DNA from: Catajapyx aquilonaris
Taxonomy: Eukaryota
Assembly: GCA_000934665.2 (NCBI GenBank)
Contig: JYFJ02002620.1
Location: 1 to 53,803, forward strand
Length of the DNA: 53,803 bases
Reading direction: 5' to 3'
Part shown: positions 1 through 53,803 of the stretch, one piece after another
How the letters are laid out: the number at the start of each line of letters is the position of its first letter
Numbering within the stretch: the stretch's first letter is position 1
The notes under the pieces: generated by a model
Database searches by the model: none
What the model was told of the DNA's origin: nothing
Seen by the model: only the letters and a program-made list of their open reading frames with translations
Translations under genes and position numbers: made by a program

Positions 1-95
1 GGAAGACAGGATGGAAGGAGCGATGTGACAACTAAAGCGAACGCGCTACAGGTGCAGACAGACATCACTCGCAGTGAAGCTAATATAAAGCGTGT

Positions 96-1637
96 AAAAA
101 ACACCAAAGTTGTCCGATTAAATCGCACGGGGTGTCAAAAGTTGTTGTATTGACAATTACAACACTGGTGAATTTATTTTAAAATTTTTGTACTTCATCT
201 TCATTTGTCGCAAGAGCCTTCAAGTTGCGCAATTTTTGCGAGAACAGCACATATTACATTATGCAACACAATTTTTGTCCATGGAAATTCATCGCTATTT
301 CCATGTTCCTTAGGTCACTGGTAACTCATAATTGAGCATTCAGTTTGTATGGTATTTGTTTTTGACCTTGGGGCAGTTGCAGTCAAAAACCAAATCTCGA
401 ATTAGTGCATATGGGTCATTCCGAATCAAGTAGGCCGAAATGTTGCTAGACCATCTCTGAATTTGCTGAAAAATATCACCGATGTACATGACCATGCCAT
501 AACACGTCATGTCAAGTTTCAGCCAAATTACGCAATACCGTTGGGAGGGGAAAAAATCACGAAATTGAGGAAAATAGTGAAAATCAGGCCCTTTCGGATA
601 ATTTTTTCGGTTCGTGGAAGGGTCAACCCCCAATAACCAATACATCAAATGAAAGAGGATCACGAAGGGAATGCGTCTATGCAATTAGTTTTCCTCTACA
701 GTGTAACCAGAAAAATGTGCGTGGCATTCCATCGGTCCCGTGCTCGGTCCCATGTCCAAGAATTTTGAAATTTTCTGGTTACATTAAATGTAACCAGAAA
801 ATTTCGGTCCGAAATTTCAAAATTCTTGGACATGTGACCGAGCACGTGACCGATGGAATGTTACGCACATTTTTCTGGTTACACTTTAGAGGAAAACTAA
901 TTCGATAGACGCATTCCCCTCGTGATCCTCTTTCATTTAATGTATTGCTTATTGGGGTTTGACCATTTCCACTAACCGAAAAAACTATCCGAAAGGGCCA
1001 GATTTTCACTATTTTCCTCAATTTCGCGATTTTTTCCCCTCCCAACGGTATTGCGTAATTTGGCTGAAACTTGACATGACGTGTTATGGCATAGTCATAC
1101 CGAAGCAAGTTGGCATAGTGGATAAGGCGTCCGACTGCTAATCGGGAGGTCCTGGGATCGAATCCCGGGGCCGGTAACTCTGACCGTGGTTTTCCCCGGT
1201 CCTTTATTATTATAGCATAGTCATGTACGTACATCGGTGATATTTTTTTAGCAAATTGCGAACTGGTCTAGCAACATTTCGGCCTACTTGATTCGGAATG
1301 ACCCATATGCACTATTTCGAGGAATTTGGTTTTTTGACTGCAACTGCCCCAAGGTCAAAACAAATCCCGGACAAAATGAATGATCAATTATTATGAGTTA
1401 CCAGCGACCTAAGCAACATGGAAATAGCGATGAATTTCCATGGACAAAAATCGTGTTGCATAATGTGTTATATGTGTTGTTCTCGCAAAAATTGCGAAAC
1501 TTGAAGGCTCTGGCGACAAATGAAGATGAAGTACGAAAATTCTAAAGAAATTCACCAGTGTTACACTTGTCCATACACAACTTTTGACATCCCGTGAGAT
1601 TTAATCGGAATACTTTCGTTTTTTTCGCTCCACCCTA
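96..1637. mobile_element. Long palindromic (foldback) non-autonomous DNA transposon, left terminus missing
   Basis: About 700-bp arms are reverse complements around a centre near 786-810. The right end is ...CGCTCCACCCTA; the matching left tip is absent. A SINE interrupts the right arm. Confidence 0.85.
1099..1209 (+). mobile_element. Short tRNA-derived SINE (family A), body deleted
   Basis: A-box TGGCATAGTGG, B-box GGATCGAATCC, (TTA)n tail. TSD GCATAGTCAT at 1089-1098 and 1215-1224. Same head as 24492, 25754 and 37802. Confidence 0.9.
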
Positions 1638-2379
1638 ATGCAGGGCATGGCTATCTCTCTTTTTTTAAATGTCAGTTGGCGGTTTTTGATACTCATTGTC
1701 AGACCCTTAATTGTGACCACAAACCCTCGTTCTCAGCCATATTACATATGCTTACTTTATATATGCACATTGTGCCATTTTCTGCCGTGAATGAGGCACC
1801 AAGACTATATATTTTCAGCAAACTATATGTACTTTTGCAGTGAGTTCCGTAGTTGTTGTGTACGGTATGCATCGTTATACAAGTACAGTATTCTAATTAT
1901 GCAATAATTAGTTATATGGATCAATAAATTTTACCTCGTGAACTTGAAGTGTGATATAATCTCCAGTGACAACTGACAAGAAGCAGATCCTGAGAATCGC
2001 AGCAGAACTGTAAATCACTCAGCATGAAATGCGAACCAGTCTGTCCTAGTCATATCCATCTTAGGCATGTTTTCTGCAATATCTTACTGAGTGGGCATGA
2101 GGCCAATATATTGTACAATCCACTACCAGTTCGTGTTTACACTAAGCGAAATTCTTCGACCCCCAGTCGCGTTTTGGACTAGGAACGAATGAGATCCAGT
2201 GGGAGCGAGGGGTGTGAGAAAGGTAGCATGTTCTTAACCAAGGATTTGGTTTTGGTCATTCCAAAGTGTGGTTATTATACAGGGTGTCCGTGAACCGACC
2301 AGTCAGACCTGTACCCGTGGCTCAATAATATATTGACACCAGAGGATCATTTTATGTAGAGGAGTCATTATGTCTGGGT

Positions 2380-2713
2380 GGGGAGATGAAGTGGCGCCGC
2401 GGTAACGCGTGCGCCCACGGATATGAAGGTCCCGGGTTCAATCCTCACCCGGGGTTCCCACCTTTATCCGTGCAGAGTTGGGCCATCTCTGGCTTCATTT
2501 CTGGTGGCAATTTCCGACAGACTAAGCCACCCGGGGGAGTTCACAAAATGACGATTAGAGACATTGCACTTGCACTTTGCACATCCCCTCCCACCCACCT
2601 TTGGAGTACACTAATAAGATTCTCTCTTAACTCGCTCCAACTAAAACCCCAATGGTGGTAATCCACCCCCCTTAGGAGTAGGTAACTCCCCCCGTGGGGT
2701 AATGCAAAAAAAA
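2380..2713 (+). mobile_element. tRNA-derived SINE family B with poly(A) tail
   Basis: A/B boxes (TGGCGCCGCGG; GGTTCAATCC), A-run tail, TSD TATGTCTGGGT at 2369-2379 and 2714-2724. Confidence 0.9.
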
Positions 2714-2755
2714 TATGTCTGGGTAGCCTCATTACTGATGAGATAATTGCCTTCA

Positions 2756-3114
2756 GGGGGGAGACGGAGTGGCGATGGCGCCGCGGTAACGTGTGCGCCC
2801 ACGGATGTTAAGGTCCCAGGATCAAATCCCGCCCGGGGACACCCCCTTCATCTCGTGCAGAGTGTGGGTCGTCTCTGGCTTCGTTTCTGGGTGGAATATC
2901 CTACAGACAAATCCACCCGGGGGAGTTCACAAAATGACCTCGTACAGCATTGCATTGCACTGCACTTGCACATCCCCTCCTGTCATCCCCTATCGCTCGC
3001 GGTACCCGGGCGTTACGGAAAAGGACCAAAAATGTAGCTGTACACCTAAAAGCAAATAAAGGTACCGTGCCAGATGCCCATCAATGGGCGGTGCACTAAA
3101 CCAATTATTATTAT
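2756..3114 (+). mobile_element. tRNA-derived SINE family B with a different 3' end and (ATT)n tail
   Basis: Head and body homologous to 2380-2590. TSD TAATTGCCTTCA at 2744-2755 and 3115-3126. Confidence 0.9.
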
Positions 3115-3430
3115 TAATTGCCTTCAAACGACAAGTACAAAGTATCCTGGGAGGTATGGAAACCTTCAGCCCCGAAATCGCATCACCGGTCAATTAATAG
3201 CAGCTTTTCCATTTGGCTACTAGCATGTCGCATGTGTACTGCATGTCGCATGTGATCTGTGACAATCTGTGACAATCACTCTTAGGTCAGATCGCTAAAT
3301 CGCAAATGATCAATTATCTCAGTAATAAGGCTGCCCGGACATAATGACTCCTTTACATAACATGATCCTCTGGTGTCAATGGAGCCACTGGTGCAGGTCT
3401 GACTGGTCTGTTCACGGACACCCTGTATAT

Positions 3431-4210
3431 GGGGCATTCCACGTCAAGCGGAACACCTTCCGACAAATCCTTGAGGACCTTGACCAAAATTTAGTGACAT
3501 GTACTACTCATCGACCTATGCAGGAAGCCAAATTATTATCCCTCTGCGTTACGTGGTTGCTTAACTACAGGGTGTCAAATGTCCCGATTTTCGCGCATTT
3601 TTGCTACGTTTGCTGTCACTTAGATGGCTATATCTCCTAGAAGCTCGCGGTGAAGTCTAACTCTAACATTTGATATGTGCATTCGAAGGGTATATTTACG
3701 CTCTATGAGACGGTCATGTTCATTTTTAAGAAATCCAAAAATGTAAAGTCAAAGATGGCGTTTTGAAACAAAAAAGTTATTATTGTCGGCAATATAAACG
3801 TATATATGAGGCATTCCACATCAAGCGGGCCACCTTTCCGACAAATCTTTGAAGACCTTGACCAAATTTTAGTGACATGTACAGTACAGTACTACTCATC
3901 GGCCTATGCCGCAAGCCAGATTATTATACCTCTGCGTTGCGTGGTAGCGTAACTACAGGGTGCGATATCTACCAATTTATAGCGATTTTTGCTTCGCATG
4001 CAGTCACTTGGATTACCGTAACTCCAAGAGGATAAGTACAAATCCGAAACTTGATGTGTGCGTTGGATACCTAATTTAACGCTCTATGGGATGGCCATAC
4101 TGATGATTACGAGAATCAAAAATTTAAATTCAAAAATTGGCGCTCAAATTTTGATTTTCATTTTTCTCAAACATGGCTCCTTTTGAAATTTTTTGAATGA
4201 CCCTTAAAAT
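3431..4210 (+). repeat. Two diverged tandem ~380-bp copies of a probable DNA-transposon end (GGGGCATTCCAC...)
   Basis: Units start at 3431 and ~3808 and share GGCATTCCAC.TCAAGCGG...GACCTTGACCAAA.TTTAGTGACATGTAC. Both are preceded by ATAT. Confidence 0.65.
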
Positions 4211-4653
4211 GAAGCTGGACATGTCTGGCAGTTATTTCCGCAAACTCTACGAGAACGAATTCAGTACTGATTAGTTAGCAACTGTGTAGGCGCTTTTAGC
4301 GGTTCTGCTTAAAGTGGAATTTTCGTCGTTCTATTAGCCGCTTTTTACAAAGCAGTACTGTATAGCCTAATCAGTGCTTAATAGAGACAATTGACAGTTG
4401 GCGCATGCACATAACAAGCCTTCCTGTATAAACAAGTGAAGGGAGAAGGCGATGATAGACAATAATGCTACGTTAATGAGTATGGAGCAGGGTCGCGGGG
4501 CCGACGCGGGGCAGTATATCTGGGTCGTGATCTGGGTCATTTAATATTCCTCGTGTTGTGAGATTTTAGCCATACAAGTCGGTATAGAGGCGGAAGATGT
4601 CGTGTGATCCCATGGTGCAGGATGTAAAAGATCGACTGCTGACTTCACCAGTA

Positions 4654-4973
4654 CAGGGTGTTCCAAGTTCGTGAGTCTTTTTATTTATAACTAATATCGC
4701 CCGATGTAGTTATCTTTTGTAGCTTGTTGCTCCCCGTTCCTGTTGCCCCAAATTTACTTCCAGGTATGGCAAACTTCTGGATAGAGGTGATCCTTACAGG
4801 TATATTTAAGCAACAGCTCTCCGATGAGGGACCACCTGGGACGAGAGGCGCAACAAGCTACAAAAAATAACTACTTCGGGCGACATTAGTGATAAATAAA
4901 ACGACCAACAGGCTTGTTGGGGGAAACGAGTATACGTATGCCGCCAGATGTCCCACTAGTAAGAAACACCCAG
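4654..4973. mobile_element. Tc1/mariner-type MITE
   Basis: TA-CAGGGTGTT...AACACCCAG-TA with inverted subterminal arms at about 4686-4735 and 4840-4895. Confidence 0.7.
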
Positions 4974-5820
4974 TATACAGTATAGGTCAGAAAAATACTT
5001 CCAAAATAGTTTGAAGTCGAGTCGCTATATTGTTGATACACAGTATACTGGTGTAATTGAGACTTGAAGGACTCTAATTTAGTGTTAACGTATAACCGTG
5101 GGTCAGAATTCCTCATTAACCAGATCAGCAGAGATTTCGCGTTAAAGTTGGCCACCCATCAGCAGAAGAAAGTCTCATCTGTGGGTTGTATTGGGTAGTA
5201 ATATGCGTCATAAATGAACTAAGGCACGGCCCTGTCATTGCAGGTCGACGACACCTCAGAAAAACCTTCCGAGATTTCCATTTGGACAAATTATTCTATA
5301 CCGGTATGCATTTTATCCATGTGTATGGCACTCTTATAAGAACAATTTACCCACCTTCCCCTCAATTCCTCGTTTACTAAGCCCAATTCCCTCGCCTATG
5401 ATTTTATGGTCGCTAATTATACAGAAGCTTTACTTTGCAAAGTACTAAATCCTATGTTGGCGTAAGAGGAGGGGAGGAACTGGGTGGGTGAGGTAGGGAA
5501 GTTGGCTATTCTTTGGTCCTCATTATTCCCATTTTCCCATAATGCAATATTCTTTTTCGCTCTTGATTATGAAAATACCATTGCATGCCTAATAGCCATC
5601 ACCGGCCAGGTTGCGTCTCAACCCATGAAATGTCAGCCATGGTGGGCATGCCTAATTATACTTGATGACTTACTTGAGGCTTTAGGCACCATCCCCTACC
5701 GACGCGACGCTTGCTTCTAATTATTTCTTGATCTGATAAAGGCCGTTTCCTTATTCACTTCTTTTGGTCATTACTTTACAAAAAACATGCTTCCACGTAC
5801 CATATAGAGAGAAGTGACTG

Positions 5821-6040
5821 GACTTAAATTTACCGAATTCTTTACTGCTTAAAGTAAAATAATATACAAGACATATAAAGAATTATGAAAGCGGCTTATG
5901 TTGACTCAAAACAAGCTGATTTGAAATTACCGTCAAACTAATTTCAAATCAGCTTGTTTCGAGTAAACATAAGCCGCTTTCATAATTCTTTATATGTCTT
6001 GTATAATTACTTAGCAGTAAAGAATTCGGTAAGTTTGAGT
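5821..6040. repeat. ~220-bp hairpin
   Basis: TTACCGAATTCTTTACTGCT...AGCAGTAAAGAATTCGGTAA arms with a short loop. Confidence 0.85.
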
Positions 6041-6502
6041 TTGAGAAATTACCGTCAAAGCCAATTGGATGGAATACAAATTCACGAAACAGACAGAGGG
6101 GGAGGAGGACTATTTGAAATGCAGAAATGTCAAGTTCCTGAAGGTATTGATGGCCAAACTTCGATGCTGATCTATACAGAGAGAACTGGTCATGGCCGCA
6201 AGTAGAGGACAGAAGTTGTTTATTGTGTGGAGAGGGAAGAGAAACAATTTAACACACAGTAAGGGATTGCAGGGAGATGGAAAAGGAAAGGAAGGATTGG
6301 CTACAGGGGATAGCTATATAGAGCACAAAGAGGTGGCAGACATCTACCAATACGTGAATGACGTAAAAAAAGAGGAGCAATATGTAAATACTTGCACAAA
6401 CTAGTAAATAAGAGAAAGGACAAGGTTTTGGAGTAGATAGGGGAGATGTGGGAAATGAGACAATTTTCCGTACTCGCCAACATGCATTGATATCCCTGCC
6501 TA

Positions 6503-6667
6503 CACTTCGAGTTATGGATAACTTCGAGTTGTAGAAATTCGATGTAGGGAAGTTTATTTCCTATTATTTTACATTGTGACCAACCAAGCTCATCATTTTC
6601 TTCGACTTATCTGCGACTTATAGAGAACTTCGACTTAGGGAAGTTCGACTTATATAAAAGTTTACTG
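6503..6667. mobile_element. pogo/Tigger-like MITE end fragment
   Basis: Repeated TTCGA(G/C)TTA subterminal motifs ending GTTTACTG-TA. Confidence 0.5.
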
Positions 6668-6684
6668 TATGAGATTAAGGTATA

Positions 6685-6802
6685 TAGTCTGGTGACCCGG
6701 GGTAGCTTGCCCCCTGGGGTAACTGGTTGTTTACTGTTATCCTTTTACATATGCTGCCATGGTGATTGCCCGCGGGATAGCTTACCCGGGGTCACCAGAC
6801 TA
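6685..6802. mobile_element. Small MITE-like hairpin
   Basis: TAGTCTGGTGACCC...GGGTCACCAGACTA inverted termini. Confidence 0.7.
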
Positions 6803-7449
6803 GGGGCCTAAGAGAGATAACCGTGAGTTTGAACGCATCCATTGCATTTATGGGCAAACCAGGGGATTCTCGACAACATTGATGGGCTTCCCCTGCAGAC
6901 CTCACCCATGCTCCATCCACCCTGTGACAATTGGTTTGACTCCGTATAACAATCTCATATTTTATCCTTCAATCAACTTGTTCTCAGAAGTTACTAAAGG
7001 CCGGTTCAAACACTCTGGGTGTCTGTCGGTTGTGGGCAGAATGTGGATGAATTGTGGGTCTTCCCCGACATGGTTCGTGAGTAATGAATGTGCGGTATTG
7101 GGCTGGATGGCTGCTATTCTCGCAGATGACTTGGTTTAGATGCAAACATACTTTCCAAGCTGGCCTGATTTTGTTACATCCATACCATTTCAGCATTTTG
7201 TTTAAAAATGGTAAATAGGCAGATATTTAAAATCTCACTTATATGGAACGATGGTATATTTAGCCTGGACTATTATATACCGTTGCTAGGGCTCTCCTGC
7301 CAACCAAGCCGTTTGTGGTATGTATTTGGGTGTCCTCTGGATAATAAACGAGTTGCACAGAAGCGGTTGTGCCGTGATTGGGTTGCACATTAGAGGTAAC
7401 CTCTGACCTAAGGTGATATAGTCTTCCTCTCTAATGCAATCAGAAAATA

Positions 7450-8145
7450 TCAAAATTCTTGGACATGTGACCTAGCACGTGACCGATGGAATGCCACGCA
7501 CATTTTTCTGGTTATATTAGAGAGGAAGACTAATTTCAGAGACGCATTCCCCTTGTGATCCTCTTTCATTTGATGTATTGCTTATTGGGGTTTGACCACT
7601 TGCACGAACCGAAAAAATTATTCAAAAGGGCCTGATTTCCACTATTTTCCTCAATGGCTCAATTTCGCGATTTTTCCCCTCCCAACGGTATTGCGTAATT
7701 TGGCTGAAACTTGACATGACGTGTTATGTCATAGTCATGTACAGCGGTGATATTTTTCAGCAAATTCCGAGATGGTCTAGTAACATTTCGGCCTACTTGA
7801 TTCGGAATGACCCATATGCAGTATTTCGAGGAATTTGTTTTTTTGACTGCAACTGCCACAAGGTCAAAAACAAATCCCAGACAAAATGAATGGTCAATTA
7901 TGAGTTACCAGTGACCTAAGGAACATGGAAATAGCGTTGAATTTCCATGGACAAAAATCGTGTTGCATAATGTAATAATTTGTGTTGTTCTCACAAAAAT
8001 TGCGAAACTTGAAGGCTCTTGCGACAAATGAAGATGAAGTACGAAAATTCTTTAAAAATTCGGCAATGTTTCACTAGTCCATACACAACTTTTGACACCC
8101 CGTGTTATTTAATCGGACAACTTCCGTTCTTTTCGCTCCACCCTA
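7450..8145 (+). mobile_element. One arm of the same foldback family as 96-1637
   Basis: Collinear with about 818-1637, lacks the SINE, and has the same CGCTCCACCCTA end. Confidence 0.9.
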
Positions 8146-10715
8146 CTGTACATTGCAGAGGAATAATAACAAAGGTCCAGCTGGAACGTTCAGAATATAT
8201 TGGAATGGGCCTTCCATTGGTGGAACAATTATCTGCGGGACTATCATTTGACATACGATGGGATATTGGATTTTAACAGTTCGTTGGTAATTAAACAAAC
8301 AGCAGTGTTGTACGTATAGATAATGTTTCATTAAGTCAGCTGGCCAATAGGTGGTCAGTAGTGGAATGGAAATATATATTTCCGAAGAGAGTGCGCTTTA
8401 ATTAAAATCAATTAATTGCCTCCACAAATTGGTAATATTCTATAGTGATTGGTAAATCAAAGGCTTCCAGCCGTCACAATTCCATGCTTCTGGAAAATAC
8501 GCGTATATGTGGAGGTGTAACAAACATTTGAAAGATCAAACGCATTAAATCATCTAGATGGAGCCTCATAAGCGATTATCACCACAGCCTTCCACCTCTT
8601 GGCTTCTCCAAATCGATCCTCGGTCGGGCAGAGAATTATCATATTGTGGATTTTATTTGTGAGGTTTTTTCTGCATTATGGTTGGTTTGGTCGGGGACAT
8701 CCCATTTCTTTCCACAACCTAAAATTTCTATTTCTCATACTGATACGCAATTTGAGTCATGGTATTCCATCATTTTTGGGCATCGCGTTTTGACAAATCA
8801 ATGTTTACCAAATCACCATTTAGAAATTTTTGCCCAAACTTTGTAGGGCTGCAGAGCCCCAGAGATAATTTTTACGATAAAATGCATTTCCATTCAAAAT
8901 TCTGTCGTATGCCTGCGGTATCGTGTTTCCCGAACACCCTGTACACTAGTTACATACTCTTTTCCGGTACCATGACATTCTTCAACAGTAACATTATTGG
9001 AAACACTGTATTTTCTATACAGGCATAATAAATCGGAACAGTTGCGTGTATCGTTATTCTCAACTGACACTGACAAGGGCGAACTGTAAGTGTTGATAAT
9101 GGAGTTTCCGAATGAAACTTGGCACTATAATATAGGCAGGTAAGTCGTTATTAAACAAAATGCAAATTGTTTTGGCGGAACGATACAAGGTCAAAAATTA
9201 TGACATCTCGAACTCACAAGGGACACTTTCCAAGGTCTCACCAATTTTATTCAAATTCGGTACATTGGTACCCCACCCCAAGGGATTAAAAACGCACCTA
9301 AAGTGACCTGCTCAAATTGACCCGGTGACCATTGCATTGCACTGGTACTGCTAAGCTAAAAGTGTAACTGTAATATTTATTGCGTAACGGAAAACGACGT
9401 GGGTAAACAGTGCAGACTGAGTTTGATTTCGCAAAGAAAAGCAATGAGATGAGAGGAAGAAAAAGGGTGTAAGGGAATGGCCGGTCAAGTGGCCTCGAGT
9501 GCTCGATGCGACACTTTTAAATAGTAGCACAGTCGCAATAAGGCCTGGCGGGAGTAGAGAAGTCGGTTGGTCACGTGGGTGTAGGGAATGACGATGGAAA
9601 AAATTGTGATTGGAAGTGGTTTCCAACCTTTTACCAACTGCGACCCCCTAAACATGGTTCCATAAAGGACCTGTTCAAAGTTATCCTGACTCAGAAAGGC
9701 AACCCGCATGGCCCAATGATTCGTTTCTTTAGATTGGAGCAGATCACTGAAACTTGGCACAGGGGAGTTGGATCGAAATGGCTGCTGTCCAGCCACTCTA
9801 ATATATGTCATTCAATGGAAGAGTGCTTCTAAAGGGTGACCTTCAACAGTTTGGAGAAAGAGTTCGGCCTTGCTTTGCCAACGAATGCCATCTTGAGTCC
9901 GCCCCTCTATCTCCTCTCTCTCCTCTCTCTCTTTTAGGGGAGAGTGAGAGGGAGGAGAGGGAGTGAGGGAGAGATACGCGATTGGGCAAACGCGTGATAT
10001 CTCGATGGGGCTTGCATTTCGCATGTTGGTCAGTCACACATGGCATTAGTCCCACGCTATTATTCTTACAACATTTTTACGGTGTAAAACCCACATAAAT
10101 TGTCGTTGGCGCAACGGTCATTATGATATGGTGCCCCAGTGGCAACATATTTGGAATACTACCAAGGCCGCCAGAGAGCAACACCTACCACATCAAAGAT
10201 AGAGTGAGGGCGAACACAGCGGGGTATAGCGTAAAACTAGGTGCATAGAATATACACTACAAGATGAGCATAATTTTTGTCGTTTGGGTTGTGGGGCTAC
10301 TCAGGGTAACCTTGAACAGGTCCTTTACGACTCCCCCCCCCCCTCCTCCCCGGCCCCTCCTACATTCTGCCCCTGTCCAGAAAACACACTCTGTACGGCC
10401 GCAAAAATGGTTCAATTGACACAGAAATTGCAAAAATAAAAGGTTGAACCAAGGCTCGCGACCCCCCGCGATCCTGCCCGCGACCTCGCTGGGGGTCGGG
10501 GGTCGCGACCCACCGCACCGGTTGGAAACTGCTGGAATAAGGAACCTTGGCTGGCCAATGAGGCAAAATTAAATAACAGGGTGTACATGAGGCGCTGATG
10601 ATGACATAGTCAAATCATTTCTATCACAAAAGTAACTAGTAGTACGACGAAAATTCCACCCTATATTATGTGGAAGTGTGCCGGGATCAGCCTTTAGAGT
10701 ATGCTATTATCGAGA

Positions 10716-10770
10716 TCTGTTACAGCCGAGGCTGTTATATCCGGATTCAACTAACAACATCATCATCATC

Positions 10771-10813
<43 letters not shown>

Positions 10814-10898
10814 GCAGCAGCAGCAGCAGCAGCAACAACAACATATTGTTGTTGTTGTTAGTTGAATCCTAATTTATAACAGCCTCGGCTGTAACAGA
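10716..10898. repeat. Inverted repeat enclosing compound (ATC)n(AAC)n(AGC)n microsatellite
   Basis: TCTGTTACAGCCGAGGCTGTTATA...TATAACAGCCTCGGCTGTAACAGA flanks. Confidence 0.85.
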
Positions 10899-11459
10899 CT
10901 TTCGGTTATAACAGACTGGAAAGGACCGTCCCTCCATACTTCCATAATAAGGCCCTGTGTATTTTACTCCTGATAAAAGATACTAATTTCCTCTCATCTC
11001 AACTATTTTTGGCCCCTCGGTGTAAAAATATGCTGTTTTTGATTATTATTCAACTACCTTTCCCAAGCGAGCAAAGCACTGCTTAATGAAGCGGGCGCGA
11101 TTTTCCCACATGTCACTGATCTAACACTAACTTGCAGAAAAAGGTCAAAATCATACTTTTTCTTGTATATTTGACAAGGTCGAAATGGCATTAAAAATGA
11201 CAGATTTTTAGGGTGTACAGCCTAAGTTACGGGTGAGCTCATATGGCATGTTTGTGGGTATAGTTTATTCATTAATCAGTGTGCATTATAAACATATACC
11301 CAGGGTTCGGAAATTTGACCTACCGTCGCGTCGCTTTGGGAAATGATAGAGGGTTTCTAGGCGATCACCTTGGTCGTTCCCTTGTTAGACTCGTAGGCTC
11401 CACGTTGTCCTTCCCAATCATCAACATTCATCATTCCCAAGTTCATCTGGGCCGTGATG

Positions 11460-11460
11460 C

Positions 11461-11523
<63 letters not shown>

Positions 11524-11526
11524 TAC

Positions 11527-11556
<30 letters not shown>
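11460..11556. repeat. (ATT)n microsatellite, possibly a retroposon tail
   Basis: Seen directly. Confidence 0.95.
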
Positions 11557-11557
<1 letters not shown>

Positions 11558-11824
11558 AGAAAGTCATACCCTTACTGGTTTTTCCTGCATAAATTCCTTA
11601 ATGTTATAGTTAGCTCTACAATTAATGTCAACGTCATATAGGATTCTTTCAATTGTTCTCATTAGCAATCTAACAATAAGAACTATCTACTGTAAGATGG
11701 GCCTACTTTGATCATAGTGGGGATACTTCGGTCCAAGCACGTGAAAAGTACTTCAAAAATGCATAAGATGGCAGGTAATGACACTAACTACATGTAATAA
11801 GCAGAATCACTAAGGAGTTGTGAC

Positions 11825-11962
11825 CAAGGGGGTAATCACTTGACTGAAAAGTGTACACTGGAGTATCAAATTCAAGGAGTACCAAGGAGTAATAAAGAGT
11901 GAGGTACCTGAGGAGTGCCAGGGAGTACCACTCGCAGGTGTACACCGGAGTACCGAAGTGAT
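11825..11962 (+). mobile_element. 148-bp CAAGGGGG-MITE family copy, right tip missing
   Basis: Near-identical to 30193-30340. Confidence 0.85.
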
Positions 11963-11989
11963 ATGAATATGAAGATGATGGTTGTGATA

Positions 11990-12200
11990 TTTGTGGTAAA
12001 TGTGTCATACATCGAAGTTTGTAAACCTGCCAGCAGAGTGCTGCTTTCCACAAGTCACATTGGCACATGTTTTCGCGTGTTTTCAAGAAGTCCGAACTAA
12101 GACCGGTGCAGCCGCACGTGTATAGGTATCAACTGCATTTCGCATTTGTAGTACATTTAGTTGCCGTTCCAGGCATATGTAAGTCACGAAATACTGTAAT
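11990..12200 (-). pseudogene. Possible piggyBac transposase C-terminal Cys-rich remnant
   Basis: Minus strand reads RDLHMP..KCS*..CGC..KTRENMCQCDLW..LC..YKLRC, resembling the piggyBac cysteine-rich domain; contains a stop. Confidence 0.4.
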
Positions 12201-12550
12201 TCTTATCGGCAATAATTGTGTGGGGGGAAAGAAATCAAAAGAAGTTGTAAGTGATGGAGTCACTTTGATCCATAATATTCTTGGATCAAAGAAGCCCCAA
12301 GACTCCTTGTCCATTATGGTCATGATAAACTGAACTCTCTGGGTACAGTCAGTGAGTTCAAAAGGTGTCTCCAATGTGGCACCGTACTGATAGCAGTAAT
12401 GTTGTACTAATATACACGATGTTACAGGTAACTTTGGCTAAAATCACAGGGTGGGTAGAGGCCCCATAGGCAAGTATTTTGAGCTTAGGTAACAACAGTT
12501 CAAAAAGAATTGTCCCTCGCGTCGAGCGGGCAGCCACGCGTCAGGATTAA

Positions 12551-13071
12551 CCTGTTGAGGGCCGAGTTTTTTTTTGGCCATTTTAGTCTCTTTATGAAAA
12601 AAAAATCTAGTAGGAGTAATATTAATGAAAAACAATATGCTCCAATATTTATCATTTCAACTCGTGGTGGTCCTTTTGACTGTAAAATGCCGAAAAAATT
12701 TATCTACAGGGTGGTCCAGAAAAAAATTTAACGTGCAATTAACTTGAAACGTAATTAAATTTATTTAAATTTTTAACGTCACTATAAAATTGTTACTGTG
12801 GTTACATAATACTACTAAAACACTGTACTTAGAGAAATTACTACGAGTCCAGACGTCACATGTTGTCAAAAACTTTCAGGCGGGAGGGGGTATGCTTAGC
12901 TCCCGCTGGGAGGCGGGAAAACTGATTAGCATACGCCGTGATGGTTGAGCCCCCTTCCACGAGGTGGTAGGAGCAGTTTGAGCCTCAAACTGCGCCATTT
13001 TTGTGTAAACTCTAGTGCTCCCAGTTCAAAAACCAGCAGGAAGTCATATGACTTCCGTGGCCCTCAACAGG
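12551..13071. mobile_element. piggyBac-like non-autonomous element
   Basis: TTAA TSD (12547-12550 and 13072-13075), 13-bp TIR CCTGTTGAGGGCC, subterminal palindrome GGAAGTCATATGACTTCC. Confidence 0.9.
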
Positions 13072-13416
13072 TTAAAGCAACCAGTTAACTGGTTCCTTTC
13101 ATCCTGACGCGTGGCTGCCCGCTCGACGCGAGGGACAATTCTTTTTGGACTGATGGTACCCATGTCCGGAAATACCCCCGTACGGGACGGGGGTACGGCC
13201 GTTTCCACCTTTAGTATGTGTGACGTGCCCGTTAACTGTGCCCGTGCCTGTTAACTACTGTTAACTGTTAACTGTGCCTGTTAACTGTGACGTTGCCCGT
13301 TTAACTGTGTCTCCTTTGTTGGGTGAGTGGAACAAGGGGTCTGGGGCTAGGCCTAGTGTGTGTCTGGGTCTGGTCCCATGTGTCGTGCCCTCTTTAGCCG
13401 GGCGGGCACGTCACAT

Positions 13417-13491
13417 TGGCGCCCAACGTGGGGCGCGAACCCACGACCCTGAGATTAAGAGTCTCATGCTCTACCGACTGAGCTAGCCGGG
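13417..13491 (-). tRNA. tRNA-Lys(CTT) retrocopy (positions 2-76 including CCA), probably a pseudogene
   Basis: Minus strand CCCGGCTAGCTCAGTCGGTAGAGCATGAGACTCTTAATCTCAGGGTCGTGGGTTCGCGCCCCACGTTGGGCGCCA matches canonical animal tRNA-Lys(CTT) except A58>C (13435) and missing G1. Anticodon at 13457-13459. Confidence 0.95.
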
Positions 13492-13641
13492 TACTGAGCG
13501 TGTGTGATTAAATACAGTTTATACAGGAACTGTGTCTCCTTTGTTGGGTGAGTGGAACAAGGGGTCTGGGGCTAGGCCTAGTGTGTGTCTGGGTCTGGTC
13601 CCATGTGTCGTGCCCTCTTTAGCCGGGCGGGCACGTCACAT

Positions 13642-13661
13642 TGGCGCCCTTAACGTGGGTC
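13642..13661 (+). promoter_or_regulatory. Imperfect tRNA-Lys primer-binding site
   Basis: TGGCGCCC-TT-AACGTGGGTC, one base after the LTR end; 2-nt insertion and 1 mismatch versus the tRNA 3' end. Confidence 0.85.
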
Positions 13662-15416
13662 TATTACCTCGGGGTTTTTTTAAGCCCGTGGTGTAGCATT
13701 TGCACGGACCCGGGGCGAACAGTTCAGACTGTTGCCCGTGGCTTGGGTGGAGTCCACCGATTTGGTTAATCGAGGGACTCGCGCTGTGGTACGGCGCCAC
13801 CCAGCGGTGCAAGGGTACCGCCAGTTCATCACTGGAGGTACCGGGGTGCGCCCCGCCTCGGTGGAGGTGTGGTGTGCGCCCCAGGGGCCAGCCCTCAGGT
13901 GGGCGGGTGAGCGAGTCGCCCCCGGGAGCGGCCAGGGGGCTGTGGGGGTGGACGAGTCACCGCCCACTGCCTTTGAGGAGAAGGCGAAGGCTGGCTTGGT
14001 TGTTTTGGGTGACTTGTTGCGTCATCCAGGCACACCCAGGAAGGTGCAAACGTCCATTTCATTAGTGGTTTTGACCTTCCTGAACTCCATGTCATTTTTC
14101 TGTAAATGAGATGCAGTGCGTTAAATCCCTCCTTCCGGCCTTTTTGTGAGACAAAAGAGAGTCTGATGGCCATGTTGAGACATGGCGAAGGTAGTCGATG
14201 TTTTGCTCGCCTGGTTTTTCTGGTTGCCAGGCGGGGTTAGGGCGTCGACATGTGGGGTGATGAGGTCGACTGGTGCGATCGAGTAGTTCCTCCTGGTGCC
14301 AGTTTTGGGTAAACCGATACTGGCGGCTTTTATGAAAGCCGTGGAACTCGGGCTTCTGCGTTTCAGGACAACGTAAGAAGCGGAGGGCGGCATGTTTTGA
14401 GGTCGGCATGCCCTTCCTCCCTTTTCGGGTGTTTTGCCTGTTTTGGCGCCCTTTAGTTTTGCTGTCATGGGGGTGACTCCTATTGCTTGAATAGGGGCTC
14501 GGCCACTATGGAGTTGCTGGCAATGGACTTGTTTGTTGTGCATTGTTAGCAGCTCAGAGGTGCTTGCCTTGGGTTGTTTCTTTTGTGGATTTTTTTTTTC
14601 GATAATTGATTTGGTATGGCATACTTTTGTTGGTGTAGTGTGCAACAATGGTGGCAACGTTTTTTTTCTTTGAGTTTTTTTTGTGAGTGAGCCCATTGTA
14701 AGACCTCGTGACCAGCAGTGTGTATACAGAAACTTTGTGAACTTTTTGAACCTTTTGAACTTTTTGAACTTTTTGAACCCACGTGTGAGGTGTTTTTGTG
14801 GCGGCGGGTTTACCCATCCTTTTCCTCCCAATTTCCCCTCCCATTCCCAAGTTAATCCGTTTGGCCCTGTGTTGGAGCTGGCAAGTGGTCGACTTCTGCG
14901 ACTCGCAGGTGTATGAGTTTGGACAGTTCGTGGCGACACTGGGGCTGGTGACCTCGTCGCATGCTTGGCGGTCATGGTCGGGCCAGCATGCGGGTGCAGG
15001 GGCGCCCGTTGGCTGCGAGTACACCGGCGATGGACTGTTGGTGTGCTGCGTGGAGGTGCCTGACATGTTACCGGTCAGGATGGACGTTGGTCGCCGCCGG
15101 TGGAGGTTCTGTCTGGACTCTGACCTGTCTCTGAAACAGATGTTGTGGGTGGTGGCGGCCCAGCAGGGGGACCCAGGCTGTCCGGCGGTGGACATCAGAA
15201 GTTACTGCTGACCAGCTGTGCTTCCTGGACTTACAAGCCGTTTTCTGCATTTGGGCCTACGACCTTTTTCTCCCTTCACCCCCCCCCCCCGCCACATTAC
15301 ATTGGTTGAATGTTAAAGTGAATTTTGTGTTGTTTTTTATGATGTCTTAATTTCTGCGGGTTTTGATGGAATTTTGAGTTTGTACGTCTCCGACTTTTTC
15401 TTTGTGAGGGGGGCAC

Positions 15417-15770
15417 TGTGGCGGCTTGAACAGCCGCACAGAGGGCAGCACCTTACTGAGGGTTGTGAGGATGAGGTGGGAGGCAGGGTAGGAGGAGCCG
15501 GGGAGATGGAGATGGGCCAGGGTAGAGGGTGGACGTGTTTTGGGTAGTCTCCCTCCTGTGCACTCGGCTGGGGGGGCCTTTGGGCCCCGTGGGTATACGT
15601 GAGTTGATGTGTATGACTGTGTACTGAGCGTGTGTGATTAAATACAGTTTATACAGGAACTGTGTCTCCTTTGTTGGGTGAGTGGAACAAGGGGTCTGGG
15701 GCTAGGCCTAGTGTGTGTCTGGGTCTGGTCCCATGTGTCGTGCCCTCTTTAGCCGGGCGGGCACGTCACA
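15417..15770 (+). repeat. Putative complete 3' LTR (U3-R-U5)
   Basis: Begins TGTGGCG after a purine tract and ends CGTCACA. TATA-like at 15594, ATTAAA at 15637-15642. The left boundary is inferred because no second U3 copy exists. Confidence 0.65.
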
Positions 15771-16107
15771 TATGTTGCGCCTGGTGGGTAGGCCACCCAC
15801 CGTACTCGAAGCTTGCGTTCATCAGGTGTGTCGCGTATGGAGGAGACGAAGGTGAAAACAATACAGTATAATTATTGCGAGTGTCAAGTGCAAAACACGC
15901 GACACACCTGATGAACGCAAGCTTCGAGTACGATGGGTTGCCTACCAACCAGGTGCAACAGACCAAAGGTGGAAACGGCCGCGGCCGTACCCCCGTACAG
16001 GGGCATTTACGGACATGGGTAGCCTACCTATAAGCTCAAAATACTTGCATATGGGGCCTCTACCCACCCTGTGATTTTTGCCACTACCACCCTGTATTTG
16101 ATTAATA

Positions 16108-16187
16108 GGGGAGACTTAGTGGCGCTGTGGTAACGTAGTACGCGCCCACGGATGTTAAGGTCCCGGGTTCGATCCCAGTCCGGACAC
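16108..16187 (+). mobile_element. SINE family B head only
   Basis: TGGCGCTGTGGTAACG...GCGCCCACGGATGTTAAGGTCCCGGGTTCGATCCC as at 2380 and 2756. Confidence 0.75.
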
Positions 16188-17580
16188 ATCAGTTGGAGGT
16201 CCATAACGTTGAACTATTGCAACATATACGAAATATGATTATTGCGTTGGGAAGATATTTTAACACCCTTTCAGGTGGTGGGAATCATGTTCGTAAAAAA
16301 AATCAAAATTTCGAATTAAAGATGGCGCCCAAAATTTGATTCGGATTTTCCTCAATTCTGGACATTTTAAAATAATTTCGAATTGCGCTATAAATATGAA
16401 GCCCGAAACGTTTTCTTGAGAATTACGCAAAATTTGGATGGACGATATTGGGTATTAGCCAAATATAATAACATTTTGTGCGCCAAATGCGCCCTGTAAT
16501 GTAGTCACCTCAATTTGCACCAAAATTTTCCCGAAATGGTTGCTTTAAAATTTCAGAGATAAACAGGATTCAGTTGAAAGTGGCCCCCATTTTTAAGCGC
16601 TTTGAGGAAGTAGCAAGGTTCAGAATTTTTATTGTCGTGTGCGGATGCCCAAATGAATTTTGACGTGGCTGAATCATGAATTACATAATTGTCGATATAG
16701 GAAAATGTTTGAAACTGACATTAAAACCATTAGCCTATAACAACTTCATAAATATTTTCGATCCGATTTTTAAAAAAAATTTCTAACTTTTACGTCCTGT
16801 CCAGAAGCTATATTGGAATCTTAGTGTTTTAATGAGGTAGGTAATGGGTTGCAAAGGTAATGAGCTACACAGTTTCTGTTGCGTAAACTTGTAAAAGTAG
16901 AAGCAGAGCCAAAGTTAGGCATGGGATGCGGGTGGGGGGAGGGGGGTGGAGTATGGCGAAAAGGTGATACCCGTGGGGTTTTCTGGCGACTATCGGAGCT
17001 AACCCGATAAAGCCCCCGCCGCGGCGGCATCATGCTGAAAGGCCAGCCCATTTCCAGCAGGGTTTCCAGGCTCCATTTCTATGCTCATCAGTGCGGCCCA
17101 GACCATTTTGACGTGGCACGCTTTAAGTGTTTTTGGCGGAGCTGGCAAGAGGCTTAGTGGCAACTCCCTTTGCTTGTCCACTAGGTGCCGGAAATGGACG
17201 CTGCAGCAAAAACGTCAGCCACCGGAAATCACGGCTGTTGCCTGTATAGCCTACATTGTGCTGGGATGGCTGCGGGAGGACTTGTTTGCGATGCCTGCCC
17301 AGAACAGCTCCTATCTCCATTAGGACGCATTCACACTACTTTTGCCTTCCTCTGCACTCACCGGCCCCCGCCACTACTTCCACACTAGTATTCCACCACG
17401 GTTCCTTCACATTAAACGCAGAGGATCTCAAATATCTTCTGCGAGACGGGTCTAACCAATTTTCCAATATAATATATTTATATGTAAGTTGTTGTATCCA
17501 AAATAATGGCATTAATCTAATATGAAGTAGGTTTATAATATTTGGCTCTCTTCTCATATTGGTCATGACAGAATAATAGT

Positions 17581-18289
17581 AATAGGTGTGGTCAAATGAA
17601 ACATAAAGTTAGGCAATATCTGAGGAGCTATTTGTCTCAGCTGAGTGCTAGTGGTTTCTGAGTAGGCACTTGCATGACTAATTTTCATGCAGAGTAGTTA
17701 GTAGTCAGTCTGCATGTAGCGGGCAGGAGAGCATTTTTATGCAAGTGTGCCACGGCTATGGATTCGTCCAAAAGTGAACAACTCGTCATCATCTTTTTTC
17801 CTCATCAAAGAAGGAACTGCACCAGTGGACATTGTCCATTGGATGCAGAAGGTCCATGGGAATGTCTGTTTCAACCACAAGACTCTTCAAAACGTGTATG
17901 GAATTTTTGTCAATACGTGCGTGCATGGAGGACCTTTCGAGAGGACATTTCCTTAGTGGTTTTCTGCACCAATCTGTCCACCAAGCTGTTGTGGCTGAAG
18001 CAGACTTTCCCACATGCTCTTGGCATCCAATGGACAATGTCCACTGGTGCAGTTCCTTCTTTGATGAGGAAAAAAGATGATGGCGAGTTGTTCACTTTTG
18101 GACGAATCCATAGCCGTGGGACACTTGCATAAAATGTTCTCCTTCCCACTACATGCATACTGATTACTAACTACTCTGCATAAGAATTAGCCATGCAAGT
18201 GCCTACTCAGAGATACCACTAGCACTCGGCTGAGACAAATATCTCCTGAGATATTGCCTCACTTTATGTTTCATTTGAACAAGCCATAA
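17581..18289. mobile_element. Foldback made of two inverted mariner 5' ends
   Basis: About 290-bp arms. Each encodes a degenerate mariner N-terminal HTH (MDSSKSEQL.IIFF/LIKEGTAPVDIVHWMQKVHG). Confidence 0.85.
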
Positions 18290-18559
18290 TAAGATGTTTC
18301 ACTAGGTAGTCCCCCCTAAGATCCAACTATATTTTTCTTTCCGCTCTACCTAGAAACGTAATGTTTGGTATAACACTTACCTTAGTTCATGGGAATGTAG
18401 AACCATTCAAAATATAAGCCGTAATTGACATTCGCCGACCTCTATACGCACTCGAACGCTACTCGACGCGAATCTCCTTGTTATTGCAGCATATCAACAT
18501 TAACAGTCCCCATTGGTGCACTGATGTTGCTTTCCCAGTCTCCTCACATTGAGGTTTAT

Positions 18560-18770
18560 TGCATTGTAAGTACAACTTTTCAAATAGCCCATTTGCGGCT
18601 CTTTGGCAGATGGAAACAGAATAGCAAGTTTGTTGTGACAAACGTCGTAGTGGCTTTTTTGGTGATTCCAGCAGACTGTGCTCAACTTCTTCAATTTTTT
18701 ATTCCTCTAAAGGAGGTCATTTGCCACTGCATTGGTCTGAAACACTCAGTGCAGAAATCCGGACTGTTAA
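18560..18770 (-). pseudogene. Tc1/mariner-superfamily transposase HTH fragment
   Basis: Minus strand SGK*PPLEE*KIEEVEHSLLESPKKPLRRLSQQTCYS resembles the SGRP...SP.KS.RRLS motif; contains stops. Confidence 0.65.
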
Positions 18771-18952
18771 CGTCGATATGCTGAGAAATGATAATATAGA
18801 GATTCGCTGTCTAATTGCGTTCGAGTGAGTATAAAGATCGCTGGAGGTTGATTACAGAATTTTTTTTGAAGGGTCCTATATTCCCATAACATAACGTACA
18901 TTTTAATCCAAACATCATCTTTCTAGGTTGAGTGGGAAGAAAATATACAGCT

Positions 18953-21647
18953 GGGTGGTTCCATTTCAGATCAGCCAGTGAGTGAAAAAAGGTGTCAGGT
19001 CATAGTCATCGATTTTTTTGAAAAATATATATGTGAAACCCACATCGAATTGAACTCTTATGGAACAATCAGTTTTACCAGATTAAATTTAGTTATCGAG
19101 TTATTAATATTTCTTTGAAGGGGTACCAAAATCACAATCACGCGAATACGCACTTTTTCCCGCTTTTTCCATTTCTTTCAATGAGTATATCTCGGGAACT
19201 GTTCTGAGAACCAACATGAAATTTTGGAATTTTGGAATTTTGGAATAACACGCTGTTATGTAATGCATAAATTTACCTTATTTAATGGTACAGTCACCTG
19301 CAAAAAAATCTCCAACATTGCATATTTTGGTCAAAATTCGCATATTTCGCAATTTATTACGGCGTTATGGTAAACGTGACGGTTATGCCGATTATATTTT
19401 GTGATATACTCGGTGACCCCTTCCAGGCTATGAAATAAAACCTTCGTTAGCTCCGCGTGTAGTTGAGATATGCGAGGTGAAAATATGGCTACAAGCGAAA
19501 ACGTGCATATTTCAAAAGTTATTTTCTCAAAAAAGCCATTTTAATATTTTTATTTTATTTTTTATTTTACAAGGAAAGGCATGGTATAAAATTACCTGGT
19601 GTCAAAACCCCGTATATGTTTTTTATACGTGAGATACAAATTTTTGAAAAGTCACAACTTTTGTAATTGTGCTACAAAATGCACAATTCAAATAAATATT
19701 TTCTCAAAGAAGCCATTTTAAATATTTTATTTTTATTTTTTATTTTATAAGGTCGGACATGTTATCAAATTAAGTAGTGTCAAAACCCGGTATATATTTC
19801 TTATACGTGAGATATAAATTTTTGTAAAGTAACAACATTCGAAATTGTGCTACAATATGCACAGTTAAAATAAACATTTTCTCGAAGAAGCCATTTTGAA
19901 AATTTGATCGTTATTTTTTGTATAACAAAGTAGCATGAGTTCGATTATAAAATTATATCAAAATTCGGTATATATTTGTATTAAGTGAGACACGAATTTT
20001 TTACAGTGATGATTTTTGTTTCTATGCAACAACATGCACATTTCAAAAATTAATATATGGAAAACGCCATTTTAAATATGCAATATTCTTTTATATTTCA
20101 TAAAGAAAAGACCGGTTCTGTCATAAAATAATATAAAAACCTGGTATAGATTATTGATGATACAAATTTATGGAAAGTGGAAGCATACCGGAAGCAAAAA
20201 AAAAAAGATGAATGGGCAGCCATTCCAGCAGCGAAAGGGATTCAAAGTTGCCATCATTGGTTCGCGGACAATGGATGTACAATAATGACACGGACATATA
20301 CTTCTCCTGACAAGAGCGAGGAAGTGACTGCTACCACTCCTGCTGCTACTTAAGTACTGTCAAGTAAGTTCCCTACTACAATGAAATTCACACCAAAAGT
20401 TAGACTATATCAGTTCGCGCATATTAATATGCGAACAACTGTACCCAAGTCTATGAGATAGGATACGGAGTGTTGCAACTGACGAAATATAAATAAATTT
20501 CACTATTGCTATAATACATTATGAGTTTATAACTTTAGAAGTGACTGCAAGGGTGTTGAAAGACACTAAACGAAAGCAAAAATACCGGTACCGGTACCAC
20601 TTTTCATAAATTTGTACCATCAAGAATCTATACCAGGTTTTTATATTATTGTATGACAGAACTGATCTTTCCTTTATGAAATATAAAAGAATATTGCATA
20701 TTAAAAATTGCGTTTTCCATATATTAATTTTTGAAATGTGCATTTTGTAGCACAATTTTGAATGTTGTTACTTTACAAAAATTTATATCTCACGTATAAG
20801 AAATATATACCGGGTTTTGACACTACTTAATTGATAACATGTCCGACCTTATAAAATAAAAAATAAAAATAAAAAATATTTAAAATGGCTTCTTTGAAAA
20901 AATATTTATTTGAATTGTGCATTTTGTAGCACAATTACAAAAGTTGTGACTTTTCAAAAATTTGTATCTCACGTATAAAAAACATATACGGGGTTTTGAC
21001 ACCAGGTAATTTTATACCATGCCTTTCCTTGTAAAATAAAAAATAAAATAAAAATATTAAAAATGGCTTTTTTGAGAAAATAACTTTTGAAATATGCATG
21101 TTTTCACTTGTTGCCATATTTTCACCTCGCATATCTCAACTACACGCGGAGCTAACGAAGGTTTTATTTCATAGCCTGGAAGGGGTCACCGAGTATATCA
21201 CAAAATATAATCGGCATAACCGTCACGTTTACCATAACGCCGTAATAAATTGCGAAATATGCGAATTTTGACCAAAATATGCAATGTTGGAGATTTTTTT
21301 GCAGGTGACTGTACCATTAAATAAGGTAAATTTATGCATTAAATAACAGCGTGTTATTCCAAAAGCATGAGTTAAAAATTTCATGTTGGTTCTCAGAACA
21401 GTTCCCGAGATATCCTCATTGAAAGCAATGGAAAAAGCAGGAAAAAGTGCGTCTTCGCGTGATTGTGATTTTGGTACCTCTTCAAAGAAATATTAATAAC
21501 TCGATAACTAAATTTAATATGGTAAAACTGATTGTTCCATAAGAGTTCAATTAGATGTGGGTTTCACATATATATTTTTCAAAAAAATCGATGATTATGA
21601 CCTGACACCTTTTTTCACTCACTGGCTGATCCGAAATGGAACCACCC
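18953..21647. mobile_element. 2.7-kb palindromic DNA transposon, Sola2-like
   Basis: GGGTGGTTCCATTTC...GAAATGGAACCACCC, flanked by AGCT. More than 1-kb near-identical arms with ~180-bp internal repeats. The centre encodes DEWAAIPAAKGIQSCHHWF. Confidence 0.85.
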
Positions 21648-21808
21648 AGCTGGTTCTTTGGGGGGGGGGGGGGGNGGGGGGGGGGACTACCTATAGGGAA
21701 ACACCCGGTATAATGGATGAGCTGACTGTGATGTAGCAAAAGCAGAGTAAAATTTCAACTAATTTCTTCTACCACATTGATTTCAGAAAATTTTTCAGTC
21801 TATAGGTA

Positions 21809-22624
21809 CTATCGGGTTCAAATACTTTTGGCCACTATATCCTGGTCTTGAAGCTACCCTTCACACACACACATATGCACAGTCTCTGGGATCAATAAGC
21901 TGTGGGGACGTGAAAAAGACAACTCTTCAAAGCTAGTGTAAACTGACCTAACCCAACCTAACCTAACCTAACCTACCCTACCCTACCCTACCCTACCCTA
22001 CCCTACTTATAACCTAGGCTGAGAAAACTGAACTTTTCTTAAACCCTGCAACTGGATATAGTGGGGACTTGTCCCCACTACTGCAAAAGCAAACCCGCAA
22101 TTTTCTTGCGGGGACAGTAAATGTCCCCGCAAGTGGGAAAACTGTCCCCAAAGATCAGTGAACGTCCCCACAGTTACAGTAAAAACAACTACTTCCTGTC
22201 CCACAGCTTATTGAAGACAGGTACACACCCACCCACACACACCCAATCAGGGATCCAATAGGCTGTGGGGGCAAGAAAAACACACATTTTCGAAGCGAGT
22301 GTAAACTGATCTAACCTAACCTAACCATACCTAACCTACCCTAACCTAACCTACCCATCCTAGACCGAGAAAAATTGACTTTTGTAAAACCCTACATAAC
22401 GGAATTGTGGGGACATGTCCCCACTGAAGTATCCCACCAGGCGTTTTTTCTGTGGGGACGCGAAATGTCCCCACAATTTGGAGCATGTCCCCAGAGCTAC
22501 GGTCAAAACACCAACCTTGGTCCCCAGACCCTATGCAAGACCTGAACACCTCCTTAACGTGGGGTCTGTGCGAAGGGTTGCTTCATGACCAGGATAAAGT
22601 GGCCAAAAGTATTTGAACCCACTG
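21809..22624. mobile_element. Tc1-like MITE containing two (CCTAA)n-bearing units
   Basis: TIR GGGTTCAAATACTTTTGGCCACT with TA flanks. Internal units at about 21887-22220 and 22249-22545. Confidence 0.8.
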
Positions 22625-24491
22625 TATACATGGAAACCTGTACCAATCCCCTGTAGTGCAATGGATAAATAATTTACGCATTACAAGTGTAGAGGGACTC
22701 TTTCTTCTGCTACATCTTGTTATAGTTATGCTTAATTCTTAATAAGTTGCATGGTATGTTTAGACATAACATACGAGTATCTCACTTTTGGATGCAGTAC
22801 ATTATTTAAAAGCTATGGAAGATAATATCAACAAAATGATCATCTACTTTGAAAAAGTTTGCACAAACACAGAAATTATTGTTGCATGAGCGTACATTTT
22901 CTCAATTCACCAGTGAAACAGTGAGTAAATGCAAATGTCTTGAATACTACTCATTGGTCGAGAAAAAGATATTTTTCTTCCGAACACCACCGTATCTTGC
23001 CTTACCCTGTGTTTTACGGCTACATTAACTAGTATTCTAGTTCATTTACCTGCTACTCAAATCGCAGACAGGCGTGGTAACGTTTGGAACGATCTTTGGG
23101 AGAAAACGCCTGAAAAACAAAAAGAGCAAAGTCAGGTCTGAGCAAAGACGGTAACCACACTGCGGAAAATGACACGACTTCTTTGGAATCAGCCAGAATA
23201 ACAAACGCTCGTATGATTCACCTAAACATCGTACCTGGTGCCATGGGGCAATTTTTCAGCGCAACCATTCAAAGTTTTAGATGCACTTTTGTCAGTGGTT
23301 CATGGCAAGTATTGTGACATGCTTATATACTGGTACAGTAAATTCAATTGAATAAGACATGGAGTTGCATATTATTATCTTGAGCAGTCCAACTTATAGG
23401 GTGCAACAATAACTGTAATAATAATAATTATTACAGTTATTACAGTTACAGTTATTCTGAAGTTTCCACTCAAAAGTGCCACCTATTGATATTTTCACGC
23501 GTAATGAAAAATTATAATGCGAAATTATCACCAGCAATGACACCTTGAATATCGTTATTTTAGAGGAATATAACATTTATCCACGGTTGGCAGCGATGGT
23601 GCGAATGGGAAGCGAACGTGTTATTTCCTAATAAGGGATGAAAATCTACTTGCACACAATCATGCCATCTATACACCAGAGTTTGAATTTGTTATGCTCG
23701 TCGTAGGTGTTAATAACCCGTGGAATGCAAGCTTACATTACAAAACGCAGAAATAATTACAGACACAAATATTTGTTCCTCCCGAATTGGTCGTGTCCTT
23801 TATAAAATCGGATTGCCTATAATATTCAGTAAGAGGGCACAATATCAACATTATTATTGAGTGGACATGCTGAAGGTATTATTCGCTTTCCATTTGCGTA
23901 TATGATCAGGTAACAGTTTTGGGATACTGTAGTATCGGAAAGCTTTTGTGCCTCGCCTCAAGGTCAAGTGGTCGATAAAATGTGATTTCAATTTGGAAAG
24001 TAGTGTATGTTTGCGTTTGTCTTTCGCTAGATAAAAAAGACACAATATGCTAATCTACTTCGCAAAAATATATCACAGCTTACTAATTTAAAAATGCAGT
24101 TTTCTCTGAAGGACCTAGCTCAATAACACATCACTAATGAATTATTATGTAATATAATTATATATATATAATCATTCTGGTATCTAGGTGAAAAATAACT
24201 CAACGAAAGTGAAAGTCAGTCAAGTCAGTATACTTTTTGACAATGGTACTCGTGTGGCCCTTGGTGTGGCCTATCTACCCACCAAATTGGAAGACGATCG
24301 GTTGGAATCTCACGAGTTGACCTGTGCACACCAAAATAAGGTCACAGGGTCATTGGGGTAGGTCAATCTAGTTGCGTCTTTCATCCCTTGATGAGGCCCT
24401 TGCATTGTGAATTATTTTGCTGCAATCCTAGGCTCCGGTCACTTATGAGCACTCCATTCCCGCGTAGGCTTACATAACAAGATCGACCATG

Positions 24492-24764
24492 ACCGAAGCA
24501 GGTTGGCATAGTGGATAAGGCGTCCGACTGCTAATCGGGAGGTCCTGGGTTCGAATCCCGGGGCCGGCAACTCTGACCGGGGTTTTCTGTGGTTTCCCAC
24601 GGTCCTTCCAGGAAAATTCCGGAGTTGCTTCCGTAATTAATAGGCCACAGCCGCTTCCTTCCGTCCCTATCATATCCCAAAGAGCACAGTAAAATGAAAA
24701 GCAAAGAGTTCCAGGCAAAACAAACTTCCCCCCTAAAGAGCCGATGGCTGATAACGATGTATGA

Positions 24765-24838
<74 letters not shown>
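24492..24838 (+). mobile_element. Full-length tRNA-derived SINE family A
   Basis: A/B boxes, long (ATT)n tail, imperfect TSD CAAGATCGACC / CAAGCTCGACC. Confidence 0.9.
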
Positions 24839-24840
<2 letters not shown>

Positions 24841-25018
24841 CAAGCTCGACCTATATGGAATGAGCATGCACTATTGAAGCGAGTCACCCATCACGTTTTA
24901 TTCCATTCACATTGTTGGACATGTCAACTTTAGACTTTTCAGGAAACGTAGGCACTAGGCAGTCCACCATCCTAGTTTCCAACAGTCTGAGGATTTTTCC
25001 ACTGAATATACTGTCTTA

Positions 25019-25145
25019 TGGCTGGTTTCACCAAGCCCGGTTTTCATAAAAAACCGGGTTCTTTGGGAAAATCCCTATTCTATATGCAGAGATTTTCCGA
25101 AAGAACCGGGGTTTTTATGAAAATCGGGCTTGCTGAAACCGGCCA
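25019..25145. mobile_element. PIF/Harbinger-like palindromic MITE
   Basis: TGGCTGGTTTCA...TGAAACCGGCCA hairpin with TTA on both sides. Confidence 0.75.
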
Positions 25146-25753
25146 TTAGTAAAATATCGCGCCTGTAAAAGAGATGGCTGAATATAATCCGTTCGTAAGC
25201 CCAATTGAATTACATACGCATTCATTGTAAGAGTAATACACTATTATGCACCTTGCTAGCCCGTCAAATCCCTCAGGACTAAATAGCCTACTATTATATG
25301 AACCAGATCAATTATCAAGATGCTTAATCGCTAGTGTATAAATGCGATAGAACACTTGTGGATAATATTATTGATCAATTTACAGAAGTAAAATAATGTT
25401 TTACCATCAGATGGCACTGAAATGTGGATGCGCTGGAAGTGGCATCGAAATGGTATCAGCTTCAGTATGTAGATGGCAGAAGCAGTATGCAATGGTGCAG
25501 AGTATTCCGAGATTTTATGTCACACTGTTCTAACACACTTTGTAAACATCGTTATAATTTATTTGCAGTCTGTTTAGGGTATAACATACTAAAAGATCAA
25601 CGCGTTGACAAATAATTGATTCCAAATAAGTAAAATTAAGCGGCTACTAAATAGAGATGTAGCCGAAATAATAATACCGTATATTGCTCATGTAGACTAC
25701 GTTTTTATAATTATTATTACATGTGTTTGCGGGTTCGTCGGCAGGTGAACACC

Positions 25754-25988
25754 ACCGAAGCAGGTTGGCTTGGTGGATAAGGCGTCCGACTGCTAATCGG
25801 GAGGTCCTGGGTTCGAATCCCGGGGCCGACAACCCTGACCGTCGTTTTCTGTGGTTTTCCACGGCCTTTCTAGGATAATTCCGGGGTCGCTTCCGTATAA
25901 TAGGCCACATCCGCTTCCTTCCTTCCTTCCCTATCCTTGGAGGTTGAAAGGAAATGCTGGGCCAACCTCCTTAATATCAATTATAAAG
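25754..25988 (+). mobile_element. SINE family A with a different 3' end
   Basis: Head and body match 24492-24675. TSD GGTGAACACC at 25744-25753 and 25990-25999. Confidence 0.85.
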
Positions 25989-25989
25989 T

Positions 25990-26505
25990 GGTGAACACCA
26001 CAGCCTTTCACTTCTAAGGTCCCGAGTTCGATCCCCGTGTCGGACGGAGGATACTCGCTTGATTATTTCATTTGATTATTTTATTTATTTTGCCCCATTA
26101 GAGAGAACGGAGGCCTTTTTGGGGGTGGAATACCATCATTTTAGTCAATTTTTCTAGTTTTTCGTCGATCACCGGGCAAGGACTAGAGGACGCGGAAGTA
26201 GGGTAAGGATTTTTGGGCAGGAGACACAGGTACAAGTGCATTGTCAGAATATTGGGTCATCTGCCGTCTCCTTGGAGGTAAGTTGCCAGATGCCTCCAAG
26301 GCGCGAGTCAGAGACCCTCCTGACTCAGTCGAAAGGGAACTCCCGGGTTAGGATCGAACCCGGGACCTTTCGTACCGGACCCGGCCACCACGCTTCCCCG
26401 TTAGGGGACACTTATGTGGAAGAGTTTCGATGGGTTTTCGCCGTGTCTGCGTGGGTTTTCTCGGGGTTCTCCGGTTACTCTCACTATACCAAAAACCCAT
26501 CACAT
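25990..26505 (+). mobile_element. V-domain-like SINE interrupted by a family C SINE
   Basis: Head 25990-26057 and body 26409-26505 are collinear with the minus-strand copy at 35569-35835. Confidence 0.7.
26060..26405 (-). mobile_element. tRNA-derived SINE family C
   Basis: Homologous to 32956-33322 (-) and 51154 (+); AT-rich tail near 26060-26090. Confidence 0.75.
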
Positions 26506-26605
26506 GAATGCCAGAGAGCATTAGTTGCTTTGGCACAACCAACAAACCAAATCTCTATCGATACTAGTAAGAGGAGTACTACGTCCACATCTTTATGCTT
26601 GCGAC

Positions 26606-26753
26606 CAAAGGGTTAACCACTGGACTGTAAAGTGTACACTGGAGTACCAAAATTCAAGGAGTACCCAGGAGTACCAAAGAGTAAGGTACATAAGGAGTAC
26701 CTGGGAGAACCACTGCAGGTGTACACAGCGGTGCCGAAGTGGTTAACCCCTTG
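26606..26753 (+). mobile_element. 148-bp MITE with 8-bp TSD (P- or hAT-like)
   Basis: CAAAGGGTTAACCACT...AGTGGTTAACCCCTTG; TSD CTTGCGAC / CTCGCGAC. Confidence 0.85.
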
Positions 26754-26987
26754 CTCGCGACTGTACCTTATATATAATTATGTAGGCCATGGGTGGGGGA
26801 TTTACCCTTGCTTTTGTTTTTTGGTCAATAGTAGCCTATACCATCAGTGAATCTAGCAGACCAAAAATAATTTGTTAAAATAAAAAGGGTATGACGTTTT
26901 TTAAATATACCTTTGGGTCTCATTTAACTCGAAAAAATCAATTTGTGATTCGTGTGAGATTTAGCAGTGGAGCTAGTATGTAGCTAC

Positions 26988-27110
26988 CAAGGGGGTAACA
27001 ACTCCCCAAAAAAGTGAACACCAGATCCTGGAATCAGGTGGTTCCACCCGGTTCCAAGCCGGTTCCAGCGGGACCCTGTACACCGGTTCCACGAAGTTGT
27101 TACCCCCTTG
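26988..27110. mobile_element. 123-bp MITE with 8-bp TSD (P- or hAT-like)
   Basis: TIR CAAGGGGGTAACAACT; perfect TSD GTAGCTAC. Confidence 0.9.
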
Positions 27111-27755
27111 GTAGCTACTTTTAAAATTGCTTTAATATCTAGGAATTTATTATCAATCACGCGACATTTTCACGATCACTAATACACACCTAAAGTGCAT
27201 TGATGTCATCATTCACTAGTCAATTAATTTTACTCCAAGCATGAACATTACGAGAGAAGGACATTCATTGTCTTAATGAGAGGTCTTGACAAAATCGCAC
27301 AATATAATTATACTAATCTAATTGAAGAGAAAAAATTTGCTGACTTTTCAGCTTCACCTTCCTATACATTACAGTACTGTAATTGCTCATTCGCATAGCC
27401 ACATACATGATCTCTTATTTTGCTGTATATATGTTTAATTTTGTTTAACTGTGAGTTGAAAATTAGCAAAATAATATTTTTGAGGTCATACTCGTAACTA
27501 CAATGCTATCAGCAATTTGTTTACAATTGCGATTTGGCACTTATAGATGGACAGAAATTATACATCACAATGGAAGTCAGTTACATGAGGTAACACTATC
27601 CTCGTATGTTGCAAGAAGTCGAAAGGTGAACCCTTGCTTTATTTGGGCTCTGTACCTAAGTCAAACAGCCACTAGGAAATAGTAGCCTTACGTTTACCAT
27701 ATACTCGTACGCACCGGAACTGTATATTTTTGGGAGTTAATAGAAATATTCTTAA

Positions 27756-28514
27756 AGGAAGGGTTCAGAGATTTTGCATGTTGGGCTTCAAAGATCAAGG
27801 TAGACTTCCTGATTCCAAAAATGTGGTCAGTTTTTAAATATGACGCCGCATAAGCAAATGCTGTTAGGTGAAAGTCAATCTCCGCTACTGTATTCGATAC
27901 GGTAAGCGTACAGCTAGCGCCACCCGCGGAGATCCCAGTAACATGCCAGGGCTGGCGTTGGCTTACCCGCGAAGTCAATTTTTGAACTAGGAATAAGTGG
28001 TTGAATCACTTGGCCCTTCCTTCGACGCCGTCACATGCAGCCAAGATGTGGGCAATGTATTCCTCCTCTCTCTCTCCGGATTATACCTCGCGACACTACC
28101 CGCCTTGGTAAGTCTCGAGCTGATACGGAAGTATCCCGTCGCGTCGTGGCCATCACTCTGTGACATGGTCCGACCACTGGCACCTCTCTCTCCCACTCTG
28201 CCTCCCCTTCTCATCCTCCCCTGCATTCCCATGGCCCTTGGCACCCGGGGCGGGTTCCGCTCGGGTCGAAAACACAAAAACCTGGCTTGCACATGGTTTG
28301 TCGCTATGGGGGCGGACATCTTGGTTGTATGTGGGATCTTCCATCGCTGCCGCTAGAGGGAACCCGTGTTCGGCGCTGATTTTCAAAAAAATTAACTTTG
28401 ACTTGACATTTTACGCTTGTGGTGCATTTGCTACCAAAACGGACCGGATATTCAGAATCAGAGAGTCCTGCTCGATTTTTGAAGCTCAACATGCAAAATC
28501 ACTGACCCCTTCCT
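27756..28514. mobile_element. Kolobok-like non-autonomous element
   Basis: TTAA-AGGAAGGG...CCCTTCCT-TTAA with about 120-bp imperfect TIRs. AGG termini plus TTAA TSD fit Kolobok. Confidence 0.8.
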
Positions 28515-28717
28515 TTAAAGTGCATCTCCAATAAGCATCAATCCAGTGAAATTGGGAGTTACGACGTTTTTACAGCACGTCGACTATGTGGTGGGCAGGG
28601 GTGGGGGGCGGGTCAGGTTGTTTTTAGGTTTATTCTCATGAGTTTTATTAGTTAATATGTTGGGTTAGCTTGCGTCTCCCTTCATCGCTGACTACCCCTC
28701 ATAGGGAAATGTCGTGA

Positions 28718-28762
<45 letters not shown>
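28718..28762. repeat. (GTT)n microsatellite
   Basis: Seen directly. Confidence 0.95.
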
Positions 28763-30192
28763 CGACTATAATTATTTTCTTTATTGTCTCTGTTTTGGGA
28801 ATCCATTTCTCGAATAGTGATGATGCAAGAAGGGGTCCGCTTCATACTGCTCAATAGGACCACAGCCTTGACGTCTGGATCCAGATTGTTTGCACGACCG
28901 AGGGGGAGTTGGCAAGGGAAGCACCGAGAGAAGAGCGGGGGAACTAGCGAAAGGAGATACTTTGGAGAAGGTTGTGTGTGAGAGACCTCCCGGACAATAA
29001 TTGATGTGTTACGAGTTGCAAGAAGAGAAGAGGTGTGGGTGCCAGAAGAGGTGTGGGTGCCGGAAGCCGTGGAAGCAAGACCGGGAAGGGGAGTGGAAGT
29101 CCGACCCCTTCGTCTGCTGTCCTGTTAGGATTGTTCCGGACCACCGTGAGGAAGAAGTACGGACGTACATTTGGGCAAGTACAGCTGCTTTGGGAGAGCG
29201 TCCCGTTCCTGTCTGGAGAAGCAGCCACGTACAGCGGAAGAAACCTTCTTACCCACCTTGTCCTTCCGCCTACTCCATTTGACAGTATACTCCCAAGAGT
29301 ACCACCCCTGTCCTGGTGAGTATTCAACGCGTCAGTGAAACTGTTTATGCCCCGTGTACTTGTACCTGCACAGAGAAGTGAACCTGTTGCACAAGGATAC
29401 CTGGTGGAACCCCCCTTGTGTACTCACAGTCAACTTCCGTGGTGTGCAGAGGAGAAGCAACTCAGGTGACAGTGCCGTAGTAGCATCTGTTCGACGCAGT
29501 AGCCGCTGGTCATCACGTACACGACAGAGCAACTGGTCAGCATTCATCTGTTCGACGCAGTAGTAGCTGGTCATCATGGGTACGACATAGCAACTGACCT
29601 GCCCCGAAGCACCGTAGCAATCATCGTGCGGAAGCTGACCAGAAGAGAGAGAGACGAGACCATCCGACCATACAGTATTGTCCGACCGTCCTCTTTCAAC
29701 CCTGTACTCCTAACTAGTCCTCATACCCACGTGCAAGCATGCAATATGGAGCAGATTGCTCAATAAATCTGGGGAAGAGTAGCAGGTGTACCATCATTCA
29801 AATAACCCTCCCTCTCGTAAGCAGAACATCCTTACAGATAACATGAGAGCAATATGAAGGGGAAACTCACAACTCACGACTCTTCCTTTCAAATGACAGT
29901 AAAATAAAGGCGTAACCCTCTATACTATAGCAAATAAAGAAGGTCTATATCTATACAGTTAGTAAAAGTTATAAAGCAAAGGAAGTGGCAGTCTGTAAAT
30001 AATTCACGCAACCTTTACGTAGAATATGCATTGCTCTAAACACTGTATATTTGAATAATTCGTTTTAGTACTGCACCGACACAACATACACCTGGTGGTC
30101 CAATAAGAAGGATGCAGGGCTCACATGTAAACTGTTTACTAGAAAAAACCTCGCTACGCTCGCATTTTTATATGGCGCAGGCGTAGAAAACC

Positions 30193-30340
30193 CAAGGGGG
30201 TAATCACTCGACTGAAAAGTGTACACTGGTGTACCAAATTCAAGGAGTACCACGGAGTAATAAAGAGTGAGGTGCCTGAGGAGTACCAGGGAGTACCACT
30301 CCCAGGTGTACACCGGAGTAGCGAAGTGATTACCCCCTTG
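30193..30340 (+). mobile_element. 148-bp MITE with 8-bp TSD (P- or hAT-like)
   Basis: TIR CAAGGGGGTAATCACT; perfect TSD AGAAAACC. Confidence 0.92.
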
Positions 30341-31494
30341 AGAAAACCACTCTCTTCGCTCGCTTTTTTCTAGGCTTACGGCTTGCAGTGCCTACCATTA
30401 ATCGCTTCAGATTTATAGCCAATGGGATGATGCTCATCCCCCAATCATATACATACACCCCGACCCTTTCCTCCCTTTTCATTCACATATCCGTGATTCC
30501 GTACCCTGCGACCCATCTGCAATCCCACCTTTGCTTTGCATTAGCTGGGAAATATGCATTTTCCCACCTCAACATACGAATACGAAATACCTTTTGAATT
30601 TTTAAAACTCCCAATATATTATTGTATGAACAGAAATTCGCCACCTCTACCGCTTCTACTCGCATGCACTCGCACACATGTTTCTAAATCTTGGTCTAAA
30701 TTATATGCACACTTTCCGACCGCGTTTTTCTAACTGCTCATAACTCCCCCCTATTATAAACGTCCATGGAACTCTGCAGTGTTTGTATTAGATAACACTG
30801 TTCTGCAAAAAAAAAAAAAAAAACTTTCTTTCGCTCTTTTGAAAACCTTTATGTGCTTTTTATGGATTTCGGGGTGCTGAATCCGGATCCGGCAACAGAT
30901 TTGCTCTCTCACGTACAGTTTTTGAGATATATCGTTTTAAAACTTCGTACGGTTTACTAGGGGTCTTTCAGAATCAAGTGGGCCTAAATGTTGCTACACC
31001 GACTCGGATCTTGGTCAAATTAATCCCAGATGTACTCATCTATTCCTTAATGCTGCCTATAAAACTTCAGCCATATTTCTCAATACTATGATGAGGGGAA
31101 AAATCGCAAACATCTGGAAATGGCTGAGAATGAGGCCTTTTTTGGAGAATTTTTTCGGTTAGTGGAAGTGGTCAAAACCCAATGAACATATATATCAAAA
31201 GAAAGGGAAACAGCAGGACAAGGCGCCTATGGAATTAGTGTTCCTGTAGAATGTAAAATTAATTTTTATAGCGTTTCATTGGTCACTTGCTCAGTCACAT
31301 GCCCAAGAATATATTGTGACCTCAACAGCATGTTCTGCAGCAAAATTCTCTTTTGGATAAAATCAGGTGTACTATATAGATTAAGGTGTGCTGAATCCAG
31401 ATCTGAAGTCGGAATGGCTCTATCACGTACAGCTTTTGGGAAAAGTCAAATTTTGGGAGATACGACACTTATCAAGTGTCGTATCTCCCAAAAT

Positions 31495-32815
31495 TTGAGT
31501 CTCGCGGGGTAGCCATATCTAACAGAATGTGCAACATGTGTTTATATTTGAACAGGGAGCTTGGATTCGGTGATAAAGACGTGAAACTCGGTACAATAAT
31601 TGTTCTTTGAACACTTACGAACATATCTGGACGTGGGGCCACAATGACCCACCTCGATGGAGGGCACTCTCGAGGGGTTGCCATTTCTAACAGAATGTGC
31701 AACATAGTGCAACATAGCGATAGTGTCATCCAGCGGGGTCGGTTATCGTGGCCCCACGTCCAAATATGTTCGGAAGTGTCCAAAGAACTAACGTACCAAG
31801 TTTCACGTCTTTATCACCGAATCCAAGCTCCCTGTTCAAATATAAACACATGTTGCACATTCTGTTAGATATGGCAACCCCGCGAGAGTGCCCTCCATCG
31901 GGATGGGTTATCGTGGCTCCACCTCTATAGATATGTTCGGAAGTGTGCAAAGAGTATTGTCCCGAGTTTCACGTCTTCGTCACCAAATGCAAGTCCCCTA
32001 TTCAAACATAAACGCATCATGTTGTACAGTATGTTAGATATGGTATCCCCGAAATAGTGACCTCCACCGGGGCCCCACGTCCAGATAATATGTTCGAAAG
32101 TGTGCAAAGAACTAATACTGTGCCGAGTTTCACGTCTTTATCACCGAATTCAAGCTCCCTATTCACATAGTTTACTTAGAGAGCCCATTAGATCTGGCAA
32201 CCCTGCGAGTGACCCCCAGCGGGGTCATCCATAGTGGCCTCACTTTCAGACATGTTAAGTAGTGTCTAATGACCAATTGGGGCTGGTTTCATGTTTTATG
32301 AGTGTTTTATCACCGAATGCAAGGCCCTTATTCATGTAAATGCATGCAGCACATGTTCGATTTGGCAACTCCGCGATAGTGACCCCTGGCGGGGCCACCC
32401 ACAGTGGCACCACGTACATATATGTTGAGATGTGTTCAAAGAAGTACCGCACCGAGTTTCACATTTTTTATCACCGAATGCAAGCTCCCAATTCACATGA
32501 TCTTCGCAGAGAGGTATGTTGGGTCCGTTAGATCTAGCAACCCTGCGAGTGACCCACAGCTGGGTCAGTCATCATGGCCCCACGTCCAGACATGTTCAGA
32601 AGTGTTCAAAGACCAATAATAATTTTGGAGAGTTTCATGTTTTTGTCACCGAATACAAGGTCCTAAAGGATGCTGCATCTGGTAGTTATGGCAACGCTGC
32701 GAAATGGACCTCCACCGGGGTGGGTCATCGTGGCCCCACGTCCAGATATGACCAAAAGTGTCCAAAGAACAAGTGTACCGAGTGTCATACTTTTGTCACA
32801 AAATGCCAAGTTTGG
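31495..32815. repeat. ~164-bp tandem array with an inverted block at its left
   Basis: GGCCCCACGTCCAGA-like anchors near 31750, 31915, 32071, 32236, 32406, 32576 and 32732. 31500-31705 is in the opposite orientation. Confidence 0.85.
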
Positions 32816-32955
32816 GCCTCAGCTGAGCATCCAAGTGCCCCCTCGTAACCACATCTTTTTCCCTGGTTGGCTGACCAACATTTTGTCAGCTTCTTTCCAC
32901 CAAGTCCCTTAGCACCTGGACTATTATTGGAAGTCCCTGCTGAGAAGGCCTTAGT

Positions 32956-33322
32956 TTTTATATTTATTTTTTTAAATATTTCACTACCCCTTGCTCAGTA
33001 CATTACGTCCTGCTTCGGGGGGTGGCATACCACCATCAGTTTTTCTATATATATTTTCCACTTCATTCACCGGTGCAAGGAAACAAGGACAATGGGAAAG
33101 GATAGGGATTTTTGGGGAGGGAACATGGGTGCAAGGTGCAATGTCGTAGCTAATGGGTCATGTGCTGTTCCCCAGGAGGTTAGGTTGCCAGACACCTCCT
33201 TGGTGCAGGTCAGAGACCCTCCTGACGCAGGTGAAAGGAAAGTTCCCCAGGCGGGGATCGAACCTGGGGCCTTTCACTCAGCAAGCCGAGACGTTACCAT
33301 CACGGCCACCACACCTCCCCTT
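32956..33322 (-). mobile_element. Full-length SINE family C
   Basis: A/B boxes on minus strand, A-rich tail, TSD GAAGGCCTTAGT at 32944-32955 and 33323-33334. Confidence 0.9.
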
Positions 33323-34029
33323 GAAGGCCTTAGTATATAATATACACGTCATCTTGCTATACTTCCACACCTGCGTCACCTGACACATTTTGGCATGTCT
33401 TTGGACAAAGCAGAATTAGGATGTGAATTGTGTCACATCACATATATATGGTACACAATTCAGTGTCATTTTCTACTAAACGCTTTGACGAGATTTCCTG
33501 AGGCGTTCTTGTGAGTCATGTGACATCTAATTTATCTGTCGAAAGTGTCCCCGTTTTGTTTGTAATATTCACTTCCGGTAGAGCACATCGATTAAATGAT
33601 TTTTTTAAAAGAATTTTTGGATACAAGTCGGTAATACTGTATAAATGTGTTTGCCAACATCTAAGATTATACTTAGTACGTGTAAACATAATGAAGGCCG
33701 GAAAATTTCATGTGTACAGGGTAGTGGACTGCTCAAATCTCCAGTTCATGGAGGTTGGAGAAACACGTTATGAATTCTTTACTATAGCTGTCTACAAGTG
33801 AATGTGCCCCTGATTGTTGCATCCATCGGGTTTTTCTTCTTAAATTGGATTCAGTGGTAAATAATTCATAACTTCTCCCCCCTGAACTGGAAACTTGGGC
33901 AATCCACAAATATGTATACAGGATGTACCGCTACCCAAGTTGACCTTGTTCGAGAGCGTTGATAGATCAATCAGCGCTGTGTGCTGTAAAGGTAAAGCAC
34001 AGCTTAAATAAGCTGATTCTGGATTGGAG

Positions 34030-34396
34030 CAGGGATCATATACTACCGTACATAAGAGGCGCAAACTTATGACGGCGCCTTTGATGTTCGCGTCTCTCTG
34101 TTTGGGGCCGTTGCCAAGGCTGGCGGCCATTTTGAAGTGTGGGGAACGCCAACGAGGTATAAATAGGGTACAGGAAAAAATAGCGTCCGCCATCTTTGAT
34201 GGTTTTGGCGGCCATGGCAACTACATGGCAAGAACTCGCGCGAATCAAAGATGGCTGACCCTATTTTTGCCTGTACCCTATTTATACCTCGTTGGCGTTC
34301 CCCACAATTCAAAATGGCTGCCAGCCTTGGCAACGCCCCAAACAGAGAGACGCGGAAATCGAATGTTTGCGCCTCTTATGTAGTATATGCTCCCTG
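34030..34396. mobile_element. Palindromic MITE with 7-bp TSD (P-like)
   Basis: CAGGGA.CATATACTAC...GTAGTATATGCTCCCTG; TSD ATTGGAG. Confidence 0.88.
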
Positions 34397-34560
34397 ATTG
34401 GAGTTTGAATGGTACCAATTCGTCGGACTCTGGTCATTTCCGGGTCTGGCCGTTTTGAAAACGACCACTCCGCGGAATTGATGGGTTGACATGGAGCATT
34501 CCGCAGTCTGGACGGTTTTTTTTACCCCAATGGCAGTCTTCGGGGTTTGAGCCTAACATA

Positions 34561-35146
34561 CAGGGTGTATCAGAATTCGGTGACTATTTTTGTTTCCGAA
34601 TAACTTTACAACGAGTACACCTACGGAAGTGAAACATGATTCAAAATGTGCGGGAATTCATGAGAATTTATCTGGGTGCCACGTTGCTACTGTGGCACTG
34701 CTAGCGAGCGTAGCTTTACACTTCTTCCGCCGTGGCCCCGTTAGCGGGCGCAGGTTGACACTTCTTGCCGTGGTGGCGCTGATAACGGGGCAGCTGTGAA
34801 CAAAATGTTGGACCACCTCTCTCGCTCTCTGTGATATCACAGGCCAGCCCCCGAACACTCCGACCCCATTCGCATGTCACAGACAGGAGGTCCGACATTT
34901 CGTTCACAGCTGCCCCCGTTATCAGCGCCACCACGGCAAGAAGTGTCAACCTGCGCCCGCTAACAGCGCCACCGCGGAAGAAGGGTAAAGCTGAGCTCGC
35001 TAGCAGTGTCACAGTAGCAATAACGTGGCACCCAGATAAATTCTCATTCATTCCCGCACATTTTGAATCATGTTTCACTTCCGTATGTGTACTCGTTGTA
35101 AAGTTATTCGGAAATAAAAATATGCACCGACTTCTGATACACCCTG
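34561..35146. mobile_element. Palindromic mariner-type MITE
   Basis: TA-CAGGGTGTATCAGAA...TTCTGATACACCCTG with about 240-bp arms. Confidence 0.9.
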
Positions 35147-35249
35147 AATAATATTATGTACAGTACATAAAGAATACTCATGTATGGCAACTCCCCCATT
35201 TACAGTATCGGAATGGGCCGCCGCATGACCGAGATAATTGACCTCAACC

Positions 35250-35563
35250 AATAGGTATAAAATATCCTGGCAGGTATGCAAACCTTCAGCCGCAATCGCG
35301 TCACAGGTGAAGGTCGCAGCTATTTTCTGGGGGGCTACTGCCACACTGCTATTGGGGTAGTCACTGAGGGCTCTTAGAATGCAGTTCCCCCCAGATGCAC
35401 TGCTATTCTACAATCACGCTTAAGCGCAATCGCTACTTCGCAAATGATCAATTATCTACGTGATGTGGCTGCCTAGACATGATGACCCTTCTACATATAA
35501 TGATGCTCTGGTGCCCCTTATGCCATTGGTACATGGCTTATGGTAGAGTTTTGATACACCCTG
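35250..35563. mobile_element. Right part of a MITE related to 2280-3425
   Basis: Shares TATCCTGG.AGGTATG.AAACCTTCAGCC and CGCAAATGATCAATTATCT; ends ACACCCTG-TA. Confidence 0.65.
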
Positions 35564-35568
35564 TATAT

Positions 35569-35835
35569 AATAATGGATACCCAGTGATAAGCCTCCTTGG
35601 GCATTTTAGGGGATCATCTTTTTAATTAGCCGTCTTTAATCATTGCCTTTGCTGTGATGGATTTTGATAGTGGGAGGAAACGGGAGAACCCCGAGGAAAC
35701 CCATGCGAACACGGAGAGAACCCATCGAAACTCTAACCACATAAGTATACTCTCTGTACGATCCGGGGATCGAACTCGGGACCTTAGAGGTGGAAGGCTA
35801 CGGCGCTAACCACTCCGCTACCGTGTCGGCCCTAA
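35569..35835 (-). mobile_element. tRNA-derived SINE with V-domain-like core
   Basis: Minus strand has A/B boxes and GTTCTCTCCGTGTTCGCATGGGTTTCCTCGGGGTTCTCCCGTTTCCTCCCAC; TSD ACACCCTGTATAT / ACATCCTGTATAT. Confidence 0.85.
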
Positions 35836-35848
35836 ACATCCTGTATAT

Positions 35849-36970
35849 GTGTGATTCTCCAAAAACTTACCAATACCATGTCCCAGCATAATAACTCAAA
35901 AATGGCTTGACTGAGAGAGTTGATTTTTTAAACATTTGGAGAAGCAGTTGACACCTAGCCATCCCCATGAAAACAAAGAAAATATTAAATTAAGTTTTAC
36001 TGCAAAAAAATGTCTAAGGGCCTAAAATCACTCTTCTTGGCATGTCCCGATCTCATTTTAAAGCATGCTATATTTTCTCACAATTTTATTATTAACATTA
36101 TACAAGTTTCAATACTATAATTAAATTATACATAGTTGCAGGTATAAAACAACATTTTTAAAACGATTTATTCATTTGACATGACCTTACTGCATCACTC
36201 CAAAGTGTGTCCCGAGTTTTCCCGGAAATAAAAAGTTCACACTCCGGGCTCATTTTTCTATGTCACAAAATAGCTTAAACATTTTGAAATAACTGTGATT
36301 CCATGGCATGAAGGGCCTTCTTGAACCCACAGAAATTTCCAGAGTCAACGTTTGTTCTGGACCGTGATATTAATCCTAATCGATCCTAATGCATCCAAAG
36401 GTCAATTCTTCTGGCTCCCAAACTCCCGGAAATAAAAAGTTCATATTCCTGGCTCATTTTTCTATGTCACAAAATAGTTTAAATGTTTTGAAATAACTCT
36501 GATTACATGGCATGAAGGGTCTTCTTGAACCCACAGAAATGTCCAGAGTCAACGTTCGTTCTTGACCGTGATATTAATCCCAATTCATCCAAAAGTCATT
36601 TTTCTCCCGGAAATAAAAAGTTCACACTCCTGGCTCATTTTTCTATGTCACATAATTTTAGCTTAAATGTTTTGAAATAACTGTGATTCCATGTAATGAA
36701 GGGTCTTCTTGATCCCACCGAAATCTCCATAGACAACGTTTGTTCTGGACCGTGATATTAATCCTATTGCATGCATAGGTCATTCTTCTGGCTCCCGAAC
36801 TCCTGGAAATATTCACTCTCCTGGCATAGAATATCAGAATTAGTTCTCCATATTTTTCCCTGATTTGTGACCTCATATAGAGTAAGTGAGAATTTTTCCA
36901 GATTTTTAAAACAATTTTTGAAATTCATTAATTCTTGCTTTGAAAATGGTAAGTTTTTGGAGAATCACCC
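35849..36970. mobile_element. Non-autonomous DNA transposon with 4-bp TSD (Sola-like)
   Basis: TIR G(G/T)GTGATTCTCCAAAAACTTACCA, TSD ATAT, three ~180-200-bp internal repeats. A reverse-oriented relative lies at about 42720-43230. Confidence 0.8.
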
Positions 36971-37029
36971 ATATAGCGCTGTACATGATAACAATGAAAC
37001 CAGCAATTTTTCTCTACACCGTGATAAGG

Positions 37030-37252
37030 CGGAGCCCTTATAGGGGGGAAGGGGGGTTCCCAAGGGAGGGCACTGTAATTATAGTCATTTCTGACTTTCT
37101 GAAATACACTAGGCCTTTTCTCCTGGCCCTGGGCAGAGTAGGGAGTGCAATTCTGCCCAGGAATGTCTGGTGAAAAGCGAAAAATGACCCGGACAAGCAG
37201 AGGCCTCCCGCTTGGCTAGCCAGTGGCGTACCCACCAGACCACCATGCCTCC
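37030..37252 (-). mobile_element. SINE family D fragment
   Basis: Reverse complement aligns to 50124-50345. Confidence 0.75.
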
Positions 37253-37517
37253 CTGAAATCAGCAATTTTACAAGCAGCATTCATATTTCATTAAATTTGT
37301 TGTATTCGTAGGTTTTGCAAACATACGGCCCATACTAGGTACAATGGAAACAACATTCCGAATATTAGATGTGGCGTAGTTTATTAGTTTGTTCAGGAAA
37401 GCTGAGGCAACTAAGGCAATAAAGCATATGAAGAAGGATGGCAAGACAGGAAACAGAAAGACACAAAAAATTTGACGCATGAAATATAATTATAAAGATG
37501 CAAATTCAAAGGCATAT

Positions 37518-37802
37518 AATAATAATTCATACCCCGTTATCAGCCATCGGCCCTTTAGGGGGGAAGTTTGTTTTGCCTGGAACTCTTTGCTTTTCATTTT
37601 ACTGTGCTCTTTGGGATAGGATAGGGACGGAAGGAAGCGGCTGTGGCCTATTAATTATTACGGACGCAACTCCGAAATTTTCCTGGAAGGACCGTGGGAA
37701 ACCACAGAAAACCACGGTCAGAGTTGCCGGCACCGGGATTCGAACCCAGGACCTCCCGATTAGCAGTCGGACGCCTTATCCACTATGCCAACCTGCTTCG
37801 GT
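37518..37802 (-). mobile_element. Full-length SINE family A
   Basis: Near-identical to 24492-24770; TSD AATTCAA(A/T)GGCATAT. Confidence 0.92.
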
Positions 37803-40800
37803 ACTAATTCAATGGCATATTATTTTATAGTATTTCTAACATTGACACTGCAGTTCAAGATAGCCAAGGCAATATGATATCATTTCTCATATAGTATGCT
37901 GATTTTATTGCATTTTTATTTCATGCAACTTGTTAATATTTGAAAATCATCTTGAAAACATCTTGAAAATATTCCCTCGTTTTATGATTGTTGCCGTAAA
38001 CACCTGAAAAATAGCGTGATATTGCCTGAGCAAACTCTCACGGGATCTCCCAGAAGTCTTGCACCATTTCATAAATAAAGAATACAGTGCGCAGCAGCCC
38101 AAGAAAAATTAATATTGGGAGACTATGACACCGAACTGAAAAAAAGAATCCGCTTAGTTACTCATAACAGTTATACGAATTTGATCAGGCACCGACTACA
38201 CATATTCTGTCACAATGGTAACAGGCGGAAGACGATATGGTTGGGAATGGCAATCAATGATGGAAGGGAAAAGGATGAGGTCACTAGCCCTTTTTGTTCC
38301 CTCCTATTTCCATAGACCCAGCCCTCTCTTGTTGACTAATTTCTTCAGTGAGCAAGTTCCAACTTTCCAGGAAACCACAGCCATGATAAAGGATAGTATA
38401 CGTAATCGGTACTTGTAGGCTTTAATTAGCTGCGAAAATGATGCTAATTTGAGCCACCCCAAGTTGGGGAGGGTGAGAGGTTGCAGTCGGCCTGGAATTT
38501 CCACGCAGAGTCCCCCAAGATGGTTGGCGATAAGGTGGCCTTCGTGTGAACAACTTTATTTTCCAAAGTTGGTAAGGATAGTGAAGAAAGGAGGGGGAAG
38601 AAGGGGGGGTGGAACAATAAGGGTTATTAGAGTGATAGGGAATGCAGGAGAGCGTGATAGCTCTTTGTATCGTATGTGTATAGGGAAACGAAGTTGATGA
38701 CTCACCATTTAAAACTTTTGGTTGCTAGAGTTGCTTGCTACTGCCCCAAAAACATCGTACAATGAGAATGGTGGCAGGACACGAGTAGAAACCAGTTTGT
38801 TTCCAATCAAATCTAAAATTATTTAAAGATGGAAAATGTCCCAAACCAACCGTTCACAGCGTAGTCAATTATGAACGTTCGGATGCTTCTTACACACAAC
38901 AAGCAACCGTACCTTCAGTGTATCTATTTCTACAACAAATGCATTGCACTGGTTAGCTTAGGAGCATATATGACCAATCAGCAGGGGATACATTCGATGT
39001 ACCCGTTCTTATACAGGTTCCAGTCACGCCATTTGACGCTTCTACATTTTTAAATTTAAAGAACTGAAGTACGGAACGATTAGAGTCGCATTTTGGGAAT
39101 AATTCAGCTGGAAATATGATGCACACATATACGTTCTGATATCCTACCTAAGTCTCGGTGTCAAACAGAAAAAAGAGTTTCCCGCAGAAATTCTTGAATA
39201 AAATCGAACCTATAAGAGCTAAAAACCCCTTCATCAAATACTCTCAGCTTGAAATCACTCAAAGAGAAACTGGTCGCTTTGTACTCCGAGGCTTTAATTA
39301 TTTTAAAATTACAAAAATATATGATATTATAATTACAAGTCGACAACTTGCAAAATGATTGGACAATGAATAGGCGAAAAGTATATGAATTGAAATGAAT
39401 TAGGAAAATAATGGAGTCTGCAATAATTGCTCTCCAGATTGGAAAATGATGGTCCCCAGCTATGGGAATGGCAGGGTCAGGAGCCCTGTGGCAGTTCTGG
39501 CATAGAAGAGAGAATATAGTCCCAGAGCCTCCTGGCTCATGAAACATACAGCAGCAGAGGCTTAGATAGCCGGTGAAATCCCACCTGAATTACCCTCAAG
39601 TTATTTACCCGGGCCCGGAAGTTTCATTGCACGGAAATAACCACAATGAGCAGGCAGCTAGGATTCTCTTTGACCTGCTACAAGAGCCACATATTAGAGT
39701 ATATTTGCTATGCATTAAGTTGTGTTTAGTTGAGAGGCATTAAAGTAAACATGTTCACCAAATAAGCTTCCTGAAGCCAGAGATGAAATCGAAGGGAGCA
39801 ATATTTGGGATCATTTTGCAAATCTCGATAGCATCACTTTCTCCTCAACCATATCACTGACACAATTTGTTAAGGGAAAATTTATTTATAAAATAGCTTG
39901 TCCTATGCAATAATATGTTCTGCTGATAAGTTATTATAAATTGATTGAAGTGCTATTGAACAGGATTTTTTAAGCTAGTAATAGCAATCCACTGTATGTA
40001 AATTATGTTAGATGAACTCCTTTCTTTAAAATAATAATGCTATACACCATATTACGAAAATTTAAAATAGCTAAACACAACCATATCCGTATTATTATAG
40101 GGTGGTGGAAAAAGCGCACTTCCTCTCAACCACTGCCTGATGTCATTGTCCTGACATTTGCTTTTATAACAACTGCTTGAAGTATACAGTATAAGATAAC
40201 TTATGTGGTCCTCTCTACATCGTTTAAAGTGTAACTATACAGGGTATAGGCTGTAATTTGGGACAGACTACTAGGGTGTGTAGGGGATGCCTAGAGAAGC
40301 AATTTGAGATTGGGCACTCATGGTCGGAAACCCATCCCAATGGTGCTCCAGGGCCTTCAAAATCCCAGTGTTGTAACAATTGTTCAATTGAACCATGGAA
40401 TCGGAGAACAAGCTAAGTCCACTCCAAAATGACTTGGCACTTATGCCCTTGTCGCTCTCAGCCTCGCTGTACGCCAAACGGAGCCTCTCAGACGCCACCA
40501 AACTCTGGTGGTAGGTGTGCCTGGCGAATCCATGACAATACAACGTGTCACGAATCCGATACGAGTAACGAGTGACGAATGGGAGCTGTGTCTTTGACCC
40601 CCTACCCTCTGGGTACCCCCGTGGACTTAGTCTGTTTTTCGATTCCATGGCGAGTTCGAGGCCACGTTGACTCCTCTGCAAATCACATTGGTTGTCGCAC
40701 CTGGACCAATCTGATGTGGTATTTTTCTTGCGGCCAATGCGTACCTATCCCCGGTGTCACGAAACCGATAGCATAAAAGAGTAACATTCGCCACTTCTAG

Positions 40801-41392
40801 TTTATCTGATCAACCTCCCGGATTTTGATGTCGCCTATAGTACAGTAGATTATTCTATTCTTGCTCCCTGCCGGTTTCCCCGCGAAGCGGGGCCCGCGAA
40901 AAACGAATAGTGGGGAATCGCTACGCTCCCAATGTTAATTTCCCGACTTCATAACTCGCGATCGGGTTAATCGATTTCAAATCGGAAACAAGATTTACAC
41001 TCCGCTCACTACAGTTTCAAACTTTAGATAGATAAACAACAACTAGGGCCATTACCTGGGTCATTATCCAGGGTCAAAGTTCAAAAAAGTGTCGTTACTT
41101 AGACCAGGGTACAGCCTAAACGGTGCGCCGTAGAGGGTCATACAATGCGTCGTTAGAACCGCAATGTTCCCAGGAGGTTCTGCCTACCTTCTTTTGAGAA
41201 AAACCTTTACTCTCTGAGTTACGTGGCGATTTCGATAGTGTCAGTTTTGTGACTCTCGCTCTCTTTCTGCACCACAGAAAAACCCACCATGACCCATGTA
41301 CTCGTCTGAGAGTCGATGCGGAGAGGCTCTTAATAATAATTAAAATACCTAAAATATCTTTACATTACTTTATTCTGATGATGAAAATAATT

Positions 41393-41755
41393 AAATAAAA
41401 ATAGACAGTAAAACTGCCGAAAACTATTCTTCCTCTGGGTCAGATTAAAAGTAAGAAACAAGTCCATAGTTGGGGGTTGGTTCGTGTCATGGGGATGTGT
41501 GATAATCAAATTTAATTCAAAACATTCGTGCTTTGGGGCTGGGAAGAATTAGGCAGATATCGCTTTTATGTACTCCTCCGACTCTCATACTCTGCCTAAT
41601 TCTTCCCAGCCCCAAAGCACGAATGTTTTGAATTAAATTTGATTATCACACATCCCCATGACACGAACCAACCCCCACCTATGGACTTGTTTCTTACTTT
41701 TAATCTCACACAGAGGAAGAATAGTTCTAGGCAGTTTTACTGCCTATTTTTATTT
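41393..41755. repeat. ~360-bp near-perfect hairpin
   Basis: About 165-bp arms around a ~33-bp loop. Confidence 0.9.
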
Positions 41756-44700
41756 GTACAGGCAAAGGTTCACTCTTATGTCAACCGGAGAGTACCATGG
41801 CAATGCTTCTACATGGCAACAGTGACCGTGGCAAAGGGTTTACATGGCAACACAACTACCATAGCAATGCTTCTACATGGCAACAGAGCCACCATGGCAA
41901 TATGCCACAAAACACAACCAAGCAGGCTTCTGTGGAATTAACACCCCATTCATAATTTTAAAATACCAAGTTCAATAGAATAATGGAATGAGATAAACAG
42001 ATGCCCTCAGCACTTTGCATGTAAAATGAAGGAGGCTATCAACACACTCAACCTTAACTACAAATTCTGAAATAGATCTGGTTGGATTTCAGTGCAATTA
42101 TATACCAGGATATGAATCTCATAAGATGTGAAGAGCTGCCTCCATATTCATTAGGAGAAAGTGAAAAAATTACGTCAACCACACATGACACCGTTTCACT
42201 CTGGCTGGAATCCCGAGCTCGACTCGTTGACTGCTTTGCGTGCACCAAAGAAGACCAATATATTCATAGGCCAAAAAGGAGGAGTCAAGTCTAATAGACA
42301 AGTTAGTCCAAGTAGTTCTCACAACCTCTCCACAACTGGATAAAATTCCTATTTCTGCAAATCATTTTCAAGTAAATTCCTAAAATGCCTAACGATCAGA
42401 GTTTCATTGTAATAATTTCCGAATTGAGACCGTGGAAGTTAAGATTGTTTTATTCCTTTTGGAAACCCCTATTTTGAAACATAAAAATAATATACCTATA
42501 ATGCTTTATCCAATACTAGTATGCTGTTTCCCCCTATCTGGTCTCTATATTATGGTATGTTGGTGATTTTCCAAAAAAAACGTACAATTTTCAAGCTAAA
42601 ATTAATGACTTTCAAAACTTCTTTCAGACATCTGAAAAAAATCACACTTACTCTATATGAGGTAATAAAAAAGAGGAACTTTCATACTCTAAAGTGGTTG
42701 AAACTAGTCATTTAAGTTTTAGCCACCAGGAGAGTGACACATGGTGCCAGGAGAGTGAATATTATTGCCAGGGGAGTGACTTTTTGATGTACAGTGTTAT
42801 GCATATCATGGTTCATAACAAATGTTGACTCTGGAAATTTCTGTCAGGTGATGACGTCACCAAATGCCATGGAATCACAGTTATTTCAAAATACTGTCTT
42901 TGATATATGTTAGCCAGGATAGTGAGTGCAAATTGTGATACATAACTAAATTAAAAACTTATTATTTTTAAAACATACTTGGAGCGTACCTCTTGCAAAG
43001 TAGTAGAAAAAGGTGGTGGAGAAACGCAGTGTTGCCAGATAACTGAGTAAAAAATCCCTTTGTTTCACTGCAAATTTTTAGCAAAATCCCTGAGACAGGT
43101 GAGTGACATGAAAACTCGGGACAAACTTAGAAGTGATGCAGCAAGGTCGTGTCAAATGATTAAATTGTTTTTAAAATGTTGTTTTATACTTTCAAACGCT
43201 TTCAAATATGTGCAATAATTGAATTATAGGATGCGGTATGAGTAGGCCTACCATAAACATTCACAACACATGATCGTACAGTATAATACAAGATGTTTCG
43301 CTATAGGTATAGCCCCCCCCCCCCAAAGAATTGACTATAATTTTCTTCCGACTCTACCTCTAGGCGAGAGTTTCCCTTCACCCGGTATACTGTAAATATC
43401 ACTTTTATAGCGTGCAGAAAAGGCCTTGTAATATTTACTGACTTAATAGTCAATATGCAAAAGTCAGAGGATAATTAAACTCTGTAAATAAATTGATAAC
43501 TACTATAAGAATGATGACATTCATCGCAATATAGTCTACTGCTGCTACAAAAATTGAAACTATAATTATTTCCAAAAGTTCTGGCATACCGTACCTTTTT
43601 TGCATTGAGAGTCTCATGACCAAATTGCTAACCACGCGAGCAACCACAATAAAGGTAAATCATTGTTCTGGTAGGAAAGAAAATTGGGCGAGCAGGACAA
43701 AGTCATTTCCAGTTGAATGAACCTCTGGGCCCTTTTAATGCCAAGGACCTTTGTTGAAACCAATTAAGCGTTTGATTCGATGAGGGATTCAATTCTGCTG
43801 GATAAAACGTAATGAACTTGCAGTTCTTAATTCCTTCTCGACAGCCACTTCCTGATGCATTTCCCCTACCGTGTTTCTCTGTGCAACAACAATTGTCCGC
43901 CTATTCGCAAGTCTCTAAGTGGCCCACCGCACAAAAACACTCGCCAGTCCTTTTTGACCCTGACAGAAGTCATCTGGAGCGGTTGAGGCAAAGTGAACCC
44001 AACAGCCATTTTGCCCTTCCGGATGTACAGGCCAAGCCGATGAAGAATTCATGTCCTCTTTATATTACATCATTAGTCACATGACGGAGTGTAAATGGAG
44101 TGCAGAATTAAGCCGGTAATGAAAGAATGAATAATTCAAGAGCATTTGATCAGCGTGGCTCCAATACCTTGTCGTGGACAAAAGAAGGAAGCCTCGTCTG
44201 AGGCCGAGTTAGACAAAAGCCCTCTCCACCGCCTCTCCCAAGCGGTTTTGATTTCCTCCACGTAATTTCATTAGGTGGGGGGAATCAAACAACGTCAAAA
44301 TGAAACAATGGAATTTAGGAGAGGACGTGAAGGTTTTGGAGAGGAAACCGACTGACTGGGGGATGTTGTGTGTTGTTGCTGTGGGTGTGGGTGGGTGGCT
44401 TGCTGCAGTTTGGAGGCTTCTTCCTCAGTCTGATGGCTGCTCCATTGCCGACAAAGGATTTGGCTCCCGCGAGAGTCCATGTCTGGGACCCCTCTTGCAC
44501 AGCCCCTCCATTCATTTCATCAGGGCCCCACGACAATGTCCCTTCTTCTCTAATTATTCTTATTCCATTGCTAAATGGGCCCCAGGGTCCTGTCCCCACC
44601 TGCTGTTGCTACCTTCCAAATTAAATATACTCTTGCCTACATAATATTGTGACCGCAGTACATCTCAAACTTATTTTGCGCCTATCATATGGTAACATTA

Positions 44701-47700
44701 AATGCATATAGTGTTGGTGCAACGTGATATATGAACAGGTGGAAGCAAAAACAATAGCAAAAAAAAATCTAAAAAGTTTGGCACTTACCACTTGGGAGTT
44801 GGTGCGGACACGCCTTGAAAGAAATTAGAATCCTCCCACGTTGATCCCCCTCCCTTTTTGCAGCTGCTCATTACGTGTGAAATATACCAGTAATATTCGG
44901 AGAAGAATGTGTTCCATTACTTGTTGCATCCCCTCCGTTTTCAGCTGGCACTCGCAGCGACTGTAATAATAGAAACAAATGCTTAGAAAACGCCTAGTAT
45001 CCATATAGCACCGGAGAGGTGTACACTGTACTATAGTCAAAAGAGATGCAGACACTTCGCTGGAGGTAAGACAATGCATCTGCGGGTGAGAACAGTTGGA
45101 AAATCTCAACAGCTCATTTTTTCATCATTCTTTTTTATGAAACATGTTCATACACAATATTAATGCAACTTTGTTGAATACACTGTCTTTTACATATCTG
45201 TTAGTTTATCAGTATGTTAGGAACATCCATCTGGTGTTTGATAATATTGTGTACAGATGTTTAGTCGAAAAGTCGTCAAGTTCAAAACCACAAACTGGGA
45301 GGCGAATTTCTGACCAAGATATTTTAATAAACCGTCCTAGAATAATGATCATTGTTGCCAACTATACTGTATTATAAGCCCAAAGCATAACAAAACCTGG
45401 TGACTCTTGTCATAAATTTATTATTTTAGTCACTTCCCAATCAGAGGCGTGTGTCATACACCAAAGTTCCCCTTCGCATTTCCCCCTCTAAAAATTAATG
45501 TGGGAGTCACCAGTAGTTATGTCCCCTGCATATGGTAATATTATTTTAGTCCGGTTCCTGTCTCATCGGAAGAGCCCCTTGGATCGATGCCCTACCATCC
45601 TCTAACCCCCAGCCCCATGGCCCAAGTGAGAAATGAAATCTGCATTGACGAGGCGTCACACTGGGATCCCTGTACGCAAAATCTCTCAAAAGACATCCCT
45701 AATGGTGGCCGAGTTAATCCTGTTGATTAGACCACGGAAAGAGGAGCCAGTCATGGTCAGGTGGCGCTTTCATTACCCTCCGGGTGAATCATACCCTTAG
45801 GATTGCTGCAGAAACTGTAGAGACCATGGGATAAGGAGTTGGTCTCACGAATAATGCCTTTCCGATGAACAGCTTTCTCTCCTTTATTTTTGGTGGGCAC
45901 GCTACACGCTTCCTCTGCGCAGATGACTTTCACTCATCTGGATTATTTTGTTTCGCTTGTAATGCTACTTTACATGTACAGCTTAGCCTACGTGTCATGA
46001 TAGTATAGTACAGTATAATAAACTTATTGAAATATTAGTGTCGAGTATGCCATACTCACCAGCGCTTGATTCTTAATTCAGAACTTTTCGTAAAATAATA
46101 TTGCTTCATTTCCAAAAAAATATAATGCGTGGCTAATGAAACATCACAATAACTCCGAAAGTAACAAAGTATCTTTTGGGAGAGTATCGAATACCGTATC
46201 AGTATAGTATAGTATAGTATCGTAGTGAAACATGGAGTTGGGCAGGAAAAAAGAGCAGAGAAAATAAAGCGAAGCACAGCAGAGCTGGATCCCAAATAAA
46301 TTGATTTTTTTGTATAGGGTGCTCACTAGTAAAACCAACGGCAGTCAGCGTATTCCTTGGCCCAAACCCTTGCCCAAACCACGTCTAAAATGTACGGGTT
46401 ATAAATGACGAGGTAGAAACCATTAATGAGGTAGTGTAAGTTATGCCCCTTATCCCGGTCACTCCACCCGCAACTCACATTTCCCATCATTCCTTCTATA
46501 CCATGCGGGAGCCGCCCCCTACTCTCATTTCCCCCATCAACCCTCGCCTGCATATAAGCGAGGGAAGCAGGACCAGACGGGACTGGCAAGTTTTGGACCC
46601 GGACCGACAGGGTCTCCCCGAGAAGCCAGTCCACATCAAGCAGTCTCCCAAGCAGCCTGCCTACGTGAAGGGCCCCCCTTCAACTCGGACCAGTGAAGGC
46701 CTTACAACAGCCACCTGTACGAGTGGGACCTTCCAAGCTGCCGCGGCAGCTTGGAAGGCCTTACAAAGGAAGTCATCTACGAAGCCCCCTCCAGTACGAG
46801 TGGGACTTCCGGAGCAGCCCGTACCAGTGAAGCCTTCTACGAAGCCCGTACGAAGGAAGTCTTCTATGCAGCCCGTACGAGTGAAGTCTCCCTTACCTCT
46901 TGTGCCTGAGAGGTCTGTGGGACCTTCTGAGCACCCCGTACGTGAGAAGTCTTCGTCGCAGATTGTATATGGATATCCTTCCGAGTAGCCGCGCGCTACA
47001 GTCGCGGAGACCGGAGACCTGCGACCCGCGACCGGCTGCTAGTGTTGTGGCTTCGGAATATCGCATTGAGCTTGTATTTTGACGTGAAAATTAGCAGCAG
47101 AGGTGATGTTTGCACAACACAATAGGCCAAGCAGAATTAGAATATTCAAAAAAAAAATCCCAATTTAGGAGGGTAAAATAAAAGTAGTTAGTTTGATTGT
47201 AAGACTAGTAGCAGTGAAGACAGCTCAACCCATTAGCAGCGATTCAGCTGCTCTTTCCAATGCTACCCAGCCGGGATGCGATCCATTAGCAGAAACCCAG
47301 CTGTCTTCCCGTAGCTGTGACGTCTGGATTCTTCATGAAGTAACCAGCTGCCTTTCCAGTCGCTGTCAAGCTCCTGGATTCTTCAAGCAGCCATCAGCTG
47401 CCTTACGCCAGTAGCCCGTTGGCCCCTGGATCTCTTTATTTTCCCGCTGTGTGGACAGCGCACTCGACTCTATTATTGTTATACAGTAATATTATATCTA
47501 CCAAATTGAATATGATATGGTCCTAAAGCTGAAATTTTCTGGTGTTATTGATGTAAACCCTTCACCTCCTGACACAGACTCCTTATACAGGTATAGACGA
47601 TCAGATACAGTTGCCTACTCCTAGACACATGCGGTAACATACGCGACACTTTCTTGTAGGGTGATCCCCAGACAGGTGGACCTAAAACATTACATTACCC

Positions 47701-47901
47701 GCAAAAATATTTTCCAAATCATAATCGCAATCATAATCCTATCGTGAAGTGGGGTATTCTGACATAAGGGTGAGCCTGAGATTTTAGGCCACGCCATGCC
47801 ACTTCCTCAAAGTCTACAATAAGATAAGTCTAAGATAAGGTTCGCCGTCGTCGAAGGGGTATTGCCTATAATTATTTTGTCTCGCGCTCTACCCCGTGGA
47901 C

Positions 47902-47915
47902 GTCTCCAAGGCGAC
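47902..47915 (+). promoter_or_regulatory. RFX X-box-like motif
   Basis: GTCTCC-AA-GGCGAC about 105 nt upstream of the CFAP20-like ATG. Confidence 0.6.
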
Positions 47916-48020
47916 ATTTTCGAATGTTTACGAGTCATATTGTTGTACAGTATAGTGTTTGGATTTTCGAGCGAAAGACGTGTGGGCTAGTCCGGCTCCG
48001 CACATAGGATCCCTGGGACC

Positions 48021-48116
48021 ATGCAGGCCATGTTCAGAGACGTGATCTATCGCAATACCTTGTTGTCAATCCTGGACAGCACCAAGAGCAAGCCCCTCGA
48101 ATTGTGGTCCAAAAAG
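48021..48116 (+). CDS. CFAP20-like: CFAP20-like gene, coding exon 1 (32 codons; alternative ATG at 48030)
   Basis: MQAMFRDVIYRNTLLSILDSTKSKPLELWSKK followed by donor GTGAGG; aligns to CFAP20 [28 protein letters not shown]. Confidence 0.9.
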
Positions 48117-48731
48117 GTGAGGTTGCTCTTGTTAACTGTTGGTTAGTTGGCGTCGGAACTATAATGGCAACTGCGATTATGCCGGGCTTGTTTGTCGAGG
48201 TTGGTCCTCTGAATCAACGTATGGTTGCCTACAATGCGTGGTTGTAAATGATGCCAAATTACACTTTCGTTATGGCCAGCATACACGGTCATCCTCGCAG
48301 AGGTGACTGCGCTGCGCTGCGCTGGTTCCGTACCGGGTCGTCGTGTAGGATGTTCATTTAATACGTATAATAATATTCTTATTACTGTATATTTTCTGCC
48401 ATTTTGTTATCATCATCTCTATCGTTTTGTTACTTTAACATTGTTTTAATCAGCCGAGTACTTTAAGGCGCATCGATCGCCGGGGGTCTGGAACCGAACT
48501 GCCACATTAATTAGAGAGGTATAGCCTGTACTGTACATGAGGAGTAATCGTGGGTTAACAAGTATTAAATTATATATTAAATAATTATACCGTATTATAT
48601 AAATCAATATAAATTCATTTCTTTCGTGACCATAATCGCAAATGAGGAGCATGTTGTTTTGAAACTGTTATCGTGCTGATCAACATGCAGTTTTCACCAC
48701 GACTAAAAGCATTTCCTTCCGATCCCTGCAG

Positions 48732-48929
48732 GTACATGCCCGGAGGGGGCACATCAAACGCAGAATAGACAATGATCTAGACTCCTTGGTGCTAGAGTTG
48801 ATGTGCATGAAAACAATCACCACCTTCATCCACTGCCCAAGAGACCCGATGGAGAGCCTTTACCTTAGGCAGCCCTACTTGATCATGGTCATCAAGAACC
48901 TCAGGAGGAGCCTAACCTTTGAAATTCAG
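48732..48929 (+). CDS. CFAP20-like: CFAP20-like gene, coding exon 2 (66 codons)
   Basis: CCCTGCAG acceptor, VHARRGHIKRRIDNDLDSLVLEL...VIKNLRRSLTFEIQ, donor GTGAGT, phase 0. Confidence 0.93.
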
Positions 48930-49589
48930 GTGAGTATTTTTGTCATAAATATTTCTGCCGGGAGAATCGTTATGGCTTTTAGGTTTGCATAGAGTGAAAC
49001 CTGTGCTTCAGTGTCGCAGTATCAGTGCCGGTACATTGTTTTAACATTATTTTGAATAAGTTTCTACTGATGACGTGTTAACCCGTTGCAATAGTCAGAT
49101 GACGGGAAGTGCGTTTGCATGGCAATGGCATATGAGGCATTGTTACTCTACATAAAAATAACGAATTTTTGTATTTTATTTAATTTTCCCGAATGATAGC
49201 GAACACTAAGCAATTTTTCGAGTTAGACTAGGAGTGTCCAACATTTTCAGGCCTCCATACTCCTTTGAAGATACCCTGTCAGGATGAACGTCGATTTATA
49301 TTTTTCGTTTTTTGTTTCATTAGCAATATATTGAACCGTTCTTCACACCTTCATTCCTTACTCAAAAGCCCAAATCCGTATCAGCAGTCAACATTTTCCT
49401 TTGTACAAACCACTTACGAGCTGTGCCATGTCCAATATTGCCCGATGTATTTAGGCCCAAAACATTGACAAAATCCAAAGTAAGACTTAAGTCCAGGGGT
49501 ACCTTGCTCCGCACCCCTGGTTGGGAACCACTGACTGTGAGTTAGACAGTGTTTATCACTAGTAACATCTACCTTCCCCCTCTCCACAG

Positions 49590-49892
49590 ATCATAGATGA
49601 CCAAGACCTGCGCCGCCACTTCCGAATTTCCACCAGACACCTGAGAACCACAATTAAGCCTCTACTCTGCATGATGCCCCTTCGCCTCACCAACGGATGG
49701 AACAGGATCCAGTTGGACCTAGAGAACTTGACTCGCCGTGCATTCGGTACCAGATACACACGGACCCTGCGAGTGCAGATTCACGCCAACTGCCGAATCC
49801 GCCTCGTGTACTTCGCAGACAGGATCTACACGGACGAGGAGTTGCCTGAGAATTTCAAGGTCTTCTTGCCTGAGACGCAGCCTGCTAAGTAA
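49590..49892 (+). CDS. CFAP20-like: CFAP20-like gene, coding exon 3 (100 codons plus stop)
   Basis: TCTCCACAG acceptor, IIDDQDLRRHFR...GWNRIQ...TLRVQIHANCRIRLVYFADRIY...AK*, the hallmark CFAP20/BUG22 motif. Confidence 0.95.
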   Translation: MIDDQDLRRHFRISTRHLRTTIKPLLCMMPLRLTNGWNRIQLDLENLTRRAFGTRYTRTLRVQIHANCRIRLVYFADRIYTDEELPENFKVFLPETQPAK

Positions 49893-50075
49893 ATACGAGG
49901 TGGCCCGGCCTGCAAAAAAAATATATCTACGGACAGGACTCTAAAGACTATGCCCATGCTCTTCGCACATGCTCTGAAAGAAAAACCGGCATATAAAATT
50001 TGTTTGTGCTTGTGAAATAACCTCCCCCCTTCCTAGAAGGGCACCCGTTTGACGCTTACACCCATTATCTTTAGT

Positions 50076-50081
50076 AATAAA
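50076..50081 (+). terminator. Candidate polyadenylation signal of the CFAP20-like gene
   Basis: First AATAAA after the stop codon. Confidence 0.55.
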
Positions 50082-50123
50082 GGTGACACAAATTCAGAAC
50101 GGCTAATATATTATTCTAAGTGA

Positions 50124-50416
50124 AGGGGGCATGGTGGTCTAGTGGCCAAGCGGAAGGTCCGGGGTTCAAACCCGTCTCCGTCACCTCTGCTTGGTCGGGT
50201 CTTTTTACGCTTTTCACCCGACATGTCCGGGCAGATTCACACTCCCTACTCTGCCTAGGGCTAAGAGAAAAGGTCTGGTGCTTTGAGGGTCTGCAATGAC
50301 TAGAAACTACTTAAGAGCGCTATCCATTGGGAGCCTCTCCTTCCCTACACGTCCGTGAACCAGGGCGTTGCTACGAAAACATAAGTGTGTATGTAAAAAG
50401 TTGTAAAATAAATAAA
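50124..50416 (+). mobile_element. SINE family D
   Basis: TGGTCTAGTGG and GGTTCAAACCC boxes, A-rich end, homologue at 37030-37252. Confidence 0.75.
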
Positions 50417-51153
50417 GGTCCGTGCAATACCGAGAAGGTCAGCACTACCAAATATTATTATTATATTATTATAATAATAATATTATTTTAAGTCTTAAGA
50501 GTCATTTCTTGTAAAAGCAGTTTTTGTGCAACAACCACGTTGAAGGAAGATTCCTTGTGGAGATGTTCCAATAAAGTTCAGCGAGCAAACTGTTGTTGTG
50601 TTGTGATGGCATAGCTCAAGTAAATTAAGAAGCTTAAGTCACAGGTAATGAGGAGTGACGCACAAAGGCAAAGAACGAGGATTTATATTTTAATGTAAAC
50701 GAAAACTACCACACAACCCGAATGTATAGCAAAGCACAGAAGGGATACAGTGATATCATGTGCAGACCAGATTCCCTTCCATGGGCTTCCCTAAGCCGGA
50801 TCCACAACAGTCTTAGGGGAATGTCTACAGAGCGATTACACATCCTCTTGAGAGCCGGATTTAGGAAGGGGATTCAAGCTGTTTGCTATGATGATGGCTA
50901 GAAAACTAGTCAACAGGCTTCAAGAAGGCTTTGGAAGGACTAGCCCAAGACTTGTGTACTCTACAATACACTGTCTTTTATACACTAGAACTTAATTGAC
51001 TCGTTCCATATTCTTCGACTTAACATGTCCGTGTCAAGCAGGATGTGCCTTATATGCATTCGCTTTTTCTTAGACGTTGAATGCATATTATATTAATTTC
51101 ATCTATTGGAATTACTGCGAAAAATTTAGCAATGAATTAACTGTAGTTCTGTT

Positions 51154-51375
51154 GGGGAAGGCGTGGTGGCCGAGATGGTAACGTCTCGGCTTGCTGTGCG
51201 GAAGGTCCCGGGTTCGGTCCCCGCCCTGGAGCCCCCTTTCGCCTGCATCGGGAGGGTCTCTGACCCTCACCTTGGAGGTGTCTAGCAACCTAGCTTCCTG
51301 GGGGACTGCACATGGCCTACACATATTTACAACGCACTTGCACCCGTGTCCTGTCCCCAAAAATCCCAATCCTTA
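51154..51375 (+). mobile_element. SINE family C (3' end uncertain)
   Basis: TGGCCGAGATGG and GGTTCGGTCCC; body matches the reverse complement of 33095-33320. Confidence 0.8.
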
Positions 51376-51684
51376 CCTGGCCAGACCCCTGGATAGACTG
51401 GCCACAGAACTCCTGGAGTTGGGTTTATCCCACACCGGGAAAAAATGGGATTAATTTTCAGCCGGATATTCTACTGGGATTCCAATGGAGTTGGGTTGTT
51501 TCCATCACGGTACACCTTCCCCATACTATAAGGCACCCCTTTCGCCTGTAATATAAATGCCGGTGACATTTTGGAGTTGGGGCCTTTCCATAATGGGTAA
51601 TGGGTGCACCGCGATGCTATGAAATATTCTCCCATCTCTTCAAGTTGATTCAAGCAAAATAATAACTTCCTAGTATTATCATGT

Positions 51685-52665
51685 GGACGGTGTTATGCAA
51701 CAAGGAACCAACCCTCAAAATTAAAAAAGCCAGTAATTATTTTTTTACGGATTGCCAAAGAAACGCATTGAAATCTGCAAAAAAGATCCAAGCCATATCC
51801 TCGATGAGGTGCCTGAGGAGTACCAGGGAGTACCACTCCCAGGTGTACACCGGAGTACCGAAGTGATTACCCCCTTGCTCAAACCAAGACGGCAGCGTAC
51901 ACGGAAACGTACACGGGGGCGACCATCTGCTACTCGGACATTTGAGGTATCGGAGGAGAACCTATTGTGGCCCAGTGGACGGCGACCTCTTTCAACTGAA
52001 AAGGTGAAGGACCTACAGTCTATGATGTACTTGATACCACACAAGGAGTACTATCAAGAACTCATTCCGGCTGCTCATGTTGAAGATGACATTGACGGGT
52101 TTGGACATGTTGACTTCGAATTTAAATAAAGATGTAGACTTGTGACCAAGATAATTAAAAAATAATGTTACACTTTGTTTACTAATATTGACAAAGTGTC
52201 ACATTATTTTTTAATGATCTTGGTCACACCAGGTCACCCGTCTACATTTTTATTCAAAGTCGAAGTCAACATGTAATGCCATCTGTAATTTGAATATATT
52301 TAAGTTGGATTCTATAAAAGGAGTGTAAATTAAAACTACTGGAGTTAAAATGTGGCAATGCTATAATTATACCGGAATTATTCGTAAAAAAATGAGGGTT
52401 GGTTCCTTGTTGCATATTGGTTGTCGAGACAACCAATATGCAACAAGGAACCAACCCTCATTTTTTTTACGAATAATTCCGGTATAGCATTGTCACATTT
52501 TAACTCCAGTAGTTTTAATTTACACTCCTTTTATTTAATAGAATCCAACTAAAAATATATTCAAATTACAGATGGCATTATTATTTTTATTTGTGATTAT
52601 GTTTACACTTTAATTGCTCAGAATGTGTGTGCTGAGGGTTGGTTCCTTGTTGCATAACACCGTCC
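51685..52665 (+). mobile_element. Sola1-like deletion derivative with transposase C-terminal remnant
   Basis: 33-bp perfect TIR GGACGGTGTTATGCAACAAGGAACCAACCCTCA, TSD ATGT, remnant RPLSTEKVKDLQSMMYLIPHKEYYQEL. Contains half of a 148-bp MITE (51806-51877). Confidence 0.8.
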
Positions 52666-52783
52666 ATGTAATGTGCTCTTAAACTCGAAATAGCAATGCA
52701 GTACATAACTACTGATTCATAATACGGTACAGTTGAGTGGCAAAATTTCGACTAATAAATAGGATCGTTCAACAAGAACTGAA

Positions 52784-52784
<1 letters not shown>

Positions 52785-52851
<67 letters not shown>
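52785..52851. repeat. (ATT)n microsatellite
   Basis: Seen directly. Confidence 0.95.
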
Positions 52852-53460
52852 GCTAGTGTAATCACGAGGCAGTATTTGTCTTGCAACGTGTGAACATCAT
52901 CTGCATCATTTAGCATGTTTGTGTGGATTGTGCTGTACTGTAGTGTCCTGCACCTGTCAATATAGGTAAGCGGCGGTATGTGTGTCAAGCAAGGTGAAGG
53001 GGCGTCCTTTGGAAGTCCCACACGCCCTCCAATTAGAGCCGGGGATGGGAAAGGACATCAAACTAAAAGGGTTGGGTTGGGCGGTGTAATTTATTTGGCC
53101 CCAAACTGTAGACTTTGGTTGTAAACATTAGAGGTACACTCTACTACTCGATCAGTGTGTGTGGTTTGGGCAATGCCCGTCCGGACTGTTTGTAAATTTA
53201 CGTTCTGGGGCAGTGCTTACTCAGTAACTTCCTAATTGTCCGCATCGAAGTGTTCGTTGCATCCGTCCTCCCCTCGGCTCCTCTTCCATTCCCCGCCCCA
53301 CCCCTCACTTTCTACCCCTCTTTCCCATCAGCCAATACCTGCATTAACTGCTCTGAAGGAGATTCAAATCATGATCATTCTGGCCTATTTCATACCTGTT
53401 CTCAGCTCACAATCACACTCATTAAATCTCTCAGTTAGAAGTGACAAATATTGCCATATA

Positions 53461-53803
53461 CGAGGGCAAGTCAAAAAGTAACCTTAAAATGGCAGTATAA
53501 AACCAACATCGCGTAGTAGACCATTTTCCTGCTAAAGTAGCATGCTTTCACAGGTCAGCTGCCAGTGTGCGCAGGCGCGTCGGTCTGATTGAAAGTGTGA
53601 CGTCAGAGAAGCACAATCAAGATGGCCGCCCCCTTGGACGCCTGCACCAAAGAGGAGCAGCGGGGGGTTATCAGATTTTTGAGTAGTGAAGGTGTGAAAC
53701 CAGCAGACATCCATCACAGGATGCAGAGGCAGTATGGGAGCTCCTGTCTGTCCCTTCAGCAGGTGTATGAATGGCACAGGAAGTTCAAAATTGGGGTCTC
53801 AAG
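53461..53803 (+). mobile_element. 5' end of a mariner transposon, running off the window
   Basis: TA-CGAGGGCAAGTCAAAAAGT TIR-like start followed by the transposase start. Confidence 0.88.
53622..53803 (+). CDS. Mariner transposase N-terminal HTH (partial, open to window end)
   Basis: MAAPLDACTKEEQRGVIRFLSSEGVKPADIHHRMQRQYGSSCLSLQQVYEWHRKFKIGVS. Confidence 0.88.
   Translation, partial: MAAPLDACTKEEQRGVIRFLSSEGVKPADIHHRMQRQYGSSCLSLQQVYEWHRKFKIGVS

Follow-up and report, generated by a model that had tools for sequence, protein, structure and literature searches.

During standard reverse transcription, plus-strand synthesis is primed at the polypurine tract and copies U3-R-U5 first; the plus strand then copies 18 nucleotides of the primer tRNA and is stopped by m1A58, leaving a 3' end that fits the second strand transfer (steps as outlined in passages of PMC13191261 and PMC8599865). 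Two identical LTRs are the outcome of this scheme, at least in the portion of PMC6894440 that deals with standard reverse transcription. When the methylase is mutated, as in TRMT6 mutant cells, plus-strand synthesis extends beyond position 58 (extracts of PMC8599865; review PMC13191261), and read-through cDNA is described, in the same extracts, as a dead end that is unable to integrate (PMC8599865). Cloned circular DNA of Moloney MLV was found to carry a tRNA copy between its LTRs, with 4 nucleotides missing at the tRNA 5' end (Colicelli and Goff 1986, as summarised in part of PMC12220202), and in a Jurkat clone the 3' end of an HIV provirus is directly adjoined by a reverse-transcribed tRNA-Gly with CCA (Gurgo and Franchini 2025, PMC12220202, in the sections on this clone). 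Additionally, the junctions of HIV-1 2-LTR circles can bear insertions derived from the PBS or from the tRNA primer (PMC5618025, in extract). Read-through in the absence of m1A58, whole-tRNA copies beside U5 and PBS-length remnants at circle junctions are already known. Ohshima, Koishi, Matsuo and Okada are said to have proposed, in 1993, a strong-stop-DNA model in which the arrangement of primer and strong-stop DNA is the progenitor of tRNA-Lys SINEs. An integrated, duplication-flanked LTR retrotransposon in which the cognate primer had been copied almost in full was not found in the literature surveyed, in which older subscription journals were thinly covered.

Here, a locus that appears to be of this kind is described from a 53,803-nucleotide stretch of contig JYFJ02002620.1 of Catajapyx aquilonaris (assembly GCA_000934665.2), referred to below as the window. 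It is considered likely that 75 nucleotides of this locus are a DNA copy of mature primer tRNA-Lys(CUU), made when plus-strand synthesis read through the primer, moved to the LTR end of a minus strand as its new template and thereafter resumed the normal transfer.

Results

A near-complete tRNA-Lys copy with an encoded CCA

The plus strand at 13417-13491 reads as an antisense tRNA-Lys with anticodon CTT over 75 nucleotides. A preliminary description of this DNA, made from the letters alone, had noted the same stretch, together with its CCA and its position one base past an LTR end, and this is borne out here. ARAGORN predicts a minus-strand tRNA-Lys(ctt) at 13417-13492, and the Rfam tRNA model matches the minus strand at 13420-13492 with 54.6 bits (gathering score 29; E 3.4e-11), whereas the four SINE-type tRNA-like heads of the window score only 32.7-42.3 bits with Rfam. 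The CCA is encoded in the DNA, its complement TGG occupying 13417-13419, and the first 18 nucleotides of the tRNA-derived copy (13417-13434) form a perfect PBS. The earlier designation of these 18 nucleotides as a PBS is upheld by their location, since the LTR ends at 13415 and is followed by a spacer T at 13416. Given the Rfam E-value and the exact PBS register, a chance origin of the tRNA match is excluded.

In the Rfam alignment, all stem pairs of 13417-13492 are standard with the exception of pair 1-72, which is non-standard because 13492 (T on the plus strand, A in tRNA sense) is foreign to the tRNA; the copy therefore spans tRNA positions 76 to 2. The G at 13491 is attributable equally to the tRNA copy or to the segment that follows, such that either 2 or 3 is the last position copied, with 1-2 nucleotides absent at the tRNA 5' end. 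The T-loop of the copy reads UUCGCGC, compared with a consensus of UUCgAaU in the Rfam alignment. By numbering counted on that alignment, tRNA position 58 is C in tRNA sense, or G on the plus strand at 13435, where the consensus has A, and this C58 is the sole deviation from the tRNA consensus core. The substitution at 13435 had been put forward previously as the only internal difference, which stands with regard to the tRNA consensus and to standard pairing once the non-standard pair 1-72 is set aside.

In tRNA sense, no run of four or more T residues occurs in the 77 nucleotides downstream of the copy, and ARAGORN detected no Lys-CTT gene elsewhere in the 53.8-kb window. A cloverleaf is present, but the reading as a functional nuclear tRNA gene was rejected on account of C58, the non-standard 1-72 pair, the encoded CCA and the lack of a T-run. 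It is established that CCA is not encoded in eukaryotic tRNA genes.

The enclosing LTR element

The tRNA copy is enclosed in a single non-coding LTR element of 2,552 bp (13219-15770), the parts of which run in the order LTR, tRNA copy, partial LTR, PBS, internal region and LTR (Table 1). The termini are of the TG...CA type, with TGTGACGTGCCCG on the left and CGGGCACGTCACA on the right forming a perfect 13-nucleotide terminal inverted repeat, and TATG, a 4-bp target-site duplication, flanks the element on both sides. The target of the insertion was a host foldback repeat, the left flank matching the other foldback arm through 13218 (equivalent to 15959) and the right flank matching it from 15773 (equivalent to 15960). 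Since the flanks map in this manner onto an uninterrupted foldback arm, both copies of TATG represent the same 4 nucleotides, and the duplication is a clean one of 4 bp. A single insertion accounts for all 2,552 bp.

Table 1. Features of the LTR element and its flanks, with positions in the window
Feature	Position	Strand	Evidence
Target-site duplication TATG, left	13215..13218	.	Flank mapping on other foldback arm
X, 84-nt upstream part of leftmost LTR; begins TGTGACGTGCCCG, exact inverse complement of LTR end	13219..13302	+	
LTR 3' part (U5 or R-U5), 113 nt, ends GTCACA	13303..13415	+	Three identical copies
Spacer T between LTR end and tRNA-complementary sequence	13416..13416	+	Same spacer at 13641
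tRNA-Lys(CUU) copy, mature, positions 2-76 with CCA	13417..13491	-	ARAGORN; Rfam tRNA model
tRNA position 58, C for consensus A	13435..13435	-	Rfam alignment
Second LTR copy, 5'-truncated, 37 nt plus common 113 nt	13491..13640	+	100% identity to 3' LTR end
Element's own PBS (PBS2), imperfect Lys type	13642..13659	+	BLAST, sequence
Internal region, G/T-rich, without recognisable coding capacity	13660..15536	+	ORFs against Pfam
Candidate polypurine tract (PPT), purine-rich	15478..15536	+	Composition
3' LTR	15537..15770	+	Last 150 nt (15621-15770) by repetition; start at 15537 (TG after purine tract) presumed
Target-site duplication TATG, right	15771..15774	.	Flank mapping

The leftmost LTR closes at 13403-13415 with CGGGCACGTCACA, and the succession of LTR end, T and TGG is seen again at 13640-13644, ahead of the element's own PBS. 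Together with the adjoining T, the 3' part of the LTR is present three times at 100% identity (13303-13416, 13528-13641 and 15658-15771), and BLAST aligns 13491-13641 with 15621-15771, 2,130 nucleotides away, at 100% over 151 nucleotides. The tRNA copy and the truncated LTR overlap by 1 nucleotide, the G at 13491. ATTAAA is located at 13507-13512, within the 37-nucleotide part of the truncated LTR. The 3' LTR contains the same motif at 15637-15642, 15 nucleotides ahead of the shared 113 nucleotides, and two TATA motifs, at 15594-15597 and 15650-15653, the former being situated 27 nucleotides ahead of 15621, the equivalent of 13491. PBS2 is equivalent to the first 16 nucleotides of the tRNA-derived PBS (13417-13432) with a 2-nucleotide insertion, TT, after the 8th base; accordingly, BLAST returns 98.5% identity with a 2-nucleotide gap between 13528-13659 and 13303-13432. 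Occurrences of the PBS 8-mer elsewhere, at 14444 and 16323, are without LTR context and were dismissed as chance matches. The single layout of LTR, PBS and tRNA given in the preliminary description is confirmed as far as it went, but the duplicated piece of LTR, the second PBS and the mismatch between LTR upstream parts, considered below, had been overlooked.

Features by which LTR elements are recognised are present, namely direct terminal repeats, TG...CA ends with a short duplication, and a PBS just past the 5' LTR. For coding capacity, every stop-to-stop ORF of 120 aa or longer in the window was compared with Pfam; of these 28 ORFs, which include six in the internal region, none reached a cut-off, and the ORFs of the element gave no Pfam match at all, sub-threshold matches included. 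A 317-aa minus-strand frame in the element was discarded as a low-complexity artefact of composition. The base composition of the internal region is A 0.16, C 0.22, G 0.32 and T 0.29. Since neither gag nor pol was detected, the element is non-autonomous, and it is classified as a non-autonomous LTR retrotransposon (LARD/TRIM-like) that is primed by tRNA-Lys. The lone sub-threshold Pfam match in the window, to a CUB domain (15.9 bits against a cut-off of 27), lies outside the element at 28699-29124. The candidate PPT is 80% purine over 59 nucleotides, with 12 purines in the final 16, and would serve as the plus-strand primer, the adjoining 3' LTR start being one for which there is no second copy to fix the boundary.

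The upstream part of the leftmost LTR

TGTTAAC repeats abound in X, for which TRF reports repeats of 7, 10 and 13 nucleotides. Alignment of X to 15470-15675 gives a score of 55.5, compared with 43.3 ± 5.9 for 200 shuffles, the maximum of which was 61.5. X was therefore rejected as a divergent form of what lies upstream in the 3' LTR, the alignment score lying within the shuffle range. Rejected also was the possibility that X is a patchwork of element parts, as only the terminal 13-mer and an 8-mer within it recur; the 13-mer is the sole long exact match of X to the remaining element, and exact matches of at least 8 nucleotides number 8, against 3.7 expected and a shuffle maximum of 9. When the leftmost LTR is folded as RNA, the structure has a z score of -5.4 and is closed by the terminal inverted repeat.

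Since X and the upstream portion of the 3' LTR are unrelated, a simple model in which the element derives from one molecule is incomplete. Moreover, the mismatch between the LTR upstream parts means that no parent of identical layout can have given rise to the copy by faithful replication. Judged from its sequence, 13219-15770 is probably a chimeric one-off as opposed to a member of a propagating family; both a one-off fossil and a stable family had been proposed beforehand, and the mismatch between the 5' and 3' LTRs favours the former.

Age and relatives of the element

No differences were observed between the LTR repeats over 263 compared positions (150 + 113), indicating that the insertion is young. 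BLAST of the window revealed no second copy of the tRNA-bearing LTR arrangement within 53.8 kb, and exact-match scans with two 23-nucleotide LTR probes returned no loci in metagenome contigs and none in viral contigs. The sequence of 12900-16100 is partly present in five sequencing runs from two studies, with word shares of 0.15-0.50, and no RNA runs are listed among the runs that contain part of it.

Discussion

Proposed origin of the tRNA copy

The anatomy and register of the tRNA copy, the identities between the LTR segments and the target duplication are observed directly in the DNA. As regards the order of events that led to them, we infer that plus-strand strong-stop synthesis failed to stop after 18 nucleotides and passed position 58 with the incorporation of a wrong base, and that reverse transcriptase (RT) may then have continued to within 1-2 nucleotides of the tRNA 5' end. 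Next, with a 1-nucleotide overlap (G), the growing strand would have switched to an acceptor that is taken to be minus-strand DNA, 150 nucleotides before the LTR end, a landing point that is possibly the 3' end of minus-strand strong-stop DNA, i.e. the start of R. In copying R-U5 and the PBS for a second time, the strand would have acquired a proper PBS 3' end, permitting a normal second strand transfer. Copying of the entire compound leader by the minus strand would thereafter have yielded a fully double-stranded product, and the finished DNA would have been inserted as one unit into the host foldback repeat.

A layout of tRNA, LTR and PBS is what would result from a second copying of an LTR end and a primer by a read-through plus strand. 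The perfect PBS is found in the block derived from the tRNA, and the imperfect PBS, bearing the additional TT, in the block attributed to the RNA genome. Read-through followed by integration was the explanation advanced in the preliminary description, and it fits the antisense orientation, the PBS register, the CCA and the missing 5' nucleotides; it receives further support from the direct junction of the copy to an R-U5-like piece of LTR, with the element's own PBS coming next and a single target duplication around the whole unit, but it leaves the LTR mismatch unexplained. Given the positions of the first TATA and of ATTAAA in the 3' LTR, there is about an even chance that the 37 nucleotides represent R and the 113 nucleotides U5, with the switch having been made end to end onto minus-strand strong-stop DNA. 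The second TATA, at 15650, allows a transcript start inside the common 113 nucleotides as opposed to one at 13491.

Source of the unmatched LTR upstream part

Because X falls outside standard replication, a second source is called for, which may have been another parental molecule or else a resident LTR with which recombination took place. In the first case, a co-packaged relative with an X-type LTR is a candidate source, the minus strand of which may have templated the read-through; the plus strand would then have jumped from the minus strand of the relative to the element's own. In the second, the same read-through cDNA, in circular or linear form and with the order LTR, tRNA, R-U5, PBS, internal region and LTR, would have entered not by means of integrase but by homologous recombination within the shared 113-nucleotide U5 of a solo X-U5 LTR already resident at this TATG site. 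Recombination of cDNA with resident elements is reported from work on yeast Ty1, and a resident X-U5 LTR would, at the cost of one extra step, account for both the foreign upstream part and the three identical copies of U5; the TATG duplication would by this route be that of the older solo LTR. Such a route requires, however, that the resident U5 was identical to that of the incoming cDNA at 113 of 113 positions, whereas no other X-type LTR is present in the window. Entry by this route is viewed as unlikely, although it fares best among the alternatives to insertion of the finished DNA as a unit.

The substitution at position 58

We lean, by a modest margin of belief, towards C58 being the scar of a bypassed m1A58, a link that rests on the following considerations. 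The change at 13435 is a T-to-G transversion on the plus strand. The 95% upper bound on pairwise LTR divergence is ∼1.1%, corresponding to at most ∼0.4 substitutions expected in 75 nucleotides, and by our own arithmetic the chance of one substitution hitting position 58 is 1 in 75; given the absence of LTR differences, a random later hit on this position is unlikely. Positions 9 and 26 of the copy are both A (our numbering of the Rfam alignment), in view of which m1A58 is presumably the only strongly RT-blocking base in the copied tRNA-Lys. A single blocking base agrees with a single scar.

Bypass of m1A by RT with misincorporation does occur, according to passages of PMC4787781. For m1A followed by G, however, the overall C signal was low in vitro with the RT used there (PMC4787781, same passages), indicating that C58 is not the commonest readout to be expected, while RT signatures are stated, in an extract of PMC7144921, to vary with the enzyme. 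The low C readout of that one in vitro study favours the view that the primer was indeed read through but that C58 arose from a common RT error or from subsequent point mutation, for example on a hypomodified tRNA, and it is loss of m1A58 that permits continued synthesis in the case described in extracts of PMC8599865. The lack of differences between the LTRs and the odds against a hit on this particular position render a later mutation improbable, and this view as a whole is held to be slightly less likely than recombination with a resident LTR.

Further alternatives

It is improbable that the antisense tRNA is a stable constituent of a propagating family, of which the present copy would be an ordinary offspring. 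The perfect 18-nucleotide PBS in the tRNA copy could still bind a primer, as such a family would require; yet standard offspring would share one upstream part in both LTRs (PMC6894440, as excerpted), whereas the two differ here, and the partial LTR is without any upstream promoter part. The absence of a second copy from the 53.8 kb also weighs against a family. An assembly artefact, in the form of a chimeric join among the three identical 113-nucleotide repeats, is slightly less probable again. Identical repeats that lie 225 and 2,130 nucleotides apart could be mis-ordered, and the window contains one N, at 21675. Nonetheless, the junctions between LTR and tRNA and between tRNA and 13492 are unique sequence in exact biological register, which re-ordering of repeats cannot create; at most, the tRNA block would be relocated beside the 3' LTR, leaving the reading of read-through unchanged.

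Finally, it is scarcely credible that the sequence is a genuine tRNA gene, a pseudogene or a tRNA-derived SINE beside an LTR element, or the result of a HITME-like switch onto a free tRNA: the window does have many SINE heads of tRNA origin (1111, 24498, 25760 and 37725), but the copy has no similarity to that SINE family and is single in the window, its encoded CCA, C58, missing base 1 and lack of a terminator speak against a gene or SINE origin, as does the fact that both its flanks are parts of one element within a single target duplication, and a minus-strand switch onto free tRNA would, we reason, give tRNA sense on the plus strand, outside the PBS register.

Significance and comparison with known systems

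Under the preferred reading of primer read-through, the locus suggests a natural rescue, in which read-through is followed by a jump to another LTR end, the PBS is copied again and replication continues. If the interpretation of C58 as a scar is true, a rare mark of tRNA modification would have become heritable in chromosomal DNA. The locus would also provide a concrete chromosomal case of a primer tRNA joined to U5-derived DNA, as reportedly occurs in the intermediate envisaged by Ohshima and colleagues in 1993. The most far-reaching combination of these ideas, by which the locus is at once a natural snapshot of the strong-stop step at the origin of tRNA-Lys SINEs and a potential SINE seed by virtue of the tRNA internal promoter and pol III, a germline fossil of m1A58, and a read-through rescued by a second switch, is given little credence.

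With respect to the progenitor in the model of Ohshima and colleagues, the likeness is that on the minus strand of the locus a CCA-bearing tRNA-Lys runs directly into the complement of U5. Unlike tRNA-Lys SINEs, the copy is single and inside an LTR element, with no dispersed family in the window, and pol III transcription, a LINE-type tail and amplification are SINE features that go beyond those displayed by the locus.

The resemblance to HIV-1 2-LTR circles is that primer-derived sequence is retained beside an unprocessed U5 end; the circles, as portrayed in extracts of PMC5618025, have PBS-length pieces and are dead ends, whereas the present locus has a 75-nucleotide tRNA copy in an integrated element. 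In common with the products of TRMT6 mutants, the same step appears to have failed, with synthesis proceeding past tRNA positions 58 and 54 (PMC8599865 and PMC13191261, in part). Those products were obtained in vitro or in cell culture, however, and at the present locus the product seems to have been rescued by a further change of template; furthermore, base 58 suggests bypass of the modified base at this locus, whereas in the TRMT6 case the modification is absent (extracts of PMC8599865).

The HIV-adjacent tRNA-Gly, from which 5 nucleotides are missing, is similarly a mature, CCA-bearing copy with a truncated 5' end located beside U5 (PMC12220202, sections on the clone). That tRNA is outside the provirus, non-cognate and without flanking repeats, and a separate insertion event was favoured by its authors (PMC12220202, same sections). 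Conversely, the tRNA described here is inside the element, in PBS register and within one target duplication.

The circular Moloney MLV DNA, as far as it is summarised in the source cited above, is alike in that plus-strand synthesis copied the primer tRNA in its entirety, the copy being found between the U5 end and more LTR sequence, and in that the tRNA 5' end is incomplete, by 4 nucleotides there and by 1-2 here. The MLV case, by the same summary, concerns a mutant retrovirus grown in cell culture, the circle being unintegrated and the tRNA a non-cognate tRNA-Gly. In contrast, the present locus is chromosomal and duplication-flanked, belongs to a non-coding LTR retrotransposon with a cognate Lys primer, has a second LTR without an upstream part and bears a base change at position 58. 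Taken against these systems, the analysis suggests that what is new here is a chromosomal, duplication-flanked retrotransposon that combines a near-whole copy of its cognate primer with a second switch that restored the PBS and a change at a modified base.

tRNA-like sequences and repeats across the window

Four tRNA-like heads, distinct from the antisense tRNA-Lys(CTT) copy carried by the LTR element, were detected in the window, with Rfam bit scores ranging from 32.7 to 42.3; ARAGORN called three of the four as Ser-GCT. Since each head is followed by a common body of 100-200 nt, the sequence indicates that the heads at 1111, 24498, 25760 and 37725 belong to a tRNA-derived SINE family rather than being genes. 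A further tRNA-like stretch, at 16108-16190, was called neither by ARAGORN nor by Rfam at the gathering score, and may represent a decayed SINE head.

Repeats and tRNA-like features in the window
Feature	Position	Remarks
Foldback (long inverted-repeat) host repeat	12430-13218 and 15771-16075	flanks LTR element on both sides
~520-bp element with terminal inverted repeats	12551-13071	nested within foldback repeat; read by eye
tRNA-like stretch (…GGTTCGATCCC…)	16108-16190	directly past foldback repeat
tRNA-like heads (four)	1111-1168, 24498-24569, 25760-25831, 37725-37796 (minus strand)	ARAGORN, Rfam
Direct repeats, tandem or closely spaced	19539-19894	unit ~178 nt
Direct repeats, tandem or closely spaced	31709-32804	unit ~114 nt
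Direct repeats, tandem or closely spaced	36220-36777	unit ~170-200 nt

The internal region of the LTR element (13660-15536) displays strong strand asymmetry (A 0.16 vs T 0.29), which accounts for a 317-aa stop-free frame on its minus strand that encodes low-complexity sequence only.

Within the foldback repeat that hosts the LTR element, 13157-13218 pairs with 16021-15959, and 15773-15836 with 15960-15897 at 94%. An additional inverted pair, 12488-12547 versus 13101-13160, shows 95% identity. Inspection by eye of the nested element revealed terminal inverted repeats, reading CCTGTTGAGGGCC… at one end and …GGCCCTCAACAGG at the other, with TTAA on either side (12547-12550 and 13072-13075); the element looks like a piggyBac-type MITE.
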